Notes under the pieces: model-generated
What the model was told of the DNA's origin: nothing
Database searches by the model: none
What the model saw: the letters and a program-made list of their open reading frames with translations, nothing else
Translations under genes and position numbers: made by a program
Shown: in pieces, positions 1 to 64,000 of the stretch
Numbering within the stretch: the stretch's first letter is position 1
Layout of the letters: every line of letters starts with the position of its first letter
From: Dehalococcoidia bacterium
GTDB lineage: Bacteria; Chloroflexota; Dehalococcoidia; Lucifugimonadales; GCA-2712585
Length of the DNA: 64,000 bases
NCBI GenBank assembly: GCA_965238215.1
Contig: OZ250180.1
Coordinates: forward strand, 1,884,111-1,948,110
Direction of reading: 5' to 3'

Positions 1-469
1 TGAAGGCGGGCTACGCATCGTGTCATCGGACACTTGTGAAATTGAATTACCCCTCGCCCCGTCACAGGAATTTGCCGATCTGCCAGAGAGAATGAGGCAA
101 AGGATGGAGAATGATCCCAACTTCGCTTACACCAGTATGAATTTGGATATAATGACCAGAAGGGAATCCAGGTACACAAGACTCGGTCCAGAATTCAGGC
201 GAATCTGGAATGGCTTTTATGCATATGAAGACAAGCTACGGAGGTATCCCTACTACTCACTTGTCTTTGTGGAGGAACTGTCAACCTGGGATGGTGTGCC
301 CACGGACAGAACAGTTGTCGAAATCCACCTCGAGCATATGGTGGACCTGCGCACAATTCCATCGGAATACTGGATTCCGAGCTGCATTGCGGGAGTCCCG
401 GTGCATATCGTCGTAGGCAACCACTTAATTTATTCTGATGCATCTCCTGATGAAGCAGGTATTCAGTAA
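1..469 (+). CDS. Cassette A lipoprotein-family protein (5' truncated by window edge), putative protease pro-domain homolog
   Basis: Frame is open from the window start (EGGLRIVSSDTCEIELP...). Clear paralog of 788-1321 and 1712-2248, sharing C..PS.E and the C-terminal IPSCIAGVPV. Confidence 0.8.
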   Translation, partial: EGGLRIVSSDTCEIELPLAPSQEFADLPERMRQRMENDPNFAYTSMNLDIMTRRESRYTRLGPEFRRIWNGFYAYEDKLRRYPYYSLVFVEELSTWDGVPTDRTVVEIHLEHMVDLRTIPSEYWIPSCIAGVPVHIVVGNHLIYSDASPDEAGIQ

Positions 470-519
470 CTGTTCAGGAACAAATATAGAGAATGAACGA
501 GAAATAAGGAGGAAAAACA

Positions 520-609
520 ATGGGACACAGACAAAGTAACCACAGACCCCTTCGCGCAGGGATAGCCATAAAACGCACCGGCGCTCCCCCAACCCGATCA
601 TCGCCCTGA
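520..609 (+). pseudogene. 29-aa 5' stub of a protease gene (MGHRQSNHRPLRAGIAIKRTGAPPTRSSP*)
   Basis: Strong RBS AAGGAGG before ATG 520. NHRPLRAGI matches the N-terminus of 2290-6030 (NHRPLRGGI) and of 1360-1542. Not in the ORF track. Confidence 0.8.
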
Positions 610-644
610 CTCCAAATCCCTCCCCTACCAACTCTTCCCCGCAG

Positions 645-865
645 ACCCCAATCTCCCATCTTCCTCGCCCACCCCCATCGGCCCAATGTGCCACAACAAC
701 ATTGACAAACACAAACACATATTCTACTATCCACCCATGAAGAGCACGAGAAGCTCACAAACCAGCCAACCAAAGGAGGTGACACCCATGAAAACACACA
801 ACTGGCAAACAAAGGCCCTCATCCTCTTCATAGCAGCAGTTGCTTTCTGCCTGACCACGGCTTGC
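645..865 (+). repeat. Cassette leader direct repeat, copy 1 (promoter, leader, RBS, signal peptide)
   Basis: Aligns with about 1580-1790 at an offset of about 924 bp; e.g. ATGAAGAGCACGAGAAGCTCA and GCCAACCAAAGGAGGTGACACCCATGAAAACA are identical. Confidence 0.85.
702..730 (+). promoter_or_regulatory. Sigma70-type promoter TTGACA-N17-TACTAT
   Basis: Near-consensus -35/-10 with 17-bp spacing upstream of 788. The copy at 1623 keeps TTGACA. Confidence 0.65.
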
Positions 866-1321
866 GAGCCGTGGCAGGTTGAAAGGATCATACCATCCGG
901 GTCTTGTGTGAATGACGCGGCTCTGACGCCATCGGCGGAATTCCTAGACCTATATGAGAGATGGAAGGATGAGCGAGGCTTAGATGAAAATACCTCGATG
1001 GAAGATTTGGCTAAGCTCCCAGGCTATTGGGACGCACGTAATGCAAGATTCGCCAGACTAGGGCCCAAATATGAGCAGATCGGTAACAAGATCAATGCCG
1101 AATACACAGAACGGATCATGCGCCACCCCTTCTACCGCGGACGCGTTCTCTGGTACTTGGAAGATGAAAGAGGCTGGCTAACAGATACGGTAGTTCTTGA
1201 AATTGATGTTCACAAGGTGGTGAGTCCGTACAGGTTTCCACCGGGAGACCGAATTCCGGAATGCATGGATGGTGTACCAGTGATCTATTTTCTGAACCGG
1301 ACATGGGCAACTCCTGGCTAA
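788..1321 (+). CDS. Cassette B lipoprotein, putative protease pro-domain homolog
   Basis: AAGGAGGT RBS; signal peptide MKTHNWQTKALILFIAAVAFCLTTA-C with a lipobox-like Cys; C-terminal IPECMDGVPV. Confidence 0.85.
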   Translation: MKTHNWQTKALILFIAAVAFCLTTACEPWQVERIIPSGSCVNDAALTPSAEFLDLYERWKDERGLDENTSMEDLAKLPGYWDARNARFARLGPKYEQIGNKINAEYTERIMRHPFYRGRVLWYLEDERGWLTDTVVLEIDVHKVVSPYRFPPGDRIPECMDGVPVIYFLNRTWATPG

Positions 1322-1359
1322 GTACAGAGCAAAAAATCTAGAATAAGGAGAAATAAGAA

Positions 1360-1542
1360 ATGGGACATCGCAGAACCAATCACAGACCCCTACGAGCCGG
1401 AATCGGTGTTACGCCGAATCTTGGAATACCAGGCTACGGCACGTTAACCGGCATTGCAAGACGAAATTCCGACGGCGTACTGGTTGCAGTAACCAACCTG
1501 CACATCATCATCGGCAACCCTATATTTACGCAATCTCTCTGA
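1360..1542 (+). pseudogene. 60-aa 5' stub of a protease gene, retaining the TNLH catalytic-His motif
   Basis: MGHRRTNHRPLRAGIG...GTLTGIARR...VAVTNLHI aligns with aa 1-50 of 2290-6030, then stops. Confidence 0.85.
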
Positions 1543-1579
1543 ATCTCGCTTCACCCCCACCAACGCTTCCTGCTTCTCC

Positions 1580-1790
1580 AACCCAATTTCCCAACCCCCC
1601 CGGCCCAAAGTGACACACCTGTTTGACAACAACGAACATACATACTATCCTCTATCCAATGAAGAGCACGAGAAGCTCAACAAAACCCGCCAACCAAAGG
1701 AGGTGACACCCATGAAAACAACCAACTGGCAAACAAAGGCCCTCACGCTCTTCATCGCAGCCGCTGCCCTCTGGCTGGCAACCGCCTGCA
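1580..1790 (+). repeat. Cassette leader direct repeat, copy 2
   Basis: Homologous to 645-865. Confidence 0.85.
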
Positions 1791-2248
1791 CGACGTACTA
1801 TCCCATCAACTATCCCGTTAACGGGATACGGGTAATATCTTCGGAACCATGCGAAATCGATGTACCCCTCGTGCCATCACAAGAATACGTCAAGCTCGCA
1901 GAGCAACTGAAGCAACTGGGAGATCAGGTTGATTACATGGAATCACGGGAGATAAAGATAAATGCGCGTGACGCGTGGTATGCAAGACTCAAGCCGGAAT
2001 TCAACCGCATCCTGGAAGTCGTTCGAACCTACGCGGACCTGCTCAGGAAGTACCCCAACTTCGAACTGACAATAGTAGAAGAGATGAGAACTTGGGATGG
2101 TGCGTGGACAGACAAGCTGGTTGTCGTAGTCTACGTTTCCCACTTGTTTGATCCCCGTACGATCCCTCCGGAAGAACGAATACCTAGTTGCATTGCCGGA
2201 GTCCCGGTGCATTTCATGGTCCAACCGACGGCAACCCCAGGCTACTAA
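1712..2248 (+). CDS. Cassette C lipoprotein, putative protease pro-domain homolog
   Basis: RBS; signal peptide ending LATA-C; LLRKYPNF...DGAWTD..VVVYV...IPPEERIPSCIAGVPV. Confidence 0.85.
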   Translation: MKTTNWQTKALTLFIAAAALWLATACTTYYPINYPVNGIRVISSEPCEIDVPLVPSQEYVKLAEQLKQLGDQVDYMESREIKINARDAWYARLKPEFNRILEVVRTYADLLRKYPNFELTIVEEMRTWDGAWTDKLVVVVYVSHLFDPRTIPPEERIPSCIAGVPVHFMVQPTATPGY

Positions 2249-2289
2249 CCAGATAAGCGTCCCAAAAATCAGAATTAAGGAGTTGAACA

Positions 2290-5200
2290 ATGGCTACAGA
2301 TAGAACCCAAAATCACAGACCGCTCAGAGGCGGCATCGCCGTATGGCCCAGCACCGGCCAAGGCGCACGCGGAACATTGACCGCCGTGGCAAGGCGTGTC
2401 GGTTTGGATACAAAGGTGCTTGTAACGAACATTCACGTCGTCAGCACAAGTGCTGACAATTACACATTGACTGAGGGAGAGCATCTATACCAAGGTGGCA
2501 CTGATTCCTCAGACCGGATAGGCAAAACCTTCACTTACACGGACGGCACAAATAGTTGGCTTCCAGTGGTGTCATCCAGTAAATATCAGGACGGAGAAGA
2601 GTACCGCAATGCGGGTGACATTACTCTGCTGGATGTCAAGGATGGCGTCGCTACTGACTTTGGCCTTCACGTGGATGATGGTTCTGGCGGGCATGAGCAG
2701 AGACCCATAGTGTTTCCACCTGTGAACCCTCTCCCAAACATGCGGGTGCAGGTTTTTGGTTCCGTCACCGGCCCGGGTGAAGCCCGCATCACCGTTGTAG
2801 ATGGCGACCAAGAGGCAAGGCGTATCGCAGTGAAGATTTCCGATACAGAGAAAATATACTACCGGTTTAAGAATACGGTCGTTCTAAATCGGGTGCCGCA
2901 TCCCGGGCAGAAAGGTGATTCAGGGGCGGCTTGCGTATGGGAAGATGATGATGGCAATTATCGGATGGTGTGCATTCTATATGGAGGCATTACAACTAAA
3001 AATCCAAGAACTGGAGAGCTTAGAAGCCTCACAGGATACGCCATGCCAGCCAGGTTAGCAGAATCACTCCTTGGGATATACTTCGGCGTAAAGGCTCCAA
3101 CTGTCAACCTCGGCTTGGACATAAAAGTGGTGCCAGGCGCTCCCATCTATATTCCACCTACTGTGACTGCCGTCGAGCCAGATGCCACAATCTCTTCATA
3201 CAGATGGGAAGTCGTTGCGCCTTGGCCTGTCATTCAGGCCGTCGCTCCCTTCCTTCCAGATCTTACTCAGAGGAACCTTTACTTTAATGCCCCCGACCAT
3301 GCTACCTACTTCGAGTTGAAACTCATCGTCACCGACAGCAACGGTGCCAAGGCCAGCAGCAAGATCCGTGTGCTAGTCAACAACCCCCCCACCGCCAAAC
3401 CCGGCATCAACCGGGTCGTCCCCGTCCACACGCCGCCAAGTCTCACCCCCGCGGTGACCCTCCTCGGCGCAGCCGAGGACCCCGACGCCGGCCACGTTGG
3501 AGACATGAGATACTCTTGGAGAGTAGACTCAGCCCCAGGCAGCAGCACCCGTTCAGCTACAACCGGCCCAACAATTACCTTGAGCGATGCCAACGTGGCG
3601 GAGCCTACCTTCACCCCCACCGCCATTGGCGACTACGTCTTCACCCTCACCGTCAAGGATCCCGGCGACCTCACCCACTCGGCCAGTGTCACCATCCACG
3701 CCTGTCCCGCCAACGAGACCTCCGATTGGTTCGACACCGGCGAAACCCGGTGTCACAACAACGCCCTGCAGAAGCGGCAGACCCGGCGACTAAGCAATGG
3801 CGTCATCGAGTTCCAGTGGATCGACGATCCGGACAACGAAGTCTGGGGAGCGTGGCAAGACACTTCAGCATCCCACCGCAACGAAGAGCCGGGAGACTGG
3901 ATAAACAGAGGAGGGCCATCCGGCTTCTATAACGTCTCCTTCCAATCGCAGCAGCGGACCGTAGCCTACGAGAAACAGCAGCGGCGCACCAGCGCGTGCG
4001 GCAACACGGAGGAGAGATGGATAGCCGCGAGCCGTAGGGAATCACGAACCAAGCTGGCGGGAAGAACCCTATTCCGGCCGCGCACACCGATAGACAGTCA
4101 GTGGGAAGTGCGGCGCATGAACAACCAGATCCAGGTGAAAGTGACCTCCCTGCCCCCCGTCTACGATGCCATCATAGAAATTCGTACGCGGCTGGAGAGT
4201 GGCAGCGGGTCGGATAGCGTCACCGTCATCAAGGCCATAGGGACAACCCTGAACAGCTGGGTGACGGTGCTTTCCAGCAGTGACGATAGGTGGAGCGAAG
4301 GGGAATGGACTGCGAAAATCCGGTTTGAGAACGACGAGAAGAACTCCAACTACTCAGCCACCAAGCCCGTCACCGCGCCGGCGGTGCCCACCACTCCGCC
4401 GCCCCCAGTGAGGTGGGTTGACACGAATCCTCTCCAAATCCGAGGTTGTGGGCCTACCAGGGAGAAGCAGCAGGTGAACGCCAACAACACCAGCGAGACC
4501 CGATGGGTAGCCGCCCCTGAAGACCTGGTTTGGGGTGAATTGGAGAACGATGGCGAGGCCACTGAAGTCACCACGGCCTGGGAAGACCAGGGCAGTCCCT
4601 CCCTGTTCGGTGGAGTGTGCAAGCAACTCCAGCGCCGCACTGCCACGACGACGCAGAACAAGCGCGAGAGGAACCAATGCGGCGGCTACAGGCCCGCTGA
4701 ACCCGTTGTCATCGAGAGGACCGACTACCAGCGTGTCACAATTGCTGAAACCTGGGGCAACTGGCGCGATACCGGAAACACGCGTGAGCACCCTGTTGAA
4801 CTCATCATAGAGAAGGAGCAGGAGCGCTTCTCGTCCCCCTGCAACCGCAGAGAAACCCGGTGGGTAGCTTGTGCGTGGGAAGACGTAAGCCCACCCGAAA
4901 CCCGCAACAGAGTCACAGGCAACTGGATGGATACGGGCAACCAGCGGGAGAACCAGGTGTTGCTCATCATTGAGAAGGAGCAGACCCGCACCGTAACGTG
5001 GGAGAAGAAGCAGCAATGTACCGGTGGCGGCACCGATCTCTACAGATGGGTACCGACATCCAGGACCGAAACCCGGTGGGTAGCTTGTGCGTGGGAAGAC
5101 GTAAGCCCACCCGAAACCCGCAATATAGTCGCAGGCAACTGGATGGACACGGGCAACCAGCGAGAGAACCAGGTTTTGCTCATCATGGAGAAAGAGCAAA

Positions 5201-6030
5201 CACGCACCATCACTTGGGAGAAGAAGCAGCAATGTACCGGTGGCGGCGCCACTCTCTACAGATGGGTACCGACATCCAGGACCGAAACCCGGTGGAGGAT
5301 AATACCGGAGGTCTGCGGCTCGTGGCGAGACGTGTCGGGAACGACCAGAGTCAAGACATACGGTACATACCGGAACGTGGTGCCTGCCGTATACACTGGC
5401 TCCGGAGCCAGTCGGAGGAGGAAGCAGACCCGTACCAACACACGCGAGAAACAGCAGAGCTGCACCACCAACGCTCCCTACAACAACACCCGGTATCGTT
5501 GGATTGCGACTACCTCCACCACAGAAACTCGGTGGGTTGCTGCCCCGGTTGTTACTCATAGCTACCGTGACATAACCCCGGCCGTCTATTCCGGCTGTGG
5601 CCCAAACAGGAGAAGAAAACAAGAGTGCATCCGTCTCGGGCACGAGGACACCAGGTGGCGTTCAGCCTCAGAACCGGATCCCTGGGGTCGGTGGTACAAC
5701 ACGGGACATACCCGCAATAGGGTTGTTGGAAGTTGGACGAATACCAGCACATACAGGGGTTGCGGCCCAAATCGCGAAAGAAAGCAAACGCGTACTACCA
5801 CTTGGGAAAATGAGCAAGAGCGGCAGAGTCATTGCGGCAACGTGGAAAGCAGATGGGTCTCAGATTCCAGCACGGACACCCAATGGGTTGCTGCCCCCGA
5901 AGCGGATCCCTGGGGACCGTGGACGGACACAGGTAACCAGCGCGAGAACCAGATACTGCTAATCATCGAGAAGCAGCAGAAGAGCACTTCCAGCTGCGGC
6001 AACGTCAAGTACAGATGGGTAGCCGTATAG
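2290..6030 (+). CDS. 1246-aa trypsin-clan serine protease with Ig/PKD-like domains and TSP1-like Trp/Arg/Cys repeats
   Basis: Putative triad His49 (TNIHV), Asp110 (GDITLL), Ser211 (GDSGA). Ig-like motifs (YSW...YVFTLTVKD). Repeated WGxWxDTG...R.Q.R...CG...RW. No signal peptide. Confidence 0.85.
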   Translation: MATDRTQNHRPLRGGIAVWPSTGQGARGTLTAVARRVGLDTKVLVTNIHVVSTSADNYTLTEGEHLYQGGTDSSDRIGKTFTYTDGTNSWLPVVSSSKYQDGEEYRNAGDITLLDVKDGVATDFGLHVDDGSGGHEQRPIVFPPVNPLPNMRVQVFGSVTGPGEARITVVDGDQEARRIAVKISDTEKIYYRFKNTVVLNRVPHPGQKGDSGAACVWEDDDGNYRMVCILYGGITTKNPRTGELRSLTGYAMPARLAESLLGIYFGVKAPTVNLGLDIKVVPGAPIYIPPTVTAVEPDATISSYRWEVVAPWPVIQAVAPFLPDLTQRNLYFNAPDHATYFELKLIVTDSNGAKASSKIRVLVNNPPTAKPGINRVVPVHTPPSLTPAVTLLGAAEDPDAGHVGDMRYSWRVDSAPGSSTRSATTGPTITLSDANVAEPTFTPTAIGDYVFTLTVKDPGDLTHSASVTIHACPANETSDWFDTGETRCHNNALQKRQTRRLSNGVIEFQWIDDPDNEVWGAWQDTSASHRNEEPGDWINRGGPSGFYNVSFQSQQRTVAYEKQQRRTSACGNTEERWIAASRRESRTKLAGRTLFRPRTPIDSQWEVRRMNNQIQVKVTSLPPVYDAIIEIRTRLESGSGSDSVTVIKAIGTTLNSWVTVLSSSDDRWSEGEWTAKIRFENDEKNSNYSATKPVTAPAVPTTPPPPVRWVDTNPLQIRGCGPTREKQQVNANNTSETRWVAAPEDLVWGELENDGEATEVTTAWEDQGSPSLFGGVCKQLQRRTATTTQNKRERNQCGGYRPAEPVVIERTDYQRVTIAETWGNWRDTGNTREHPVELIIEKEQERFSSPCNRRETRWVACAWEDVSPPETRNRVTGNWMDTGNQRENQVLLIIEKEQTRTVTWEKKQQCTGGGTDLYRWVPTSRTETRWVACAWEDVSPPETRNIVAGNWMDTGNQRENQVLLIMEKEQTRTITWEKKQQCTGGGATLYRWVPTSRTETRWRIIPEVCGSWRDVSGTTRVKTYGTYRNVVPAVYTGSGASRRRKQTRTNTREKQQSCTTNAPYNNTRYRWIATTSTTETRWVAAPVVTHSYRDITPAVYSGCGPNRRRKQECIRLGHEDTRWRSASEPDPWGRWYNTGHTRNRVVGSWTNTSTYRGCGPNRERKQTRTTTWENEQERQSHCGNVESRWVSDSSTDTQWVAAPEADPWGPWTDTGNQRENQILLIIEKQQKSTSSCGNVKYRWVAV
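4852..5295 (+). repeat. Intragenic 216-bp (72-aa) tandem duplication
   Basis: GAAACCCGGTGG recurs at 4852, 5068 and 5284; the two units are near-identical. Confidence 0.9.
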
Positions 6031-6064
6031 GCCTCAGGCACTCCGGTTGCACTAACCAGCAAAA

Positions 6065-6095
6065 GGGGGGCGGCTCCGCCAAGGAGCCGCCCCCC
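6065..6095. terminator. Intrinsic terminator hairpin between convergent genes
   Basis: GGGGGGCGGCTCC-GCCAA-GGAGCCGCCCCCC, a 13-bp perfect stem preceded by AAAA. Confidence 0.75.
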
Positions 6096-6128
6096 TCCTC
6101 CGCAATTCTTGATCCCTTAAGGAAACCC

Positions 6129-6770
6129 TCATCCCCCCGCCCTCCTCGCCGTCACCAGATACACCGGATCAGAAAACCCCTTCGGTGCCGGACTCCGGTC
6201 CTCCGCCCGAATCCCCTCATACCCTCCCGCCTTCTGCAGGTACATCTTCACCAACGTCATCCGCTGCTCGTCGCTGCACCCCTGCCATATCCGCACCGCC
6301 TTGGTGGGGAACATCCGGTTGGAGAAAGTTATCACCAGGGGGCATCCGGGCCTGAGTATCCGGCACATGTCCCTGAACACCTCCACCGGACGCGTCAGAT
6401 ATTGTACCGACACCGTCAGAATCACCCCTTCGAAGCGGGCGTCCTCAAACGGCAGTCGAGGCTCGCTGTTGACGTCATGGACAACGAAATCGTCCAGCTG
6501 GGGGTTCTCCCGCATCTCTACGGCATTCAACCCCAGCCCCACCATCCGAGCTTTGACGAAATCCGCGGGTAGGTGGGACCGCCAGCTGCTCATCAGGTCC
6601 AGGATGACGCCGTTGGCGGGCAGGAATTCCTGAAATATGCGCCCTATCTGTTCGATGGCCTCGTCGTCGATGTGCACGACAAGCCGTGGCTCCCGGTAGA
6701 AAAGGGCGTCGTTGCCCTCGTCCATCCGGTCGAAGAAGTTGTCCTGCAAACCCGGTTCCACAAGGCCCAT
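6129..6770 (-). CDS. Class I SAM-dependent methyltransferase (type 11)
   Basis: FYREPRLVVHID, ILDLMSSWRSHLP, GLGLN..EM..NP and FSNRMFPTKA motifs. Start chosen at ATG 6770. Confidence 0.85.
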   Translation of the reverse strand: MGLVEPGLQDNFFDRMDEGNDALFYREPRLVVHIDDEAIEQIGRIFQEFLPANGVILDLMSSWRSHLPADFVKARMVGLGLNAVEMRENPQLDDFVVHDVNSEPRLPFEDARFEGVILTVSVQYLTRPVEVFRDMCRILRPGCPLVITFSNRMFPTKAVRIWQGCSDEQRMTLVKMYLQKAGGYEGIRAEDRSPAPKGFSDPVYLVTARRAGG

Positions 6771-6887
6771 TCTACACGAAAAAACGCCTTGTTCTCGCCC
6801 GGCTTTCTTCTCTCGTTGACGATAAGCGCCCCCAATTGCTATAATGAGCCATCCCAAGGCAGCGTCCTAGCCTGACGCCTGCCTGCC

Positions 6888-7238
6888 TTGCGGGGGTGTT
6901 TCTTGGCCAACTACCTGCTTATTGAATCCCGCGACCCCTTTGAGTACGGCGACGCCCGCTATATGTACGACATGGCGGCAGACCTGGCTCGCAAGGGCAA
7001 CAGCGTTACCCTCTTCCTCGTCCAGAACGGCGTCCTAGTTACCCGTCCTGGCGTGAGGAACAACCCCCTCAACCGCCTCTTCCAGCAGAGCCAGACCGTC
7101 AGGGTTCTGGCGGACGAGTTCTCCCTGCGGGAGCGCGGCATTCCCCCTACCCCTCTGGTGGGTGGCGTTGAGGTGGCCGACGTGGACTTCCTGGTGGACC
7201 TGCTGGCAGAAGAAGATACTAAGGCCCTTTGGCATTAA
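6888..7238 (+). CDS. DsrE/F/H-family protein
   Basis: YLLIESRDPFE...VTLFLVQNGV...DEFSLRERGI. True start may be TTG 6903. Confidence 0.8.
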   Translation: MRGCFLANYLLIESRDPFEYGDARYMYDMAADLARKGNSVTLFLVQNGVLVTRPGVRNNPLNRLFQQSQTVRVLADEFSLRERGIPPTPLVGGVEVADVDFLVDLLAEEDTKALWH

Positions 7239-7320
7239 AGAGCCGTAGGATAGGACGAAATTGCCTTTGGTATCTTCCGACGTCATCATACTGAAAACCC
7301 TTTGGCACTGAGGAGCAGCT

Positions 7321-7710
7321 ATGGCAACCATTACAATCGCCCTTATGGACCCGCCTTACGAGGCTGAAACCACCACCACGGCCATGCGAATCATGGACGC
7401 CGCGGTGCGAAAGGGCCACCAGGTGAACGTGTTTGCCTACGAAGGCGCCGTCAACCTGACGATGAAAGACCAGGCCGCCCATCCCAATCCGGTTAAGGGC
7501 ACCACCGCTGAGGAGGAAGACCACCCCTCCAGTTCCCGGTTCATCGCCGGCCTGCTCGCCACCGAGCAGGTGGACTGGATCAACTGCGGCCTCTGCGTCG
7601 ACGAGCGCGGTTCCGGCAACTGGATAGACGGCGCCCGCCGCGGTGCGCCGGCGGACTTCTTCAAGTGGTCTCAGGAAAGCTCTAACACCCTGGTAATCGG
7701 CACCAAGTAG
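7321..7710 (+). CDS. DsrE-family protein with CxxC
   Basis: DPPY, VFAYEGAV and NCGLCVDERG motifs. Confidence 0.85.
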   Translation: MATITIALMDPPYEAETTTTAMRIMDAAVRKGHQVNVFAYEGAVNLTMKDQAAHPNPVKGTTAEEEDHPSSSRFIAGLLATEQVDWINCGLCVDERGSGNWIDGARRGAPADFFKWSQESSNTLVIGTK

Positions 7711-7719
7711 GAGGGTCGC

Positions 7720-8103
7720 ATGTCCAAAATCCTTTCCATCGTGGAACGGGCCTACCACGGCACCCTGGAGGAGCAGGACGATACCATCCTCTGGATGTCT
7801 CACATTCTCAAGAACGCCGGGGCGGATATCTCCGTCCTCCTCCGCTCTAACGCCGTGAACTACGCCGTTAGGGGCCAGGATGCCAGCGGCATAACCATCG
7901 GCGGCGTTCCACTTTCCAACCCCCCGAAGCTGGACGAGGACGTAGAGAGCCTCATTGGGGCGGGCGTGGATACATACGTGGTCAGGGAGGACGTGGAAGA
8001 CCGGGGCATCAGCGAGTCGGAGCTAGTTGATGGGATCAAGCTTGTTGACCGGGAAGGTCTGGCAGACCTCTTCGATGCCCACGACGCTATCTGGCACTGG
8101 TAA
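7720..8103 (+). CDS. DsrE/F-family protein
   Basis: VLLRSNAVNYAV...VREDVEDRGI...IWHW; operonic with 7321-7710. Confidence 0.8.
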   Translation: MSKILSIVERAYHGTLEEQDDTILWMSHILKNAGADISVLLRSNAVNYAVRGQDASGITIGGVPLSNPPKLDEDVESLIGAGVDTYVVREDVEDRGISESELVDGIKLVDREGLADLFDAHDAIWHW

Positions 8104-8124
8104 CCGCCCTCTAACTGCGCACAA

Positions 8125-8345
8125 CCCATCCCCTCTTGTCCTCGCGGATGCGGGGGACCCATCTTCTCCCCTTCCCTAGTCCTCGCTCATGGAGACCTTG
8201 GCATAACCGTCATTCCTCTGAAATTAGCCCGTTTCGCGCCTGGAAATCCCTTCCCCCTCGATGGGGGAAGGTTAGGATGGGGGTGAACCCCGTGCACGAC
8301 GACATTCCCCCCGGTAGAGGCAGTTCGAGAACCGCCTATTCCCCT
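8125..8345. repeat. REP-like palindrome mosaic
   Basis: Contains TGTCCTCGCGGATGCGGGG.ACCCATC, CTTCCCCC..ATGGGGGAAGGTT and GTAG.GGC.GTTCG.GAACCGCC modules that recur at 12.1-12.8, 13.6-14.0 and 19.4-20.0 kb. Confidence 0.75.
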
Positions 8346-8375
8346 CATCCCCGGGCCTTCTTCCCAAACGCTCCG

Positions 8376-9815
8376 TCACCCTATGGCGTGTATCCGACCA
8401 TCCTCTGTTCTGACGAACAGCTTTCCCTCCGCCAGCGACGGAGCCAGCATCACCGGAGAACCCAGGGATAGACTCCAAAGCTCCTGTCCAGTGTGCCGGT
8501 CAAGGGCGTAGACCAACCCCTCGGTGGTGGCGAAGTACACCGTGTCGCCGGCTACTATGGGCGATGATCGAACGCCGCCCTTCGCCTGAAAGGCCCATAT
8601 CTCCGTGGGCATTGTTGGTTCCATAGATCGGAATGTTCCTTCAGAGTCCCCCACGTAAAGGGTATCTTCCGTTATCGCTGGCGCAGAGGTTATAAATGCC
8701 TTGTCCGGCGGCGACCATCGCCAATTGGTCCCCTGTTGAGACGGCGGCCTCGGAATGGGCGCGCCCCACCTGAGCCACAGGGTCCCCCACAGCTTCTCCC
8801 GCTGCCATCGGCCGGGGATCTCCCGAATTCCTGCCTTGGCCGTGAGGATGTCGTTGGCGGAGGCCATGTACGCCAGTCCGTGGGACATCACCGTGGGCTC
8901 GAACGACGCGACGCCCCGGGTGCGGAACCGCATCCTTCCCTCTCCCGTGCGGTAGTTCACGGAATAGAGGCTGTTGTCCTGGGAAGAAAAGTAGAGAACC
9001 CCGTTGTACAGAGAAGGCGGCGAGGTTATCAGGTTCTCGGTGTGGAACTGCCACAGCATCTCTCCCGTTGCGGCGTCCAAGGCGTACATCGAATTGTCGC
9101 CGGATCCGATGAATAGGTACCCGTTAGCAACCATGGGGGAACTACTAATGTAGTTGTCCGTATTGAACGTCCACCTGGTATCGCCGGTGTCTTTGTCGAA
9201 GACCCAGACCTTGGTGTCCGTGGAACCCACGTACACGTTGTCCCCTGCCACGGCGGGAGATGAGTTCACCAGGCCAGGCATGTCGCGCAGCCATTTTGTT
9301 TGCCCCGTGTTTGCATCCAGGGCCATGAACTTGAAGCGGCTGCCAACGTATATGGTGCTGTCCACCACTGCAGGCAGCGATTGACCCTCGATTAACCCCG
9401 CCTCCGTCGACCAGAGGAGATTCCCTTGGGGAAGCGAAGGCGGGTTAGGCACGTAGCTGGTTCGCTCGTGATTCGACGCCGCCATGGACCATTGGCCTGG
9501 CTCGGAAAGGGACGAAAGGTTGGTGCTGGGTCTGGTCTGAAGCAGGGTAACCGGGTTGGGGATGACGTGGTAGTTGTGCCATACCACCGCCGCCACCGAT
9601 ATCACGACCAGCACTATGAGAAGCCACTTGTTCTGGGTCATGAAGATGAGGCCTTGCCGGCCGAAGAGGCCGCGACGGGGCATCCTTTGCGCCCACTCGG
9701 GTATGCCCTCGGCAATTAAACGACCACAACCCTCACACCGGGATCTTGTCTCCTGGTCCATCGCCCCGCAGTGAGGGCATGTGGTCTCCAGGTGACTGTT
9801 TTCTTCTTGGCTCAT
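8376..9815 (-). CDS. PQQ-like beta-propeller repeat protein with N-terminal zinc ribbon and TM helix
   Basis: CPHCG...CEGCG, a hydrophobic helix, then repeated SSP.V....YxGS.D...YALDA.TG..LW blades. Confidence 0.85.
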   Translation of the reverse strand: MSQEENSHLETTCPHCGAMDQETRSRCEGCGRLIAEGIPEWAQRMPRRGLFGRQGLIFMTQNKWLLIVLVVISVAAVVWHNYHVIPNPVTLLQTRPSTNLSSLSEPGQWSMAASNHERTSYVPNPPSLPQGNLLWSTEAGLIEGQSLPAVVDSTIYVGSRFKFMALDANTGQTKWLRDMPGLVNSSPAVAGDNVYVGSTDTKVWVFDKDTGDTRWTFNTDNYISSSPMVANGYLFIGSGDNSMYALDAATGEMLWQFHTENLITSPPSLYNGVLYFSSQDNSLYSVNYRTGEGRMRFRTRGVASFEPTVMSHGLAYMASANDILTAKAGIREIPGRWQREKLWGTLWLRWGAPIPRPPSQQGTNWRWSPPDKAFITSAPAITEDTLYVGDSEGTFRSMEPTMPTEIWAFQAKGGVRSSPIVAGDTVYFATTEGLVYALDRHTGQELWSLSLGSPVMLAPSLAEGKLFVRTEDGRIHAIG

Positions 9816-10166
9816 CCTTGGGTTCTCCTGACCATATTACGACTTCGCTGCGCGGCCGGTTTCCCAGAGGACGGCTCTACAGTACATTAACCCTTCCATT
9901 TTGTAGCAAGACCGCACATAACGCAACTTTTCAGCCCCGCTAACTCCTCCTGCCTTGCTGGTCTTCCTTATCACCCCCTGAAGCTATGCGAAGAATCTCG
10001 TTAGCTATGCGAAGAATCTCGTTGTCGTAGTGCCTCCTCAGTCTCTTCCTTCCTGGAGACAAGATTCAAACCTGCCAATCGGCCCGATGCAATCGATTTT
10101 GAAGAATCTCTATGCGTAAACGTGCCTCTGGAGGGCAGCAACTTGGCAGTGCGCTGCAATGCCGAC

Positions 10167-10577
10167 TTACCCGAACAGCCGAAAGCTCATGGCCATGAAT
10201 GCTCCCTGAAGCGCCACCCCGCTTATCAACGCGACGATGCGGCCCAATAGCGGAAGCGAACGTCCCACGTGCAGGCTCTTCCTTATGCCTACTGCCGAGA
10301 ACGCCGCAATAACAATTGTCAAGACCACTTCCGGAGGCGAGTAACTCCCGGCTGCGATATCCGACAGTCCAACGAGATAGAGTCAGATTGCTACCATGAC
10401 GACGATCCAGAATGCGAAAACCGGAAGGGCAAACCACCCTCCGGCAGGGGCCTGCCGCATCGCGAGACCTAGGGCAAGTAACGCAGGCGCCACCTGCGCC
10501 ACGTGGCGCGCCATTGTGTCGCTGACTATTCCGACCAGAAGTAGCGATAGGACAACCCCAAACAGGCAGGCTGCCAC
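10167..10577 (-). pseudogene. Small membrane protein interrupted by an in-frame TGA (10383-10385)
   Basis: Hydrophobic frame continues past TGA (VAI*LYLVGLSDIAAGSYSPPEVVLTIVIA...) to TAA at 10167. Context suggests Trp TGG>TGA. Confidence 0.6.
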
Positions 10578-10874
10578 AACCGTCCTGTCTCCGGAAAACG
10601 TCCCTTTATGCCTGATCGAATGACGGTTGCTACTTCTTGCAGAATTGGGGTCATCGCAGGTTGAATGATGGCGCGGCGGGCGGCAAGCCTCCTTTGATTC
10701 TGGCAGGAGCGGAGGGCTGTTCCCGTAATTTCGAGTCCCTCGAAGAATCTCGCTGGATTTACGCCAGCGTTACCCTTCTCCGTAAGAACGTCTCTCTTGG
10801 GCATCTGGCTTACTTCACCCTTGCCCCGCCCCAAGTGCTATCATTGGGCCAGTAATCTGACTAGGAGTTGATAA

Positions 10875-12038
10875 GTGGACGTCCAGCGGATTAGAGAGCA
10901 GATTCCGGCTTCCCAAAAGATGGTCTACCTGAACACGGGTTGGGATGGCCCTTCCCCCAAGTCCGTCGTACAGGCGGTGCAAGACCGCGTGGAGTACGAA
11001 AGCTACAACGGCCCTACCAGCCCCCCCGTATACCAGAGCGGTCGGGAGATCCAGCAAAAAGCCAGGGAAGGGGCGGCTGCCCTCCTCAACGTATCACCCC
11101 AGGAAATCGTCCTTACCCAGTGCACCACCGACGGCCTGAACCTTGTCGTGAATGGCCTCGACTGGAGGGAGGGAGACGAAGTCATCACCTTCGGCCTGGA
11201 GCACAGCTCCGTGCTAATCCCGGCCTACCTGCTGCCCAGCCGCTACGGCGTTCGTCTGAAGGTCCTCGACCTTAGTCCCACCGACACACATGAGGAGATT
11301 CTGAGCCGGGTTGCCGAGGCCATCTCTCCACGGACGCGTCTCCTGTTCTTCAGCCACATCCAGTACACCTGCGGCCTACGCATGCCCGCGGAGGGGTTGA
11401 GGAAGCTCACCAGGGACGCAGGGGTGCAGATGCTCATTGACGGAGCGCAGACGGCGGGCCACATTGCCCTTGACCTGCGGGCGTTGGACTGCGACTACTA
11501 TTCCATTCCTGGCCAGAAGTGGCTCTTGGGGCCCGATGGGACCGGGGCTCTGTACATCCGTCAGGACCTGATACCTTCCGTTGCCCCAACACGCGTATCG
11601 GGCCGTGCCGCCGCGTCCTACGACGAGCATGGGAGTTTCGATCCCAGCACGGACACCATAGACAAGTTCCTCTTGACCACCTCCAGCGCGCCCCTGGCGG
11701 CGGGGTTTGCCGAAGCCGTGGCATTCCATCAGGAGATGGGCTCGGAGGCCGTGGAGGCCCATACGCTGGCCTTAGCTGGCCAGTTGAAGAAGGCCCTGTC
11801 GGAAGTCCCCGGCGTTAAGGTCCTCTCCCCCATGGACGACGCCCGCTCCTGCGGCCTAACCTCCTTCCAGATAGAGGGCGTTGCACCGGATGAGGCAGTG
11901 AGTCGGCTGTGGAACGATTACGGCATAGTTGTACGTCAAGTGTCGGAGCTCACCTGCATCCGAGCGGCCACCCACGCCTTCAACAACGAAGAGGACTTGG
12001 AGAAGCTGGTAGCCGCAGTGGCGGAGTTGGCGCCCTAA
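10875..12038 (+). CDS. Aminotransferase class V, PLP-dependent (cysteine lyase/desulfurase-like)
   Basis: YLNTG, EHSS, DGAQTAG and GQKWLLGP.GTG (PLP Lys) motifs. Confidence 0.9.
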   Translation: MDVQRIREQIPASQKMVYLNTGWDGPSPKSVVQAVQDRVEYESYNGPTSPPVYQSGREIQQKAREGAAALLNVSPQEIVLTQCTTDGLNLVVNGLDWREGDEVITFGLEHSSVLIPAYLLPSRYGVRLKVLDLSPTDTHEEILSRVAEAISPRTRLLFFSHIQYTCGLRMPAEGLRKLTRDAGVQMLIDGAQTAGHIALDLRALDCDYYSIPGQKWLLGPDGTGALYIRQDLIPSVAPTRVSGRAAASYDEHGSFDPSTDTIDKFLLTTSSAPLAAGFAEAVAFHQEMGSEAVEAHTLALAGQLKKALSEVPGVKVLSPMDDARSCGLTSFQIEGVAPDEAVSRLWNDYGIVVRQVSELTCIRAATHAFNNEEDLEKLVAAVAELAP

Positions 12039-12320
12039 TCCCTACCGGCAATTTCAGCGCAATTAGCCTTGCCCTTCCCCCTTGATGGGGGAAGGTTTGG
12101 ATGGGGGTGCTCCGCCCTCCTCCTCCCGTTGTCCTCGCGAATACAGGGACCCATCCCTCTTTCCCATGCCCTCGCGGATGCGGGGACCCATCCCCCCTTT
12201 CCCACGCCCCCGTGCCCGCCATCCTTCTCCTGTAGGGGCGACCCTTGTGGTCGCCCCTTATATGCTATGCGACCAACCCCTCGTAGGGGCGGTTCGCGAA
12301 CCGCCCGCCCCCCGACTCCT

Positions 12321-12776
12321 CCTCCCGTTGTCCTCGCGAATAGCCTGCCCTCGTGAAGACGGGGGCAGGGACCCATCCCTCTTTCCCATGCCCCTCGTGT
12401 CACCCTGAGCGCAGCGACGCCACCCAAATGTCATTCCGAGCGCAGTGAAGCGAGGCCGAACAAACTCGTTGCCTTAGCAACCCTCCCCCTCCCGTTGTCC
12501 TCGCGAATAGCCTGCCCTCGTGAAGACGGGGGCGGGGACCCATCCCCCTTTCCCACGCCCCTCGTGTCACCCTGAGCGCAGCGACGCCACCCAAATGTCA
12601 TTCCGAGCGCAGTGAAGCGAGGCCGAACAATCTCGTTGCCTTAGCAACCCTCCCCCTCCCGTTGTCCTCGCGAATAGCCTGCCCTCGTGAAGACGGGGGC
12701 AGGGACCCATCCCCCTTTCCCATGCCCCTCGTGTCACCCTGAGCGCAGTGAAGCGAGGCCGAACAATCTCGTTGCC
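12321..12776. repeat. Tandem array of 167-bp composite REP units (about 2.7 copies)
   Basis: CCTCCCGTTGTCCTCGCGAATAGCCTGCCCTCGTGAAGACGGGGG begins at 12321, 12488 and 12655. Further REP modules lie at 12070-12320. Confidence 0.9.
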
Positions 12777-12849
12777 GTAGAACGCCTAGCCCTCCCACCC
12801 CCACCAACCCCTCCGGCCCGCCGTCCAGCGCACCCTTAGCGGCGAGCAT

Positions 12850-13530
12850 CTAAAGCGCCGGCGGCAGTGTTTCCCTAATCCAAAGCGACAGGTCGTCAAT
12901 CACTTCGTCCGTAATCTGGTGGGCCATCGGGTACTCGTGATAGGTGGGCTTGTAACCCGCTCGCCGCAGGAAATCCCTGGACTCCCGCCCCGCTTCTACG
13001 GGAATTAGAGGGTCGTTGACGCCGTGGGCTATGAAGATGGGCTGGCTTCTCTCGGCGGGCAGTCTCCCTAGAAGCTCCTCCCGTTCGTCGATGCGGGCAC
13101 TGAGGGCTGCCAGCCCGGCGAACATCCCCGGCCGCGGCAAGCCCACCTGGTAGGTCATCATGCCTCCCTGCGAAAAGCCCGCCAGCAGGACTTGGCGCGG
13201 CTCCACGCGACGGAGTCCCATCATTTCCTCCACAAAAGCCGTCACCCCCTCCTCGGCTCGCTGGACATCCTGCGGAGTTTTCTCTCCCAACAGGGGCGTC
13301 CAAGCGTAGCCGGTGAAGCCCGGCCCCAACTGTATCGGCAGGGGAGCGTTGGGACACACATACACGTAATTGTGTGAGTCGATGTGTGATGCCAGTCCCG
13401 CCAGGTCGTGCATGTTCGCCCCGAATCCGTGCAACAGGACTATTAGGGGATAGGCCCTCTCGGGCTGGTAATCGACGGGGTACACCGCCACGTATTCGAG
13501 GCCGCCACCTCGTCCCTGAACCATCTTCAT
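12850..13530 (-). CDS. Phospholipase/carboxylesterase (alpha/beta hydrolase)
   Basis: LLHGFG, GFSQGG nucleophile, HG..DP and MAH motifs. Confidence 0.9.
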   Translation of the reverse strand: MKMVQGRGGGLEYVAVYPVDYQPERAYPLIVLLHGFGANMHDLAGLASHIDSHNYVYVCPNAPLPIQLGPGFTGYAWTPLLGEKTPQDVQRAEEGVTAFVEEMMGLRRVEPRQVLLAGFSQGGMMTYQVGLPRPGMFAGLAALSARIDEREELLGRLPAERSQPIFIAHGVNDPLIPVEAGRESRDFLRRAGYKPTYHEYPMAHQITDEVIDDLSLWIRETLPPAL

Positions 13531-13594
13531 GCCGCCATCCTACCATCGGCGTCACCAAACACCAAGAGACCAACCTTCATGTGACTACTAATCA

Positions 13595-14035
13595 AAATGA
13601 GCGCTCCGCGCCCCAAAATCCCTTCCCCCTCCACCCACATGTCATTCTGAATGCAGCGCAGCGGAGTGAAGAATCTATCGTCCCCCATGCCCAACCTCCC
13701 GCCACCTTCCCCCGTAGGGGCGACCCTTGTGGTCGCCCGTTATATGCTGCGTGACCAACCCCTCTTAGGCGCGCTTCCCGAACCACCCTCCACGTAATTT
13801 CCCTCAAACCATCCCGCTCCGAGCCCCAAAATCCCTTTCCCCCTGCAGGGGGGAAGGTTAGGATGGGGGTGATCCTCCCGTTGTCCTCGCGCATGCGGCC
13901 CCCCCCCACCCCGTCATCCTTCCCCCGTAGGGGCGACCCTTGTGGTCGCCCGATATATGCTGCGTGACCAACCCCTCCCGCCACGCCCTCATCCCCTGCC
14001 CCCAAAAGTGACATCTTCCCATTGCCCAAAATCCC
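13595..14035. repeat. REP-like mosaic (two GTAGGGGCGACCCTTGTGGTCGCCC copies plus other modules)
   Basis: CTTCCCCCGTAGGGGCGACCCTTGTGGTCGCCCG..ATATGCTGCGTGACCAACCCCTC occurs at about 13707 and 13919. Confidence 0.8.
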
Positions 14036-14058
14036 CACCCCCTGCTACCCTCCCTCTC

Positions 14059-14439
14059 ATGAGAAATATAGAACAAATACACAAAGAACTAGAAGACTTC
14101 CTAGACAGCCTCGGAATCCCCAAGGAACCCCCCAAGGGCTCCTTCTACGACCTCAGTGACGACGAAAGTGACGAAGAGCCTAAACTCAAGTCCGGCGGCC
14201 AGCCCGGCAACCAGAACGCCCGCAAGCACGGCCTCTACTCAAAACACCTTCCCCCGGAACAACTTCAACAGTTCGACGACGCCCTGGATATCAGAGACCT
14301 CGCCCCGGAGATAGCCATCGTCCGCGTCAGGCTCAACGGACTCCTCAACGATCCAGAAGCCTCCCCGGACCTCATCAATAGGACCCTAAGTGTCTTGGGC
14401 AGGCTTATGAACATTCAACGCCGCTTCATTTACGGATAA
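14059..14439 (+). CDS. Hypothetical protein with a GGQPGNQNARKHG motif (terminase-small-subunit-like motif)
   Basis: Motif seen in the translation; C-rich codon bias; start chosen at ATG 14059. Confidence 0.7.
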   Translation: MRNIEQIHKELEDFLDSLGIPKEPPKGSFYDLSDDESDEEPKLKSGGQPGNQNARKHGLYSKHLPPEQLQQFDDALDIRDLAPEIAIVRVRLNGLLNDPEASPDLINRTLSVLGRLMNIQRRFIYG

Positions 14440-14444
14440 CCATG

Positions 14445-14602
14445 TCCCAAACTCCATTCGTTTGCCCTACTTTTTTTGAAACGAGTCCCACGCCTGAAAC
14501 TAGCAACCCTAGGCACGAACTCGTTTTCCAAAACGAGTCAGTCCCACGCCTGGCAACCCTGAAACGAGTCCCTCGTTTTCCCACTCGTTCCTGAAACGAA
14601 TT
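14445..14602 (+). repeat. AAACGA/TCGTTT-rich element
   Basis: About 7 copies of the motif. A 26-bp segment (14544-14569) matches the reverse complement of 55429-55454 at 24/26. Confidence 0.6.
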
Positions 14603-14867
14603 CGCACTGTTGTCTCCCTCCTTGCAACCATCCGTGGAAGCGTGCCATGCCATCCATTCAAATGTCGAATTGCTCTCGCGTCAATTTACATAACATTCAT
14701 ATTCCTGAGTGCGGCAACTAGCTTGGAAGTCAACCGACAAGGGTCTCACCCTCCCAACTCACGTCACCCCTTCCCTTGCCACCGTAGACCTGTAGGGGCA
14801 GGTTTCAAACCTGCCTCATCATGTATCATGCCGTAAGCACCTCGGCCTCTGACAGGGAGGAAGGCCC

Positions 14868-15659
14868 ATGAACATTCGCGTCCTCGGCGCCCACAACATG
14901 GAGACCTCGCAGACCAAACATACCTGCTTTCTGATAGACGACTCACTGGCCATCGACGCAGGTAGCCTTATGACTGCCCTCTCCTCCAACGAAAAGGATC
15001 GCCTGCGGGCCATCCTCCTGACCCATAGACACTTCGACCACGTGAGAGACCTGCCCAGCCTCGGCCTGCAGACCATGGATAACGGCGTGACCGTGGACCT
15101 ATACGGACTGCCCGATACCCTGGACGCCGTATCTACTCGCCTCATGGACGGCCTCTTGTACCCCAACTTCACCGTCCGGCCCACGCCGGAATGCCCAAAG
15201 TATCGGATGCGTCCCATAGCCCCCGGGCGGGCCTTCAACGTCTGTGGCATAGAGGTTCTGCCCCTCTCCGTGCCCCACGGTGCGCCGGCGGTGGGATTCA
15301 TCATGCGAAAGGGATCGTCTACTGTGGCCTTTACCGGCGACACGGGCGGCGGACTGCTGCCTTTCCTTGCACATACGCCGCCACCCCAAGTTCTCTTCGT
15401 AGAGGTAACCTTTTCCAACGACGGCGACGCCCGCGCCCGGGCCAGTCGTCACCTCACCCCGTTCCTCCTGTGCGAGGAGTTAGAAGAGGCCCGAAAGCAG
15501 GGACTGTCCTTGCCGCAAGTCGTCGCCGTACACCGGGACCCGCGCCACGAACAAGCCATCCTCCAAGAACTCGCCAAAATCTCCAAAAAGCTGAACATAA
15601 CCATCACCCCAGCCCACGCCGACCACCGAGTATCTATTGGGAGTCGCGGGTATCATTGA
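14868..15659 (+). CDS. MBL-fold metallo-hydrolase (cyclic-nucleotide phosphodiesterase/RNase Z-like)
   Basis: THRHFDH, VPHG, FTGDT and HLTP motifs. Confidence 0.85.
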   Translation: MNIRVLGAHNMETSQTKHTCFLIDDSLAIDAGSLMTALSSNEKDRLRAILLTHRHFDHVRDLPSLGLQTMDNGVTVDLYGLPDTLDAVSTRLMDGLLYPNFTVRPTPECPKYRMRPIAPGRAFNVCGIEVLPLSVPHGAPAVGFIMRKGSSTVAFTGDTGGGLLPFLAHTPPPQVLFVEVTFSNDGDARARASRHLTPFLLCEELEEARKQGLSLPQVVAVHRDPRHEQAILQELAKISKKLNITITPAHADHRVSIGSRGYH

Positions 15660-15743
15660 ACAATTACAGGCCGCCTTCTTGCCATTGACATCCCTCCGGT
15701 ACAGGAATAGAGACCTGCATGCAGTTCATGGGATAAGGGAAAA

Positions 15744-16920
15744 ATGAAGAAGAAAATAATCGGGATCATCGTGCTTATGGCTGCGGTGTTGTCCTCCTCA
15801 GCCTGTGCAGAATCACAAAGCCGTTCTCAGACATCCCTTGAACGGATTTTGTCTATGACGCCCGCATCCTTTGGCAGTTTTCCGCTGGAGTTTTCCCATT
15901 ATGCCAGGGCTTTGGAATTGCAAGGGTATGACACAGAGAGAGACCGGTGGATATGACGACGTAAAAGAGTTTTGGTTCGAATGGCTGGAGCTGGGGAAAG
16001 ATCCCTTTGCTCGCCTAGCCTACCCCCCAGGTTTGAATAAGTCATCTGGTGGGGAAGCGATAGGACTGTCCGAAGTGCCCTTCTTTGCCTTTGACCTAGG
16101 CATCTGGTTTTTCACCGGATTTGGTAGAGGGTCCTACGAGAAGCCCACTTTCTTCAACATTGAAGGTCGTTACTTCCCGGAGCAGATTGTGTCCGCAATG
16201 GAGACACTGGAGTACAAGAAGGTGAACTTCAGGGATTTCTTCTACTATGGTCTCCACCCTAACAATGCACCTGTGTTGGACTACCCGCTCAGGACTCACA
16301 CACTGAATAGAGTAGCGGTGCTAGACAACTGGTTTGTGGCGGCGGCGGCCACTCAACAGATGGAGGACCTAATCAATGTGCGGGATGGCCATGTGGAGAG
16401 CTTATTGCAAAGCAAAGCTCACCTCACATTAGCACAGGCAGTGAATGGCGACTTGCTGAGTGGAACATACAGGGATCTCTCCGCTATCAAGAATCCAGGT
16501 TCTCCGGTAAACTTTAGTGTCATGATTACGGATAAACTCCAACCTTATATGGATGGCCCTAATGAATGGCAATCCCTGACGCCATTTGTACTTAGCTTGT
16601 CGGGCTATCGTGTGAGAGACGGCATAGATGAGATAGTTATTGCTCTCTACTATGACGATCCCATAGCTGCTCAAGAAGATCAGGTCCAACTTGAGCATAG
16701 GTGGAATACCTTTGAGTGGGACTTTGCTACCAATTCTGATCCTATGCCACTGGTCAATGGCTGTTCGCCATTCTCCACGGAGACTTTGATAGGGGAGGAT
16801 TATTCGGTTCTCGTTGCGAACTGCCCTTTGGTACGAGGATTGGTCGGAGACCAACTGATTGACAATCCCTACATGTGGCAAGCCGTGCCGCACTTCGTCC
16901 TAAGTTTGAACATTGAGTAG
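15744..16920 (+). pseudogene. Putative lipoprotein split by a frameshift near 15935-15945
   Basis: ORF 15744-15956 carries the RBS and a signal peptide ending SSSA-C. ORF 15871-16920 continues in the +1 frame; the junction is at an (AG)4A run. Confidence 0.65.
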
Positions 16921-17061
16921 ATGAAGTTAAGATAGGGTTAGGGTTGACTACGGTCTGTTGCTATTGTTCTGTGGTGATGTCGGCGACCAACAAGTCAAGT
17001 GGATCGTCCCTTTCCCCCATCCCCCTTTGATTGTATAATCCCCTTTTCGGGAGGTGGCGCT

Positions 17062-17688
17062 TTGGCCGGACTGCTTCGCAACTTGGGGTCTCGCAACCAT
17101 CAGCAGAGACGCCGCGGCTTCTGCAACCACCTCAACGCCATAGGCGTCAGGGCCCACGAGGCCCAGAAAGGCCGCCCGGAGGAGCTCTTCCGCGACCATC
17201 GCGAGATGTCCATTGGTCTCATCCACCTTCAGGACCCGCATCTGGATTGGGCCAACGTGGTGCAAGGGAACTACAGAGGAAGGTTGCCCGGCGACCTTCT
17301 CTTCTTTCGTACCCCCGGCCAGCCTTTCTACTACCGCATCTGGTACGGTCTCTACGACCCCAACCTCAAGATTGCGAACACTTCTCTGGTATTTCGCTCC
17401 AAGCGCCTCCGCCCCATGAATATAATCGGGCGCGCCTTCAACGTCTCCTGGTATAACGAGCTGCAACCCGTCGAACTCGAGCCCATGACCAGCGACCCCG
17501 ACGTCAAGAACCATCTGATACAATCGGGGGTGGACGTGGAGGTCATGGCCTTCCCTGACGGATACTGGATAATCTCCAATCGGGAGTCGGGCCGCCCCCC
17601 GTCAAAGCGCATCTGGGAGTGCTATCAAGCCGTAGCCCAGGGTCTGAAACTCTCCAGCAAGGGGTTGGACCCCGACAAGTTCTTTTAG
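17062..17688 (+). CDS. Hypothetical protein
   Basis: Open frame with genome-like codon bias; GGAGG RBS before TTG 17062. Confidence 0.6.
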   Translation: MAGLLRNLGSRNHQQRRRGFCNHLNAIGVRAHEAQKGRPEELFRDHREMSIGLIHLQDPHLDWANVVQGNYRGRLPGDLLFFRTPGQPFYYRIWYGLYDPNLKIANTSLVFRSKRLRPMNIIGRAFNVSWYNELQPVELEPMTSDPDVKNHLIQSGVDVEVMAFPDGYWIISNRESGRPPSKRIWECYQAVAQGLKLSSKGLDPDKFF

Positions 17689-17714
17689 ACAACATAGTTA
17701 GAAAAGGGGGAAGC

Positions 17715-18509
17715 ATGATAACCCAAGCCCTACCCAAAGCTCCGCCGGACATCTGGCGGCTCATCCGACACGGGGAATATGACGGCGTTACCGGAAGCTT
17801 GGCGCCGGGTTACGTTCAGGCCAACCTGGTGATTCTGCCCAGGGCCCAGGCTTTCGACTTCCTCCTATTCTGCCAACGCAACCCCAGACCCTGCCCCCTG
17901 TTGGAGGTCATGGATCCCGGCCAGTTTGAGCCTAAGCTCACCAGCGCCGGTTCCGACATCCGGACCGACGTCCCACGCTATCGAGTCTTCCGCGAAGGCG
18001 AGCTCGTCGACGAAGTGACAAACATCGAAAGCCTCTGGAGGGAAGACCTGGTGTCCTTTCTCCTCGGTTGCAGCTTCACCTTTGAGTCGGCCCTGGTGGA
18101 GGCGGGCATCCCTCTCTGGCACTGGGAGACCGGTAAGAACGTCACCATGTACAAGACCAACATAAACACCGTTCCCGCCGGCATGTTCTCAGGCCCCATG
18201 GTGGTCAGCATGAGACCCATCCACCACAGCAAGGTCGTGCGTTCCGTTCAGGTCACCTCCCGGTTCCCCGGCGCCCACGGTGCGCCCATCCACGTCGGCG
18301 ACCCCCAGGACATAGGCATTGCTGACATTCACCGGCCTGACTACGGCGATGCGGCGGAATTCAAGGAGGGTCAGGCCCCGGTGTTCTGGGCTTGCGGCGT
18401 CACGCCCCAGGCCGTCGCCCTGGAGTCCAAGCCCCCCTTCATGATTACCCACGCCCCGGGCTACATGTTTATAACGAACATGCGTGACACAGACCTGGCA
18501 GCCCTTTAG
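17715..18509 (+). CDS. Putative hydro-lyase/D-glutamate cyclase N-terminal half (DUF1445-like)
   Basis: QANLVILP, FCQRNP.PCPLL, GCSFTFE, FWACGVTPQ and THAPG motifs. Confidence 0.9.
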   Translation: MITQALPKAPPDIWRLIRHGEYDGVTGSLAPGYVQANLVILPRAQAFDFLLFCQRNPRPCPLLEVMDPGQFEPKLTSAGSDIRTDVPRYRVFREGELVDEVTNIESLWREDLVSFLLGCSFTFESALVEAGIPLWHWETGKNVTMYKTNINTVPAGMFSGPMVVSMRPIHHSKVVRSVQVTSRFPGAHGAPIHVGDPQDIGIADIHRPDYGDAAEFKEGQAPVFWACGVTPQAVALESKPPFMITHAPGYMFITNMRDTDLAAL

Positions 18510-18538
18510 AAGAACCTTGGTCGACAAGAAGGAGAATC

Positions 18539-19405
18539 ATGCCTGAACCTACCATCGAGGACATCATCCTGCAGAAGGACCAGCGGGGCATCGCCGCACT
18601 TCGTCCCTTCCTGCCCGAAGACTTCTGCACCCAGGCGGCCCAGTACGTGCTGGACCGGCCGGGGACCACCCTCATAACCACCGGCTTCTATATCCTTTAC
18701 GGCGACGCTGTGGAGACAGACGGCCCTCCTGGCGCCCTGGCCATCGGCAAGGCCCTGGAGGTCCTTGGTCGCGAGGTGATATACGTGACCGACCAGTACT
18801 GCGGCGGCGTCATGCAGACCCTGGCGGGGCCTGATGCCGCCGTCGTTGAGTTTCCCATCGCGGGCCCTTCCGAAAGCCGGGAATTTGCCCAGGGACTGCT
18901 GGATAGGCTCGATCCCGCCCTGCTCATTGCCATAGAGCGGTGCAGCCCCTCCCAGGACGGCGTATACCGGAATATGCGCTCCGTGGACATTTCGAGCTAC
19001 ACTGCTCGCGTCGACGCTCTGTTCGACCTCCATGAGCATTCTGTTGGCATCGGCGACGGCGGCAACGAGATAGGCATGGGACTCCTGCGAGAGACCATAC
19101 CCACTCTTCCCCGTCTCCCCCAGGAACCCGCGTGGACAGCCTGCCAGCGGCTCATTATAACTAGCGTCTCCAACTGGGGAGGTTGGGGGTTGACCGCCGC
19201 CCTTTCGAAGCTCACGGGCAAGAACTTGCTGCCCACCTTGGAGGAAGAGTCCGAGCGAATCAAGAAGTGCGTGGAAATGGGCGTCGTGGACGGATTCACC
19301 GGCGAACTTAAGGAATCCGTGGACGGATTCCCCTTGGACGAGTACAACCAGACACTGGCGCAGCTCCACGACTTGCTCTCCCGCGAGGGCATCCCCACCC
19401 CCTAG
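18539..19405 (+). CDS. D-glutamate cyclase C-terminal-like protein (DUF4392-like)
   Basis: ITTGF, ETDGPPGA, IER, GIGDGGNEIGMG and VSNWGG motifs. Confidence 0.9.
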   Translation: MPEPTIEDIILQKDQRGIAALRPFLPEDFCTQAAQYVLDRPGTTLITTGFYILYGDAVETDGPPGALAIGKALEVLGREVIYVTDQYCGGVMQTLAGPDAAVVEFPIAGPSESREFAQGLLDRLDPALLIAIERCSPSQDGVYRNMRSVDISSYTARVDALFDLHEHSVGIGDGGNEIGMGLLRETIPTLPRLPQEPAWTACQRLIITSVSNWGGWGLTAALSKLTGKNLLPTLEEESERIKKCVEMGVVDGFTGELKESVDGFPLDEYNQTLAQLHDLLSREGIPTP

Positions 19406-19415
19406 CCCCTAACAG

Positions 19416-19995
19416 CCTTCCCCCTCTATGAGGGAAGGTTTGAGCCTGCCCTCGTGAAGACGGGGGATGGGGGTGAAAAACCTCCCCCACTTCTTGTCCT
19501 CGCGGATGCGGGGACCCATCTTCTCTTCCATCCGGTGCCCTCGCACCTCTCTGTTGTTCCCGCGCCGGGAGACTCTTACATAAACGTCATTACTATGAAA
19601 ATAGCCCGTTTCACGCCTAGAAATCCCTTCCCCCTCTATGGGGGAAGGTTTGAGCCTGCCCTCGTGAAGACGGGGGATGGGGGTGAAAAACCTCCCCCAC
19701 TTCTTGTCCTCGCGGATGCGGGGACCCATCTTCTCTTCCATCCGGTGCACTCGCACCTCTCTGTTGTTCCCGCGCCGGGAGACTCTTACATAAACGTCAT
19801 TACTATGAAAATAGCCCGTTTCACGCCTAGAAATCCCTTCCCCCTCTATGGGGGAAGGTTTGAGCCTGCCCTCGTGAAGACGGGGGATGGGGGTGAAAAA
19901 CCTCCCCCACTTCTTGTCCTCGCGGATGCGGGGACCCATCTTCTCTTCCATCCGGTGCACTCGCACCTCTCTGTTGTTCCCGCGGAGGGAGACCT
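19416..19995. repeat. Tandem array of 210-bp composite REP units (about 2.7 copies)
   Basis: CCTTCCCCCTCTATG starts at 19416, 19626 and 19836; the units are almost identical. Confidence 0.95.
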
Positions 19996-20142
19996 TTGTA
20001 TAACTGTCATTCCGGCCCCCGAGCCGGAATCCAGAATCCCATGATTTAGCTATGGCAAAATTTGTCCCACACCGCTATCTGAATGCGTTTCGGTAGTAAT
20101 GCAGTGGTCTCTGGACGCGGGAATCTATCCTCGCCCTGTAGC

Positions 20143-21627
20143 TTACAAACCCGTAATCTCCAGCGTGCTGACCTCCCCCGAGGCCAGGTCCGCCACCCTG
20201 ATGGCGTGGTTGTTCGTGTCTGAGATGTACAGTTTGCCGTGAGCGACCGTAACTCCCCCAGGCTCGAAGAACGTAGCCGCCGCGCCAACGCCGTCGTCGA
20301 AGCCTGCCTGTCCGGAGCCAAGGAAACTCATGGAAGCCCTTGTTTCGGGGTGTACCTTCTTGATCTTGTGGTTATAGGCATCGGCCACGTACAGGACGCC
20401 GTCGTGTAGGCACAGACCCAGGGGATGCTGGAGACGCACCTCCGGCCCCACGCCATCCACGTCGCCGAATTCGAACAGGCCCCGTCCTACGATGGTGGAT
20501 ACCCGTCCGCTGAGCGAGATGTCCGCCATACGCACGGAGCTTGTTTCGCTGTCGACGAAGTAGAGCTTGCTCCCATCGTGGGTGATGCCGCTGGGTTGAG
20601 CCAGCGCCGCCGATCGCATCGGTCCGTCGTGGATGTCCTCTCTCCCGCTTCCTGCGTGGGGAGCGGCACGTGCAGTCAACTCGTCCAACCCCCAGATCTG
20701 ATGGGATCCTGCCATGGCTGAATAAACCGTGCCCCGATAGACCGTAAGGTCCCACGGGGAGTTGAGGCCCACGCTGTTCAGCGAGCCGCCCTGGTTGCCG
20801 AAGGGCCCCTGGCTTCCCGTGCCAGCCATTGTGTCCACGTATCTGTCGTTGAGATGCACCCGGCGGACTGAGTGATTCTCCGTGTCGGCCACGTACAAAA
20901 TGTTGCTCCTGAGCGCCATCCCCTGGGGGTGGTCGAATGCGGCCACCACAAAGTCCCCGTCCTCGAAGCCCGGTGTAACGCCGCCAATCACGTGCGTCAC
21001 CTCCCCCTCCAGGGTCGTTTGCAGAATCCGGTTGTGGTTGGAGTCGGAAATGAAGAGCCGGTCGCGTCGTTCGTCGGCCAACACCTTGCCGGGAAATGAA
21101 AGGGGACCCTCGGGCGTCTGTTCCAGCCTGTAGTCCAGAGGCTGCCGGTCGAGAATATCCGACGAGTCATAATTTAGGACCATCGCAGACAGCAGCTTGT
21201 CGAAGGCATCGTAGGGAATCTCCCCCTCGTGCTTGCCGATTATCTTTCCCTGAGGATCTACAAAGACAAGTGTTGGCCATGCCCTGCAGCCGTAGGACTG
21301 CCAGACCCGAAACTCGCTGTCGTTGATGACGGGATGGCCTATCTCATAGCGCAGAATCGCCATGCGCAGGTTCTCCGTCTCCCGTTCCGCGGGGAATTTG
21401 GCGGAGTGAACGCCAACGACGGCCAGCTCCTTTTCGTACTTCTTCTCCAGCTTCCGCAACTGCGGAAAGACGTGCATGCAGTTAATTCAACAGTAGGTCC
21501 AGAAGTCCAGAATGACTATCTTCCCTTTGAGGTCTTCCATGCTGATGGCTCGCTGGGTGTTGAGCCATGCCAGGCCGTCGGGAAAGTCCGGCGCCGGGGT
21601 GTTTCCGAAGTATGGCGATTGAGTCAT
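20143..21627 (-). CDS. Selenoprotein: thioredoxin-like domain plus NHL repeats (NHLRC2/SOQ1-like), Sec at codon 47
   Basis: ATG 21627 reads MTQSPYFG...LDFWTYC-TGA-INCMH in frame into the 444-aa ORF. The family motif is FWTYCCINC, so TGA (21487-21489) sits at a Cys position. Confidence 0.85.
21451..21468 (-). promoter_or_regulatory. Putative bacterial SECIS hairpin
   Basis: mRNA UUCCGC-AGUU-GCGGAA stem-loop; the loop starts about 25 nt after UGA and has G at loop position 2. Confidence 0.65.
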
Positions 21628-21791
21628 GGGGCTCTCTCTTTCGGGTAGATGTGCTGCACCCATTGTGCACTAGAGAGAAGGCATAATCTACCCTTGGGCT
21701 GTGACACTGGCCCGTGACGGATTGTGCCCTTGTGGGGTAATATCTTAGGGTCAGTCAGAGAATAATCTCCGAGAATTGTCTGAGGCAAAAA

Positions 21792-22514
21792 GTGCGAAGC
21801 AAGGTTTTCAATACCTTTGACGAGGCCGTGGCCGACGTTCCTTCCGGTTCTACCATCATGGTGCCGGGGTTCGCCGGGCCTGGTACGCCGCGCAATCTCA
21901 TTGCTGCTCTGCTTCGACAGGGCGCGCGGAATCTGACCGCCATCTCCAACCATCCCGGCGCTGGCCCCTTCGACAATCGTGTAGACCTGGGAACTCTCAT
22001 CGAGGCCGGACGGGTGCGGAAAGTCGTCTGCTCCTTCACGGCTGCCCCCCATCCGTCCCAGGCCACCCATTTTGAAAAGCTCTACAACAGCGGTAAAGCG
22101 GAGGGGGAACTGGTGCCCCAGGGAACTCTGGCAGAACGCATTCGGGCCGCGGGCGCCGGAATTGGGGCCTTCTATACGCCCACCGGCGTCGGTACGGAGC
22201 TGGCCGAAGGCAAAGAGCATCGTGTCATAGATGGCCGGGAGTATATTCTGGAGTACCCCCTTCACGCCGACTACGCCCTCATTCGAGCCTATCGCAGCGA
22301 CACCTTCGGCAACTTGCAGTATCGTCTGTCCCAGAGGAACTTCAACCCCATCATGGCCATGGCCGCCCGGGTGACCCTGGTGGAGGTCGAGGAGGAGATA
22401 ATTGCCCTGGGAGCCATGGACCCGGATCACGTCCACACCCCGGGCATCTGCGTAGACCGGGTCGTGCACATCCCGGAAGACGGCATAATGGAAGAAGCCA
22501 TTTATCGAGACTGA
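21792..22514 (+). CDS. 3-oxoacid CoA-transferase subunit A
   Basis: IMVPGF.GPG.P, PQGTLAERIRAAGAGI and RNFNP motifs. Confidence 0.9.
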   Translation: MRSKVFNTFDEAVADVPSGSTIMVPGFAGPGTPRNLIAALLRQGARNLTAISNHPGAGPFDNRVDLGTLIEAGRVRKVVCSFTAAPHPSQATHFEKLYNSGKAEGELVPQGTLAERIRAAGAGIGAFYTPTGVGTELAEGKEHRVIDGREYILEYPLHADYALIRAYRSDTFGNLQYRLSQRNFNPIMAMAARVTLVEVEEEIIALGAMDPDHVHTPGICVDRVVHIPEDGIMEEAIYRD

Positions 22515-22575
22515 GCAAGTATGTTATTGTTATATGGCATTATCGACGGAATCATTGAAGCAGGAGCCAAGCGAA

Positions 22576-22758
22576 ATGGCACGAACCACTGAGCCGCAGC
22601 AAGATAGGAAGCGCGCAACGACGCACGACAACGGTGCCACTGCGAACAACGCGCCGAATACCAAATACGTCCCGATACCCGACGACGAGTTCGAGGCGCT
22701 CTTGAAGGAAGGGATTGAGAAGTACGACGCGATATGGAAGAGCTTGGCCGACAAGTAA
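22576..22758 (+). CDS. Putative antitoxin (Phd-like C-terminus)
   Basis: Small ORF with GGAG RBS overlapping the doc gene; ends EKYDAIWKSLADK. Confidence 0.6.
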   Translation: MARTTEPQQDRKRATTHDNGATANNAPNTKYVPIPDDEFEALLKEGIEKYDAIWKSLADK

Positions 22759-23138
22759 AGATTCCCAGCGTCGCACGAATAGTCAGAATCAATCAAGACG
22801 CGATCAGGTTATATGGCGGTCAGTATGTCGGCACTGATAATCTCCGAAGCCGCGAAAGCCTGGAAAACACCCTCTTTCTCATCGGCAACGAAGTCTTTGG
22901 CGTAGACCAATTTCCCACCCTGATGGAGAAAGCCGCCGCCTTGGGCGAGTGCATAATCGCCCGGCACGTCTTCTGGGACGGAAACAAGCGGACGGGCGTA
23001 TATGCCACTTGGATGTTTCTCAAAGCCAATGATGTAATTGTGAATCTAGACGCTTCAGTGGAAGACTTGGCCGTGGGCATCGCCAGCGGCAACGCGGGAT
23101 TTGATGTGTTCCTTGATTGGCTCCACCAACACCAGTGA
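22734..23138 (+). CDS. doc: Doc/Fic-family toxin
   Basis: KAAAL...HVFWDGNKRTG Doc motif. Confidence 0.9.
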   Translation: MEELGRQVKIPSVARIVRINQDAIRLYGGQYVGTDNLRSRESLENTLFLIGNEVFGVDQFPTLMEKAAALGECIIARHVFWDGNKRTGVYATWMFLKANDVIVNLDASVEDLAVGIASGNAGFDVFLDWLHQHQ

Positions 23139-23148
23139 AAGAAAACCC

Positions 23149-23817
23149 ATGTCAGAAAAAAAACGGCTCAACCGACAGCAGATGGCCAACCGGCTGGCCC
23201 AGGAGTTCCAGGACGGCTGGTTGGTCAACCTGGGAATCGGCATTCCCACCCTCTGCTCCAACTACAAGCAGACGGACAAAGAGATAATCTACCACTCGGA
23301 GAACGGCGTCATCGGCTACGGCGCTATCTACCCCAGGGGCGAGGAGGATCGGCACCTGGTCAACGCCGGCGGTCAGTACGTCAGCCTGGTGGCCGGTGCG
23401 TCCATCGTCCACCACGCCGACTCCTTCGCCATCATCCGCAGCGGCATGCTTGACCTGACGGTTATGGGCGCCTACGAGGTGGCCGAGAACGGAGACTTTG
23501 CCAATTGGAAGACCCAGGGCCGTCCCGGTGGGGGCATTGGTGGCGCAATGGACCTGGCCGTGGGGGCGCAGCGGGTGTTCATCGCCATGCAGCACACCCT
23601 CCGCGACGGTACCCCCCGGGTGCTCAAGCGCTGCACCCTGCCCGTGACCGCGAGGGGCGTGGTGAAGCTACTGGTCACGGACCTGGCCCTCTTTGAAGTT
23701 ACGGAAGCGGGCCTGCTTATGCGAGAAATAGCGCCTGGATTTAGCCCCGAGGAGGTGCAGGCGGTGACAGAGGCCCGCATCGTCGTTTCCGAGAACCTAA
23801 AGGAGATGGCGGCTTAG
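23149..23817 (+). CDS. 3-oxoacid CoA-transferase subunit B
   Basis: VNLGIGIPT, HSENG (catalytic Glu) and GGAMDL motifs. Confidence 0.9.
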   Translation: MSEKKRLNRQQMANRLAQEFQDGWLVNLGIGIPTLCSNYKQTDKEIIYHSENGVIGYGAIYPRGEEDRHLVNAGGQYVSLVAGASIVHHADSFAIIRSGMLDLTVMGAYEVAENGDFANWKTQGRPGGGIGGAMDLAVGAQRVFIAMQHTLRDGTPRVLKRCTLPVTARGVVKLLVTDLALFEVTEAGLLMREIAPGFSPEEVQAVTEARIVVSENLKEMAA

Positions 23818-23848
23818 CCCGATGCCCAACGCCGCCCTGCCGCAGGTT

Positions 23849-24025
23849 CTATCGAGCGTTCGCTTTTACAAGGGGCTTCTCCTTGCTAGCCGTGGCCTTC
23901 TTCACCGGGGCCTTCTCGAAGTCCCTGGCGTAGCCGCACTGGATGCAGCTAAGGAAGAAACCGTCAAAATCGTTTCTCAGCAGAAGGTCGCCTTTGCACT
24001 TGGGGCAGGACTTGAGTAGTAGCAT
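23849..24025 (-). CDS. Small zinc-ribbon protein
   Basis: CPKCKGDL...CIQCGY; GGAGG RBS. Confidence 0.75.
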   Translation of the reverse strand: MLLLKSCPKCKGDLLLRNDFDGFFLSCIQCGYARDFEKAPVKKATASKEKPLVKANAR

Positions 24026-24085
24026 CTTGCCCTCCAATCCGAGATCTGACGTATCATTAACTCTGAACCAGAGTAGATTATAAAC

Positions 24086-24115
24086 CTTGACACAGAATGT
24101 ATCAAGAACTAAGAT
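24086..24115 (+). promoter_or_regulatory. HAIR-like operator (CTTGA-N11-TCAAG) overlapping a TTGACA-N17-TAAGAT promoter
   Basis: Inverted repeat at 24086-24106 fits the HspR operator spacing and lies directly upstream of hspR-grpE-dnaK. Confidence 0.75.
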
Positions 24116-24255
24116 ATGAATATATTAAATACGGCGCTGCCAGAAAAACGGATTCAGTGAGAGAAAGACGAACGAGAATTCAACCGGAAATCCAGCAGGA
24201 GGAGGTCTCAGACACCTTCCCCGGCTCGATTCCTATTAGGCAGAGGCCGGAGCAC

Positions 24256-24678
24256 ATGTCCTTGGAGCCAAAATCCAACCGGACCCGGCGGAGCGCCCCC
24301 CAGGAGCCGCCTCCCAATCGCCGGGAGGTGCAGGGCGTATATATCATAAGCGTTGCCGCCCGGCTCCTTGAGATGCACCCCCAGACCCTGCGAAAATACG
24401 AGCGGCTGGGCATGGTCCGTCCCGTCCGCACCGTGGGAATGCTTCGCCTGTACTCGGAAAGAGACCTGAGGAAACTGCGCCTCATTCGCCACCTGGAGAC
24501 GGACATGGGCATGAACCTCGCCGGCGTCCGCTTCATCCTGGACCTGCTGGAGCAACTGCTTAAGATGCACGAAAGATTAACTGTGAACCAGGACCATCAG
24601 GCCATGAACGCTATCATGGACAGGGAAATAAAGCGTCTCTTCCGGGAGATGAACCTGCCCCTCAGCATGTGGCGATGA
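24256..24678 (+). CDS. hspR: Heat-shock repressor HspR (MerR family)
   Basis: GVYIISVAARLLEMHPQTLRKYER...GMNLAGV. Confidence 0.85.
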   Translation: MSLEPKSNRTRRSAPQEPPPNRREVQGVYIISVAARLLEMHPQTLRKYERLGMVRPVRTVGMLRLYSERDLRKLRLIRHLETDMGMNLAGVRFILDLLEQLLKMHERLTVNQDHQAMNAIMDREIKRLFREMNLPLSMWR

Positions 24679-25265
24679 TGCACGAGAGAGAGAATATGGA
24701 ACGTCGGCTTGAACCCTGCGGGACCGAGGAGAACTTAGGCGAGTCTGCGGAAGCCTCATCGTCCGAGTCGGAAACCGTGTCCCTCCAGATGGAGCAGGAC
24801 CGGCTTGAGAACGCTCTCCGTAGAGCTCAGGCAGACCTCGTGAACTACCGCAACCGCATGGAGACGGAACGGGCCGACCTGCTCAAGTATGGTAACCAGC
24901 GCCTTCTCGGCCGCCTCCTCCCCATCCTCGACGAGCTTACCCTCGCCCTGCAGCAGCCGTCCGACGGCGCATCGTCGGACTCCTGGCTGGAAGGCTTCCG
25001 CCTCATCAATCGAAAGTTCCATGCCTTGCTGGAACTGGAAGGCGTGGAGCGGATAGAGGCCTTGGGCAAACCCTTCGACCCTTCCGAGCACGAAGCCTTG
25101 GCCCAGCAGCAGACCGCTGACAAAGAGGATGGCCAAGTGTTAATGGTGGTCCGCAACGGATATACACTTCATACCCGGTTGCTCCGTCCGGCCCAGGTGA
25201 TTGTTGCCGTCAATAGTGGCCCTTCACCAACAAATCCGGACTCCAACCCGGTCTCAGACAACTAA
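24675..25265 (+). CDS. grpE: Nucleotide exchange factor GrpE
   Basis: [19 protein letters not shown] and GY...RLLRPAQV motifs. Confidence 0.95.
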
Positions 25266-25276
25266 GGAGGAACAAA

Positions 25277-27178
25277 ATGGCAAAGGTCTTGGGAATTGAC
25301 CTGGGTACTACTAATTCCGTGGCCAGCGTGGTGGAGGCCGGTGAACCCGTAGTCGTCGAGAACGCCGAGGGCAACCGGGTTACCCCCTCCGTTGTGGCCG
25401 TAAACCCACGCTCCAGCGAGCGTTACGTGGGCCAAATGGCCAAGCGTCAGGCCGTGACCAACCCGCAGAACACCGTCTTCTCCGTGAAGCGGCTCATGGG
25501 CAGAAAGTACGACGACTCGGAGACCCAGAAGGCAGCTGGATCCCTGCCCTACAAGATTGTTAAGGCCTCCAATGGGGACGCCTACGTTGAAATGGGCGGC
25601 CGCCAGTTCGCTCCGCCTCAGGTCTCTGCAATGATCCTGCAGAAGATGAAGCAGGATGCCGAGGCCAAGCTGGGCGAGGAGATAAGCCAGGCAGTTATCA
25701 CTGTGCCAGCCTATTTCAACGACGCTCAACGCCAGGCCACCAAGGACGCCGGTCAGATAGCCGGTCTCGAGGTTCTGCGTATCATCAACGAGCCGACCGC
25801 AGCCTCCATGGCCTACGGCGTGGGCAAGGACAGCGGCGACAAGACCCTCGCCGTCTACGACCTGGGCGGCGGCACTTTCGACATCTCCATCCTGGAGATG
25901 GGGGACGGCGTCTTCGAGGTGAAGTCCACCAGTGGGGATACCTTTCTCGGCGGCGATGACTTCGACCAACGCATCATGGACTGGCTCATCGATGAATTCC
26001 GCAGTGAAACGGGCATAAACCTCGGCCAAGACCGGATGGCCCTGCAGCGCCTCAGGGAGGCGGCGGAGAAGGCCAAGGTGGAGCTTTCCAGTGTCATGGA
26101 AACGGAGATTAACCTGCCCTTCATCACCGCTGACGCCACGGGTCCGAAGCACTTGCTCAAGCCCCTCAGCCGCAGTAAGTTTCAGCAGCTCGTCGTCGAC
26201 CTGGTCGACAGGACCGACGGGCCATGCCGCCAGGCTATCCGGGACGCCGGCCTCGCCCCTTCCCAAATAGATGAGGTGATTCTCGTGGGCGGCATGACCC
26301 GCGCCCCCCTTATCCAGGAGAAGGTCAAGGCCATCTTCGGCAAAGATCCGAATCGCACCGTTAATCCGGACGAAGCTGTAGCCCTCGGCGCCGCCCTCCA
26401 GGCGGGTGTCCTCCAAGGCGACGTTCAAGACCTTCTGCTTCTGGACGTTACGCCCCTAACCCTGGGGCTCGAGACCCTGGGCGGTGTGGCCACTTCGTTA
26501 ATCTCACGCAACACTACCATCCCCACCTCCAAGAGCGAGTCTTTCACCACCGCCGCAGACAATCAGACCAGTGTGGAGATCCACGTGTTCCAGGGCGAAA
26601 GACCCATGGCCACCGACAACAAGTCCATCGGCCGGTTCATTCTGGACGGCCTCCTCCCCGCTCCTAGGGGGATGCCTCAAATCGAAGTTGCCTTTGACAT
26701 CGACGCCAACGGCATCCTCAGCGTCTCCGCCAAGGACAAGGGTACGGGCAAGGAGCAGAAGATAGTCATCGAGGCCAGTTCCGGCCTCAGCAAGGACCAA
26801 GTGGAAGAGATGGTTCGGGAGGGGGAGGCCCACTCAGAGGAAGACCGTCGCAAGCGGGCCGAGGTTGAAACGCGGAACCAGGCAGACAACCTCGTCTACA
26901 ACACGGAGAAGCTGCTCGCGGAAAGCGCCGACAATGCTCCGGAGGAGCTGAAGCGAGAGGTGGAAGAGAAGCTGGAGTCGTTGAAGGCGGCCATCAAGGC
27001 CAACGACGTCGCCGGTATGCAGACTGCAATCCCCGGCTTGAACGAGGCGCTGCAAAAGCTGGGTCAGGCCGTGTACGCCCAGTCCGGCGGCCCCGGCGGC
27101 CCGCAGCCGCCGGGCGATGCACCCCCCAACGATCCTGACCCGGGAACCGTTGAGGGTGAATTCAAAGAAGTAAACTAA
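25277..27178 (+). CDS. dnaK: Chaperone DnaK
   Basis: [17 protein letters not shown] and DLGGGTFD motifs. Confidence 0.98.
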
Positions 27179-27200
27179 CGAGCGGCCTATCCTATTGCGC

Positions 27201-27225
27201 AAGGGCGGCCACGAGGGCCGCCCTT
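27201..27225 (+). terminator. Hairpin after dnaK (terminator or REP variant)
   Basis: AAGGGCGGCC-ACGAG-GGCCGCCCTT. Confidence 0.55.
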
Positions 27226-27304
27226 CTCCCACCTATACAGGTTGACGGTGAGACGCCTTCAACTTAGCCTAATGGTAGACAGCCTTTGAACTGCGGGAGG
27301 AAAT

Positions 27305-27565
27305 ATGGCTAAGACGTGGTGTATCAAGGACGCCAAAACGCGGTTCGACGAGTTCTTACAAGCGAGTTTGGCCGAAGGACCCCAGATAGTTGCCGAAGAC
27401 GGTGTGGAAATGGCGGCGCTCCTTCCCATCGAATACTGGCGACGATTGGAGAGGATGCCCACACTGGACCTGAAGGAACTGCTCCTGGCTCCGGAAGCCC
27501 GTACCGACGCCCTTGTGGCCCCTCGCATCGATCGCCGCCGCCGAACGACCGCGTCCATCGAATAG
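27305..27565 (+). CDS. Phd/YefM-family antitoxin
   Basis: W...DAK.RF.E.L.....EGPQIV; upstream of a PIN toxin. Confidence 0.85.
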   Translation: MAKTWCIKDAKTRFDEFLQASLAEGPQIVAEDGVEMAALLPIEYWRRLERMPTLDLKELLLAPEARTDALVAPRIDRRRRTTASIE

Positions 27566-27568
27566 GTA

Positions 27569-27973
27569 ATGTATCTGCTCGATACTAACGTGGTTTCGGA
27601 ACTGAGGCGTTCTCGTCCCAATGCAGCTGTCTTGCAATGGATATTGGGCATTCCTTCTGAACAACTCTTTCTGCCTGCGGTCACTATCGGAGAGATTCAG
27701 GCAGGGATTGAAATCACTCGAGAGCAGAACTCGGCAAAGGCGGAGGAATTGGAAGTCTGGCTCGACCAGGTCATGGCATCTTACGGGGTATTGCCAATGG
27801 GCGCCGACGCGTTTAGAGAGTGGGCCAGGCTCATGCATAGGAAGTCAAGGGTCATCACGGAGGACGCCATGATTGCGGCGACGGCCATAGTCAACAATCT
27901 AACGGTGGTTACCAGGAACGTTCGTGACTTCAGGCGCCTTGGCGTGGAACTGCACAATCCCTTCGAGGACTAA
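27569..27973 (+). CDS. vapC: VapC PIN-domain toxin
   Basis: MYLLDTNVVSE, D.MIAATA, VTRNVRDF and NPF motifs. Confidence 0.92.
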   Translation: MYLLDTNVVSELRRSRPNAAVLQWILGIPSEQLFLPAVTIGEIQAGIEITREQNSAKAEELEVWLDQVMASYGVLPMGADAFREWARLMHRKSRVITEDAMIAATAIVNNLTVVTRNVRDFRRLGVELHNPFED

Positions 27974-28022
27974 GCCGTTACATTCGTTGTCTGCCCCATC
28001 CACCGCGCTGGTACGCCCCCCA

Positions 28023-29141
28023 CTACGCGCCGTGAATAGGAAACACCAACCGCTTCACCGTCTCCACTGACGATTCGACGTACTGGTTCACCTGTGTCGA
28101 AAGCTCCCCCTCTAAGGCTGGCGGCTCCTCGTCAATCAGTCTATGTAGGTCGTGCTTGGCGGCGTATTCCGCCGGTATCCCCTGCGACCATTCCTTCGAC
28201 AGCATTACCCCATAGGCCAGCGTCCAGCATCGGGCCACCGCCCCCAGGTCGTAGCCGCCTCCACCCAGAGCCAGCCACGGCAGTCCCAGGGCGGCGAAGG
28301 CCCGGACCGCTCCGGTGAACGCCTTGGAAGTTAGCCGAAGGTGGGTTATCGGGTCCCGAAGGTGGGTATCGATGCCCAGTTGCGATACCAGCACGTCTGG
28401 ATTGAAGGCCTGTACCAGGGGAATCACCGCCTCGTTAAAGGCCCACAAATATGCGTCGTCGCCCGTATAGGGAAATAGCGGCAGATTGACGGCGAAGCCC
28501 CTTCCCGCGCCGGAGCCGATCTCGTCGGCAAATCCGGTGCCCGGAAACAGGAACTGGCCAGACTCGTGGGTGGATATGGTCAACACGGCGTCGGTGTCGT
28601 AGAATGCGTCCTGCACACCGTCTCCGTGATGAGCGTCAATGTCCACGTAAGCCACCTTCATCCCCCGGCTCAGGAAATAGTTGATGGCTACCACCGGGTC
28701 ATTAAACACGCAGAATCCCGAGGCGTGGTCGGCTGCGGCGTGGTGCAGCCCCCCGGAGATGTTGAAGGCCGCCCTGACCGTGCCCGCAGCCACCATCTCC
28801 GCTGCCACCATCGTTGCACCCGTGCTTAGTGACGACGCCTCGTAGATTCCGGGGTAGATGGGATTGTCCCCCATCAGGCTAAAGTTGAAGTTGGCCATGT
28901 TGTGCAGGTCCTGATTTCGGCTGAGCCGCTCTACCGCCTCAATATATTCTCGGGTATGGAATGTTGCCAACTCCGCAACCGTAGCCTGCCTGGGCGGAAT
29001 AACGCTGGCGTCCCGAAAGGCTCCATAAGCGTCCAGCAGGTCGTAGGTGTGCTGCAACCGAATAGGACGCATGGGGTGGTCATTCCTCAGAACGTGCTGG
29101 CTGAGAGAAGGATCGTATACGAAGGCTGCTGCTGCGCTCAC
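28023..29141 (-). CDS. acuC: AcuC/histone-deacetylase-family protein
   Basis: HPMRP.R, GGLHHA, GFCVFND, DIDAHHGDG and LGGGGY motifs; GTG 29141 with GGAGG RBS. Confidence 0.9.
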   Translation of the reverse strand: MSAAAAFVYDPSLSQHVLRNDHPMRPIRLQHTYDLLDAYGAFRDASVIPPRQATVAELATFHTREYIEAVERLSRNQDLHNMANFNFSLMGDNPIYPGIYEASSLSTGATMVAAEMVAAGTVRAAFNISGGLHHAAADHASGFCVFNDPVVAINYFLSRGMKVAYVDIDAHHGDGVQDAFYDTDAVLTISTHESGQFLFPGTGFADEIGSGAGRGFAVNLPLFPYTGDDAYLWAFNEAVIPLVQAFNPDVLVSQLGIDTHLRDPITHLRLTSKAFTGAVRAFAALGLPWLALGGGGYDLGAVARCWTLAYGVMLSKEWSQGIPAEYAAKHDLHRLIDEEPPALEGELSTQVNQYVESSVETVKRLVFPIHGA

Positions 29142-29292
29142 AAGTCGCCTCCCGGCGTAGGTTGGAGTCCCCGAGATATTAGCCCAGCGCTCAAGAACAG
29201 GCAAACCCTCTGCAAACGTACCCCTGCTATTTCACCACCCATATCATTGCGAGCGTAGCGAAGAATCACGTCGTCCTTTCACCATATTCCCG

Positions 29293-29340
29293 TTGACACC
29301 GCCTCCTCCAATCTTCTAGAATACCGACCAGTCGGTCGGT
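29293..29340 (+). promoter_or_regulatory. Promoter (TTGACA-N18-TAGAAT) and palindromic TetR operator ACCGACC-N4-GGTCGGT
   Basis: Perfect 7-bp arms at 29323-29340, immediately after the -10 and upstream of the tetR gene. Confidence 0.75.
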
Positions 29341-29360
29341 TAACGAAAGGAACAGGAACC

Positions 29361-29960
29361 TTGCCCCCCAAACTCCAAACACGAGAGCGAATCATGGAAG
29401 CGGCGGAGGCTGTCTTTGCCGAAAAGGGCTATCACGACGCTGCCATGGACGAAATTGTCCGACGCACTAGCGTGTCCAAGGGCGGCCTTTACTTCCACTT
29501 CCCCAGCAAGGAACGGCTCTTCTTTGCCGTCATGGACCACCTGGGACGGCGGCTCGTTCGTCGAATCGAAGACCGAATTGCCCGGGAAGAGAGCGGCATC
29601 GACCGGCTTGAAGCGGCCCTGACAACGGTCCTACAGGTCCTCGGTCGGCGTCGCCGGTTGGCCAAGCTCCTTCTCGTACAGGGTTACAGTATGGGCAACG
29701 CTTTTGAGAAGAAGCGGTCGGACATCTACTCCGGCTTTGCGTCCCTCATAGAAGAAAACCTGGATCGGGCCGTTGCGGAGGGAGACATCATTCCCGTAAA
29801 CGCACAGATAGCATCCTACCTATGGGTTGGGGCCGTCAACGAGGTAATCATACGCTGGTTATACACTGGCAGTCCGGACCCCGTTCGCGAGGCGCTGCCG
29901 GAACTCTTGAAGATTCTCCTGCCTGGTCGTTTAAGGGAGAGCGACATTCAAGGGGAGTGA
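29361..29960 (+). CDS. TetR/AcrR-family regulator
   Basis: HTH: VFAEKGYH...SKGGLYFHFPSKE. Confidence 0.92.
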   Translation: MPPKLQTRERIMEAAEAVFAEKGYHDAAMDEIVRRTSVSKGGLYFHFPSKERLFFAVMDHLGRRLVRRIEDRIAREESGIDRLEAALTTVLQVLGRRRRLAKLLLVQGYSMGNAFEKKRSDIYSGFASLIEENLDRAVAEGDIIPVNAQIASYLWVGAVNEVIIRWLYTGSPDPVREALPELLKILLPGRLRESDIQGE

Positions 29961-30038
29961 CCGACATAGTCGAAACTTAAAATTTCTCCTGCCGGGCTTG
30001 AGCGCCCGACCGGAGATTATCATTGGAGGTGCGGCATC

Positions 30039-31145
30039 ATGAGCTACGCAGAGGTCTATCAGGGCATCGGCTTCCGCGACAGATCCCTCATCCCTCTCTG
30101 GGAGAAGGTCCAGGAGGGTGAGCGACTATCCTTCGAGGACGGCCTTCGCATCTTTCAAACGGAGGACTTCGCTGCCGTGGGTCGCATGGCCGACCACGTG
30201 AAGACGAAGATGTGGGGCGACCGCGCCTACTTCGTTCTGAACCGCCACATCAACCCCACCAACGTCTGTGTCCTCTCATGCAGCTTCTGCGACTTCGCCA
30301 AGAAGAAGGGCGACGATGGCGCCTATGAGATGACCATGGAGCAGATATTGGGCCTGCTTGACGACGAGATTCGAGAGGCCCACATGGTGGGCGGCCATCA
30401 TCCCGACTGGCCCTTCGAGCATTACGAAAACATCGTGAAGACTATGCATGAGCAGTACCCCAACTGCCAGGTCAAAGCCTTCACCGCCTCGGAAATCGAC
30501 TACTTCTGGCGTCGCTGGAAGATAACGCCGGAGGAATCCCTGACCCGGCTTAAAGCCGCAGGTCTCCAGTCCATGCCTGGCGGCGGCGCGGAGGTCTTCT
30601 CCAGCCGGATGCACAAGATGCTCTATCCCGGCAAGGCCACCCCCCAAAGGTGGTTGGAGATTCACCGCATCGCCCACGGCCTTGGCATCCCCTCCAACGC
30701 TACCCTCCTATATGGCCACGTGGAGACCCTGGAGGAGAGGGTTCATCACCTGGAACTGCTGAGGGAGCTTCAGGACGAAACGAGCGGATTCCTGGCCTTC
30801 ATTCCCATTGAGTACCAGACGGGGGACACCCAGCTGGTGGCCCGCCAAGCCTCCCCCTTCGACGACCTGAAGACTATTGCTGCCGCTCGATTGATGCTAG
30901 ACAACTTCCCCCACATCAAGGCCTACTGGATCACCATCTACGAGGCCACCGCCTCCATTGCCCTGAACTTCGGGGCCGACGACACGGACGGCACCATTGG
31001 ACGGGAGCGCATCTCCCACGCCGCCAAGGCCAAAAGCCCCATCGGCATCACTCGGGAGCGAATGATCAACCTCATTTCAGACGCCGGCAAGGTGCCCGTG
31101 GAGCGGGACGCCCTGTACAACGTCATTCGAGTCTATGACAGCTAG
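30039..31145 (+). CDS. mqnE: Aminofutalosine synthase MqnE (radical SAM)
   Basis: NRHINPTNVC..SC.FC and FPHIKAYW; context with mqnA/C/D. Confidence 0.9.
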   Translation: MSYAEVYQGIGFRDRSLIPLWEKVQEGERLSFEDGLRIFQTEDFAAVGRMADHVKTKMWGDRAYFVLNRHINPTNVCVLSCSFCDFAKKKGDDGAYEMTMEQILGLLDDEIREAHMVGGHHPDWPFEHYENIVKTMHEQYPNCQVKAFTASEIDYFWRRWKITPEESLTRLKAAGLQSMPGGGAEVFSSRMHKMLYPGKATPQRWLEIHRIAHGLGIPSNATLLYGHVETLEERVHHLELLRELQDETSGFLAFIPIEYQTGDTQLVARQASPFDDLKTIAAARLMLDNFPHIKAYWITIYEATASIALNFGADDTDGTIGRERISHAAKAKSPIGITRERMINLISDAGKVPVERDALYNVIRVYDS

Positions 31146-31950
31146 AATCGGCCGAATTCCCTACCTGAACTCGGAGGTCTTCTACTACGGCATGGCCGAA
31201 GAAGCGGGCGTCGAGCTGCGCCCCCTCACGCCCCGCGCCCTCTCCGCCGCCGCCGTTGATGGCGGCCTGGATGCCGGGCCGGTGCCCCTCGTGACTTGCT
31301 TCGAACTGGAGCACACCTTCAGGCCCCTGGGCGATTTCTGTATCGCCACCGTGGAAAAGGCCCGCAGCATCCTCCTATATTCCAAGCGCCCTGTCGACGA
31401 GATGACCGGTGCCGTGGTGGGCGTCACGGGTGAAACGTCAACCTCCGTGCGGCTTATGAAGACCTTGCTGGCCCGACGGTTCCGCGTGACTCCCAACCGC
31501 TACGTGGGCCTAGACGATGAACCCACGGACGCCTTTCTGCTCATAGGTGACGAGGCGTTGAGACAGCGGCGCGGCGTTCCGGGCTACCCCCACCTGTACG
31601 ACTTGGGAGAGGAATGGCATCGGTGGACGGGGCTGCCCTTCGTCTTTGCCCAATGGGTCGTGCGGCGCGACCTGAACGACGATAAGGTCCGATGGTTGGA
31701 AGCCCTCCTCTCACGCTCCATCAAATTGGGCTTGGCCGCCGTAGAGGAAATCGCCGCCGCCCGCCGAGACCTGGACATGACCCGTGAGGAGATTGTCCAA
31801 TACGTCCGCAGCTTCCACTACCAGTTGGGCGATGAGGAGATGCAGGCAATAGATAAATTCCGCCGCCTTCTCTCAACCACCACACCCGCACCGTCGCCAA
31901 CCCTGACCACCGATGCCAGTAGGGTCCAATTCGTACATGAACAATCATAA
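31135..31950 (+). CDS. mqnA: Chorismate dehydratase MqnA
   Basis: RIGRIPYLNS, LLIGDEAL and DLGEEW..WTGLPFVFA motifs. Confidence 0.92.
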   Translation: MTARIGRIPYLNSEVFYYGMAEEAGVELRPLTPRALSAAAVDGGLDAGPVPLVTCFELEHTFRPLGDFCIATVEKARSILLYSKRPVDEMTGAVVGVTGETSTSVRLMKTLLARRFRVTPNRYVGLDDEPTDAFLLIGDEALRQRRGVPGYPHLYDLGEEWHRWTGLPFVFAQWVVRRDLNDDKVRWLEALLSRSIKLGLAAVEEIAAARRDLDMTREEIVQYVRSFHYQLGDEEMQAIDKFRRLLSTTTPAPSPTLTTDASRVQFVHEQS

Positions 31951-31989
31951 AGTCGGGGCAGCGAAGCTTCGGCGTAAGGAGTCATAGAA

Positions 31990-33102
31990 ATGCTAAGTGC
32001 AATTAGGCAGAAAGTCGCCGCCGGGGAGCGGCTGAATAGGGACGAAGGGCTGTTCCTCCTACAGGAGGCCAACCTGCTGGATCTGGCTCCTCTGGCCCAG
32101 GAGGTGCGCTACCGCCTCAATCCGCAGCCTGTCGTGACCTTCGTCGTGGACACTAACCTCAACTACACAAACGTCTGCGACGCCTATTGCACGTTCTGTG
32201 CCTTCTACCGCACGGAGCGGGACGCCGATGCCTATACCTATTCCGTGGACGAGGTTATGGACATGATTGGCGCCGCCGCACAGAAGGGCGTTACAACCGT
32301 GCTCATGCAGGGCGGCCTGAACTCCAAGCTGCCTCTAAGCTACTACACGGACCTGCTGCGCGAATGCCGCCGCCGCTATCCTCAGGTGCACCCCCATTTC
32401 TTCTCTGCCCCGGAAGTAATGAAGATGAGCCAGGTCTCCGGCCTATCCGTCCGCGACGTGCTCGCGGAACTCAAGGACGCGGGCTTGGAAAGTATCCCCG
32501 GGGGCGGCTCCGAAATCCTTTCCAACACCGTCAAGTACAAGATAAGTCGCCTCTTCCCCAAGGGTACTGTAGACCAGTGGACACAGGTGCATCTGGAAGC
32601 CCATTGGCTGGGTCTTCGCACAACCGCCACCATGATGTACGGCCACCTGGAGAAGGACGAAGACATCATTGAGCACCTGGAGCACGTCCGCGCCCTTCAG
32701 GATGAAACGGGTGGGTTTACCGCCTTCATCCCCTGGAGCTTCAAGAAGGCCAACACCGCCCTCGACAGTCGGGTGGGCGCCGAGGCAGGCCCCAACCGTT
32801 ATCTTCGAACTATCGCCTTATCCCGCCTCTATCTGGACAACATTCAACACATACAGGCCTCCTGGTTCTCCGAAGGTAAGAAGACGGGCCAGGTAGCCCT
32901 ACACTTCGGCGGAGACGACTTCGGCGGCACTCTCTTCGACGAAAACGTGATGCAGGAGGCGGGTTTCTACAACCGCACCACCGTTGACGAGGTCAAGACC
33001 CTCATCCGCGAGTCGGGCTTCGTCCCTGCCCAGCGCACCACTATGTACGATGTAGTTGCTCGGTTCGAAGGGCCCGTGGCCCAGCCGACCGCCGCGTCCT
33101 GA
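31990..33102 (+). CDS. mqnC: Cyclic dehypoxanthine futalosine synthase MqnC (radical SAM)
   Basis: TFVVDTNLNYTNVC..C.FC, HIQASW and FGGDDFG motifs. Confidence 0.9.
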   Translation: MLSAIRQKVAAGERLNRDEGLFLLQEANLLDLAPLAQEVRYRLNPQPVVTFVVDTNLNYTNVCDAYCTFCAFYRTERDADAYTYSVDEVMDMIGAAAQKGVTTVLMQGGLNSKLPLSYYTDLLRECRRRYPQVHPHFFSAPEVMKMSQVSGLSVRDVLAELKDAGLESIPGGGSEILSNTVKYKISRLFPKGTVDQWTQVHLEAHWLGLRTTATMMYGHLEKDEDIIEHLEHVRALQDETGGFTAFIPWSFKKANTALDSRVGAEAGPNRYLRTIALSRLYLDNIQHIQASWFSEGKKTGQVALHFGGDDFGGTLFDENVMQEAGFYNRTTVDEVKTLIRESGFVPAQRTTMYDVVARFEGPVAQPTAAS

Positions 33103-33141
33103 TATCCCCACCCCGCCGTCATACCGGAAAGGAGCGTACCC

Positions 33142-33981
33142 ATGCAAGTCCTTCGAGTCGGTCACAGCCCCGACGCCGATGACGCCTTCATGTTTTATCC
33201 CCTGGCTAAGGAGATTGTTACCGTGGAGGGCTATCGCATCGAGCACGTGCTGGAGGAGATCCAGTCCCTCAACGTCAGGGCCAAGCGGGGGGATCTGGAG
33301 GTCACCGCCATCTCCGCCGCCGTATATCCGGAGGTAGCGCAGCACTACCGCATAATGCCTTGCGGCTCCTCCGTGGGTCGAAATTATGGCCCTGCCCTGG
33401 TCTCAAAGACCCCCGTGAATGCTGACGAACTGACGGGCAAGAGAATCGCCCTGCCTGGCCGCCACACCACCGCCTACATGCTCCTTCAGATATGCATGCA
33501 AACGCCCTTCGAACCCGTCTTCCTCAACTTTGACGCCGTTGACGGCGCGGTCCAGCGGGGTGAGGTGGACGCCGGGGTTCTCATCCATGAGGGCCAGATT
33601 CGCTCGAACGAATTGGGACTCCACCGGGTGCTGGACCTGGGAGAATGGTGGTTCGAGAAGACCGGCCTGCCCATTCCCCTTGGCCTTGACATGGTGCACC
33701 GCCGCTTGGGGGATGACCTGGGCTGGAAGGTAGCGAAGGCCCTTCAGGACGCCATCATCTACACCCGCGCCCACGAAGACGACGCCTTGGACTATGCTCT
33801 CCAGTTCGGACGGGGCATCGACCGGGAGACCGGTCGGCGTTTCGTCCGCATGTACGTCAACGAGGATACGGTCGACTTTGGGGAAGAGGGACGAAGGGCT
33901 TTGGAAACCCTCTATCGGTTGGCTGCGGAGAAAGGCATCATCAACGAAGCCCCGCCCCTAGACATCGTAGACCTATCCTGA
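33142..33981 (+). CDS. mqnD: 1,4-dihydroxy-6-naphthoate synthase MqnD
   Basis: GHSPDADDAFMF, IHEGQ, LPIPLG and MYVN motifs. Confidence 0.93.
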   Translation: MQVLRVGHSPDADDAFMFYPLAKEIVTVEGYRIEHVLEEIQSLNVRAKRGDLEVTAISAAVYPEVAQHYRIMPCGSSVGRNYGPALVSKTPVNADELTGKRIALPGRHTTAYMLLQICMQTPFEPVFLNFDAVDGAVQRGEVDAGVLIHEGQIRSNELGLHRVLDLGEWWFEKTGLPIPLGLDMVHRRLGDDLGWKVAKALQDAIIYTRAHEDDALDYALQFGRGIDRETGRRFVRMYVNEDTVDFGEEGRRALETLYRLAAEKGIINEAPPLDIVDLS

Positions 33982-34021
33982 TCATCGCCCGTGGGAGGAA
34001 GGAGGTGGGTGCGTAGGGGGG

Positions 34022-34345
34022 TTACTGGAAGAGCTTCAACTGGTATCCGATGAATCGGTCCCCATCTCCATCCTCTTCAATATGGAAGGCTACGCGCCAT
34101 TCTCCGGTGGACCATTTGGCGTCACCCTCACAATCGATGCGCTGACTAGTACGCTCTAATTCCTCAACATCGTAGATTTTGAGGATGGTTGGGGCCAGCG
34201 GGTTATCGTTATCCTCGCTTAGGTCAATTATCTCAGGGATCAAATCCGCGCACTGCATTTCGGATATTTCTTTCTTAGACAGTTCGGAGCACCCAGTGAG
34301 GAGCACTATGAGAACGATGCCGAGTAGGAACCACGTTATTCGCAC
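34022..34345 (-). CDS. Small putative lipoprotein
   Basis: GTG start; hydrophobic stretch ending LTG-C; acidic mature part with a Cys pair. Confidence 0.65.
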   Translation of the reverse strand: MRITWFLLGIVLIVLLTGCSELSKKEISEMQCADLIPEIIDLSEDNDNPLAPTILKIYDVEELERTSQRIDCEGDAKWSTGEWRVAFHIEEDGDGDRFIGYQLKLFQ

Positions 34346-34482
34346 GAAACCACCTATTGGAGATGAGGGGATAATGCCCATTGTAGCATGTTGTACCGCA
34401 TTTACGGCGTCCGACCGCTCCGAGTCTTCCGCGGCCTTCCAATGGGCCAGTAGCACTCTGCCTTGTATGAGCGCTCCCCCTC

Positions 34483-35214
34483 CTACTTCAACGTCGCCAC
34501 CAGTAGATAACCTTCGCCGTTGTCGTCGTACACGGGATAGGGCTTCGTCTCCACCTCGAAGCCCGCCCGAGCCAGCAAATTTTGCCAGGTGGCCAGAGGG
34601 AAGAGGCCCGTGACGTGCCGGTCCGTTTCCACTTCCAACCGGTCGTCCTTCTTGATGAAGTAGACAAACACCGTCTCCACCGTGGAGTCCGATGGGTCCA
34701 TATCCGTGATGTATTGGATATAGGTGAATTCCACGTCGCCCGCGATACGGGTGCGGTGCTCGACCGTGGTGCCACTAAAGGTCTCTGCAAACCAGTCAGG
34801 CACGGTGATGAGAATTCCACCAGGCTGCAAGTGTGCACGGGCCGTGGAGAAGGTAGCCGACAGGTCTTCCTCCGTGAGCATATAGGAGATGGCGTCGTGA
34901 ATGAGAACGGCTTGAAAGCGGCGGCCCAGCCGCACGGATCGCATGTCCCCCACATGATGCTCCACATCGGGGTTCAGGGCTTGGGAGTTGGCCAGCATTT
35001 GCGGCGAAATATCCACCGCCGTAGCCTGAACGTCGCCGGTGAGGTGGGAAAGTAGATGGCCGCCGCCAACGCCTAGCTCCAACACGTCGTGACGGCCCGG
35101 TCCGAGTTTCTCCCTCAGGGCCTGACGCCAGAAAGACGCTTCTTCGGCGTACTCTTCCGGCGGGTCCAGCAAGGGCCACAGGTGGGACAGATCGTTGTAG
35201 AGGCGGTTTTCCAT
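34483..35214 (-). CDS. Class I SAM-dependent methyltransferase
   Basis: VLELGVGGG, VDISPQML, GDMR and HDAISYM motifs; start MENRLY. Confidence 0.88.
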   Translation of the reverse strand: MENRLYNDLSHLWPLLDPPEEYAEEASFWRQALREKLGPGRHDVLELGVGGGHLLSHLTGDVQATAVDISPQMLANSQALNPDVEHHVGDMRSVRLGRRFQAVLIHDAISYMLTEEDLSATFSTARAHLQPGGILITVPDWFAETFSGTTVEHRTRIAGDVEFTYIQYITDMDPSDSTVETVFVYFIKKDDRLEVETDRHVTGLFPLATWQNLLARAGFEVETKPYPVYDDNGEGYLLVATLK

Positions 35215-35494
35215 ATCGTCGCGGCTCGGTGCAAAGTAGGCGGGCTGGATTATACCATCGGTGCCTTCATCTTTTGCATGCGCACTGGAAGACGCCATTC
35301 GTGTTTTTCCACGTGTCACTCTGAACCCAGCGAAGAATCTCGTTTTCCTTGCGCCAATCCCCCCGCAGTCACGGCAATAAGTGATACGCAGCCCGGCCGG
35401 TTGTGTGTACTTTGTATCGACTGCCGCAACCTCCCGCTGTTCGCCTCCCGGCTGACCCCCTAAGCTTGTGCTACCATTTCGTCGAGGCGCCACC

Positions 35495-36361
35495 GTGACG
35501 AAGATAACTGAAGCATACCACTCCAAGGGACGCCGACCCTTGGTTATCTGCGATTTCTCCCCTCCTCGTGGCGCTTCCGTCGACTTCCTTGAAGCCGCCC
35601 GCGGTCTGGACGCCGACTTCATTTCCGTGAACTATAACCCTGGCCGCGTCCCCCGCGCAGACTCCGCCATAACCGCCCACCTCATCCGCCGGCACACTGG
35701 CCGCGACGTGCTATTCACACTGGCCGTGCGGGACATGAACCCGCTGGCCCTCCAAAGCCACGTCTTGGGAGCCTCGACCCTGGGGCTGGAGAATCTGCTA
35801 GTCCTTGGAGGCGATCCCTTCCCCCCATCCCGGAACCGCCGGGGGAGTTGCGTCGGGACCATGCGCCCTACAGAATTGATGCGGGCAGTCCGAAACATGA
35901 ACAATGGCCTCGACGGTCGAGGCCGCCCCTTGGAGAGCGCCGCAAACCTATGCGTCGGCGGTGTCATCGACCTTGGCCAAGACGTCGAGGATGCAGCGCG
36001 CCTGACCCGCAAGAAGGTGGAAGCCGGGGCGCAATTCTTCGTCACCCAGCCCGTCTTTGATCCGCAGCAAAAGAGGGCCTTCGAAGTTGCCTACGAAGCC
36101 GCAGCCGGCGAGCCGCTGGCGGCGCCGGTCTTCTATGGCCTGCAGATCCTTTGGCCTGGCCGGATCGCTTTCTCTCTCGTCCCTCCCCACTATCAGCGGC
36201 AGTTGGAACGTGGGCGTTCCGGCGATGATATAGCGATGGAAGTCTGGGAGGGGCTTCGCCGGGAAGGGATCGATACCCTCTACTTAGTGCCGCCAATCGG
36301 CCCGCGAGGGGCTAGAGACTACGAAGCGGGAAACCGGTTTCTGGAACGCGTCCGCGCCTGA
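35495..36361 (+). CDS. metF: Methylenetetrahydrofolate reductase-family protein
   Basis: DFSPPRG, RDMN..ALQS, LGGD and KKVEAGAQFFVTQPVF motifs. Confidence 0.8.
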   Translation: MTKITEAYHSKGRRPLVICDFSPPRGASVDFLEAARGLDADFISVNYNPGRVPRADSAITAHLIRRHTGRDVLFTLAVRDMNPLALQSHVLGASTLGLENLLVLGGDPFPPSRNRRGSCVGTMRPTELMRAVRNMNNGLDGRGRPLESAANLCVGGVIDLGQDVEDAARLTRKKVEAGAQFFVTQPVFDPQQKRAFEVAYEAAAGEPLAAPVFYGLQILWPGRIAFSLVPPHYQRQLERGRSGDDIAMEVWEGLRREGIDTLYLVPPIGPRGARDYEAGNRFLERVRA

Positions 36362-36480
36362 CAAATCGACCCGTCCACTGACGCTGCGTGATTGCTACCC
36401 CTTTCCCTTCTGTGCTACCATCCTTGCACGTCGCCGACCCATGAGTTTCGCAAACAGAGCAAGGACTGGAGCAGACCCAC

Positions 36481-37416
36481 GTGTCCGTTGAGCATCAGCT
36501 AAAGGGCGTCTGCCCCCCCAAAGACACGGCGGTAACCATTGGCACTTTCGATGGCGTCCACCGGGGTCATCAACACCTGTTCCGAAGTCTCAAGGCTGCC
36601 GCCCAAGCCGACAATCTTCAAACCTGTGCCATTGTCTTTCGCAACCAGCCCCGCTCCGTGCTTGTTCGCGGGGCGGAGGTGGAATACATCACCCCCTGGG
36701 AAGAACGCAAGGCCCTCATTGAGGCCCAGGGCGTGGACCATCTGGTGGCCCTGAATTTCACCCGAGACTTGGCGGCCATTCGCGCTCGGGATTTCGTGAA
36801 TATGCTGGTCGCAAACCTGAAGATGAAGGCCCTGGTCGTAGGCCCGGACTTTGCCCTCGGGCACCGCCGGGAAGGCGATATTCCTGCCCTGCGCGCCATG
36901 GGAAGCCAATTAGGCTTCCGTTTACACGTGCTGGAGCCCAAAGCCGTGGACAGCCAGCCTATCAGAAGCCGTGTCCTCCGCAAAATAATCAGCGACGGTC
37001 GGGTTGTGGACGCTGCCCGAATGTTGGGCCGTCCCTTCGTCCTCCAGGGCGTGGTCGTGGAGGGCGATCGCCGCGGCAGGGAGCTTGGATTCCCCACTGC
37101 CAACCTCGCCCTCGATGCCAGTATTCTCGCCCCAAAGCATGGAATCTACGCCACTTGGGCCAGCTTCCAGGGCGAGAAAAGACCTTCCGCCACCAGCATC
37201 GGCGTCCGGCCCACTTTCGGCGGCGGGCCCCGCTTCGTCGAGGTCTATGTAATGGACTTCGACGGTGACCTATATGGAGAGACGATGGACGTTGAGTTCG
37301 TGCGCCTCCTCCGCGACGAGCAGTATTTCGAATCGGTTTCCTGCCTCGTTAGGCAGATGGAGCTGGACGTGGAGCAGGCCCGGGCTGTGCTCTCCGGCGG
37401 GGAGGTGGGAACATGA
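36481..37416 (+). CDS. ribF: Riboflavin kinase/FAD synthetase
   Basis: GTFDGVHRGH, GRELGFPTAN and GVRPTF motifs. Confidence 0.95.
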   Translation: MSVEHQLKGVCPPKDTAVTIGTFDGVHRGHQHLFRSLKAAAQADNLQTCAIVFRNQPRSVLVRGAEVEYITPWEERKALIEAQGVDHLVALNFTRDLAAIRARDFVNMLVANLKMKALVVGPDFALGHRREGDIPALRAMGSQLGFRLHVLEPKAVDSQPIRSRVLRKIISDGRVVDAARMLGRPFVLQGVVVEGDRRGRELGFPTANLALDASILAPKHGIYATWASFQGEKRPSATSIGVRPTFGGGPRFVEVYVMDFDGDLYGETMDVEFVRLLRDEQYFESVSCLVRQMELDVEQARAVLSGGEVGT

Positions 37417-38693
37417 AGCTGGACGACGCCGTTCTTCAACAGGTGCTGCGACGGGGCGTGGTGGAGATAATTGTGGAGGAGGAGTTCGTTCGCCTCCTCC
37501 AGGAGGGCAAACCACTCAGGCTAAAGATGGGTTTCGACCCCAGCAGGCCTGACATCCACCTTGGCCACGTTATTGGCCTTCGCAAGCTGCGACAGCTTCA
37601 GGAACTTGGCCACAAAGTCGTTCTCATCGTGGGGGACTGGACGGCCCAAATTGGCGATCCCAGCGGCGAGTCCGTCACCCGTCCCATGCTCACCCACGAG
37701 CAGGTCATGGCCAACGCCCAATCTTACCTCCAACAGTTCTTCAGGGTGGTGGACGAGGACCGGACAGAAACGGTGCTCCAGAGCGAGTGGTTCGGCAAGT
37801 TCACCCTCGCCACCGTTCTGGACCTCACCCGCCGCTTCACCCTGGCCCAATTCCTAGAGCGGGACGATTTCGCTCGCCGCTATAAGGCCAACCGCCCCAT
37901 AGCCATAACCGAATTCCTCTATCCCCTGCTCCAGGCCTACGACTCCGTAGCCATCCGGTCCGACGTGGAGTTTGGCGGCACGGACCAGAAGTTCAACCTG
38001 CTAGTGGGCCGCCAGCTTCAGTCAATGATGGGCCAGAAGCCTCAGCAGTGCTTTCTCATGCCACTGCTGGTGGGCACCGACGGCGTACAGAAGATGAGCA
38101 AGAGCCTGGACAACTACGTTGCCGTGGATGATCCTCCCCTCGAGATGTTCGGCAAGCTCATGTCCATCGCCGACAATCTCATGCTGGACTATTTCGAATA
38201 CCTGACGGACGTTTCACCCCCGGAACTGGACGAAATGCGGAGGGCCATCGAGACCGACTCGGTGAACCCCATGGACCTGAAGAAGCGGCTGGCCGCCGAG
38301 GTGACTAGCCAGTTCTATCCCCATGACGATGTTCTGGACGCCCGGACCCACTTCGAGCGCACGGTGCAGCGTCGACAGCTCCCCCAAGACATCCCCCAAG
38401 TTGGCTTCCGAATTTCCCCCTCTGTCGTGTGCGTCTACCCGATTGACACATCGGGCGAGACCAGGCAGATAAGCCCCTCCGAGCAGCGCGACCGGGTTGC
38501 CGCAGTCGACCTGATTTGGGCCGCCGGGCTGGCCAAGTCTAAAGGTGAGGCCAAGCGCCTTCTCTCCCAGTCGGCGGTGGAAGTAGACCAGCGGCGGCAC
38601 CGCGAACCGTGGATTCAGCTTCGAGACGGCGCCGTCATACGGGTGGGCCGACGCCGGTTCGCTCGCTTGGCGAATCTGGATGAACGCCAGTAA
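37413..38693 (+). CDS. tyrS: Tyrosine-tRNA ligase
   Basis: GFDPS.PDIHLGH, YPLLQAYD, KMSKS and a C-terminal S4 domain. Confidence 0.97.
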   Translation: MKLDDAVLQQVLRRGVVEIIVEEEFVRLLQEGKPLRLKMGFDPSRPDIHLGHVIGLRKLRQLQELGHKVVLIVGDWTAQIGDPSGESVTRPMLTHEQVMANAQSYLQQFFRVVDEDRTETVLQSEWFGKFTLATVLDLTRRFTLAQFLERDDFARRYKANRPIAITEFLYPLLQAYDSVAIRSDVEFGGTDQKFNLLVGRQLQSMMGQKPQQCFLMPLLVGTDGVQKMSKSLDNYVAVDDPPLEMFGKLMSIADNLMLDYFEYLTDVSPPELDEMRRAIETDSVNPMDLKKRLAAEVTSQFYPHDDVLDARTHFERTVQRRQLPQDIPQVGFRISPSVVCVYPIDTSGETRQISPSEQRDRVAAVDLIWAAGLAKSKGEAKRLLSQSAVEVDQRRHREPWIQLRDGAVIRVGRRRFARLANLDERQ

Positions 38694-38758
38694 TGAAGAC
38701 AAAGATATGTCCCCGCTGGGGGCGGTTTCAAACCGTCCTTGCCGGTTAAGGAGGCGAC

Positions 38759-39868
38759 GTGAAAATCCCCAAGCAGAACCTTAGAATTCCGGGCCCGACG
38801 CCCTGCCCGGATGAAATCATGGAGCTCATGAGCAGCCCCATGATCAACCACCGTGGGCCGGAGTTCAAGGAGCTTCTGTACAGCGTTACCGACCGGCTCA
38901 AGCGCGTCTTCCAGACCGGCAACGATCTTTACATCCTCACCGCCTCCGGCACCGGAGCACTGGAAGCCTCTCTGGTCAACACCCTCTCCCCCGGCGACGA
39001 GGTAATAGCCGCCGTCACCGGTTCCTTTGGCCGCCGCTACGCCGACATGGCCGAGGCTGTGGGCGCTTCCGTCACCCGCCTGGATTTTGAGTGGGGGACC
39101 GCCGTTGACGTTCCCACAATTCGCCAGGCCCTCGAAGCCCAGCCGGACGTAAAAGCCGTTCTCGTCACCCACAACGAGACCTCCACCGGCGTCATCAATG
39201 ACTTGGAAGCCATCGCTGCCGTGGTCAAGGGGGAATTCGATAAACTCCTTCTGGTGGACGCCGTCAGCAGCCTCGGCTGCGTATCCCTTCCCGTAGACCG
39301 GTGGCGCTGCGACGTTGTCGCCACCGCCTCCCAGAAAGGTTTCCTTACTCCCCCTGGCCTCTCTTTCATCAGCTTCGGCCCGGGGGCTTGGGAAGCCCGC
39401 AAAAGCGCAACGGCCACCAGCTTCTACTTCGACCTCGCGACCGCCCAGACCTACCTGGAGCGGGGACAGACGCCCTTCACCCCCAATCTGCCGCTCTTCT
39501 ACGCCCTTGACCGCTCTCTGGACGTTTTGCTGGACGAAGGGTTGGAGGAGACCTACACCCGCCACGCCTACTTTGGAGATATGACCCGCCGTGGCGTTAA
39601 GGCTCTCGGTCTCCAGCTCCTTGCCGACGACCATTGCGCCTCCAACACCGTTACCGCCGTCCGCATTCCGTCAAGCATCGACGCTAAGGCTCTGGTAAAC
39701 ACCCTTCGTTTAGAGCACGGCGTGGTCGTGGGCGGCGGCTTGGGCGAGCTCGAGGGAAAAATTATCCGCATCGGGCACCTGGGCGCCGTGTCGGAGCCGG
39801 ATATCGTTGACTGCCTGGAAGCCCTTGGCAAAACCCTAGAGTCGATGGGCTTTCGAGCCGGAGATTAG
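38759..39868 (+). CDS. Alanine-glyoxylate/serine-pyruvate aminotransferase (class V)
   Basis: LRIPGPT, HNETSTG, DAVSS, SQKG and RIGHLG motifs. Confidence 0.92.
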   Translation: MKIPKQNLRIPGPTPCPDEIMELMSSPMINHRGPEFKELLYSVTDRLKRVFQTGNDLYILTASGTGALEASLVNTLSPGDEVIAAVTGSFGRRYADMAEAVGASVTRLDFEWGTAVDVPTIRQALEAQPDVKAVLVTHNETSTGVINDLEAIAAVVKGEFDKLLLVDAVSSLGCVSLPVDRWRCDVVATASQKGFLTPPGLSFISFGPGAWEARKSATATSFYFDLATAQTYLERGQTPFTPNLPLFYALDRSLDVLLDEGLEETYTRHAYFGDMTRRGVKALGLQLLADDHCASNTVTAVRIPSSIDAKALVNTLRLEHGVVVGGGLGELEGKIIRIGHLGAVSEPDIVDCLEALGKTLESMGFRAGD

Positions 39869-40316
39869 CGCCCACGGCATTCGTTTCCCCAAATTTTTTC
39901 AGACGAAAAACGATTGCGCTCTTTCGTATATCGTCTTTGGTCACATATACGATGTCGACTTACTTGGCAATATTGATAAAAAATGAAGCATAAACGCCAT
40001 TTAGCCCTTAAATTCGCCTCCCGCCTCCTGCATTTGTTTAGAAAAACAATTCAAGAAACGCCGGATCTATAGTGGCAGATCACATGCACAATCCCCACAT
40101 CCATTTCCTCGTAATCCGCAGCCACCATCCTAAGACAAAGTGCCCCGAAATTTCCTATAATGCCGCTAAATATAAGCGAAGCCCCAGGATGTACGTTGGG
40201 ACCCCACCATGTCATTCTGAGCAAAGCGAAGAATCTCACCGCCAGCGGTATGAGAGAAAAGTGGGCTTCACCCCCGCCCTCCTGGGCCACGGAAATAAGA
40301 GAGGAGGCGCCGTGCT

Positions 40317-40760
40317 ATGACACAGATGAATCAGGCCATGGCGGCCTTGAAGTTCAGCTTGGCTGAGATGCGCGCCCGGGACGACCGGTTGAAGGCCATG
40401 ATCCGCCAGTTCGAGACCCAGCTGAAGCGCATTCCCCGCCAGGCCATGTACGGACGGGCGTCCCTCAACCTCGCCCTGGGCTCTATGGCAGAAATCGAGG
40501 AGCGTCTTCGCCACTCCCAAACTCAGCGCCGCCACCTCCTCAACATCATGGAGCAGGCACGTATGGAACTGGAGGCCCTCGTGCTGGTGCAGCGCATAGA
40601 GTCGGCCAGGGAGAAGCTTGCTAACTTGAAGAAGCAGATAAGCGGCGATATGGACGAGGATACCCAGGCCCAGATTATTCGCTTGGAGGCGTACATCGCC
40701 CAGTACAGCAAGCAGGCGGAACGGGCCATCACCACCGGCTACAGCCGCCAGGGGGCGTAA
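40317..40760 (+). CDS. Hypothetical coiled-coil protein
   Basis: GGAGG RBS; helical heptad-rich sequence. Confidence 0.7.
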   Translation: MTQMNQAMAALKFSLAEMRARDDRLKAMIRQFETQLKRIPRQAMYGRASLNLALGSMAEIEERLRHSQTQRRHLLNIMEQARMELEALVLVQRIESAREKLANLKKQISGDMDEDTQAQIIRLEAYIAQYSKQAERAITTGYSRQGA

Positions 40761-40847
40761 TGCCTTCTATCCGTCGCGATGGCACAGTAGGTGCGGGCTC
40801 GCTCACTCTCCTTTCTTGAATAGTACGGTCACCGAGGACCAGAGACT

Positions 40848-42890
40848 ATGGACGCCAAGATTCAACAGCGTGTAGACCAACTCCGCAAGGAGATAAACCG
40901 TCACAACTATCTCTACCACGCGTTGGACGCCCCGGAAATTTCCGACGTCCAATTCGACGCGTTGATGCGCCAACTCAGGCAGTTGGAAGACCAGCATCCT
41001 GATTTGGTGATGCCGGAGTCCCCGACTCAGCGGGTGGGTGCGCCGCCGGCGCAGGGTTTTGCCCAGGTGGAACACCGGCTGCCCATGCTCAGCCTGGCCA
41101 ACGCCTTCAACCCTGAAGAACTGGCTGCTTGGTATCGCCGCGTTTCCAATCTTCTCGGCGTGGACGCTCCCGACCTGGTGTGTGAGTTGAAGATAGACGG
41201 CCTCGCCGTTTCCCTCATGTATCATGAGGGCCGGCTGGTTCAAGGAGCTACCCGCGGAGACAGTTTCCGGGGCGAAGACGTCACCCATAATCTCCGCACC
41301 ATCCCCAGCATTCCCCTGGCTCTTCTGGACGACGCTCCCCGCCGGCTGGAAGTTCGCGGCGAGGTCTTCATGTCCAAGGACGCCTTTGCCAGGCTCAACC
41401 GCGAGCGAGAGGCTAAGGGGGAGCCACTTTACGCCAATCCCCGCAATACCGCCGCCGGTTCCGTTCGTCAGCTGGACCCTGCCATGACAGCCTCCCGCAA
41501 CCTGGAAATCTACGTCTACTCTCTCGGAGACCGAGATGACGGCGACCCGGAGAACGGAGGTAAATCCGACACCCACTGGGACGCTATGGAGAATCTGCGC
41601 CGTCTCGGTTTCCGCATCAGCCCCCACAATCGACTTTGCCTTACCCTTGAGGAAGTGAAAGACTACTACCTTAGATGGCTGGAGGGTATCCACGACCTGC
41701 CATTCCATGCCGACGGCGTGGTGGTCAAGGTCAACTCCTTCCAATACCAAGAGGAGCTTGGGTTCGCGGGCAGGGAACCCCGTTGGGCCATCGCATACAA
41801 GTTCCCCGCCGAGCAGGTCGTCACCCGTCTGCTGGACATAGGCATTAACGTGGGCCGCACGGGCAGCCTCAACCCCTTTGCGAAGCTGGAACCCGTGGTG
41901 GTAGGCGGCGCCACTGTGAAGATGGCCACCCTCCACAACGAGGAAGACATCCACAGGAAGGACATCCGCATCGGTGATTGGGTGACTGTAGAACGGGCCG
42001 GAGAGGTGATTCCAAAGGTGGTGGGCCCCGTTGTGTCCCGGCGAACCGGCGAGGAGCGGAAATTTAGCATGCCGGCCCAATGTCCCATCTGCGACACGGA
42101 GGTGGTCAAGGCGGAGGATGACGCCTTGCACCGGTGTCCCAACGCCGCCTGTACCGCCCAGTTCTTCGAGCTCCTCAAGCACTTCGTCAGCAAGGGAGCC
42201 ATGAACATCGACGGGCTGGGTGAGAAGTGGTGCGCCATACTTATCGACAAGGGGCTGGTAAGGGACCTGGCAGACCTCTACTATGTCCAGCGGGATCAGC
42301 TGTTGGCCCTGGACCGTATGGGTGAGAAGCTGGCCGCGAAAATCATGGACAACATAGAAGCTAGCAAGACGCGCCCCCTCTCCCGCGTGCTCTTTGCCCT
42401 TGGCGTGCTCCACGTAGGCTCCGAAAACGCCGACCTGCTGGCCTCCCATTTCAGAAGCATCGACGAGATTGCTCAGCCCCCCGAAGAGCGACTTACCGAA
42501 ATACCCGGCATTGGCCCAAAGATTGCCGCCAGCATCGCCGCCCACTTTACCGTTGAGTCCAACCGGGCCGTCATCGGCAAACTGCGCGAAGCGGGGGTCA
42601 GGCTGGAGCGACAAGAATCGGAGGAGGCGCCTTCGATGGCCCCGCTGCCTCTCCAGGGCCAGACTTTCTGCATCACGGGGGCCCTCTCCGGCATTTCGCG
42701 ATCCCGTGCTCAGGCCAGAATCAAGTCCCTGGGTGGCGCCGCCACCTCCAGCGTCACCCGCAAGACCACCTACCTGGTCGTGGGCGAAAATCCCGGCTCC
42801 AAGGTTGCTACGGCCCAGCGGTTGGGCACCGAAATCATCGACGAAGATAAGCTGCTGGAGATCCTGAAATCCCCCGTTCAAACGTCCTGA
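40848..42890 (+). CDS. ligA: NAD-dependent DNA ligase
   Basis: ELKIDG, NPRN.AAGS, zinc finger and BRCT domain. Confidence 0.98.
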   Translation: MDAKIQQRVDQLRKEINRHNYLYHALDAPEISDVQFDALMRQLRQLEDQHPDLVMPESPTQRVGAPPAQGFAQVEHRLPMLSLANAFNPEELAAWYRRVSNLLGVDAPDLVCELKIDGLAVSLMYHEGRLVQGATRGDSFRGEDVTHNLRTIPSIPLALLDDAPRRLEVRGEVFMSKDAFARLNREREAKGEPLYANPRNTAAGSVRQLDPAMTASRNLEIYVYSLGDRDDGDPENGGKSDTHWDAMENLRRLGFRISPHNRLCLTLEEVKDYYLRWLEGIHDLPFHADGVVVKVNSFQYQEELGFAGREPRWAIAYKFPAEQVVTRLLDIGINVGRTGSLNPFAKLEPVVVGGATVKMATLHNEEDIHRKDIRIGDWVTVERAGEVIPKVVGPVVSRRTGEERKFSMPAQCPICDTEVVKAEDDALHRCPNAACTAQFFELLKHFVSKGAMNIDGLGEKWCAILIDKGLVRDLADLYYVQRDQLLALDRMGEKLAAKIMDNIEASKTRPLSRVLFALGVLHVGSENADLLASHFRSIDEIAQPPEERLTEIPGIGPKIAASIAAHFTVESNRAVIGKLREAGVRLERQESEEAPSMAPLPLQGQTFCITGALSGISRSRAQARIKSLGGAATSSVTRKTTYLVVGENPGSKVATAQRLGTEIIDEDKLLEILKSPVQTS

Positions 42891-42922
42891 TTGTCCTCCC
42901 TCATCCGCGTTAGAATATAATT

Positions 42923-43609
42923 ATGCCTGTCCCTGCTGAAAACGCCGACGCCAAATCTCCTTGCGCCGCCCACAACCCTCCGGCGGAACGGCCCCGACTG
43001 AAAATCATCGTCGGTCTGGGCAATCCTGGCGCCCGCTACGCCGGGACCCGTCACAACGTGGGCTTCGCCTGTATCGACAAGCTTGCTCAGCGTTGGAGCG
43101 TCTCCCTTTCCGACCGCCGTCAGCATGCCGTCCTGGGACAGGGGAAAGTGACGGGCGCACCGGTAGTTCTGGCCAAGCCCCGAACCTACATGAACAACAG
43201 CGGCGAAGCCGTCCGTTACCTGCTGGCTCGCTTCCGCGTCCAAGCCTCCGACCTGGTGATAATCTATGATGAGATGGACCTGCCCCTTGGGACCATCCGG
43301 TTGCGGCCCGGAGGAGGGACCGCCGGACATCAGGGCATGGCGTCCATAGTCGACGTCTTGGGCAGCAACAAGTTCCCCAGGGTGCGAGTGGGCATCGGCA
43401 AGCCGGAGCGTGCCGATGATTGGGTACGCTACGTTCTCGAACCCTTCTCTCCGGAAGAAATGCCTCTGGTGAGCGACGTTGTGGGACGGGTTGCCGCTTC
43501 CGCCGATTCTTTGCTGATAGAAGGCATAGACAGAGCAATGAATCGGTTCAACACCATACCCCCGCCCTCACCACCGCCGGACCCCACGGCGCCTAGAATC
43601 TCGTCGTAG
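42923..43609 (+). CDS. pth: Peptidyl-tRNA hydrolase
   Basis: GLGNPG, TRHNVGF and YMNNSG motifs. Confidence 0.95.
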   Translation: MPVPAENADAKSPCAAHNPPAERPRLKIIVGLGNPGARYAGTRHNVGFACIDKLAQRWSVSLSDRRQHAVLGQGKVTGAPVVLAKPRTYMNNSGEAVRYLLARFRVQASDLVIIYDEMDLPLGTIRLRPGGGTAGHQGMASIVDVLGSNKFPRVRVGIGKPERADDWVRYVLEPFSPEEMPLVSDVVGRVAASADSLLIEGIDRAMNRFNTIPPPSPPPDPTAPRISS

Positions 43610-43786
43610 GGGCGGGTTTCAAACCTGCATACTCCCTCCCCGTCATTCCGAGTCCCTCAAGGAACCTTTGCCGCCCTACCGCCACAGTCCCCATCCCAGC
43701 CCCATCGGCTTCTTGTGACGGCCAACTCCCTTTGCTAGACTTGATGGCGCTTTACCAACGAACATCAGCCGTCGAGGAAACGCCCA

Positions 43787-44077
43787 ATGGCCCTAACCAA
43801 AGAGGAAGTGCTGCACATGGCCGCCCTCTGCCGCATAGCTCTTTCGCCCCAGGAGGTGGAGCACTTACGTGGGCAACTTTCCGCCATCCTGGAACACGTG
43901 AGAACTTTGCAGGAGGTTGACACGGAAGGGGTGCTGCCCACCAGCCACTCGGCGGGCCTAACCTCCGTCATGCGGGAGGACCGCTCGTCGGACGGTTTGG
44001 ACACGGAAGAAGCGCTCACCAACGCCCCCCGTCGTGAAGACGATTTCTTCCGCGTCAACGCGGTGCTGGAAGAATAG
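43787..44077 (+). CDS. gatC: Asp/Glu-tRNA amidotransferase subunit C
   Basis: EEV.H.A.L.R..., MRED and NAP motifs; upstream of gatA. Confidence 0.93.
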   Translation: MALTKEEVLHMAALCRIALSPQEVEHLRGQLSAILEHVRTLQEVDTEGVLPTSHSAGLTSVMREDRSSDGLDTEEALTNAPRREDDFFRVNAVLEE

Positions 44078-44154
44078 ACCGTGAGTCTGTACCCGTCCAA
44101 ACCGATCGGCCTATTCTGGCCTCCGACTTCAACTCGGCACGAGGTAAAAACCCC

Positions 44155-45612
44155 GTGAGTGCCCTTCACGGCCTGACACTCCAGGAAGCCCACCGCTTGC
44201 TTCGCCGCCGCGAGGCAAGCTCCGTCGAGATTACCCAGGCCTGCCTGGAGCGCATCCGTCAGGTGGAGCCCCAGATCAACGCCTTTGTCACCGTCACCGG
44301 AGATCTGGCCTTGGAGCAGGCCCGACAGGTGGACGAAAACTGTAGCTACGACCATGGTTCGGCGCTCTCCGGCATTCCCTTCCAGGCCAAAGACGTAATC
44401 TGCACCAAAGGTATCCGCACCACCTGCTCCTCCCGCATGCTGGAAAGCTTCGTGCCACCCTACGACGCCACCGTTATGGAGAAGCTCTACGCCAATGACG
44501 GCGTGCTGTTGGGCAAAGGGAACATGGACGAGTTCGCTATGGGATCGTCCACGGAACACTCTGCCTTCTACCCTAGCAGGAACCCGTGGGACACCACGCG
44601 GGTGCCCGGTGGCAGCAGTGGGGGCAGCGCCGCGGCCGTGGCGGCCGACGAGGTCTTCTACGCCCTTGGCTCCGACACGGGCGGCAGCATCCGCCAGCCG
44701 GCCTCCCTTTGCGGCATAGTTGCCCTCAAACCCACTTATGGCCTGGTGAGCCGGTACGGGCTCATAGCCTTCGCATCCTCCCTGGACCAGATAGGCCCCA
44801 TGACCAAGAGCGTCGCCGACGCTGCCCTGGTGCTGAACGCGGTGGCAGGCTACGATCCCCGAGACTCCACCTCCATAGACACGCCCATCCCGGACTATGC
44901 CCAATCTCTTACCGGCGAGGCGAAGGGTCTGAAGGTGGGCGTGCCCCGCGAATTCTTCGGCGAGGGTACCCAGCCGGGGGTACTCGAGGCTCTAAAGACG
45001 GCCCTGGCGGTTCTCGAAAGTCTGGGCGTTTCCGTGGAGGAGACCACCCTCCCCAGCACCAAATACGCCACCGCCTGCTATCACATCATCGCCCCGTCCG
45101 AGTGCTCGGCTAACCTCGCCCGTTACGACGGAGTGAAGTTCGGCCACTCCAAGGGAGATGCGGCGAGCATCTGGGACGCTATGGAAAAGACCCGCCAGGA
45201 GGGTTTCGGGCCGGAGGTCAAGCGGCGAATCATGTTGGGCGCCTACGCCCTCTCCTCGGGTTACTACGATGCCTACTATCTGAAGGCCCAGAAGGTGCGG
45301 ACCCTCATCTGCCGGGAGCTGGACCAAGCCTTCCAAAAATATGATGTCCTTGTCACTCCCACCTCCCCCACCGTCGCTTTCGGTTTGGGGGAAAGGATGG
45401 CGGACCCACTAGAGATGTATCTGAGCGACATCTGCAACATTTCGGCTAACATGGCCGGCATTCCGGCCCTTACTGTCCCCTGTGGCTTCTCCGAGGGCCT
45501 GCCGGTAGGCATGCAGCTCATGGGACCTGCCCTTTCAGAACCGACGCTCATCCGGCTGGGCTACGCCTACGAGCAGTCTAGCCCCTGGAGCAAGCGCCGT
45601 CCCGCCCTCTAA
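44155..45612 (+). CDS. gatA: Asp/Glu-tRNA amidotransferase subunit A
   Basis: Amidase signature GGSSGGS, SDTGGSIRQPA and EVKRRIMLG. Confidence 0.97.
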   Translation: MSALHGLTLQEAHRLLRRREASSVEITQACLERIRQVEPQINAFVTVTGDLALEQARQVDENCSYDHGSALSGIPFQAKDVICTKGIRTTCSSRMLESFVPPYDATVMEKLYANDGVLLGKGNMDEFAMGSSTEHSAFYPSRNPWDTTRVPGGSSGGSAAAVAADEVFYALGSDTGGSIRQPASLCGIVALKPTYGLVSRYGLIAFASSLDQIGPMTKSVADAALVLNAVAGYDPRDSTSIDTPIPDYAQSLTGEAKGLKVGVPREFFGEGTQPGVLEALKTALAVLESLGVSVEETTLPSTKYATACYHIIAPSECSANLARYDGVKFGHSKGDAASIWDAMEKTRQEGFGPEVKRRIMLGAYALSSGYYDAYYLKAQKVRTLICRELDQAFQKYDVLVTPTSPTVAFGLGERMADPLEMYLSDICNISANMAGIPALTVPCGFSEGLPVGMQLMGPALSEPTLIRLGYAYEQSSPWSKRRPAL

Positions 45613-45924
45613 CCGCAGCGCTCCATTCTTGCATTATCTTGCTTACCATCCTGAACACAGCGAAGAATCTTGCCGCCCTTTCGCCTACAATCTGTTTTGA
45701 GGGCTGCGGCGTAACTGAATGAGATGGACGTAGTTTGTCGCCAGGATTTGACAAAGGGGGCGTTTTATAGTATTTCTACCTTTTAGGCGGTATAGCCTAC
45801 GTTTTTAACGCCCTAGTCATTCCTTAGGCAAACTTGTCGAGCGCACTTCTCGCTCGGGATTTCGGACGTTGTAGATCTCATTGGGTCGGAATCCGCACTC
45901 TAGAACCTAAGAGAGGCATGTGAA

Positions 45925-46842
45925 ATGCAAAGATATCTAATCTATCGGTTTGGCCAATCTATCATCGCGCTCATTGGCGTCTCGATGCTTGTCTTCTTCC
46001 TTACCCGTCTCAGCGGCAACGTGTTGGACTTGATGTTGCCTATCGAGGCGACTCCGGAGGACTTCGAGAGGGTGGAGAAGGCCTGGGGCTTAGACAAACC
46101 CATGGTGGTTCAGTACGGCATATACGTGAAGAACGTGCTGCGGGGCGACTGGGGGGAGTCTTGGAAATGGGGCAGCGGCGCCCTTGAGATAGTCCTCGAA
46201 AAGTTCCCCGCCACGGTCCAGCTGGCTGCCTTTACCCTGGTGATCAGCACCTTCCTTGGGTTATCTATCGGAATGCTTGTGGCTACCAAGAAGGACACGC
46301 CCTTCGACTGGGGAGGCAAGATTATTGCCCTCCTAGGGCAGTCCCTCCCCAGCTTCTGGCTGGGCATCGTGCTCATGTGGGTGTTCGCCGTCCTCCTTGG
46401 CTGGCTGCCCACCTCGGGCAGAGGGGGCATAGACCACATGATAATGCCGGCCATTACCCTGGGCTGGTTCAACGTAGCGGCCCTCATGCGTCTGACGCGC
46501 TCTGCCATGCTGGAGGTGTTGGACAGCGAATACGTGAAGCTTGCCCGCATCAAGGGCCTGCCGGAATGGAAGGTCATTTGGAAGCACTGTCTGCGTAACG
46601 CTGCCATCGCGCCCCTCACGTACTTCGGCCTCGTGGCCGGATTCTTGCTGACCGGTTCGGTGGTGACGGAGACGGTCTTCGCCTGGCCCGGCACCGGGCT
46701 TTTGGCGGTGGAAGCCGTTCAGGCTAGAGACTACCAGGTGGTGCAGGCTGTGGTCCTGTTCATGGCCGGCATCTTCATCTTGTCCAACCTCGTCGTAGAC
46801 ATCCTCTACGCTTACCTGGACCCCCGTATCCGATACAACTAG
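45925..46842 (+). CDS. dppB: Peptide/nickel ABC transporter permease (DppB/OppB-like)
   Basis: GLDKP..VQY, EYVKLARIKG and LDPRI motifs. Confidence 0.9.
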   Translation: MQRYLIYRFGQSIIALIGVSMLVFFLTRLSGNVLDLMLPIEATPEDFERVEKAWGLDKPMVVQYGIYVKNVLRGDWGESWKWGSGALEIVLEKFPATVQLAAFTLVISTFLGLSIGMLVATKKDTPFDWGGKIIALLGQSLPSFWLGIVLMWVFAVLLGWLPTSGRGGIDHMIMPAITLGWFNVAALMRLTRSAMLEVLDSEYVKLARIKGLPEWKVIWKHCLRNAAIAPLTYFGLVAGFLLTGSVVTETVFAWPGTGLLAVEAVQARDYQVVQAVVLFMAGIFILSNLVVDILYAYLDPRIRYN

Positions 46843-46864
46843 AAGCCTCGGAGAATAGAAGAAA

Positions 46865-48301
46865 ATGGCAATTTCAATACCTAAGGCAAAACCTTGGTAC
46901 TCTCCCCCCAGGCTGGCCAAGACTCTAGGGGACGCCAAGAGGCTTCCCCTAATTCCCATCTCCATCCTCTTATTCGTGTTGGTGCTCCCGGCGATTTTCG
47001 CCAACGTCTGGAGCAACGCCCGGGGGTTCGACCCGGAGGTGGGGACCCTGCAAGACCGACTGGTTCCGCCCGCTTGGATCAAAGCGAAAATTCAGACCTT
47101 GAAGGGTGGAGTGGTCATTGACAACATACAGGTGTTCAAGAACGGCGAAATGGTCGAAAGAGCCGTCATTGACCGCCAGGGAACGCCGCAGGTCAACGGC
47201 GAACCCGTCGTAGGAATCATTCAATACCAAAGCAACGCCGAAGTAATTAAAATTGGTCGTGCACTGGTGTATCCGGGCGGCGTGGAAGCGGCGGTGACGT
47301 CTAAACTCGCGCCCACTTTGAAAGTAATCAAGAACCCCGTCACCTTTAACAGCGGTGGCTTGTACGTGGGCGGCGAGGAGGTTCCAAGCGGCGTGGCCTT
47401 TATGGGCACCGAAAACGGTGGCGAAGTCACCTTTACGCCGCTGGGCGCCACTATTCAGGGCAGCCAGGCCAAGGACGCCCTGGAGGTTAGAGACGCCGGC
47501 GGTAACTTAGTGGAGCCGGTGGTTGGCGTAGCCACCATGGAGGACATACGGATACATGGCACGGAAGATGAAATCCTGGCCCATCCGAACAATGTCCGTC
47601 AGTTGACCCCGGACGGGTCCGGTAAGTACTGGCTTGGCACGGACAAACTGGGTCGAGACCTGGTAACACGTATGATTCACGGTGCGCGGATATCCCTCTC
47701 CGTTTCCTTGATAGCCATCCTCTTCGCCGGAATAGTCGGCACCACTCTGGGTCTAATGGCTGGTTACATCGGAGGATGGGTGGATGCTCTCATAATGCGC
47801 TTGGTAGACATCAAGCTGGCCATTCCGTCGATTCTGTTGGCTCTCGTCTTCGTAGCAGTGGTGGGTCCCAGCTTCCAAACGGTGGTGACAGTCATCGCCC
47901 TTGTGTATTGGGCGCTATACGCTCGCCAGGCCAGAGGCGAAACCCTCAGCGTTAAGAACCAGGACTTCATCCAGAGGGCCAAGGTCGCGGGCGCTTCTCA
48001 CTTTAGGATCATATTCATGCACATCTTCCCCAACGTGCTCAACACCCTGATCATCGTGGCCACACTGCAGTTGGGCACGGCCATCCTCTTTGAAGCGTCC
48101 CTCAGCTTCCTTGGCGCTGGCATCCCCCGGCCCACGCCCGCTTGGGGCGTCATGGTGGCCGACGGTCGTGAGCTTATTGTGGCCAACTGGTGGGTTTCCT
48201 TCTTCCCAGGCGTCTGCATTCTGGTGGCCGTCCTTTCCCTCAACTTGCTCGGTGACTGGACGAGAGACAAGTTGGATCCCAAGACTAGGCAGGTGACATA
48301 A
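46865..48301 (+). CDS. dppC: Peptide ABC transporter permease (DppC/OppC-like) with a large extracytoplasmic insertion
   Basis: LGTDKLGRD, GARISL and EASLSFLG motifs; about 175 extra aa after LVPPAW. Confidence 0.9.
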   Translation: MAISIPKAKPWYSPPRLAKTLGDAKRLPLIPISILLFVLVLPAIFANVWSNARGFDPEVGTLQDRLVPPAWIKAKIQTLKGGVVIDNIQVFKNGEMVERAVIDRQGTPQVNGEPVVGIIQYQSNAEVIKIGRALVYPGGVEAAVTSKLAPTLKVIKNPVTFNSGGLYVGGEEVPSGVAFMGTENGGEVTFTPLGATIQGSQAKDALEVRDAGGNLVEPVVGVATMEDIRIHGTEDEILAHPNNVRQLTPDGSGKYWLGTDKLGRDLVTRMIHGARISLSVSLIAILFAGIVGTTLGLMAGYIGGWVDALIMRLVDIKLAIPSILLALVFVAVVGPSFQTVVTVIALVYWALYARQARGETLSVKNQDFIQRAKVAGASHFRIIFMHIFPNVLNTLIIVATLQLGTAILFEASLSFLGAGIPRPTPAWGVMVADGRELIVANWWVSFFPGVCILVAVLSLNLLGDWTRDKLDPKTRQVT

Positions 48302-48302
48302 A

Positions 48303-49310
48303 TTGGCAACTCAGATAGGGGACAAGGTTGTTCTGGAAGTTAAGGATCTGCATACATACTTCTTCAACCGTTGGGGAACGGTGAAGGCTGTGGACGGCGT
48401 CAGCTTCTCCCTCAGGCAGGGGGAAACCCTCGGCATCGTCGGCGAGTCGGGCTGCGGCAAGACCATGACAGCCCTCTCCCTCATGCGGCTCAATCCGAAG
48501 CCAGCCTCCCGCATCATCGACGGTTCGATTATGCTGGACGGGGAGGACATCCTTCAACGCTCCGAGAAGGACATGCGAGAGGTTAGGGGCCGGAAAATCT
48601 CCATGATTCTCCAGGACCCCCAAACCTCCCTGAACCCGGTTTATACTATTGGCAACCAGTTGGTGGAAGCTTTGGTGCACCGTCAAGATCTACATCGGGA
48701 CCTGAAGCGAGAGGCGGAACAGTCTCTGCGCAGCGTGAGGGTGGCAGCCCCCCGTCGTCGGCTGGAAGACTTCCCTCATCAGATGAGCGGCGGCATGAAG
48801 CAGCGGGTTGTAGGGGCCATCGCCATGGCCTGCGACCCAATGGTCATCATCGCCGACGAGCCGACTACGGCCTTGGACGTTACCATTCAGCTTCAGTACC
48901 TTCGCCTACTGAAGGACATTCAGGCGGAGACGGGTATGAGCATCATCTTCATCACCCACGACTTTGGCATCGTGGCTCGCATGTGTGACCGGGTTGTGGT
49001 GATGTACGCAGGTCGGATCGTGGAAGAAGGGCCGGTTAGAGGCATCTTCAACAACCCCTCTCACCCTTACACGGAGGCCCTCATTGGCTCCGTTCCCAAG
49101 TTGGAAGAGAAGGTCGAGCGGCTCTACCAGATTGAAGGCCAGCCGCCCGCTCTGTATGACCTGCCGGTAGGCTGCCGTTTTGCCGACCGGTGCCGGTACA
49201 TGCAGGATAGGTGTTTGGAAGCATATCCCCCGTTTTTCGATGTGGGAACAGAACAAAGAACAGCTTGTTGGAGGCTAGACGAAACATGGCAAACGAACCC
49301 GTCCTCCTAG
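48303..49310 (+). CDS. dppD: Peptide ABC transporter ATPase (DppD-like)
   Basis: GESGCGKT, MSGGMKQR, HPYT and a C-terminal Cys cluster. Confidence 0.92.
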   Translation: MATQIGDKVVLEVKDLHTYFFNRWGTVKAVDGVSFSLRQGETLGIVGESGCGKTMTALSLMRLNPKPASRIIDGSIMLDGEDILQRSEKDMREVRGRKISMILQDPQTSLNPVYTIGNQLVEALVHRQDLHRDLKREAEQSLRSVRVAAPRRRLEDFPHQMSGGMKQRVVGAIAMACDPMVIIADEPTTALDVTIQLQYLRLLKDIQAETGMSIIFITHDFGIVARMCDRVVVMYAGRIVEEGPVRGIFNNPSHPYTEALIGSVPKLEEKVERLYQIEGQPPALYDLPVGCRFADRCRYMQDRCLEAYPPFFDVGTEQRTACWRLDETWQTNPSS

Positions 49311-50320
49311 AGGTAAAAGACCTCAAAAAGCACTTCCCTGTAACCAAGGGATTGATTCTTATGAAGACCATCGGCCAGGTAAAGGCGGTGGACGGCATTA
49401 ACTTCACCATCAAGGATGGCGAAACGATGGGCTTGGTGGGCGAATCTGGTTGTGGTAAGACCACCACAGCCAAGACCATCCTACGGCTGGAAACCCCCAC
49501 CGCTGGCAGCGTTCTGGTCTACGGCAAGAACGTGCACGAACTCAAGGGCCAGGCCGTCAAGGATTATCGGGCAACGGTACAGGCGGTGTTCCAGGACCCG
49601 TGGTCTTCCCTCAGCCCCCGAATGAGAACCCGAGATATCATCGCCGAGGCCCTCGTGGTCAACCGACGAGTAACCCGCAAAGAGAAGCTAGAACGGGTCG
49701 AACAACTCTTGGACATGGTGGGCCTCCATCCGGCTCAGGCTTCCCTCTTTCCCCACGAGTTCAGCGGTGGCCAGCGGCAGAGAATAGCCGTAGCCAGCGG
49801 TTTGGCGTCCTATCCCAAGCTGATACTCTTGGATGAGCCTGTGTCGGCGTTGGACGTCTCCATTCGCGCTCAGATAATGAACCTGCTGAAGGACCTGCAG
49901 GAGCAGCAGCATGTCGCCTTCCTGCTGGTGGCGCACAACCTCGCCACAGTGCGGTATATGGCCCATCAGACGGCCGTGATGTACTTGGGCCGGGTGGTTG
50001 AATATGCAGACACTGAGGAGCTCTTCCAGAATCCGCTGCACCCATACACCAAGGCGCTCTTCTCCGCAGCCCTCCCCTCCCATCCGGACATCGTGCGGGA
50101 AGAGATTGTGCTGCCCGGTGAGGTTCCTTCGCCCATCAACCCGCCTTCCGGTTGCAGCTTCCATCCGCGGTGCCCCATGGCCTTGGCGGATCCGGAGCTG
50201 ATGAAGAGGTGTCAGACGGAGGACCCAGTCCTTCAGATGGCGTCTCCAGAGCACACAGTGGCCTGCCATCTGTACCATGGCCCCAGCGCCTCCAACGGAA
50301 GCAACGGCAGCGTAGCCTAA
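49286..50320 (+). CDS. dppF: Peptide ABC transporter ATPase (DppF-like)
   Basis: GESGCGKT, FSGGQRQR and PSPINPPSGC motifs. Confidence 0.92.
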   Translation: MANEPVLLEVKDLKKHFPVTKGLILMKTIGQVKAVDGINFTIKDGETMGLVGESGCGKTTTAKTILRLETPTAGSVLVYGKNVHELKGQAVKDYRATVQAVFQDPWSSLSPRMRTRDIIAEALVVNRRVTRKEKLERVEQLLDMVGLHPAQASLFPHEFSGGQRQRIAVASGLASYPKLILLDEPVSALDVSIRAQIMNLLKDLQEQQHVAFLLVAHNLATVRYMAHQTAVMYLGRVVEYADTEELFQNPLHPYTKALFSAALPSHPDIVREEIVLPGEVPSPINPPSGCSFHPRCPMALADPELMKRCQTEDPVLQMASPEHTVACHLYHGPSASNGSNGSVA

Positions 50321-50337
50321 AGTTCTCGCCACGGTAC

Positions 50338-50371
50338 GTTAAGACGCGGCCGGTATAGGCCGCGCCTTAAC
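50338..50371. terminator. Hairpin between convergent dppF and ttuA
   Basis: GTTAAGACGCGGCC-GGTATA-GGCCGCGCCTTAAC. Confidence 0.65.
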
Positions 50372-50515
50372 GACTGCATGTTCCCCGCGCTCCGGCTAGC
50401 CATGTTGGAGTTTCTCGGCTGAGCTTGTGCGTTCACCTTCACGCGTTAATGGTGAAGTCCTTCGGGGCTGGCCATTAGGGTTCAACGCAGTGATGACGGT
50501 GTGTCTTTGCTCAGC

Positions 50516-51455
50516 TTACGAGCTTCGGTTGCGCTCTCCGTCCACCTGTGAGGTAGCCACGTGGCTCCGGGCCCGGTCCTTCATTCGGCAGTAGGAGCAG
50601 ACCTCGCCTGTGGTGGGCTGCCCGCACTCGACGCACGCCGCCAAATCCACCGCCTCTTCCCTCTGCAGCGCGGGTCGCATACGGAAGAGGAAGCCCTGGA
50701 AGAATTGTTGCTTGGTGCCGGGAGATTCCGTCTCGATTCGGTTGAGAATGTCCTTATAAAGTAGCGAGTGTGCGCCCTTGGCGTTGGGGCATTCCTCCAC
50801 CACGTAATCGATGCCTCTCAGCAGGCAGTAGCTGGCCGTCTCTCGCTCCGTCAGCGTATAGAGAGGCTTCACCTTACGCACCATCTGCGGGTGGGTGCTC
50901 TCCAAAGCCGGCGATTGGCGGGCGAGCAGGTCCCGTTGCCAGCGAAGCACGTTGCCCATCAGCGTCGCTGCTTCGTCGTCCAGGTTGTGCCCGGTGGCAA
51001 CCACGCTGTACCCTCGCTCCAGGGCAATTTTGTTGAAGAGATACCGCTTGTTCAGGCCGCATCCGGAGCAGGGCGTCCTTCTGAGCACTCTCGACGATAG
51101 CGGCACTCCCATGCCCAACTCGTCCTCCAAGCTGAACTCGATAAGCTCCGCACCGCGGCACTGGGCAAATTATCGAGTTGCTTCTGCCGACCGAACCGAA
51201 TATTCTCCTATGCCCAGATGAATATACAGGCCGGCTGCCGAGTACCCCTCCCCAGCAACAGGTCCCACAGGGCCAGACTGTCTTTCCCCCCGAAACGGCC
51301 ACCAGGATCTTATCTTCCGGGCCGAACATCTGCAGTCGCTTCACGTTACGACGCAGCTGGTTCTGTACGAACTGCAGGTAGTGGGGCGAGCAGAAGGCGG
51401 AGTTGTGCCGGCGCAACTCCACGCTGGCCTTTCCGCGGCACTTGATGCACCTCAA
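50516..51455 (-). pseudogene. ttuA: tRNA 2-thiouridine synthetase TtuA/TtcA family, disrupted (two frameshifts plus TAA)
   Basis: CxxC...C..H zinc finger; SGGKDS split in a G-run at about 51286; second shift at about 51250; TAA at 51170-51172; downstream CSGC, GHNLDD, CP and C-terminal zinc finger intact. Confidence 0.8.
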
Positions 51456-51458
51456 GGC

Positions 51459-51656
51459 TCAGCCTCCGGAGATGGCGGAAAGAATCTCGACGTGGTTCTC
51501 GTCTCGGAGCATCTCGTCACTTGTAAGCAGGGATTCGCCCCGGATTACTATGTGCGATTCTGGGTTAAGATCCAACTCTTTAAGAAGCTGCTTCACCCGT
51601 CTGCGACCCTCGATCCGGAGTTCGCGTCTGACTGGATTTCGAATAATGACGTCCAT
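51459..51656 (-). CDS. ThiS/MoaD-like sulfur carrier (TtuB-like)
   Basis: 65 aa ending AISGG, directly upstream of ttuA. Confidence 0.88.
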   Translation of the reverse strand: MDVIIRNPVRRELRIEGRRRVKQLLKELDLNPESHIVIRGESLLTSDEMLRDENHVEILSAISGG

Positions 51657-51724
51657 GGCTATGAAGTAGGAACGTTGGCACGGGCGCTGGGGGGTATCAA
51701 ACGAGAGGCCGGGGAAGGGCGATG

Positions 51725-52231
51725 TTACTCGACGGCGTCGACCGTCTCCTCGATGATTATCTCCCGCCGCCCCTGGTCGGTGACGGAGTAGTAGCCGGAA
51801 TTTCCGGGCGACCTCTCCAACCACTGGAAGGCGGACCGTCCGGCGTTGCGGAGGGTCTGCACGAAATCTTTCGGACGCGGCCACTGTAAGAAGTCGAAGA
51901 GAGGTCCCAACTCCTGGGCGGAAACCTTATCCAAATCGAGGAATCGTTTGGCTCCTTCCGCCGCCACAACTACCCTGCGCATGTCCCCCGAGGGCGCCAT
52001 GAGTTGGCAGAACTCCAGGAATTCGGGGCTGCTGCTCACATGACCGTTTCCGTTGGTATACGGTTCTTCCTGCAGAATCGGCGCGGCCCCGTTGCTGTTT
52101 GTCGATGGCGCAACGCTGTCTGAGGTCAGGTATTCGCGGGTAGAGGCGATAACCTCGCCGTACATTTGTGGTTCCGTTGTTTCCAGAGTAATGGTGACGC
52201 CGTTGGGAAAAGTAACTGTGACCTTGAGCAT
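51725..52231 (-). CDS. Hypothetical protein (possible C-terminal winged helix)
   Basis: GGGGGA RBS; coherent codon bias; ...TLRNA...WLER...GYYSVT.QG. Confidence 0.7.
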   Translation of the reverse strand: MLKVTVTFPNGVTITLETTEPQMYGEVIASTREYLTSDSVAPSTNSNGAAPILQEEPYTNGNGHVSSSPEFLEFCQLMAPSGDMRRVVVAAEGAKRFLDLDKVSAQELGPLFDFLQWPRPKDFVQTLRNAGRSAFQWLERSPGNSGYYSVTDQGRREIIIEETVDAVE

Positions 52232-52327
52232 GTGAACGTATCCCCTCCATTATCAAAATATACGGAATGGGGGTCAAAATCAAGGCTATTTGGGGCGCAA
52301 TGGGCCGGGTTTAGCACCCGTGGAGGT

Positions 52328-54208
52328 CTAAAGGGTTTGCTTCAATCGTAGGGCTAGGGTGCGGGTAATGCCCGGCACGGTTACTATTTCGTCCAGCGTG
52401 GCCTCCCGTATGCCCTTCAGCGATCCGAAGCGGCGCATCAGCATCCGCTTGCGCTTCGGGCCTATCCCCCGCACCATGTCCATCGACGACCGGGTTGAGG
52501 ATTTGCTCCGAAGCTTCCGATGGTAGGTGACGGCGAACCGGTGGGCCTCGTCCCGAACCCGCTGCACCAGGTGTAACGCAGGAGATCGTCTGGACAGGGC
52601 GATGGGCTCCGGTGTTTGCGGCACGAAGATCCACTCGTTCTCCTTGGCGATTGACGCCAGGGGGATGAAGTCGATGCCCAATTCCAGGAACACCTCCAGG
52701 GCGGCGGAGAGATGCCCCTTGCCCCCGTCGATGATGACCAGATCGGGGGACTTGTCCCAACCGCGGGCTGGCCGCTCGGCGTAGGTGCCGTCCACCCCGT
52801 TGTGACCCTTCACGCCCTTGCCGTGGCTCTTTGCCAGCTTGCTAAAACGTCGGTGCAGCATCTCCTGCATCATGGCGTAGTCGTCTATGCCCTCCACTTT
52901 CTTTATCTTGAAGCGGCGGTAACGGGACGTGCGCGGCGCCCCGTCTTCAAATGTCACCATGCTGCCGACGGGGTGGCTGCCCTGGATGTTTGAGATGTCG
53001 TAGCACTCGATGGTACGGGGCAGCGTCGGCAGGCTGAGTTCTTCCTGAAGCTCCGTCATCGCTTCTTGCTGGGCATCCGTGTTGCCCCACCACTTGACCC
53101 TCATCTGCGAAAGCTGCTGTACGGCGTTAGCCGAGGCCATCTCCACCAGCCGCCGGTTAGGCCCACGCTGGGCCATGTTGATGGTCACGACACTGCCCCG
53201 CTTCTCCCGCAGCCACTGTCGAATCTCGTCGGACTCCTCCAGACGGTGCTGCAACAGTATTCGCTTGGGAATGAAGGGCGTGGACTGGTAGAACTGCTTG
53301 ACGAAGCCCGTCATCACCCGTTCTGGCGGGTCGTCCTGTGTGCCGTCCATGACGAAAGTATCCCGCCCAATGAGCTTTCCGTTTCGTATGAAGAAGACCT
53401 CCAGGCAGGCCTGGTCGTTCTGCGTCGCCATGCCGATAGCGTCCAAGTCGTGGCCGGAAACCGACGCCGTCTTGATCTGCTGCTCCTCCGATACCCGTTG
53501 AATGGCGCGAGTCTGGTCCCGAAGCACCGCGGCCCTCTCGAACTCCAGGGCGTCGGAGGCCTCTTGCATCTTCTGCTTCAGGTCCGCCAGCACCGGTTCC
53601 GTCCTCCCCTCCATGAACAGGACCACCTGGTCGATTATCTTGTGGTAATTCTTCTTGTCTATCTCGCCCGTGCAGGGGGCGGCGCACCGGTTGATGAAGA
53701 ATTCCAGGCAGGGACGCGCGTCTTTGCCCGTGATGACCTTTGTGCAGGAGCGATAGGGAAAGAGCTTCTTGAGCAGGGCCAGCGTCTTGCGAATGCTGTG
53801 GGCAGTGGCGAAGGGGCCGAAATATACTGCGCCGTCGTTCTCCACCCGGCGGGTGATGTATATCTGGGGAAACTCCTCCGCCCGGTCTATCTTGATGTAC
53901 GGGTAGGTCTTGTCGTCCTTGAGGCGGGCGTTGAACTGAGGCCGGTGTTTCTTGATGAGGGTGTTCTCCAGGATGAGGGCCTCGGCCGACGAGTCGGTGA
54001 CGATGTAATCGTAGTCGGCCACGCGGGTCAGCATCCGGCGAATCTTCGGCTCGTGCTTGGCGGAGGCTGTGAAGTAGGAGCGAAGCCGGGACCGCAGGTT
54101 CGCCGCCTTGCCCACATACAGCACCTTCCCCTGGTCGTCCTTCAGCTGGTAGACGCCGGGGCCGACGGGCGTAATGCGAAGCCGGTTAGCCAGGGACGGG
54201 ATGGCCAT
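52328..54208 (-). CDS. uvrC: Excinuclease ABC subunit C
   Basis: PGVY...YVGKA GIY-YIG, DISN, IDGGKG and RDEAHRFA motifs. Confidence 0.97.
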   Translation of the reverse strand: MAIPSLANRLRITPVGPGVYQLKDDQGKVLYVGKAANLRSRLRSYFTASAKHEPKIRRMLTRVADYDYIVTDSSAEALILENTLIKKHRPQFNARLKDDKTYPYIKIDRAEEFPQIYITRRVENDGAVYFGPFATAHSIRKTLALLKKLFPYRSCTKVITGKDARPCLEFFINRCAAPCTGEIDKKNYHKIIDQVVLFMEGRTEPVLADLKQKMQEASDALEFERAAVLRDQTRAIQRVSEEQQIKTASVSGHDLDAIGMATQNDQACLEVFFIRNGKLIGRDTFVMDGTQDDPPERVMTGFVKQFYQSTPFIPKRILLQHRLEESDEIRQWLREKRGSVVTINMAQRGPNRRLVEMASANAVQQLSQMRVKWWGNTDAQQEAMTELQEELSLPTLPRTIECYDISNIQGSHPVGSMVTFEDGAPRTSRYRRFKIKKVEGIDDYAMMQEMLHRRFSKLAKSHGKGVKGHNGVDGTYAERPARGWDKSPDLVIIDGGKGHLSAALEVFLELGIDFIPLASIAKENEWIFVPQTPEPIALSRRSPALHLVQRVRDEAHRFAVTYHRKLRSKSSTRSSMDMVRGIGPKRKRMLMRRFGSLKGIREATLDEIVTVPGITRTLALRLKQTL

Positions 54209-54217
54209 GGGGTTGCC

Positions 54218-54559
54218 TTAGTTCAGGAAGATGCTGAGGACTATGATGACGGCGATGATGACGCCGCTGAGCAGTAGGATGCGCCGAAGTTCCATCCCCA
54301 CGTAGCTGTAGACCAAGGGCTGCCGGGCGGTGACGGTTGTGCCTGCTGTTTGCGGCGAGGCAGATGCCGCCGCAAGGGCGGGCATTGCCTCAGACCCGGC
54401 CGACGCGGCTCCTGACACTGGCGCCGTCGTGACGGGTTGGCGCCGGCGTTGCGCGACCGAGGCCGTTGGGATACCCGACGGGCCGCGCCCTCTCTTCTTT
54501 CGTTGGCTTAGCTGGGCCTGTTTTGCTGCGACATGCTTGCCGCGTTTCTTGCGAGCCAT
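54218..54559 (-). CDS. Hypothetical membrane-anchored protein
   Basis: Basic N-terminus; YSYV..ELRRI followed by a C-terminal TM helix. Confidence 0.7.
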   Translation of the reverse strand: MARKKRGKHVAAKQAQLSQRKKRGRGPSGIPTASVAQRRRQPVTTAPVSGAASAGSEAMPALAAASASPQTAGTTVTARQPLVYSYVGMELRRILLLSGVIIAVIIVLSIFLN

Positions 54560-54584
54560 GGGTGGGTTTGCGCTCCTTTAGGTC

Positions 54585-55289
54585 TCAGTGGGTCAGGTCC
54601 TGGGCGGCGTGGGCAACTATCTCCCCCGCCGTCGCCACTTTCAAGTCCGCCATGTTGATTATCATGTGGTAGATATTGGGGTCGTCCGTGTCCACGTCGT
54701 AGAATTTGGAGAAGTAGGCTTTTCGCGCCCTCTCATGCTCCTCCACGAACCGGTGGGCCTCTGCGTACTCCAGGTGTTCCCGCTCCATGATGGTGTGAAT
54801 GCGCTGCTCCAGGGGGGCCACGGTGCCCACGTGAAGCACGCCGGGCTCGCCCTTCAGGATCAGATTGCCGGCCCGTCCCACGATGACCACGTTGCCTTCC
54901 TTGGCCAGATCCTTGATGACGGAGGTTGTGACTTCTATGTACTTCTTGTCGTCCACCTCGTGGGACAGTGTGATGGGTTCGTCTTCCCCTTCGGAGTAGT
55001 AGTCCCTGGAGAGCAGCACGTCCACGCCCGGGCCGAAGTAGGGTTCGCCGCCGGCCCCGGACATGGCGGAACGTTCCAGCACGTTCTGAAAGAAGCGGCC
55101 CAGCAGGTCGCGACGGCTGGTGACTTCCGACTCTTTGCCCGCCACGGCCTGAACGGTGGCCCCGATGCGCTTGGCCGCTTCGGCCAAAATCAGCCGGTCC
55201 ACGTAGTCGACGTGAAGATGATGGGCAACCTGCAGCCCAACTTCCGGACCGCCGGAGCCGATCTGTCCGTTCAGCGTTACAACTGCCAT
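54585..55289 (-). CDS. Cytidylate kinase-like family protein
   Basis: VVTLNGQIGSGG, VIVGR and YHMIIN motifs. Confidence 0.88.
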   Translation of the reverse strand: MAVVTLNGQIGSGGPEVGLQVAHHLHVDYVDRLILAEAAKRIGATVQAVAGKESEVTSRRDLLGRFFQNVLERSAMSGAGGEPYFGPGVDVLLSRDYYSEGEDEPITLSHEVDDKKYIEVTTSVIKDLAKEGNVVIVGRAGNLILKGEPGVLHVGTVAPLEQRIHTIMEREHLEYAEAHRFVEEHERARKAYFSKFYDVDTDDPNIYHMIINMADLKVATAGEIVAHAAQDLTH

Positions 55290-55384
55290 GGGAGCCTCCC
55301 GAGGTCCTGGGTTTGCGTGGCCGGAGACGCGGGCCGAGCCTTAATGCTAGTGTACCAGAAACGGCCCCCACCCGTCATTTCAGT

Positions 55385-55560
55385 GGGTTGGGACGAATCG
55401 TTTGGGGAAACGAATGGGATTTTGGGGTATTCGTTTCAGGTTTGCCAGGCGTGGAAGGAATTCGATCTAATTATCGAATAAAACGAATGTTGGTGGTTTC
55501 TGAAGCAACTCAGGCGTGGATCTAATTGCTTTTGCGGATTTATTCGTTTCGTTTTTCCTC
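55385..55560 (-). repeat. AAACGA/TCGTTT-rich element, second copy
   Basis: Shares CCACGCCTGGCAA.CCTGAAACGA.T with 14544-14569 and CATTCGTTTCCCCAAA with 39878-39893. Confidence 0.55.
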
Positions 55561-55673
55561 TGGGAATGGATTGGAGGTTAGCAGGGCGTTCGAAGGTGTT
55601 CATGGGGATAGGTTAGCAGGGGAGGGTGTGATAGGGCAATGGGGAGGATGTCAGTATTGGAGGGTGGCCGAGG

Positions 55674-56132
55674 TTAGTCGTTGCTGATGGTGACCTTTCC
55701 CGTTCTGCCTTTGTAGACCATTGTGAAATGCTGAAGAAAGTCTCTGCCAATGAGAGCGAGGTGGGGCTGGCCGCCAGTACGAAGGTGAACGCCGCAGAAT
55801 TCTCCGTAGACGGTATAGTCCAAGTCTGGTACGTATATCTGGCAGAGATGTACATTTACCTCTTTTGAACCATGCACGCCTGCAACTTCTCGTCGATTAA
55901 CTACTGGAAGATTCAACGCCAAGGCGAGAGATGAATCTACACAGCTTGCAAAGGCGCCTGTGTCCACCAATGCAGGAAGTTGTTGACTGGGTAAGTTCAG
56001 CTGGCCTGGACAGGTGGGCCGATATAAAGCATCAAAGCCGATTTGAACGAACAAGGTGGGGCCGTAGGAAACTAGAGTAAGCCTTCCTGGAAGTCCTCCA
56101 CTGTCGGGAAACCCAACCTCAGCGGTTGGCAT
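55674..56132 (-). CDS. Retropepsin-like aspartyl protease
   Basis: ALVDTGA and LIGRDFL motifs. Confidence 0.88.
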   Translation of the reverse strand: MPTAEVGFPDSGGLPGRLTLVSYGPTLFVQIGFDALYRPTCPGQLNLPSQQLPALVDTGAFASCVDSSLALALNLPVVNRREVAGVHGSKEVNVHLCQIYVPDLDYTVYGEFCGVHLRTGGQPHLALIGRDFLQHFTMVYKGRTGKVTISND

Positions 56133-56367
56133 TTACGGGTCTGTATAAAATGGAAGCTGGTAGTGTCACTGGCCCGGCGCCGACTTGGCGAATCAGGTAC
56201 GGGCCTCGGACAAAGCGCTCTACCGCAACCACCGCGGCGTCCTGGAAGGAATCGTAGGCGCCTATGAATGTCCGGTTGTGGAAGATGACATACTTGCCGA
56301 AGTAATCGGCTTCTAGTACGTTTCGCATTTCTTCATAGGCTGATATCTGTTGGCTAAGCGTGGTCAT
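56119..56367 (-). CDS. Small DUF5678-like protein coupled to the aspartyl protease
   Basis: LEADYFGKYVIFH...IGAYDSF.DA...GPYLIRQVG; overlaps the protease start. Confidence 0.7.
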   Translation of the reverse strand: MTTLSQQISAYEEMRNVLEADYFGKYVIFHNRTFIGAYDSFQDAAVVAVERFVRGPYLIRQVGAGPVTLPASILYRPVNANR

Positions 56368-57013
56368 GGTACGCCTCCTATCCCCTATTCACACCGAGCA
56401 ATGGTGTGTAACCCTCCCCGCATCCAAATCAGAAAGCCCCATCCCATTTGCCAGGCTCATGCTAACCAGAAAGGTCAAGAGCCAAGCTCTCGGAGCAAAG
56501 GTCGAACTATAGTTAAATTTAACGATGGTAACTTAACCTGTCAAGTTCAATTTACGACCGCAAGGGCATGGTGTGGCGAAAGTTCAATACTCCCTAACTT
56601 TACTGCCCAACATTGACGTTTTGCGCTCAAATAAAAAGCAGGGCGCCGAGGGCGTTGTTGGCGCTGGGTTCGGTTTGTCGGGGGGTAGTTGTCAATGGGC
56701 GTGATGATCCTTGGGAATTGCCGGCATTCGTTTCCGAACTTTATTGGAAGTCTCGGTTGGCCGGGTACGTCCTGAAACTGTACCCCTACACGTCACTCAA
56801 AGCAAATGTTCTTTGTCACAACGAGGCGATGGCGGGCGTAGGGGGATGGGTTCCCGCATCCGCGTGGACAAGAGGGGCGACGAGATTCTTCGGCTCCGCC
56901 CGAAATGCCAGGTTGGGGAGGGGGATGGGTTGTGGTATTAAGGGAGGTTGATATGATGTGCTTGGAATGAAAGGGGGCTGATTAGGATCTCAGGCGATCG
57001 CAATACAAATAAC

Positions 57014-58078
57014 TTAGAAATCACTCAATCCCTCTAGCAACTTCATCGTGGCTTCCCCACTTAGTTCATCTCCTTGGTAACGGCACTCGTATAGTCCTTG
57101 TAGGTTTGAGGGAAGCTCTAATCCTTCCTCAACCAGCAAGATGAACTTGTCTCCGTAAAGAGCCATTGCGGCCCCAATCTCGATCAGCACATTCCCGTTT
57201 AGTTGTGGGACCTCGTTGCCTTCTTTGTCGTACAGTACATTATCCGTACTCACATTGATTATCGCGGCACGGCACGTCCTCATGTCGCTCATTACCTTTT
57301 GGGGTACAGGTTTCGCAGAAGTTTCATGCTCCACCGCCACCACGGGTTCAAATTTTCCATATCTAACGATTTTCTTTATCTGGCCCAATATCTTCTTGTT
57401 CTTCCCATGGGTGATGAAGAAGCGGTTAGTGTTCTGTGCGCTCTCGTTAGTATGAATGGGTGCACCAAGGCTGTTGAGCGACTCCCCATCATCGCCTTCA
57501 TCTTCGGCCTCTTCTGATGGATCTTCCATGAGAACAGGTTCTCCAGAGGCAGTTGGCATATTGAGGAATCCCTGAGCGATATCCAAATCGAACTCAAAGC
57601 GGGTTGGTTGCCCTTTGCGTCCAATTTTAAGCACCCCGAGGTCCGCTCCTTGCGCAAGGTGAAAGAAGCAAAAAGCCTGATTGTTAAGAGTCGTTTCTGA
57701 TTCAGCGGATTGTTCTCGAAAGTGCTCATACCAATGCGATGCAACCTCGGTTGCGGTGATGGTGCCCTCGCTACGATGGACAATGCGTTCAACCAGTGCT
57801 TTATACGGATTTACTTCGCCAACGACACTCCGCAACACATCGCTCCGAGACGAGCCAGAATCCCTCACGTACAGGCGCCCTCGTTCCGTGATCTTCAGCT
57901 TGTCGTTATCGTCTTCGATGAATCCCCAGAACTTCATTGCAGCGAGCTTGCGTCCATCAAGGCGCTTCTTGTCTACGACAGACTTCGCCTCAGGAAGCGT
58001 CGCTCCCGTGGGCTTAGTAGTGAGATATTCGCAGACAGCGGTGACATCGTCAAGAGTTGTACGGATCGGGAGGGACAT
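57014..58078 (-). CDS. TIR-like nucleotide-binding protein (Cap12/Pycsar-type TIR) with an N-terminal winged-helix-like region
   Basis: FITHG, N.NVLIEIGAA and LPSNLQGL motifs; lower GC than flanking core genes. Confidence 0.82.
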   Translation of the reverse strand: MSLPIRTTLDDVTAVCEYLTTKPTGATLPEAKSVVDKKRLDGRKLAAMKFWGFIEDDNDKLKITERGRLYVRDSGSSRSDVLRSVVGEVNPYKALVERIVHRSEGTITATEVASHWYEHFREQSAESETTLNNQAFCFFHLAQGADLGVLKIGRKGQPTRFEFDLDIAQGFLNMPTASGEPVLMEDPSEEAEDEGDDGESLNSLGAPIHTNESAQNTNRFFITHGKNKKILGQIKKIVRYGKFEPVVAVEHETSAKPVPQKVMSDMRTCRAAIINVSTDNVLYDKEGNEVPQLNGNVLIEIGAAMALYGDKFILLVEEGLELPSNLQGLYECRYQGDELSGEATMKLLEGLSDF

Positions 58079-58197
58079 GTCTTACTCCTTTATCCTACGC
58101 CTAAGATAAGACGCATTATAAAGGGTGTCGCATAGAAATGCAAGAAAGGCTTAAGGATGCAACAGCCCTCAACCTCTGGCCGAGCTAACGAGCCCGC

Positions 58198-59106
58198 TTA
58201 ACTCCGGGGGTGGGCCTTCTCGTACTCCTCGCGGAGGTGGTCGTTGGTGAGGTGCGTGTAGATCTGCGTCGTCGTGATGCTCGCGTGGCCCAGAAGCTCC
58301 TGCACGTACCGAAGCGGCGCGCCACCCTGCAGAAGGTGCGTCGCGAAGCTGTGCCGCAGCACGTGGGGCGTTATCTTCTGGTCGATGTTGGCCCGCTTGG
58401 CGCTGTTCTTCATGATGGCCCAAACCCACTGGCGGGTGAGCCGCTCGCCCCGCCGATTCAGGAATATGGCCTTCTCTTTCTTCGACTTGGCCAGCTTGGT
58501 GCGCGACTTCTTCACGTAGGACTTGAGGGCAAAGGTAGCCTCGGGATGAAGGTATGTCATGCGCTCCTTCCCGCCCTTACCCAGCGTTCGCACGTAGCCT
58601 TCCGTGGTGTTCACGTCTTCCAGGTTTAGCGAAATCAACTCCGTTACTCGTAGACCCGTGGCGTAAAGAATCTCTAGTATGGCCCAGTCCCGCTGACCCT
58701 CCGGGGAGCGCTGTTCCTTGGCCCGCTCCAGAAGCCGCGCTACGTCGGCTTGGGAGAGGTGCTTGGGCAGGGTGCGACCCGGCCGGGGCGTGCTCAGGGA
58801 CTCGCTGGGGTCTTCTTCAATCATGCCCTCCAGGATCAGGAAGCTGAAGAAGGAGCGGATGGCCGCCACCTTGCGGGCCACGGTGCTGTCTGCGTAGCCG
58901 TTCTTGCCCCGGAGGGCAAACACGTAGTTGGTGAGGTGATTCAGGTCCACTTGCTTCCAGGTGGACTTGCCGTTTACGAAAGGCAGTGTCTTCTTGGTGT
59001 AATCAAAGAACTGGTACAGATCGTTACGGTACGCCTCTAGAGTATTGTGAGAAAACCCTTTCTCTACTACCATATGATTAAGGAACGAATCAATAGGTTC
59101 TTGCAT
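58198..59106 (-). CDS. xerD: Site-specific tyrosine recombinase XerD
   Basis: LYATGLRVTEL, GKGGKER, PHVLRHSFATH and LGHA..TTQIYT motifs. Confidence 0.9.
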   Translation of the reverse strand: MQEPIDSFLNHMVVEKGFSHNTLEAYRNDLYQFFDYTKKTLPFVNGKSTWKQVDLNHLTNYVFALRGKNGYADSTVARKVAAIRSFFSFLILEGMIEEDPSESLSTPRPGRTLPKHLSQADVARLLERAKEQRSPEGQRDWAILEILYATGLRVTELISLNLEDVNTTEGYVRTLGKGGKERMTYLHPEATFALKSYVKKSRTKLAKSKKEKAIFLNRRGERLTRQWVWAIMKNSAKRANIDQKITPHVLRHSFATHLLQGGAPLRYVQELLGHASITTTQIYTHLTNDHLREEYEKAHPRS

Positions 59107-59236
59107 AGCAATCCTCGTGCTATTATCTAATCGTTGGCCATTTTAACACGTGGATTCTTTTTCTTATTCCGACTTTCCGTGCGGGGTTTGACCGGATTGA
59201 CGAATTGCGACGCTGGGCCATACAATAGGCCAGCCC

Positions 59237-59929
59237 ATGGCAAAAGTCATAGATCTTCACGTTCATACTACCCGAGGCAGCAGCGACAGCAACCTTTCTC
59301 CGGAAGACATGGTGGCGGAATCCAAGCGCCTCGGCGTCCCCGGCCTCTGCATCACTGAACACAACTCCCTGTGGGACCGGCACGAGTTCGCCGCCTTTGC
59401 CCGCAAGCACGATATGCTTCTCATCCGCGGCGTCGAAGTGGATACGGAAATGGGCCATGTGCTTGTTTTTGGCATGGAGGACTATGTTTCCGGCATCTCG
59501 CGCATCGCGGAGCTGCGGCGGGTGGTGGACGAGGCGAAAGGGTTCATGATTACGGCCCACCCCTTCCGCGGCATCCACAGCCCCGGCGGCTTTCGGAGGC
59601 CCTACTTGTACAGGGATGTCTCGGAGATACCCGATACGGTGGAAGAAGCATCTGAGCACGCCGTCTTCGGCTTGGCGGACGCCGTGGAGGTGGCCAACGG
59701 CAACACCATTGATAGCGAGAACGCCTTTGCTCATGGGGTGGCGGAGCGTCTGGGCATGAAGGGTACGGGCGGAAGCGACGCTCACTCCGTTCACGGCCTG
59801 GGCCGCTGCTTCACCGTCTTCGAGGACGACTTGCGGTCCGAGGAGGAGTTTATCGAGGCCCTGCGGCGCGGCAGGTACTACGCGGCCTATGGCCTGAGGA
59901 CCGGCGCCGTCCGGCCATTCCAGGGCTGA
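59237..59929 (+). CDS. PHP-domain protein
   Basis: DLHVHT, ITEH, GH, AHP and GGSDAH motifs. Confidence 0.9.
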   Translation: MAKVIDLHVHTTRGSSDSNLSPEDMVAESKRLGVPGLCITEHNSLWDRHEFAAFARKHDMLLIRGVEVDTEMGHVLVFGMEDYVSGISRIAELRRVVDEAKGFMITAHPFRGIHSPGGFRRPYLYRDVSEIPDTVEEASEHAVFGLADAVEVANGNTIDSENAFAHGVAERLGMKGTGGSDAHSVHGLGRCFTVFEDDLRSEEEFIEALRRGRYYAAYGLRTGAVRPFQG

Positions 59930-59956
59930 GACGGACTATAGGATGTTGGCGAAACC

Positions 59957-62737
59957 TTGTTGAACTCACCGTTGAATGCTGATGACCGGGTCTATGCGGC
60001 CATTGACTTGGAGACGACGGGGCTGCACGCCGACCGGCATAAGATAATCGAGGTGGGCGCGGTTAAGTTCCGGGGCGGCGAAGTGCTGGACGAGTTCCAG
60101 ACCTACGTCAACCCCTACACCCCCATTCCGCAATTCCAGCGGAGGCTTACGGGCATCCGGCAGGCGGATGTGGACACCGCGCCGCCCTTCGCCTCAGTAT
60201 CGGTGCACCTGGAGGAGTTTCTGGGCGACGTGCCGGTCATCGGGCACAACGTGGCCTTCGACGTCGGGTTTCTGAAAAAGAACGGCTTGCCCATGGCCAA
60301 TGTTGCCTACGATACCTGGGACATGGCCTCTGTTCTGCTGCCGGAAGCTTCGGAGTATTCTCTCTCCCTGCTGGCCAAGAGCTTGGGTATTGAACCCGAT
60401 AGCCCGCACCGCGCTTTGGACGATGCTCGCGTCACCCGGTTGGTCTTCCTGGCCCTGCTGGAACGGGCTAAGGAGTTGGACCCCGTAGTGGCGGAGCGCA
60501 TCAGGATAATCGCCCGACGCTCGGGCTGGAGTTTCGGCGACCTGGTGGGAAGTGAAGCCCTCTTCCACGCTCCCGGATTCGACGGGTCTGTGGACTCTAA
60601 TATGCTGGCCCAGCGCCTCACCAGGCCGGAATCCCTGCCCCGACCGGAAGAGGAACAGACCCTGGACGTGAAACGAGTAGAGGCTATGGCTTCTGCCGAG
60701 GGCCTGCTTTCGAAGTTCTTCCCCGGGTTCGAGTACCGTCCGGAGCAGAAGCAGATGATTTCGGCGGTGACCCGGACCTTCGGAGAGGGCGGCCATCTGA
60801 TGGTTGAGGGTGGCACCGGCGTCGGGAAGACGGTGGCGTACCTGCTCCCTGCCATTCTCTTCGCGGTGGCAAATGGCCAGCGGGTAGTGGTCTCCACCAA
60901 CACTATCAATCTCCAGGAACAGCTGCTCCAGAAGGACATCCCTGCCCTGGCGGCCGCCCTCGAGAAGGCGGGAGAGATTCCCGAAGGTGGGCTGCGGGCT
61001 GTGAGTCTGAAGGGCCGCGCCAACTACTTCTGCATCCGCCGCTGGACGAACCTTTCCCGCAGCGACAGTCTATCGACAGACGACGCGCGCCTGCTGAGCA
61101 AGTGCCTGGTCTGGCTTCAGAACACCCCCACCGGTGACCGGGGCGAGATGAACTTAGCGGGGCGGGATTGGCAGTCCTGGATCCGGGTTTCGGCCAGCGA
61201 CAAGGGCTTCTGTCCAGGCCTCCGCCAGGGCCTATGCTTCCTGCGGGCAGCCCGGGAGCGAGCGGAAGCCGCCCACGTCATAGTGGTCAATCATGCCTTG
61301 CTTCTTTCAGACCTGGCCAGGGGCGGGGGCCTCATTCCGGAATACAACTACCTGGTTGTAGATGAGGCCCATCACCTGGAAGAGGAGGCCACCCGCCAAT
61401 TCGGCTTCTCAGTGTCCCAGGATTGGCTGGAGGAACATCTGGATGCCATCGCCAGGTACGTGCAGCAGGCGCAGATAATCCTCCGCACCCAGCGTCTCCC
61501 TGCCCAACAGGCCCTCCGATTTCAGGAACTGGCGGCATCGGTGCAGGAATCCGTCTCCGGCCTGCGGGACAAGTGGGAGAACATGTGGAATCTGGCGGAA
61601 GAGTTCGTGATGAATCACCGCAACGAGTACGATGCGCGTGTGCAGCTGAGAATCAGTCGGAGCGCCCGGACTCAGCCCGGATGGTCAGACGTGGAGATTG
61701 GCTGGGAGAACTGCGACGGCGCCATACAGCAGTTCCGGGGTAGGGTGGAGGAATTGGCCCGCTACCTGGGTTCCCTGTCCGTTGACGGATCGGACCCGTG
61801 GGACACCCTTCTTTCCGACCTGGATGGCTGGTTGGAGGATTTGGCGGAGATACGAGAACAGCTGCGCACTGTGGCCAGCGCCGACTTTCAGGACGAGCGT
61901 ATCGACTGGCTGAGCCAGGAGCGGGATTCCAACATGGCCTTCAACTCGGCGCCCCTGGACGTCGGCCCTACTCTGCGGTCGGGCCTCTTCGACCAGAAGG
62001 AATGCGTGGTCTTGAGCAGCGCCACGCTCACCGCCCAGGGCAGCTTCGACTTCATTAGGCATCGGTTGGGTCTGGAGGGGGCGGAGGAGCTGAGGGTGGG
62101 TTCGCCCTTCGACTATAAGAAGTCCACCCTACTGGCCGTCCCCGACGATATCCCGCCCCCTAATGCCCGCGGGTATCGCGACGCGCTGGAGCGGTGCATA
62201 GGCCAGATTGTGAGGGGGGCCGGTGGGCACACCATGGCGCTATTCACCTCCCACGCCGCGTTGAGGGCCGCCCGCCAAACACTTATTCGCACGGTGGAAG
62301 ATTCGGGCATTACCGTGCTGGCACAGGGAGTAGACGGCCCGCCCCACCGGTTGATGCGGAGGTTTGCCGAAAATCCCCGCAGCGTCCTGTTGGGCACCAG
62401 CAGCTTCTGGGAGGGCGTTGATCTGCCCAGTGGTGTGATGAAAGCACTCATTCTGGCCCGCTTGCCCTTTAACGTGCCAACTGAGCCCGTCTTTGCGGCC
62501 AGGGGCGAGCAGTACGAGGATTCCTTCCGGCAGTTTGCCGTGCCTCAAGCTGTGCTCCGGTTTCGACAGGGATTCGGCCGGCTCATCCGCAACGCGCAAG
62601 ATCGGGGGGCAGTGGTGGTGCTCGACAGGCGGGTTCTCAACCGCTACTACGGCCGGCATTTTCTTGATGCGCTGCCGGAGTGCACGTTGAATATCGGCCC
62701 GATGGCATCCGTCGTTGAGAGCGTTAACCGGTGGTAA
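59957..62737 (+). CDS. dinG: DinG-family helicase with N-terminal DnaQ-like 3'-5' exonuclease
   Basis: DLETTG, GHN..FD and HRALDD (exonuclease); GTGVGKT, DEAH and QGFGRLIR (helicase). Confidence 0.93.
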   Translation: MLNSPLNADDRVYAAIDLETTGLHADRHKIIEVGAVKFRGGEVLDEFQTYVNPYTPIPQFQRRLTGIRQADVDTAPPFASVSVHLEEFLGDVPVIGHNVAFDVGFLKKNGLPMANVAYDTWDMASVLLPEASEYSLSLLAKSLGIEPDSPHRALDDARVTRLVFLALLERAKELDPVVAERIRIIARRSGWSFGDLVGSEALFHAPGFDGSVDSNMLAQRLTRPESLPRPEEEQTLDVKRVEAMASAEGLLSKFFPGFEYRPEQKQMISAVTRTFGEGGHLMVEGGTGVGKTVAYLLPAILFAVANGQRVVVSTNTINLQEQLLQKDIPALAAALEKAGEIPEGGLRAVSLKGRANYFCIRRWTNLSRSDSLSTDDARLLSKCLVWLQNTPTGDRGEMNLAGRDWQSWIRVSASDKGFCPGLRQGLCFLRAARERAEAAHVIVVNHALLLSDLARGGGLIPEYNYLVVDEAHHLEEEATRQFGFSVSQDWLEEHLDAIARYVQQAQIILRTQRLPAQQALRFQELAASVQESVSGLRDKWENMWNLAEEFVMNHRNEYDARVQLRISRSARTQPGWSDVEIGWENCDGAIQQFRGRVEELARYLGSLSVDGSDPWDTLLSDLDGWLEDLAEIREQLRTVASADFQDERIDWLSQERDSNMAFNSAPLDVGPTLRSGLFDQKECVVLSSATLTAQGSFDFIRHRLGLEGAEELRVGSPFDYKKSTLLAVPDDIPPPNARGYRDALERCIGQIVRGAGGHTMALFTSHAALRAARQTLIRTVEDSGITVLAQGVDGPPHRLMRRFAENPRSVLLGTSSFWEGVDLPSGVMKALILARLPFNVPTEPVFAARGEQYEDSFRQFAVPQAVLRFRQGFGRLIRNAQDRGAVVVLDRRVLNRYYGRHFLDALPECTLNIGPMASVVESVNRW

Positions 62738-63627
62738 AAGCGGGATCTTTCGTCCTGGAAGTGCCGCCGCCCCTGGATTTGGCTGCCACTCTGGAGAGCG
62801 GTCAGGCCCACCGTTGGCAGAAGGACGGCGACGTGTATTGGGGCGTGGTCTATGGCAGCCTGCTGAAGGTCAGGCAGGTTCCGGCAGGGGTGGAGATTTT
62901 TTCTACGCCGGCATCGTCGGCGTCCTTGAAGACGATGTTGGCGAGCTACTTCCGGCTGGATGACGACCTGTCCGCCATCTACGAAGAGATAAATCGGGAC
63001 GACCGCATTGACGCCATGATCCAGCTATACCCCGGGCTGAGGCTACTACGTCAGGAGCCGTGGGAGTGCCTGACGGCCTTCATCTGTTCCGCCACGTCTA
63101 ACATTCCGCGGATAGCAGCTAATATGGAGTCAATGGCGGACGCTTTCGGGGAGCCGCGGTCGCTTCAGGGGCGCGTCCGGAGCAGCTTTCCGCCGGCCCA
63201 CAAGATAGCTGAGGCGGGAGAGGGCGCTCTTCGAGAGTTGGGCCTGGGGTTTCGCGCCAAGTATCTGGCCAGAGCGGCCATTCAGGTGGCGGAAGGGGCA
63301 TTGGACTTGGAGGAGGTGCGGAGGCTGCCATACTGGGAGGCCAGGGCACGGTTGACGGAGCTTTATGGTATCGGAGCAAAGATTGCCGACTGCGTGTTGG
63401 TGTTTTCGCTGGATAAGCTGGAAGCCTTCCCCATTGATAGATGGGTCAGCAGGGCTGTGCAGGAGTGGTACCTAAACGGGCAGATGATGTCCTACGACGA
63501 CATCGTGCACTGGGCCCACGGGTATTTCGGCCAGTATGCGGGGTACGCCCAGCAGTACCTGTTCCACGGGGGTAGGTTGGGCAAGGTGGGGCGGGCGACC
63601 GCGGCCGGACCCAAACTCCGAAGATAG
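62731..63627 (+). CDS. ogg: 8-oxoguanine DNA glycosylase/AP lyase (OGG1-like)
   Basis: [27 protein letters not shown] and GYAQQYLF motifs. Confidence 0.9.
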   Translation: MVKAGSFVLEVPPPLDLAATLESGQAHRWQKDGDVYWGVVYGSLLKVRQVPAGVEIFSTPASSASLKTMLASYFRLDDDLSAIYEEINRDDRIDAMIQLYPGLRLLRQEPWECLTAFICSATSNIPRIAANMESMADAFGEPRSLQGRVRSSFPPAHKIAEAGEGALRELGLGFRAKYLARAAIQVAEGALDLEEVRRLPYWEARARLTELYGIGAKIADCVLVFSLDKLEAFPIDRWVSRAVQEWYLNGQMMSYDDIVHWAHGYFGQYAGYAQQYLFHGGRLGKVGRATAAGPKLRR

Positions 63628-63664
63628 AAGACGAGCGTAAGGTTGAAGATTGCGTGGCCTCGGG

Positions 63665-63771
63665 TCACATAAGCTCCGGCCAGAACCGCTCCTCTTTCCA
63701 GAATTCCCCGTTGTTGTGGTAGCCTCGAACTTCCCAGAAGCCCGGCCTGTCCTCCGCCATGAACTCGATGG
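63665..63771 (-). pseudogene. 3' fragment of a sulfite-oxidase/MsrP-like molybdopterin oxidoreductase
   Basis: [28 protein letters not shown]; the upstream part is replaced by ogg-derived sequence. Confidence 0.7.
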
Positions 63772-64000
63772 CGGGGAGCCGCGGTCGCTTCAGGGGCGCG
63801 TCCGGAGCAGCTTTCCGCCGGCCCACAAGATAGCTGAGGCGGGAGAGGGCGCTCTTCGAGAGTTGGGCCTGGGGTTTCGCGCCAAGTATCTGGCCAACGC
63901 CGCTATTCAAGTGGCTGAAGGGGCTTTGGACCTGGAAGAGGTGCGAAGGCTGCCCTACTGGGAAGCCAGGGCACGGTTGACGGAGCTTCATGGCATCGGC
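63772..64000 (+). repeat. Partial second copy of ogg (corresponds to 63147-63375)
   Basis: 625-bp offset direct repeat; first about 125 bp identical, remainder differs mostly at third codon positions. Confidence 0.9.

Follow-up and report, generated by a model that had tools for sequence, protein, structure and literature searches.

We consider it about evenly probable (roughly 0.5) that the tandem units described here are split NAL1-like serine proteases with a lipoprotein as pro-region-like binding partner, and that their arrays have arisen by loss of protease bodies and recombination. The units are located at the start of a 64,000-nt stretch of DNA from a Dehalococcoidia bacterium (GCA_965238215.1, OZ250180.1:1884111-1948110), in the following referred to as the window.

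Organization of the tandem array

The tandem array of lipoprotein genes and protease starts is real and reaches past the edge of the window. Locus 1 comprises four units (0, A, B, and C). In each, a promoter-like site precedes a lipoprotein gene whose leader is near-identical between units; a conserved ribosome-binding site and a protease start follow. The protease starts of units 0, A, and B are stubs of 44, 29, and 60 aa, and that of unit C belongs to an intact gene of 1246 aa. Reading upstream of the window for more units yielded unit 0, a lipoprotein gene with its stub located shortly before the window begins; still farther upstream, the opposite strand carries an unrelated gene. Hence, the tandem units described in the initial annotation stand, but their number rises from three to four. 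Its ORF positions for the lipoprotein A tail (2-469), the two stubs (520-609 and 1360-1542), and the giant ORF (2290-6030) were confirmed. The features are:

2..469, + strand: lipoprotein A, 3' part, orphan partner gene (A4 profile, E 5.6e-78)
520..609, + strand: stub A, 29 aa, first ~17 protease codons followed by residues encoded by the C-rich spacer
610..701, + strand: C-rich spacer from stub A to the unit B promoter
702..730, + strand: unit B promoter-like site, TTGACA-17-TACTAT
788..1321, + strand: lipoprotein B, 177 aa, orphan in this genome, leader MKTHNWQTKAL..LTTAC
1360..1542, + strand: stub B, 60 aa
1623..1651, + strand: unit C promoter-like site
1712..2248, + strand: lipoprotein C, 178 aa, cognate partner of the intact protease (model pLDDT 86.9)
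2290..3108, + strand: N-terminal NAL1-like serine-protease domain, aa 1-273, candidate triad H49, D110, S211
3451..3696, + strand: PKD-like Ig domain, aa 388-469 (PF22352, E 2.4e-13)
3700..6030, + strand: Trp/Cys-rich C-terminal region with repeated W.DTG..RE...EK.Q.R...CG...RWV modules
6065..6095, no strand assigned: GC-rich hairpin 3' of the giant gene

Lipoprotein stop and following protease start are separated by 50, 38, and 41 nt in units A, B, and C, and AGAA(T)xAAGGAG precedes the protease ATG in all three, in agreement with the previously noted spacing of about 40-50 bp and conserved ribosome-binding site. The likeness of the units exceeds chance: direct-repeat families D5, D8, D10, and D11 connect them, and a promoter/UTR/leader block of ~180 nt is conserved in an alignment of 11 copies. 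Downstream of the unit B promoter-like site, a conserved leader RNA of ~55 nt is followed by AAGGAGGTGA, and the starts of lipoproteins B and C are most likely the ATG codons at 788 and 1712 directly behind this sequence. Longer ORFs starting at 686 and 1610 were considered for these two genes and found improbable; the equivalent upstream ATG of unit A is out of frame. A conserved GC-rich hairpin follows each of the three giant genes found in the genome and is missing after stubs. Locus 2 of the same genome contributes 7 leader-bearing lipoproteins, 4 stubs, and 2 giant paralogues.

Contigs of run X2, which stems from a separate study, cover positions 1-791 without differences and 792-1710 with 10 differences and 2 gaps. 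Since these contigs bridge stubs A and B, and since the array pattern was also found in 7 further genomes of the genus and 1 genome of another family, an assembly artefact is excluded.

The giant protease and its relation to NAL1

Profile comparisons identify the N-terminal domain of the giant protein as a chymotrypsin-fold His-Asp-Ser protease with NAL1 (rice NARROW LEAF 1) as nearest and only significant solved relative. The candidate triad residues follow the chymotrypsin order and are invariant across 53 family members. With a profile of 21 sequences, the 9 best PDB matches were NAL1 (E 1.1e-4 to 3.6e-4), aligned over profile positions 25-210 including the His, Asp, and GDSG motifs; the next matches were S1 proteases at E >= 0.02. 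A search with a single sequence gave no match, and Trypsin_2 from Pfam matched 4 of the 53 family members. Modelled alone from an alignment of 3 sequences, the domain reached a pLDDT of 34. Within the Trp/Cys-rich region, a tandem duplication of 216 nt (93% identical) was found at 4852-5283.

The initial annotation had placed the variable part of the enzyme at its N-terminus. However, the N-terminal protease domain is not hypervariable; no coding stretch of the unit is more conserved than its first ~45 codons. The giant protease lacks a signal peptide, its frame being closed two codons upstream of the ATG, and no export route was found for it. This results in a compartment mismatch, with a Sec-type lipoprotein leader on the lipoprotein and none on the protease.

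According to the published structural description, the ATP-binding domain of NAL1 (aa 89-172) packs against a protease domain, and NAL1 forms an ATP-dependent trimer or hexamer cage (PMC12012508). A trypsin-fold His-Asp-Ser domain is common to rice NAL1 (PDB 8HAU, 8PME, and others) and the giant protease, and in both an NAL1_N-type domain appears to be placed ahead of the protease. Unlike in NAL1, the N-domain is a separate exported lipoprotein here, PKD/Ig domains and ~770 aa of Trp/Cys-rich repeats extend the protein beyond the protease, and the genes are arrayed with truncated copies. NAL1 is a plant yield gene, which would thereby be tied to a bacterial family in which the two domains are fused, split, or split and lipid-anchored. 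Our literature search found no paper on bacterial NAL1-like systems.

Lipoproteins with a shared leader

The gene of lipoprotein A begins 110 nt before the window and encodes 192 aa in full. The leader MKTHNWQTKALTLFIAA..L(A/T)TAC is shared by 11 genes and ends in a lipobox-type Cys, the fit to the general lipobox pattern being judged by eye. The genome encodes the lipoprotein processing enzymes Lgt (169.7 bits) and LspA (118.6 bits). Protein identity among units amounts to 77-92% in the leaders and 33-59% in the mature bodies, which bears out the conserved leaders and diverged bodies described before.

In Borrelia Erp/UHB and Mycoplasma Vlp, the copies hardly differ in promoter and signal peptide, and their mature parts have diverged. 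The likeness to our 11 genes, which share the promoter/UTR/leader block and differ in their lipoprotein bodies, raises the question of antigenic or phase variation, in which recombinational switching would proceed via promoter and leader and the protease would be incidental. Lower synonymous divergence in the leaders (0.33-0.80) than in the bodies (0.74-2.8) is consistent with such variable surface lipoproteins. However, none of the copies is a silent cassette, since each is equipped with a promoter-like site and a ribosome-binding site of its own, and no switching mechanism, be it an invertible segment or a slippery tract, was noticed on casual inspection. Unlike in Erp/UHB and Vlp, each copy is tied to a protease start, and the lipoprotein type is tightly coupled to the type of this start. 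We thus regard surface variation as very improbable.

The lipoprotein as a putative detached N-domain

Two paralogous lipoproteins pass the Pfam family NAL1_N (PF25608) with 31.1 and 33.9 bits (cut-off 27). Lipoprotein C (E 0.2) and the other lipoproteins of the window are below threshold; compared by hhalign, the window type matches the passing type with a probability of 98.4% (E 5.7e-15). Lipoprotein B has an NAL1_N-like C-terminal domain and is partnered with an intact protease in genome G008. The N-domain profile itself reaches NAL1 at E 1.3-1.8 only, and fold searches based on the lipoprotein model remained below significance, with NAL1 chains at E 0.04-0.1 in Foldseek. An N-terminal extension ahead of the protease domain was found in 10 of the best 150 family representatives; in all ten a WRQPNV-type domain precedes the protease start, and one has a lipoprotein-like signal as well. 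The fused ORF of G010 has 919 aa. In the window, N-domain and protease are encoded by two genes that lie 41 nt from each other and differ in frame. The NAL1_N-type domain on the lipoprotein and its fusion to the protease in relatives thus suggest that the unit is a split NAL1-like protease. The partner would be the N-domain of the protease itself and not an unrelated immunity protein.

Prediction of the lipoprotein-protease complex yielded a score of 0.75, compared with 0.00 for the best of 3 controls. Among 80 solved complexes, 58 attain this mark, as do 2 of 110 mismatched pairs, counts that are approximate here because own alignments were supplied for the prediction. As the NAL1 structure is already solved, the score may in part reflect likeness to NAL1. 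The runs share at least 73% of contacts at a partner pLDDT of at least 82. Contacts are predicted between lipoprotein residues 145-152 and protease residues 49, 110, 179-181, 208-211, and 230-234. The C-terminal tail of the lipoprotein is thereby predicted to lie in the catalytic cleft in a pro-region-like placement, and the neutralising contact suggested in the initial annotation finds a counterpart in this model. The score concerns the halves of a split gene.

The pro-regions of alpha-lytic protease and streptogrisin are foldases and tight inhibitors, and are active when supplied in trans. Similar to these, an N-terminal partner domain is modelled here whose C-terminal tail occupies the active site of a protease with chymotrypsin fold. 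Unlike the alpha-lytic pro-region, the partner is separately encoded and lipid-anchored, and not cleaved off. Its structural likeness to a pro-region is weak: the prodomain-like 4hlb ranked 24th with a VIA Z-score of 3.4 (best Z-score 4.3), and no pro-region family was listed in Pfam scans at E <= 1. A shared cleavage motif before the HRP start was not found among the fused relatives; hence, the sequence gives no support for pro-region-like processing. No paper on pro-regions encoded by a separate gene was found in our literature search. If the tail-in-cleft model is true, the lipoproteins of this uncultured lineage represent a new family that specifically inhibits or tethers serine proteases. 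The fused and split variants provide a natural experiment on the effect of the N-domain on the protease.

Stubs, orphan partners, and cognate pairing

From the 50 mapped protease starts, 28 are truncated, and a partner gene was found beside 27 of these. As anticipated in the initial annotation, truncated starts with retained partners recur in related genomes upstream of one intact gene. The three stubs of locus 1 match the 21-sequence protease-domain profile with E 4.4e-8, 2.2e-4, and 1.1e-14; stub A matches positions 1-20 of the A5 profile. Residues 1-48 of stub B are identical to those of an intact 966-aa gene of G008, with 8 synonymous and 0 non-synonymous differences over the 48 codons. 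Judged from sequence comparison, the stub units are relics of cognate pairs still intact in sister species. A separate partner gene lies within 400 nt of 16 out of 22 intact proteases, and 1 of the 22 is fused. Lipoprotein type and following protease-start type go together, and lipoprotein and protease body are correlated in a Mantel test (r = 0.71, reached by 0 of 2000 permutations), a value inflated by genome relatedness. The cognate pairing expected earlier was therefore recovered.

Stubs and orphan lipoproteins may also be viewed as non-functional leftovers of a decaying, fast-evolving tandem family. In the unit 0 stub NQSP replaces NHRP, and the near-invariant His and Arg are gone; some stubs lack a start codon, one stub of G011 abuts the adjacent methyltransferase gene, and decay is complete in G007, which has zero intact proteases and frameshifts in both lipoprotein genes. 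Such neutral debris is difficult to reconcile with the open frame of 25 out of 27 partner genes adjoining stubs and, in this genome, with their retained promoter-like and ribosome-binding sites. Moreover, the dN/dS of orphan lipoprotein B (0.38) is not above that of partnered lipoprotein C (0.36-0.50), changes in stub B are exclusively synonymous, and 17 of 28 stub ends cluster at profile positions 39-49, with junctions repeated within a genome. We consider neutral decay unlikely. Homogenisation of the spacers is modest, identity of the stub linkers being 0.67 within and 0.58 between genomes (17 of 28 linkers).

In the preferred reading as split NAL1-like proteases, the lipoprotein would reside on the external side of the membrane, bound to its protease domain. 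A long helix and a hairpin may pack against the catalytic domain, with the last ~8 residues modelled in the active-site cleft. It is this predicted binding mode that led us to propose a role resembling a detached pro-region, either as tether and latency keeper or as folding aid, until release. Repeated loss or replacement of the protease body would generate arrays of the type (lipoprotein-stub)n-lipoprotein-protease-hairpin, and the near-identical promoter/leader blocks together with the conserved first ~45 protease codons may allow homologous recombination to copy and shuffle units. The orphan lipoproteins probably continue to act on whichever protease or proteases remain in their own genome.

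Comparison with effector/immunity systems

Polymorphic toxin loci such as Rhs, CdiA, and Maf accumulate displaced toxin fragments and orphan immunity genes beside the active toxin. The interpretation of our locus as a mirror-image polymorphic effector/immunity system, proposed in the initial annotation, is partly supported. The leaderless proteases would be weapons directed at related cells and the lipoproteins type-specific surface inhibitors, with orphans guarding against the protease variants of competitors. As in Rhs and CdiA/CdiI loci, truncated enzyme fragments and intact cognate partners lie beside a full-length gene, and the module mix varies between strains: the genus contains at least 7 distinct pair types in a mix that differs per genome. 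Also in line with this interpretation are the orphan partners left open at 25 of 27 stubs, the dN/dS of orphan B (0.38), the faster evolution of the lipoproteins (0.36-0.50) compared to the protease domain (dN/dS 0.17-0.22), and the predicted occlusion of the active site. The distribution of the family is patchy. Within the genus, 8 of 12 other genomes have it; beyond the genus, it was found in 2 of 41 genomes from the order's other families and in 1 of 400 in a sample of the phylum. RNA-library contigs cover orphan genes A and B, which documents presence in the library and is not proof of transcription.

In contrast to Rhs and CdiA/CdiI, the polarity is reversed, with 5' fragments upstream, delivery domains of the Rhs, CdiA, LXG, or a similar type are absent, and the partner is homologous to an integral part of the enzyme, to which it is fused in relatives. 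For the giant proteins and 53 relatives, Pfam scans revealed PKD/Ig/fn3-type and weak trypsin matches alone and no secretion, delivery, or toxin-trafficking domain; PADLOC and PHROGs gave no match either. G007, where the lipoprotein genes are frameshifted in the absence of an intact protease, is a single genome that speaks against retention for defence against foreign proteases. On balance, an effector/immunity system seems rather unlikely to us. Small specific partners of a neighbouring protease or toxin, in some cases lipid-anchored to the cell surface, are also known from staphopain/staphostatin and NisI. These resemble our units in the adjacent small partner, but their folds and families are unrelated, and to our knowledge they are single pairs without stub arrays.

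The recurrent architecture, in which the partner gene is kept and the enzyme gene truncated, resembles orphan immunity modules with reversed polarity. An as yet unseen class of polymorphic weapons, composed of leaderless giant NAL1-like proteases directed at kin or competitors, matching lipoproteins that derive from the N-domain and plug the active site, and an upstream orphan 'immunity archive', is conceivable but improbable. Such an archive would recombine via the promoter/leader block and the first 45 protease codons, as a mirror image of Rhs/CdiA orphan arrays.

Organization of the array

ORF calls bore out the gene layout of the initial annotation, in which two truncated protease starts (stubs) and a 1246-aa ORF each follow a lipoprotein gene.

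Features of the array (locus 1) and of locus 2 (forward-strand positions in the window, unless stated otherwise)
2-469, tail of the lipoprotein A gene, followed by a 50-nt gap
520-609, stub A, 29-aa ORF
788 (probable ATG) to 1321, lipoprotein B gene, followed by a 38-nt gap
1360-1542, stub B, 60-aa ORF
1712 (probable ATG) to 2248, lipoprotein C gene, followed by a 41-nt gap
2290-6030, intact giant protease, 1246-aa ORF
6065-6095, GC-rich hairpin, GGGGGGCGGCTCC-GCCAA-GGAGCCGCCCCCC, between the giant gene and a convergent methyltransferase-like gene
1.274-1.295 Mb of the same genome, locus 2: seven genes with the same leader, four stubs and two giant genes (1410 and 1537 aa)

All three ORFs following lipoprotein genes in the window start with M..(R/T).NHRPLR.GI and are preceded by an AGAA(T)xAAGGAG motif. 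Judged from the sequence, lipoproteins B and C are likely to start at ATG 788 and ATG 1712, immediately 3' of AAGGAGGTGA, each with one TTGACA-17-TACTAT-type promoter-like site about 60 nt upstream. Within the 5' UTR, an ATG farther upstream was ruled out as the true start, being out of frame in unit A. Intergenic lengths in other genomes vary modulo 3, and a product joining lipoprotein and protease by frameshift or read-through was rejected on that ground. Upstream of the window, which spans 1,884,111-1,948,110 of this single-contig genome of 3.06 Mb, one further unit (unit 0, a 185-aa lipoprotein and a 44-aa stub) directly adjoins, and beyond it lies an unrelated gene on the opposite strand. 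Thus, the three tandem units initially described are all present, but the array comprises four.

The stubs are not assembly artefacts. A sequencing run of a different study yielded contigs covering 1-791 and 792-1710, thereby bridging both stubs, and the architecture recurs in other genomes. Two RNA libraries of a single study gave contigs over 1-566, 737-1449 and 1710-1791 with a few differences, which documents presence in an RNA library and is not proof of transcription; likewise, the lack of such contigs over 1837-5100 does not indicate silence.

A block of about 180 nt comprising promoter, 5' UTR and leader is common to all 11 leader-bearing copies of both loci, and the mature lipoprotein bodies of the genome share only 23-59% identity. 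That the array serves surface variation accounts for less of the evidence and appears very improbable. A 236-aa relative (genome 1281521-1282231) has kept the common leader and lost the lipobox Cys. The 1537-aa giant protein is the most divergent paralogue of the genome; upstream of its gene, 202-aa and 174-aa membrane-anchored proteins are encoded instead of a common-leader lipoprotein (genome 1292249-1293311; 18749-19811 of the locus 2 segment L011). G+C content is 48-53% in the lipoprotein array and protease domain and 56-63% in the remainder (window 1-3000 vs 3000-12000).

A C-rich spacer (window 610-701 and 1543-1622; genome 1883780-1883930) follows every stub and is missing ahead of the first unit of an array. 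Read in the stub frame it would yield a Pro/Ser/Thr-rich peptide. It comes in two sequence types, which are common to both loci with up to 98.8% identity; within-genome homogenisation of stub linkers was a weak trend only, covering 17 of 28 linkers and missing 11. The GC-rich hairpin is located 3' of every giant gene of the genome and after no stub. An array therefore follows the formula (lipoprotein-stub)n-lipoprotein-protease-hairpin. With no hairpin after the stubs, derivation of the spacer from the 3' flank of a vanished gene was rejected. Near copies of the window hairpin follow both remaining giant genes and also occur ahead of the first locus 2 unit. Rfam returned no family within window 1-6300.

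Arrays in related genomes

Within the genus, 8 of 12 further genomes gave a match to the protease profile. Beyond the genus, it matched none of 7 genomes representing other genera of the family and 2 of 41 representing other families of the order; in a phylum-wide sample of 400, one genome matched at E <= 1e-10. Source labels of the protease family matches are Dehalococcoidia MAGs. A profile survey of 19 loci in 10 genomes gave 50 protease starts. Of the 22 intact ones, one is fused to its partner and 16 have the partner as a separate gene no more than 400 nt away; four of the remaining five are preceded by a family-leader gene with an unrecognised body. Partner genes lie beside 27 of the 28 truncated starts, the exception being at a contig end.

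The stubs end at profile positions 39-49 (n=17), 20-25 (n=5), 53-58 (n=4) or 85-95 (n=2), clustering shortly before the catalytic His, and junction peptides are repeated within single genomes (..SDLP in G008, ..DGPSQRP in G010). Several stub types have intact counterparts in other genomes; the first 48 codons of stub B differ from a 966-aa gene of G008 by 8 changes, all of them synonymous. In a contig of the related genome G011 (L024, 1500-2063), a lipoprotein A orthologue (98% identical over 124 aa) and its stub directly adjoin the methyltransferase gene next to the window's giant gene. Either units B and C and the protease are therefore absent from this site, or the contig, assembled from short reads, is collapsed.

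Lipoprotein type matches the type of the next protease start: all seven lipoproteins ending in EAGIQ precede MGHRQSNHRPLRAGIA-type starts, which in unit 0 of this genome have NHRP changed to NQSP. Lipoprotein distances and protease-body distances are correlated (Mantel r = 0.71, 0 of 2000 permutations as high), a value inflated by kinship. The initial annotation had proposed that the array may be a polymorphic effector/immunity system, in which retained lipoproteins could neutralise or activate protease variants of competing strains. This explanation, for which neither a delivery domain nor a target is apparent, is rather unlikely.

A NAL1-like protease

The sole domain recognised by Pfam in the giant protein is PKD-like (aa 388-469). 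An N-terminal domain of about 270 aa, in which TN.HV, D and GDSG motifs are conserved, is common to the three giant paralogues of the genome, and a search of 1.84 billion representatives with its profile yielded 333 proteins. The protease domain starts at residue 2-5 in nearly all profile matches, leaving no signal peptide. H49, D110 and S211 are invariant in 53 family members; PKD-like domains occur in 42 of these, and 4 score as Trypsin_2. With a 21-sequence profile, all nine best PDB matches were rice NARROW LEAF 1 (NAL1; E 1.1e-4 to 3.6e-4), in alignments spanning all three catalytic motifs; ordinary S1 proteases came next (E >= 0.02). A PDB search with a single protease sequence gave chance matches only, and modelling this domain alone with AlphaFold gave an unusable result (pLDDT 34, 3-sequence alignment). 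H9, H127 and H135 (window 2314-2316, 2668-2670 and 2692-2694) are nearly invariant (at least 90% of the 53 members) and might bind a metal or serve in N-terminal docking.

The C-terminal 770 or so residues contain 40 Trp and 18 Cys in repeated W.DTG...CG...RWV modules. This region had no family match, and the ESM Atlas no usable match for the repeats. It includes a 216-nt tandem duplication (93% identical, window 4852-5283). Giant-gene lengths in sister genomes vary widely (384-1610 aa), suggesting rapid gain and loss of repeats. Searches of NCBIfam, PHROGs and PADLOC were uninformative.

The lipoprotein as the probable missing half

The window lipoproteins had no family match at threshold and just 26 close relatives in a word-indexed collection. 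Two 300-aa paralogues from locus 2 passed Pfam NAL1_N, the domain found ahead of the protease in NAL1 (31.1 and 33.9 bits, cut-off 27), and in profile-profile comparison the window type matched this type with 98.4% probability (E 5.7e-15, 74 columns). The profile of the lipoprotein-type N-domain aligned weakly (E 1.3-1.8) to NAL1 residues 119-157, within the ATP-binding domain (aa 89-172) that PMC12012508 describes as packing against a protease domain. PDB searches with lipoprotein profiles A4 and A7 gave no significant match. Neither did fold searches with the confident lipoprotein C model (pLDDT 86.9, pTM 0.79): NAL1 chains reached E 0.04-0.1 in Foldseek (22-23% identity over 73-76 columns), and the top VIA Z-score was 4.3.

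Fused forms link both genes. Among the best 150 of the 333 family representatives, 10 have an N-terminal extension, in all 10 a lipoprotein-type N-domain directly before the protease start and in one also a lipoprotein-like signal; G010 encodes a 919-aa fused ORF. On this sequence evidence, each unit appears to be a split NAL1-like protease. Lgt and LspA are encoded in the genome. The giant protein is leaderless, Cys-rich and PKD-bearing, whereas its lipoprotein partner is exported. Tat "hitch-hiking" export was considered and rejected, as the leader lacks a twin-arginine motif.

Co-folding with the protease N-domain, as suggested initially, predicted contact for lipoprotein C (score 0.75; best of three controls 0.00). 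Of 80 solved complexes, 58 reach this mark, as do 2 of 110 mismatched pairs; these counts hold only roughly because our own alignments were used. Contact agreement between runs was at least 73% and partner pLDDT at least 82. In the models, the extreme C-terminus of the lipoprotein (residues 145-152) lies on protease residues 49, 179-181, 208-211 and 230-234, and its long helix and hairpin on 96-103, 110 and 172-190, a predicted geometry of a pro-region filling the active site. As the NAL1 structure is solved and the partners correspond to halves of a split gene, this result may partly mirror the likeness to NAL1.

Status of the orphan lipoproteins

Partner genes beside stubs are open frames in 25 of 27 cases. 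The dN/dS ratio was 0.38 for orphan B, 0.36-0.50 for the partnered lipoprotein C and 0.17-0.22 for the protease domain. Neutral decay of the array accounts for less of the evidence and is quite improbable. In G007, a 95% complete genome, only truncated protease starts were found and both partner genes are frameshifted; this single case fits partner use that depends on the cell's own protease.

The reading placed first, with a probability of roughly one half, is a split protease whose lipoprotein would tether it and occupy the catalytic cleft. Arrays would then arise incidentally, as the protease body is repeatedly lost or replaced and units recombine via the conserved blocks. Downstream (window 6888-8103), three small ORFs resemble DsrE/F-type sulfur-relay proteins by eye and are apparently unrelated to the array.

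Follow-up and report, generated by a model that had tools for sequence, protein, structure and literature searches.

A lipoprotein gene directly upstream of a giant S1 protease in Dehalococcoidia probably encodes, in trans, the N-terminal domain of single-chain relatives

In a Dehalococcoidia genome, we found a serine protease whose probable N-terminal accessory domain is encoded by a gene of its own, as the C-terminal half of a lipoprotein. The two genes lie in the window (the whole stretch of DNA analysed, 64,000 nucleotides), where a 178-aa lipoprotein is followed by a giant protein of 1246 aa (2290-6030, + strand) whose first ~270 aa form an S1 serine protease (Table 1). The split is genuine, the gene order is conserved, the pair belongs to an array of similar cassettes, and the lipoprotein is predicted to bind the protease, its C-terminal tail reaching into the catalytic cleft. 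Textbooks treat the pro-domains and N-terminal accessory domains of S1 proteases as cis elements, although engineered constructs have shown that they can function in trans. In the present case the cut at the linker is natural, and the detached piece appears to be lipid-anchored.

Table 1 Features of the cassette array and the giant protease gene (window positions)
Feature	Position	Strand	Evidence or remarks
Cassette U1 lipoprotein paralogue, C-terminal 155 of 192 aa	2..469	+	lipoprotein HMM E 2.8e-65
Protease stub 1, 29 aa (MGHRQSNHRPLRAGIAI..., thereafter unrelated)	520..609	+	protease HMM positions 1-21, E 5.8e-05; RBS AAGGAGG 506-512
Promoter-like site TTGACA-17-TACTAT, upstream of U2 lipoprotein	702..730	+	
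Cassette U2 lipoprotein paralogue, intact, 177 aa, orphan type ...NRTWATPG	788..1321	+	lipoprotein HMM E 5.7e-55
Protease stub 2, 60 aa	1360..1542	+	protease HMM 1-55, E 9.7e-17
Promoter-like site TTGACA-17-TATCCT, upstream of U3 lipoprotein	1623..1651	+	
Cassette U3 lipoprotein, 178 aa	1712..2248	+	ATG 1712, TAA 2246-2248; model pLDDT 88
RBS AAGGAG of protease gene	2277..2282	+	7 nt before protease ATG
S1 (chymotrypsin-fold) serine protease head	2290..3100	+	triad His49/Asp110/Ser211; without signal peptide, without NAL1_N domain
Giant-protein body	3101..6030	+	PKD domain, near-identical segment, Trp/Cys-rich repeats

The lipoprotein and protease genes lie 41 nt apart and occupy different frames, separated by stops. 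A second study supplied a contig that spans 1732-3400, including the stop/ATG junction, with 0 differences, and the lipoprotein-then-protease order recurs in 17 of the 18 protease genes whose 5' end is intact (17 loci, 8 assemblies; genomes in our numbered sample and named MAGs may overlap), which bears out the view of a preliminary description of this DNA that no sequencing slip is involved. Directly upstream of these 17 proteases lies a membrane-anchored NAL1_N-like ORF, which in two genomes of another family (G231 and G083) carries an unrelated signal peptide and two tandem domains. The same description had a stop, an RBS and an ATG recurring in three units; they do so at all three (unit 1: TAA 467-469, AAGGAGG 506-512, ATG 520; unit 2: TAA 1319-1321, AAGGAG 1345-1350, ATG 1360), but the 'protease' ORFs of the first two are stubs. 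The break falls at the linker, with 8 tail and 8 leader residues here versus ~15 linker residues in the fused relative P0136. That the lipoprotein has no functional link to the protease, being either an unrelated neighbour or part of a fused gene that a sequencing or assembly error, or recent pseudogenisation, has disrupted, is highly improbable: the lack of a direct Pfam match for the window lipoprotein is all that speaks for it, against the recurrent stop/RBS/ATG architecture, the identical contig, the different frames with intervening stops, the lipoprotein's own signal peptide and the profile match to fused relatives described below.

The U3 lipoprotein starts MKTTNWQTKALTLFIAAAALWLATAC, in which a signal peptide and lipobox Cys26 can be read from the sequence (1712-1789, Cys26 codon at 1787-1789). 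A helical N-half containing Cys47 is followed by the NAL1_N-like domain (aa ~90-170, 1979-2221), which contains Cys160, and by the C-terminal tail QPTATPGY (2222-2245). All 48 aligned family members have C26, and at least 90% of them have C47 and C160, in line with the signal peptide, lipid-anchor Cys and conserved Cys pair reported previously. The C-terminal half reads ...LLRKYPNFELTIVEEMRTWDGAWTDKLVVVVYVSHLFDPRTIPPEERIPSCIAGVPVHFMVQPTATPGY and contains the residues of the motif then given for it; the spacing of that motif is slightly short at two places. Because a signal peptide and a lipobox Cys occur together with Lgt and LspA in the same genome (G000; PF01790, 169.7 bits; PF01252, 118.6 bits), we infer that the lipoprotein is exported and lipid-anchored. 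Direct database searches were uninformative: Pfam gave no NAL1_N match to the U3 lipoprotein at E<=1, Pfam and NCBIfam no relevant family for it or for the protease head, phmmer of both against the PDB chance matches alone (e.g. Kelch, cyclin C), the lipoprotein-family profile A1 against the PDB a single match of no use (E 6.7), and PADLOC and PHROGs 0 families for either protein.

The relationship to single-chain proteases emerged from profile comparisons. Among the 150 best protease relatives, profile A1 matches 10 with 32-60 bits and leaves 140 unmatched; all ten have an N-terminal extension, and the match sits there, directly before "HRP..GGI", at residues ~8-85 of the relatives (71-145 in P0164). 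The profile positions involved (~81-170) correspond to the lipoprotein C-terminal half. These matches support homology between the lipoprotein and the domain preceding the catalytic domain in single-chain relatives, and thereby sustain the core proposal of the preliminary description, namely that this domain is encoded in trans on the lipoprotein. A link to the Pfam family NAL1_N (PF25608, gathering score 27 bits) is provided by four ~300-aa paralogues (P0045, P0052, P0059 and P0054), which are homologous to the window lipoprotein query (E 1e-24 to 1e-18) and all exceed the Pfam cut-off with 31-36 bits; NAL1_N is matched at E<=0.1 in 4 of the 48 family members, and none of the ten fused relatives matches it at E<=0.01. 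Among the fused forms, P0164 carries a lipoprotein signal peptide and both Cys of the pair; of the 9 that have no signal peptide, 8 lack the second Cys, a pattern in keeping with an extracytoplasmic location of the lipoprotein. A search for longer fused lipoprotein forms yielded P0238 alone, a 368-aa two-domain lipoprotein that offers weak evidence.

Structural comparison of the lipoprotein gave weak similarities: Foldseek with the lipoprotein model returned no match at E<=1e-3. Its alignment to NAL1 residues 86-173 (Z 5.7) is within background, and its scores against the alpha-lytic Pro region (4pro_C Z 4.7, 2pro_C Z 4.6, 3pro_C Z 4.5) are to be read against unrelated chains, which reach Z 4.7. 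An unbiased PDB structure search produced no Z>=5; the best 50 listed are dominated by helical hairpins and include neither NAL1 nor Pro regions.

The protease gene opens MATDRTQNHRPLRGGIAVWPSTGQGARGTLTAVARRVGLDTKVLVTNIHV at ATG 2290, with the start motif R..HRPL.GGI noticed earlier. The protease domain begins at residue ~8, and a NAL1_N domain is absent from the same polypeptide. Its open frame reaches 1 codon 5' of the ATG (1247 versus 1246 aa), which leaves no room for a hidden upstream signal peptide and agrees with the earlier observation that the enzyme has none. The catalytic residues His49 (2434-2436), Asp110 (2617-2619) and Ser211 (GDSG, 2920-2922) follow the His-Asp-Ser order and do not vary in alignments of 35 and 16 sequences. 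The head was modelled with a pLDDT of 87 and a pTM of 0.87 as a double beta-barrel, for which Foldseek listed 389 PDB matches at E<=1e-3, led by 2sfa (1.6e-9), NAL1 (8hau_F, 1e-8) and SGPB (3sgb_E, 1.8e-8); the fold is thus nearest to streptogrisin/alpha-lytic-type S1 proteases and NAL1, and NAL1 is also the best protease match of the protease profile against the PDB (E 0.004). The body contains a K319L-like PKD domain (aa 388-469, 3451-3696) and Trp/Cys-rich repeats of ~72 aa that belong to no known family, among them a 216-nt tandem repeat (4852-5295); apart from PKD-type domains, the giant protein has no Pfam, PADLOC or PHROG matches. Its residues ~365-697 (3382-4380) are almost identical to a paralogue at a second locus: protease heads are 34-42% identical between loci, whereas this ~330-aa body segment is nearly identical.

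The pair at 1712-6030 belongs to an array of four cassettes (locus L001), and the same genome has two further such loci. The U1 gene (L001 6002-6580) begins ~110 nt ahead of the window and ends ...IPSCIAGVPVHIVVGNHLIYSDASPDEAGIQ. The promoter-like site upstream of U2 is part of a ~180-nt block, comprising the 5'UTR and signal peptide, that is 75-93% identical across the four cassettes; Rfam gave 0 matches over window positions 1-6400 at E<=1, so the conserved 5'UTR corresponds to no known RNA family. Both orphan types, U1 and U2, have full-length protease partners in other genomes. An orthologue of the U2 lipoprotein in locus L006 (84% identical) sits before a full-length protease, with which the first 36 aa of stub 2 are identical; stub 2 is homologous through ...VAVTNLH (the catalytic His motif) and divergent beyond. 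In total, 18 protease stubs occur in 13 loci, each after a lipoprotein ORF, and keep 29-64 residues. Decayed cassettes exist as well, with a frameshift in L013 and fragments in L003 and L012. Contigs from RNA libraries cover solely a U2 relative (~737-1449, 90-99% alike) and leave the U3 mature part and the protease uncovered; they show neither transcription nor silence.

Within the class, the protease profile matches 4 of 301 sampled genomes, our own included; in the weakest of the four (G240, locus L016) a search of the preceding 3 kb at E<=0.01 detected no lipoprotein-like ORF. The N-domain is absent in cis in 105 of the 116 protease relatives with complete N-termini, and fused and N-domain-less forms are interleaved in a protease tree of 91 rows (7 changes, at least 3 of them forced by starred branches), a Rosetta-stone pattern that speaks for the reading in trans. 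For 11 of 12 lipoprotein orthologue pairs dN/dS was 0.26-0.77 (dS = 0 in the twelfth). Orphan lipoproteins were no higher than paired ones, and the two classes were not separated in this comparison, in which one row labelled orphan (L002_5213) is actually paired. Lipoprotein type and protease type are correlated (Mantel rho 0.54, 0/999 permutations), a correlation that linkage alone would also give.

Complexes of alpha-lytic protease with its Pro region are held by a tail in the active site and an added beta-strand. A comparable arrangement was predicted here: the complex of lipoprotein and protease reached an ipSAE of 0.72, 0.77 and 0.76 in three runs, against 0.00 for the best of 3 controls. 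This score expresses model confidence; alignments of our own served as its input, and known Pro-region or NAL1 structures may be echoed in it. Of 80 solved complexes 58 attain the mark used for ipSAE, as do 2 of 110 mismatched pairs; at least 79% of contacts are common between runs, and the partner pLDDT is at least 82. In the predicted interface, lipoprotein residues 171-178 contact protease residues 49, 110, 208-211 and 232-234 (the substrate-binding strand), and residues 118-123 add a beta-strand against protease 98-103. The preliminary description had suggested checking for an interaction in trans, and at the level of modelling the outcome speaks for one (0.76 versus 0.00 for the best control).

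Taken together, we consider it probable that the lipoprotein is a NAL1_N-type, pro-domain-like accessory domain of the protease acting in trans, a type-specific clamp that would serve as inhibitor and possibly as folding template, mainly in the role of an immunity-like guard. The lipoprotein would be exported and lipid-anchored on the external side of the membrane of a monoderm-type Dehalococcoidia cell. Its C-terminal alpha/beta domain would bind the head of the cognate giant protease via the added beta-strand, and its free tail would be laid in the substrate cleft over His49/Asp110/Ser211. With the tail in the cleft of a separately encoded protease, the gene break would mimic the complex of Pro region and protease after cleavage. 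Once bound, the lipoprotein would clamp its own type of protease, inhibiting and possibly templating it. We favour a guard at the cell surface over a foldase alone because intact orphans lie beside stubs, lipoprotein and protease types are paired, and the protease is leaderless.

Some observations count against this explanation. The lipoprotein domain is predicted to lie outside the membrane, whereas the protease is leaderless, and beside the three loci no conserved export gene was found. The window lipoprotein, moreover, falls below Pfam NAL1_N, its structural similarity is weak, and the NAL1 domain is a permanent assembly module.

Two other functions for the pair were weighed. It is possible, though doubtful, that the lipoprotein is a dedicated steric chaperone, a trans pro-domain of Lif-like type that folds the protease head once outside the membrane and is then degraded or released, with orphans as leftovers. 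The protease fold, nearest the Pro-dependent S1 subfamily (2sfa, 3sgb, alpha-lytic protease), and the modelled interface of tail and added strand would suit such a role, as would the trans function of the alpha-lytic Pro region (PMC2289522) and the precedent of Lif/LipH, membrane-anchored and separately encoded, adjoining the client gene (PMC3352829, PMC7046727, PMC13381987). Such a chaperone, however, needs an unfolded client outside the membrane, but neither a Sec, a Tat nor a lipoprotein signal is present in the protease; the many relatives without the domain in cis and the lack of a detected partner in L016 also argue against it, and intact orphan lipoproteins with dN/dS <1 would be left without reason. 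An unlikely second option is a non-inhibitory docking or assembly subunit that tethers and/or oligomerises the giant protein, in active form, on the cell surface. It is in keeping with the membrane anchor of the partner in every split locus, with the PKD and repeat modules of the giant protein, which are typical of surface proteins, and with the ABD-SPD inter-monomer interface of NAL1 (1,991 A2), which builds a trimer and is required for activity (PMC12012508). The predicted interface, however, covers the triad and substrate-binding strand 232-234 and would block substrates, the orphan arrays would again go unexplained, and the export problem of the protease is the same.

On a larger scale, and only tentatively, the loci might represent an undescribed polymorphic effector system of mirrored polarity. 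In such a system a leaderless giant would carry a variable N-terminal S1 'warhead', and the former pro-domain, split off and exapted, would act as surface immunity lipoprotein. Cells would collect orphan immunity cassettes, each with a short stub that could be the homology arm for gaining the next one, and recombination would swap heads onto a common body; the system would have a role in competition among (sponge-associated) Dehalococcoidia or in host interaction. The cassette arrays may represent a polymorphic conflict locus of a new kind, in a little-known uncultured lineage. More generally, the natural split offers a system for asking what the NAL1_N domain does, which a rice yield gene also contains, a way to test if tethered inhibitors or immunity proteins can arise from a pro-domain, and a route to learning how a leaderless protease of 1200-1500 aa reaches an extracytoplasmic partner.

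Our literature searches found no paper mentioning PF25608, none joining NAL1 and alpha-lytic protease, nothing to the point on SpeB/Spi, and nothing relevant linking Dehalococcoidia, serine protease, lipoprotein and sponge. Among known systems, rice NARROW LEAF 1 (NAL1) shares an ~80-aa alpha/beta domain directly ahead of an S1 protease opening ...GTLG...TN.HV, and the domain pair appears homologous. According to PMC12012508, the homologous NAL1 domain (ABD, aa 89-172) binds ATP and serves permanently as an assembly module between subunits, in contact with the protease domain of another chain, and NAL1 forms a hexameric cage; this permanence weakens the notion of a 'pro-domain' as cleaved foldase or inhibitor. 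NAL1 is one chain and cytosolic/nuclear. In the system described here the domain sits on a separate, apparently exported lipoprotein that has a helical N-half in addition and a Cys pair of disulfide type, and the protease heads a 1246-aa repeat protein. The Pro regions of alpha-lytic protease and streptogrisins are likewise N-terminal partners of structurally neighbouring S1 proteases, with a tail in the active site that is predicted here, and for alpha-lytic protease the Pro region can act in trans in experiments (PMC2289522). They are, however, made in cis and cleaved off, whereas here the partner has a separate gene and a probable lipid anchor; the fold similarity (Z 4.5-4.7) is within noise, and no sequence relationship was shown.

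Lif/LipH proteins resemble the lipoprotein in being membrane-anchored, separately encoded, client-specific steric chaperones adjoining the client gene (PMC3352829, PMC7046727, PMC13381987). They differ in an unrelated all-helical fold and in a client that is a lipase with a signal peptide and type II secretion. To our knowledge, they do not form arrays of orphan copies. Pro-peptide homologues encoded by their own gene are also represented by Spi of streptococcal SpeB, which adjoins its protease as cognate inhibitor, and by MEROPS I9/I29-type inhibitors; these act on cysteine or subtilisin-type proteases and are soluble rather than lipoproteins, and we know of none in multi-cassette arrays. CDI and Rhs are polymorphic toxin/immunity loci with orphan modules, and NisI and SpaI are lipoprotein immunity proteins against lantibiotics; the surface lipoprotein described here would be a guard of comparable kind. 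Compared with CDI and Rhs, polarity is mirrored here (head N-terminal, partner upstream), stubs comprise 29-64 residues instead of a whole toxin domain, and there is no known trafficking domain and no PADLOC or PHROG match. Features of the loci that resemble such systems are a variable catalytic head with an adjacent, apparently cognate small partner, arrays of intact small genes beside truncated fragments, and a body that is mosaic between paralogues.

The window opens (1–6030, + strand) with three tandem cassettes, each comprising, in order, a promoter-like site, a leader of ~60 nt, a lipoprotein gene, a Shine-Dalgarno sequence and the ATG of a protease-type frame starting M..(R/T).NHRPLR.GI. 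A fourth cassette lies upstream, at 5042–5782 of the locus (L001), whose flank was taken from the window's genome (one contig of 3,055,267 bp, 96.7% complete). Two further loci of the same build, L002 and L003, lie ~600 kb away and encode proteases of 1556 and 1537 aa. A preliminary description had noted stop, RBS and ATG in all three units; these do recur, but only the third protease frame is complete, the first two ending as stubs. Downstream of the locus, at 6888–8103, a run of three short ORFs (116, 129 and 127 aa) resembles, by eye from the translations, a DsrE/DsrF/DsrH-type sulfur-relay trio.

Features of the cassettes and of the protease body (window positions unless a locus is named)
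Feature	Position	Strand	Basis or remark
Promoter-like site TTGACA-17-TACTAT	702–730	+	sequence
Promoter-like site TTGACA-17-TATCCT	1623–1651	+	sequence
Lipoprotein genes	…469; 788–1321; 1712–2248	+	sequence
Truncated protease frames (stubs)	520–609 (29 aa); 1360–1542 (60 aa)	+	sequence
Complete protease-type frame, third cassette (1246 aa)	2290–6030	+	sequence
Conserved ~180-nt block	620–865; 1545–1790; L001 4842–5120, 5802–6080		four cassettes
Near-identical body segment	3382–4380		versus L002 (G000:C1:1271500–1284000, minus strand), protein residues ~756–1096

That the lipoprotein corresponds to the N-terminal domain of single-chain proteases, as initially proposed, is borne out by profile comparison. 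Searched exhaustively with phmmer, the protease head returned 168 relatives at E ≤ 1e-3, and the best 150 were classified: in 105 the protease domain begins at Met1, 34 are partial, two have short extensions and nine have extensions of at least 60 aa, with a tenth extended relative (P0208) placed among the partial alignments. An HMM of the lipoprotein alignment matches exactly these ten among the 150 listed, on the N-terminal extension itself (profile positions ~81–170; 32–60 bits), and seven of the matches hold at E ≤ 1e-4 scored for a library of 1.8 billion proteins. In such fused relatives the N-domain passes directly into "HHRPVVGGI…GTLTG…VTN.H". The split linker amounts to eight residues past the last lipoprotein strand and eight before the HRP of the protease, that of fused P0136 to ~15 residues, and the gene break falls within the linker. 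The fused form P0164 has both cysteines and a lipoprotein signal peptide of its own; the second Cys is absent from eight of the nine fused forms lacking a signal peptide. NAL1_N, the domain preceding the S1 protease in rice NARROW LEAF 1 (NAL1), is already described in Pfam (PF25608); all four ~300-aa paralogues with two domain copies apiece pass this model, and the window's own lipoprotein does not. Its AlphaFold model (pLDDT 88) has a helical N-terminal half and a C-terminal part of one helix and a three-stranded sheet. The model aligns with NAL1 residues 86–173 (Z 5.7, rmsd 4.4, 82 aligned) and with alpha-lytic Pro regions (Z 4.5–4.7), close to background: in an unbiased search unrelated hairpins reach Z 4.7. 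Structural support of this kind is weak and carries no weight in the argument.

The lipoprotein has 87 homologues (97–312 aa). Across 48 aligned sequences, residues 1–26 including the lipobox Cys are nearly invariant, and Cys47, Ile157, Pro158, Cys160, Gly163 and Val166 are conserved in at least 90%, which agrees with the lipid-anchor Cys and the Cys pair (Cys47/Cys160) noted earlier; Lgt and LspA are encoded in the genome. At L003 4190–5252 (reverse-complement orientation; G000:C1 ~1292250–1293310), two NAL1_N-like genes with N-terminal transmembrane anchors in place of the lipoprotein signal adjoin the protease, and a 44-aa relic of the conserved signal peptide lies immediately upstream of them.

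Seventeen loci from eight assemblies were annotated with the lipoprotein and protease HMMs. Of 18 protease genes whose 5' end is intact, 17 are directly preceded by a membrane-anchored NAL1_N-like ORF, the sole exception being L016, the weakest protease match. This recurrent order agrees with the original view that the split is no sequencing slip; the split is both real and old. In G231 and G083, genomes from another family of the class, the partners have unrelated signal peptides and two tandem domains; pairing is therefore independent of the conserved leader. Fused forms are scattered over the protease tree (91 domains, quick method, midpoint root), with seven changes, at least three forced by starred branches; gene fusion or fission has occurred more than once. 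The protease family is rare: of 301 genomes sampled from the class, 4 contain it, the window's own among them.

The head of the protease keeps H49, D110 and S211 (GDSG) without exception in the alignments. The confident model (pLDDT 87) finds its nearest solved folds in Streptomyces S1 proteases and rice NAL1 (2sfa, 1.6e-9; 8hau_F, 1e-8; 3sgb_E, 1.8e-8), and NAL1 is the top-scoring protease for the sequence profile against the PDB (E 0.004). The frame is open just one codon upstream of the ATG, and the enzyme therefore has no signal peptide, as first described. The giants of the window and L002, paralogues 600 kb apart, have in common an almost identical segment of ~330 aa (nearly 100% identity over aa 458–690) and heads of 34–42% identity, a contrast suggestive of a mosaic construction or of gene conversion in the recent past. 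The C-terminal ~550 aa (4400–6030) consist of Trp/Cys-rich repeats of ~72 aa (…ETRWVA…W..W.DTGN.RE…EKEQ.R…C…) that match no Pfam, NCBIfam, PHROG or PADLOC family; the region contains a 216-nt tandem repeat (2.1 copies, 92% matches), and all three giant paralogues end in RWVA(A/V).

The proposed interaction found support in complex prediction with protease head 1–290, mature lipoprotein 27–178 and our own alignments: three runs scored 0.72, 0.77 and 0.76, while the highest-scoring of three controls gave 0.00. Among solved complexes 58 of 80 attain that mark, among mismatched pairs 2 of 110. The runs agree in at least 79% of their contacts, with a partner pLDDT of at least 82. Lipoprotein strand 118–123 is confidently predicted to lie against protease 98–103, and tail 171–178 against 178–182, 208–211, 232–234 and 248–250, plus H49 and D110, a region that in the model is the catalytic cleft. 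Solved structures of Pro-region/protease complexes or of NAL1 may have shaped this prediction. Lipoprotein and protease are very likely a cognate pair, in which the lipoprotein would clamp the protease in the manner of a pro-domain, inhibiting it and perhaps serving as a template for its folding. The tail's position over the catalytic site makes the modelled geometry fit such a clamp, which is also consistent with the alpha-lytic/streptogrisin neighbourhood of the protease; a foldase acting outside the membrane is hard to square with a leaderless client.

Eighteen stubs occur in 13 loci (L001–L013), each 3' of a lipoprotein ORF. These ORFs of 29–64 aa match the protease HMM from position 1 to ~21–55, and none extends beyond the catalytic His motif; their junctions fall into four or more classes (after GIAI, SD, KVL or NLH). 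Random deletions would be expected to spread stub lengths more widely, and a stub may be a homology arm for cassette acquisition. The window's two types of orphan, intact lipoprotein genes beside a stub, are paired at other loci: that of U2, the second cassette, with a protease of at least 966 aa in L006 (first 36 aa identical), and that of U1 with a full protease in L005. For the mature part, dN/dS is 0.26–0.77 in 11 of 12 orthologue pairs (the twelfth has dS = 0), and the values of orphans do not exceed those of paired genes. Among the L001 cassettes, identity is 75–93% over the ~100 nt preceding the ATG together with the signal-peptide codons, and 31–64% over the mature part. The ~180-nt block, made up of promoter-like site, 5'UTR and 26 signal-peptide codons, has no Rfam match; the signal peptide, MKT.NWQTKALTLFIAA.AL, hardly varies among the 87 homologues and is restricted to the three loci in the window's genome. 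Such a conserved leader and signal with a variable mature part resembles the variable-lipoprotein families of mycoplasmas. Contigs from three metatranscriptomic runs (two studies) cover a relative 90–99% similar to U2, lipoprotein plus stub, over 737–1449, which hints weakly at transcription of orphan cassettes, DNA carry-over being possible; one RNA run containing a relative is labelled "sponge metagenome".

Given that orphans are retained, that types are paired and that a variable head sits on a common body, we lean towards a guard (immunity-like) role. Rice NAL1 calls for caution over this reading: its homologous domain serves permanently as an assembly module (PMC12012508). In our literature search, in which subscription journals are under-represented, neither a naturally split NAL1_N/protease pair nor arrays of this kind came up in any paper. 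S1 pro-regions act in trans in engineered constructs (PMC2289522), whereas the split here is natural. Steric chaperones that are membrane-anchored and separately encoded, as is the window's lipoprotein, are known for lipases.

Follow-up and report, generated by a model that had tools for sequence, protein, structure and literature searches.

An almost certain selenocysteine codon, UGA, in the redox center of a bacterial protein related to NHLRC2 and SOQ1

Introduction

A thioredoxin-NHL gene in a genome of the Dehalococcoidia (Chloroflexota) raises the question of whether the TGA codon found within its frame ends translation or is read as selenocysteine (Sec). The frame lies on the minus strand at 20143..21627 of the window, i.e., the whole 64,000-nucleotide stretch of DNA that was analyzed (contig OZ250180.1). 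It begins with an ATG at 21627, ends with a TAA at 20143-20145, and its sole internal stop is the TGA of codon 47 (21487..21489, minus strand). According to the evidence reviewed below, this internal TGA almost certainly specifies Sec within the catalytic center of a bacterial protein related to human NHLRC2 and plant SOQ1.

A thioredoxin-NHL frame with a single internal UGA

The TGA takes the place of the second Cys in FWTYC-C-INC, exactly as a sequence-only reading of the locus had described, and the motif is then read as FWTYC-U-INC, in which Sec opens the U-I-N-C redox motif. Read-through restores a protein of 494 amino acids followed by TAA, in line with the length given in that reading, in which a thioredoxin-like domain precedes an NHL propeller. 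Pfam places Thioredoxin_8 (1.6e-14), AhpC-TSA and Redoxin over residues 12-138 and NHL repeats after them. The thioredoxin-like domain (Trx8/redoxin-type; 21190..21594, minus strand, residues ~12-146), delimited by Pfam and by alignment with SOQ1's Trx-like domain, carries C46-U47-I-N-C50 and a WPT cis-proline motif, while the NHL-repeat beta-propeller occupies 20149..21108 on the same strand (residues ~174-493; Pfam NHL, 1.3e-23). Neither a signal peptide nor a hydrophobic N-terminus is found in the translated 494-aa sequence, which suggests a cytoplasmic location. Elsewhere in the window TGA behaves as an ordinary stop and closes 9 of the 34 stop-to-stop frames of at least 300 codons.

The first ATG after the TGA lies four codons downstream (Met51), and gene callers using table 11 give a 444-aa ORF from there (20143..21477, minus strand), lacking the redox motif. 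Public gene calls likewise begin at Met51 and leave out the active site (P0002 starts MHVFPQL...), the 20 best public protein matches being 444-447 aa long, 65-92% identical and covering 90% of the query. Among the closest public records, one bears the name "sugar lactone lactonase YvrE" and another that of "DNA-binding beta-propeller fold protein YncE." The expectation that standard annotation misses the selenoprotein is thus borne out by these truncated records. No NCBIfam model reaches its cut-off for the window protein, the best being ResA (54.5 bits vs. a cut-off of 170). The neighboring genes, all on the other strand, encode D-glutamate cyclase-like proteins, CoA-transferase subunits, a Fic/DOC protein, a MerR-type regulator, GrpE and DnaK, and none of them suggests a partner at this locus. 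Likewise, according to the NHLRC2 paper, the gene neighbors are not conserved across seven bacterial genomes (PMC6107167).

Distribution of UGA and Cys codons among orthologs

At this codon, TGA stands in 83 of the orthologous loci that were fetched and TGC or TGT in 76; the 83 come from separate genome assemblies and include three records fetched twice. Exactly one TGA is present in all 26 full-length ortholog rows obtained from 40 relatives, and its position in the motif was confirmed in each of the 20 that were read. A sample of 401 Chloroflexota genomes contains the ortholog in 79 genomes; 64 of the 80 rows have one TGA and 16 have none. A one-TGA flag does not always denote the Sec codon, as in G053, a Cys form (CCINC) whose TGA is an upstream stop. 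Flagged loci were therefore read individually, covering 60 of the 63 flagged phylum rows besides G000. Of these 60, 58 are intact Sec forms in which both flanking frames are kept, and G047 has the TGA together with a 1-nt frameshift just upstream. An intact Sec form is thereby verified in 59 of the 401 sampled genomes (G000 and the 58 fetched), and the Sec-form protein is common in Chloroflexota. The Chloroflexota tallies of orthologs and of selA include the unpublished G267, G078 and G185 (for selA also G213 and G312), whose exclusion alters no conclusion.

In the 76 Cys-form loci the residue opposite Sec47 is the second Cys of CCINC, and Cys (CCINC or GCINC) is found at this position in other phyla and in SOQ1. 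The conservation of TGA in relatives and its alignment with Cys elsewhere, which the sequence-only reading had put forward as a check, are thus both observed. The Sec loci display CUINC (74), GUINC (6), AUINC, CUVNC and CUIDC (one each), and the Cys loci CCINC (59), GCINC (16) and GCVNC (1). Since GUINC and AUINC occur as natural variants, the first Cys of the "CC" pair is dispensable, and the earlier interpretation of the site as a UxxC redox center is strengthened by them. Among 301 sampled genomes of Acidobacteriota, 28 harbor an ortholog and none of the 28 has an in-frame stop. A Cys-containing peptide was among the patterns used in the wider contig scan for homologs, in which Sec forms are accordingly under-sampled. 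The two forms also differ in length. Each of the 81 complete Sec-form frames stops 430-464 residues past U and none extends more than 560 residues beyond it, vs. 43 of 73 Cys forms.

The codon is also found in a contig from an independent run. Record 30 of the RNA-library contig set X20 covers both the TGA and the hairpin, matching the window without a single difference over 21435-21548, with at least 31 letters on either side of the TGA. Reads with TGC or TGT had been named in advance as evidence against Sec; this contig carries TGA instead. Being contig evidence, it does not prove transcription. Record 22 of X2 was not counted as bridging, with only six letters on one side of the TGA. Summed contig depth is highest at 21450-21503, although depth in contigs is no basis for ranking one part of a gene against another.

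A conserved hairpin and the machinery to read it

A G-containing hairpin with a 4-nt loop had been claimed about 25 nt downstream of the TGA, and it is present at 21451..21468 (minus strand) with the sequence UUUCCGC-AGUU-GCGGAAG. Counted from the U of UGA it covers nt 22-39, i.e., it begins 18 nt past the UGA, with a 7-bp stem pairing nt 22-28 with nt 33-39. The apical loop, AGUU, has G in second place followed by U and begins 25 nt past the UGA. The folding energy is -8.8 kcal/mol for the hairpin alone, and the MFE is -11.8 kcal/mol. The published bacterial SECIS model comprises an apical loop of 3-9 nt on a stem of 4-16 bp, a G within the first two loop positions, a UGA-to-loop distance of 16-37 nt and an MFE of at most -7.5 kcal/mol (PMC13188914, section 5), and the window hairpin agrees with all four of its constraints. 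Folding energy alone was rejected as evidence for a SECIS element, as the 63-nt segment folds no better than its shuffles (z = 0.19; 103 of 200 shuffles equal it). That the hairpin stands above chance follows from comparison with other sequences, not from its own energy.

In this comparison, all seven pairs are kept in 52 of 60 distinct Sec-form sequences and at least six in 55 of 60, whereas none of 69 distinct Cys-form sequences retains six or more. The loop G30 is invariant in the Sec forms. Of the cells in the alignment, 95% are paired; compensatory changes are found in four of the seven pairs, and the covariation score is 0.285 vs. 0.136 for a shuffled control and at most 0.096 for a slid control. 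The mean MFE over nt 16-48 is -11.6 kcal/mol for Sec forms vs. -4.1 kcal/mol for Cys forms, and the peptide encoded at the hairpin is PQLRK in Sec forms vs. PDLKY or PELKK in Cys forms. The exact register is missed by five of the 60 distinct Sec-form sequences. Four of them, of the Thermomicrobium type, form a stem of 8 bp that is displaced by one base and has the loop GUU, and a Sec sequence labeled L126 has a bulged variant. With conserved and covarying pairs in addition to the published constraints, the SECIS-like nature proposed for the hairpin is well supported.

The genes that the sequence-only reading had suggested looking for, selA, selB, selD and tRNA-Sec, are all found in the same 3.06-Mb genome. 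The tRNA-Sec scores 74.7 bits and has the anticodon TCA (ARAGORN), and the protein matches all exceed their curated cut-offs: selA with 558 bits, selB with 328 bits plus a C-terminal part, and selD with 380 bits, the latter having its own in-frame TGA and being Sec-containing. Across the phylum, selA is found in 62 of the 63 Chloroflexota genomes flagged with one TGA, the sole exception being G368 (93% complete, 160 contigs), which has a 58-bit tRNA-Sec-like match. selA is also present in 14 of the 16 Chloroflexota genomes whose ortholog has no in-frame TGA, as well as in genomes of Bryobacterales, Ignavibacteriales and Armatimonadota that have the Cys form; a genome with the machinery therefore need not have Sec at this position. 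Another TGA-bearing thioredoxin-like match in the genome (C1:2169707-2170117) is a WCPPC protein of the ResA/CcmG-like type whose TGA is its own stop, and is not a selenoprotein.

Relationship to SOQ1, NHLRC2 and DsbD

Judged by alignment, the window protein is orthologous to the Trx-NHL core found in SOQ1 of plants and in NHLRC2 of humans. The lumenal region of Arabidopsis SOQ1 (PDB 7djj, 7djk, 7djm) likewise combines a Trx-like domain with an NHL beta-propeller, and 7djj matches window residues 10-493 with E = 9e-133. The SOQ1 motif FWTYCCINCMHV is identical to that of the window protein apart from U (FWTYC-C/U-INCMHV), and the WPT cis-proline regions of the two proteins align. The claim that NHLRC2/SOQ1-type proteins use CCINC is confirmed by this alignment and, for NHLRC2, by the accessible part of PMC6107167. 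However, SOQ1 has Cys and not Sec, is membrane-anchored and lumenal, and bears an N-terminal HAD domain; the window protein has no HAD domain, TM segment, signal peptide or C-terminal beta-stranded domain (CTD). As far as the available part of the SOQ1 study goes, the redox pair is C431-C434, the motif's second and third Cys (Em -274 mV), and the CTD (C1006/C1012) takes electrons from the Trx domain, with a reported methionine sulfoxide reductase activity (10.1101/2024.11.01.621559). Because the gene lacks this electron-receiving CTD, the SOQ1 mechanism cannot be transferred whole.

Human NHLRC2, the FINCA disease protein (PDB 6gc1, 6g7w), is likewise cytosolic, with a Trx-like domain and a six-bladed NHL propeller, and 6gc1 matches window residues 11-491 with E = 4.6e-113. 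In the part of the NHLRC2 paper at hand, CCINC is located at the N-terminus of helix alpha-1, in a cleft facing the propeller, and the protein differs from the window protein by Cys at the U47 position and an extra C-terminal beta-stranded domain (PMC6107167). The Trx8-type domain, C-U-I-N-C at the CxxC position and the cis-proline are family traits present in the window protein. A six-bladed propeller directly after the Trx-like domain is predicted from end-to-end alignment of window residues 174-493 with the solved propellers of the SOQ1 NHL-CTD fragment 7djm (3.3e-78) and of NHLRC2 6g7w (3.6e-66). The CTD is absent, the window protein ending at the propeller (494 aa), and a CTD is not defining for bacterial members of the NHLRC2/SOQ1 family. 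A single 145-aa query from a long-form homolog gave no match to a stand-alone CTD gene in the genome, an empty answer that is uninformative.

The C-terminal Trx domain of DipZ/DsbD (PDB 2hyx, 5cyy) matches window residues 12-152 with E ~6e-21, and the SOQ1 authors, in the available portion of their study, liken the SOQ1 Trx domain to cDsbD (10.1101/2024.11.01.621559). DsbD-type proteins are nevertheless membrane electron shuttles with no propeller, and such a context is not seen at the window locus.

Place among known selenoproteins

In bacterial Trx-fold selenoproteins of the UxxC type, Sec likewise replaces the N-terminal Cys of CxxC, with a SECIS element just 3' of the UGA within the coding sequence. 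The recoding mechanism is textbook and the window protein would be an ordinary UxxC selenoprotein; the window adds an instance, a phylum-level census and a tree. The Trx-fold names in the accessible part of Table 1 of PMC13188914 include Sec-thioredoxin, Sec-glutaredoxin, "Prx-like thiol:disulfide oxidoreductase," "Thiol:disulfide interchange protein" and "Redoxin family protein." As far as that source could be consulted, neither an NHL propeller nor a likeness to NHLRC2 or SOQ1 is mentioned for any of its 119 catalogued families and subfamilies. The Trx-NHL family may still coincide in part with the generic entry "Redoxin family protein" (PF08534, UxxC), whose representatives are HEU0032618.1 and MBA3499694.1. 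The terms "NHL," "propeller," "Chloroflex" and "Dehalococc" each occur zero times in its full text.

The sequence-only reading had stated that Sec-containing NHL proteins were noted in marine metagenomes. No support was found for this statement: "NHL" does not occur in the GOS paper, in the ISME paper of 2016 or the supplements to it, or in the reviews of 2022 and 2026. The 2016 ISME supplement has an entry "Thioredoxin family protein (COG1225)" (four sequences from four organisms) that may or may not belong to the Trx-NHL family. Literature searches turned up no paper tying NHL, NHLRC2 or SOQ1 to selenocysteine, and the available parts of the SOQ1 and NHLRC2 papers, where CCINC is discussed, do not mention Sec, the six matches to "selen" examined in the latter being selenomethionine. 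The Trx-NHL Sec family appears to be missing by name from the published selenoprotein catalogs that were consulted. Given this and the lack of an NCBIfam model for it, current selenoprotein counts for Chloroflexota are probably too low.

Proposed mechanism and alternative explanations

What is shown is how the gene is built, that its UGA is conserved and its SECIS element covaries, that the Sec machinery is present, and the homology. The reading that best fits these findings, with a probability of roughly 0.93, is that of a cytoplasmic two-domain selenoenzyme with a Trx fold and a six-bladed NHL propeller, into which Sec47 is inserted via the hairpin. SelB with Sec-tRNA(Sec) would bind the hairpin 18 nt past the UGA and direct the insertion of Sec at codon 47, by which the redox motif would become C-U-I-N-C, a U-x-x-C instead of a C-x-x-C. 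If the analogy to oxidoreductases of the thioredoxin fold holds, Sec47 is expected at the N-terminal end of helix alpha-1, within the cleft that faces the propeller, where it would act as the attacking nucleophile on an oxidized protein substrate held by the propeller. Cys50 would then resolve the resulting selenenylsulfide, and the oxidized enzyme would be re-reduced by a cellular thiol system.

If the TGA were instead a true stop, the gene would be decayed or split, its product being the 444-aa protein from Met51, in which the propeller is joined to a disabled Trx domain, and the upstream 46 codons an untranslated leftover or a small peptide of their own. This matches the reading of gene callers, and an ATG does lie four codons past the TGA. 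The upstream 46 codons, however, are in frame, are conserved at the protein level down to 44-62% overall identity with the start region kept, and align with the Trx domain of SOQ1 from residue 10. In Thermomicrobium-type and many other Sec forms, Leu, Ile or Val follows INC, so that no restart at Met51 is available there. Moreover, a remnant would not retain a covarying hairpin, nor would it be expected almost solely in genomes with selA (62/63), and decay is accordingly very unlikely.

Another possibility is that the UGA is read through mostly by a tRNA other than Sec-tRNA, either a near-cognate Cys or Trp tRNA or in a selenium-dependent mixture, giving a full-length protein that is not always a selenoprotein. 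Cys indeed works at the U47 position in most other phyla. Yet a conserved hairpin of the SelB type, canonically spaced and with its loop G invariant, is a feature specific to Sec insertion, the genome has the complete Sec machinery, and TGA elsewhere in the window is a stop, leaving little probability for such decoding. A sequencing or assembly error hiding a true TGC or TGT would require just one base change to give Cys, but is effectively refuted by the same TGA in the 83 fetched loci of separate assemblies (three records twice) and in the independent-run contig identical over 21435-21548.

Significance

For the selenoprotein reading, selenium insertion, the nucleophile role, the cytoplasmic location and the substrate are inferred. 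All Sec forms have the short, signal-less Trx-NHL architecture without a CTD relay, and a stand-alone role in repair is conceivable. It can be tentatively hypothesized, as a doubtful but specific proposal, that the Sec forms are stand-alone cytoplasmic protein-repair reductases in which selenol 47 attacks the oxidized side chain of a client (methionine sulfoxide or cysteine sulfenate) on the propeller. If so, one center would do what SOQ1 reportedly does by a Trx-to-CTD relay, and the second Cys of CCINC would be the catalytic nucleophile across the whole family, human NHLRC2 included.

Where Sec naturally takes the place of Cys, it classically marks a nucleophile that is redox-active. NHLRC2 is mutated in FINCA disease and SOQ1 regulates photoprotection. 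Gene callers cut off the redox center of a protein that is common in Chloroflexota, and it is at this center that the Sec swap marks the second Cys of CCINC, a prediction that extends to NHLRC2 and SOQ1.

Reading frame and public records

The gene lies on the minus strand at 20143-21627, with its ATG at 21627 and TAA at 20143-20145, and the sole internal stop of its frame is a TGA at codon 47 (21487-21489, minus strand). Read as selenocysteine (Sec), this TGA gives a protein of 494 residues; the table-11 ORF list gives a 444-aa ORF starting at Met51 and, upstream, one of 58 aa that ends at the TGA. The sequence-only reading, which had described the TGA, the 494-aa read-through and a hairpin 3' of the UGA, is exact on each of these points. 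TGA is otherwise an ordinary stop: 9 of the window's 34 long frames end in it. From the comparisons below, the UGA at codon 47 very probably encodes Sec (probability about 0.93), and they indicate that 20143-21627 is a real, conserved selenoprotein gene.

Contigs of four public sequencing runs were compared with 20100-21700. One of them, from a metatranscriptome library (run X20, record 30), matches the window without a difference over 21435-21548, a segment that includes both TGA and hairpin, so that an assembly artefact peculiar to the host genome is excluded; reads with TGC or TGT had been named as evidence against recoding, and this independent contig carries TGA. As DNA can occur in metatranscriptome libraries, the contig hints only weakly at transcription. 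The gene is mis-annotated in public data, as had been claimed of standard annotation: the best 20 public protein matches are 444-447 aa long, covering 90% of the query, and the public protein P0002 begins at Met51.

Regarding the surroundings, the gene is immediately followed on its 3' side by a 210-bp tandem repeat (19416-19993; 2.8 copies at 98% identity), which is crossed by long ORFs on both strands (185 and 196 aa). A Fic/DOC-family gene (22734-23138, plus strand) and a 74-aa ORF that precedes and overlaps it (22534-22758) are flanked by CoA-transferase subunit genes (21792-22514 and 23101-23817), and resemble a toxin-antitoxin pair of the Phd/Doc type that has entered an operon. An ordinary heat-shock cluster encoding a MerR-family (HspR-like) regulator, GrpE and DnaK follows at 24097-27178 on the plus strand.

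Conservation of the UGA

A set of 40 relatives, ranging from the genus to the order level, yielded 26 full-length orthologue rows (52-100% identity), each with a single in-frame TGA. In 20/20 retrieved loci this TGA falls on the same codon within FWTYC*[I/V]NC, and the frame upstream of it stays open and is conserved. The Cys/TGA alignment that had been proposed as a check shows TGA in these 20 loci of the relatives and Cys in 76 fetched loci. In an even sample of Chloroflexota, 79 of 401 genomes have an orthologue (E <= 1e-80); of the 80 rows, 64 contain one TGA and 16 none. The row of the host genome excluded, 60 of 63 TGA-flagged phylum rows were fetched, the others being those of two unpublished genomes (G267, G185) and a second copy in genome G259, and 58 of the 60 are intact Sec forms. 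In genome G047 (locus L183, G047:C88) the TGA is at the motif, but the frame is broken shortly before it by a one-base insertion (...FWT / ...YS*INC), owing either to decay of this copy or to an error in sequencing. Genome G053 was rejected as a Sec form, since it encodes CCINC and its flagged TGA is a stop upstream of the gene. The two Sec-form copies of G259 (C157:31139-32611 and 37858-39330) lie about 5 kb apart on a single contig, in opposite orientation and with identical scores, an arrangement that stems either from duplication with inversion or from a repeat in the assembly.

Over all fetched loci, the motif of the Sec forms is CUINC in 74 of 83 (three records having been fetched twice), GUINC in six, and AUINC, CUVNC and CUIDC in one each; Cys forms have CCINC (59 of 76), GCINC (16) or GCVNC (1). 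The GUINC, AUINC and GCINC variants therefore indicate that the first Cys of the 'CC' is dispensable, the invariant pair being U/C-x-x-C, in agreement with the UxxC redox centre proposed from the sequence.

The SECIS hairpin

The bacterial SECIS model, in the part of a 2026 review that sets it out (PMC13188914, section 5), has a stem of 4-16 bp capped by a loop of 3-9 nt, a G within the first two nucleotides of the loop, with G or U as the usual next base, a UGA-to-loop distance of 16-37 nt and an MFE <= -7.5 kcal/mol. The hairpin UUUCCGC-AGUU-GCGGAAG (21451-21468, minus strand; nt 22-39 from the U of UGA) starts 18 nt past the UGA, and fits this model with its 4-nt AGUU loop, 7-bp stem, UGA-loop spacing of 25 nt and MFE of -11.8 kcal/mol, the isolated hairpin giving -8.8 kcal/mol. 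Because the folding energy by itself is unremarkable (z = 0.19), the argument is built on comparison across sequences. All seven stem pairs are kept in 52 of 60 distinct Sec-form sequences and at least six in 55, versus at least six in 0/69 distinct Cys-form sequences; over nt 16-48 the mean MFE is -11.6 versus -4.1 kcal/mol. All Sec-form sequences keep the loop G, and 54/60 have AGUU as the complete loop. In the 60-sequence alignment, 95% of cells pair, compensatory changes affect four of the seven pairs (32 cells), and the covariation score of 0.285 compares with 0.136 for shuffled alignments (0/500 reach 0.285) and at most 0.096 for slid partners. Most unpaired cells arise because the hairpin of four Thermomicrobium-type sequences (8 bp, loop GUU) is shifted by one base. 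The RNA requirement of the hairpin is visible in the encoded protein, which reads PQLRK there in Sec forms versus PDLKY or PELKK in Cys forms.

Sec machinery

The host genome, a single 3.06-Mb contig (96.7% complete), has all the components whose presence the sequence-only reading had proposed to check: tRNA-Sec (74.7 bits; ARAGORN anticodon TCA), selA (558 bits), selB (328 bits, plus a C-terminal part of selB) and selD (G000:C1:1135943-1136863; 380 bits to TIGR00476). The selD frame contains one in-frame TGA and probably encodes a Sec-containing selenophosphate synthetase. A selA match occurs in 308 of the 401 Chloroflexota genomes and, when two genome lists were compared by hand, in 62/63 of those flagged with one TGA in the orthologue; in the remaining one, G368 (160 contigs, 93% complete), a tRNA-Sec-like match of 96 nt scores 58 bits. 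As selA is also present in 14 of the 16 genomes whose orthologue has no in-frame TGA (not in G396 and G412), and in Cys-form genomes of Bryobacterales, Ignavibacteriales and Armatimonadota, Sec is used only where the machinery is present, yet is not compulsory there. In G396, from the same order as the host (96% complete, 60 contigs), a strong tRNA-Sec match of 94 nt (73.1 bits) accompanies an orthologue without TGA and no selA match even at E <= 1e-5; loss of the trait may be under way. The selA and orthologue tallies include the unpublished genomes G267, G078 and G185, and the selA tally also G213 and G312; no conclusion hangs on them.

Protein family and distribution

Pfam places Thioredoxin_8, AhpC-TSA and Redoxin at residues 12-138, followed by NHL repeats; no NCBIfam model matched at its cut-off. 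The top solved structure is the lumenal region of Arabidopsis SOQ1 (7djj, E = 9e-133, residues 10-493), which in the alignment shares the FWTYCCINCMHV motif and the WPT cis-proline region, and human NHLRC2 also matches (6gc1, E = 4.6e-113). The N-terminus has no hydrophobic stretch, so that a cytoplasmic location seems likely; the long-form homologue P0029 has a signal-like hydrophobic segment at its start and an additional domain, carrying a Cys pair, at its C-terminus. Ending 430-464 residues past U, the 81 complete Sec-form frames all lack a C-terminal domain; 43/73 Cys forms extend >560 residues past the same position.

Near-identical loci come from Dehalococcoidia MAGs, and Sec forms are also found in Thermomicrobium sp. 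CFH 73360 and 'Bacterium HR28'. In Acidobacteriota, 28 of 301 sampled genomes have an orthologue, with an in-frame stop in 0/28. A FastTree phylogeny of 131 loci unites all 63 Sec rows in one 69-row clade (local support 97); the six Cys rows also in this clade are G053, one locus of Armatimonadota and a Chloroflexota group of four. The tree requires a minimum of 4 Sec/Cys changes, versus 43.9 for shuffled labels. A single Cys-to-Sec origin with later reversions is a parsimonious reading, not a demonstrated one, as the tree is unrooted and its sampling uneven: the outgroup loci were obtained with search patterns among which was a Cys-containing peptide, and the phylum loci were selected for their TGA.

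Many bacterial thioredoxin-fold selenoproteins share the recoding mechanism and UxxC chemistry, as seen in Table 1 of PMC13188914. 'NHL' occurs nowhere in the 2026 and 2022 selenoprotein reviews, the GOS paper, or the 2016 ISME paper and its supplements; among open-access papers and preprints, none mentions SOQ1 together with selenocysteine and only an unrelated one mentions NHLRC2 together with it. No Sec-form Trx-NHL family was found in print among these. Two generic catalogue entries, compared by name, could hide it: 'Redoxin family protein' (PF08534, UxxC), from the part of the catalogue covered, and 'Thioredoxin family protein (COG1225)' (four sequences, ISME supplement).

Comparison with SOQ1 and NHLRC2

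One gene combines a conserved UGA at the nucleophile position of CxxC, a covarying SelB-type hairpin and, in its genome, complete Sec machinery. In thioredoxin-fold enzymes, it is the first residue of CxxC that attacks as the nucleophile. An excerpt on NHLRC2 (PMC6107167) places the motif at the N-terminus of helix alpha-1, in a cleft against the propeller. For SOQ1, passages of a preprint (10.1101/2024.11.01.621559) assign the redox pair to the second and third Cys (C431/C434, Em -274 mV), which hand electrons to the C-terminal domain, and report methionine sulfoxide reductase activity of the lumenal fragment on its client LCNP. Unlike SOQ1, the 494-aa protein has no such domain, so that this relay is not applicable as such. 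The propeller would bind an oxidised client for attack by Sec47, Cys50 would resolve the selenenylsulfide, and a cytoplasmic thiol system may recycle the enzyme; the gene neighbourhood of 20143-21627 gives no clue to the substrate. The Sec form is, with regard to the family, a pointer of some value to the catalytic residue of NHLRC2 and SOQ1.
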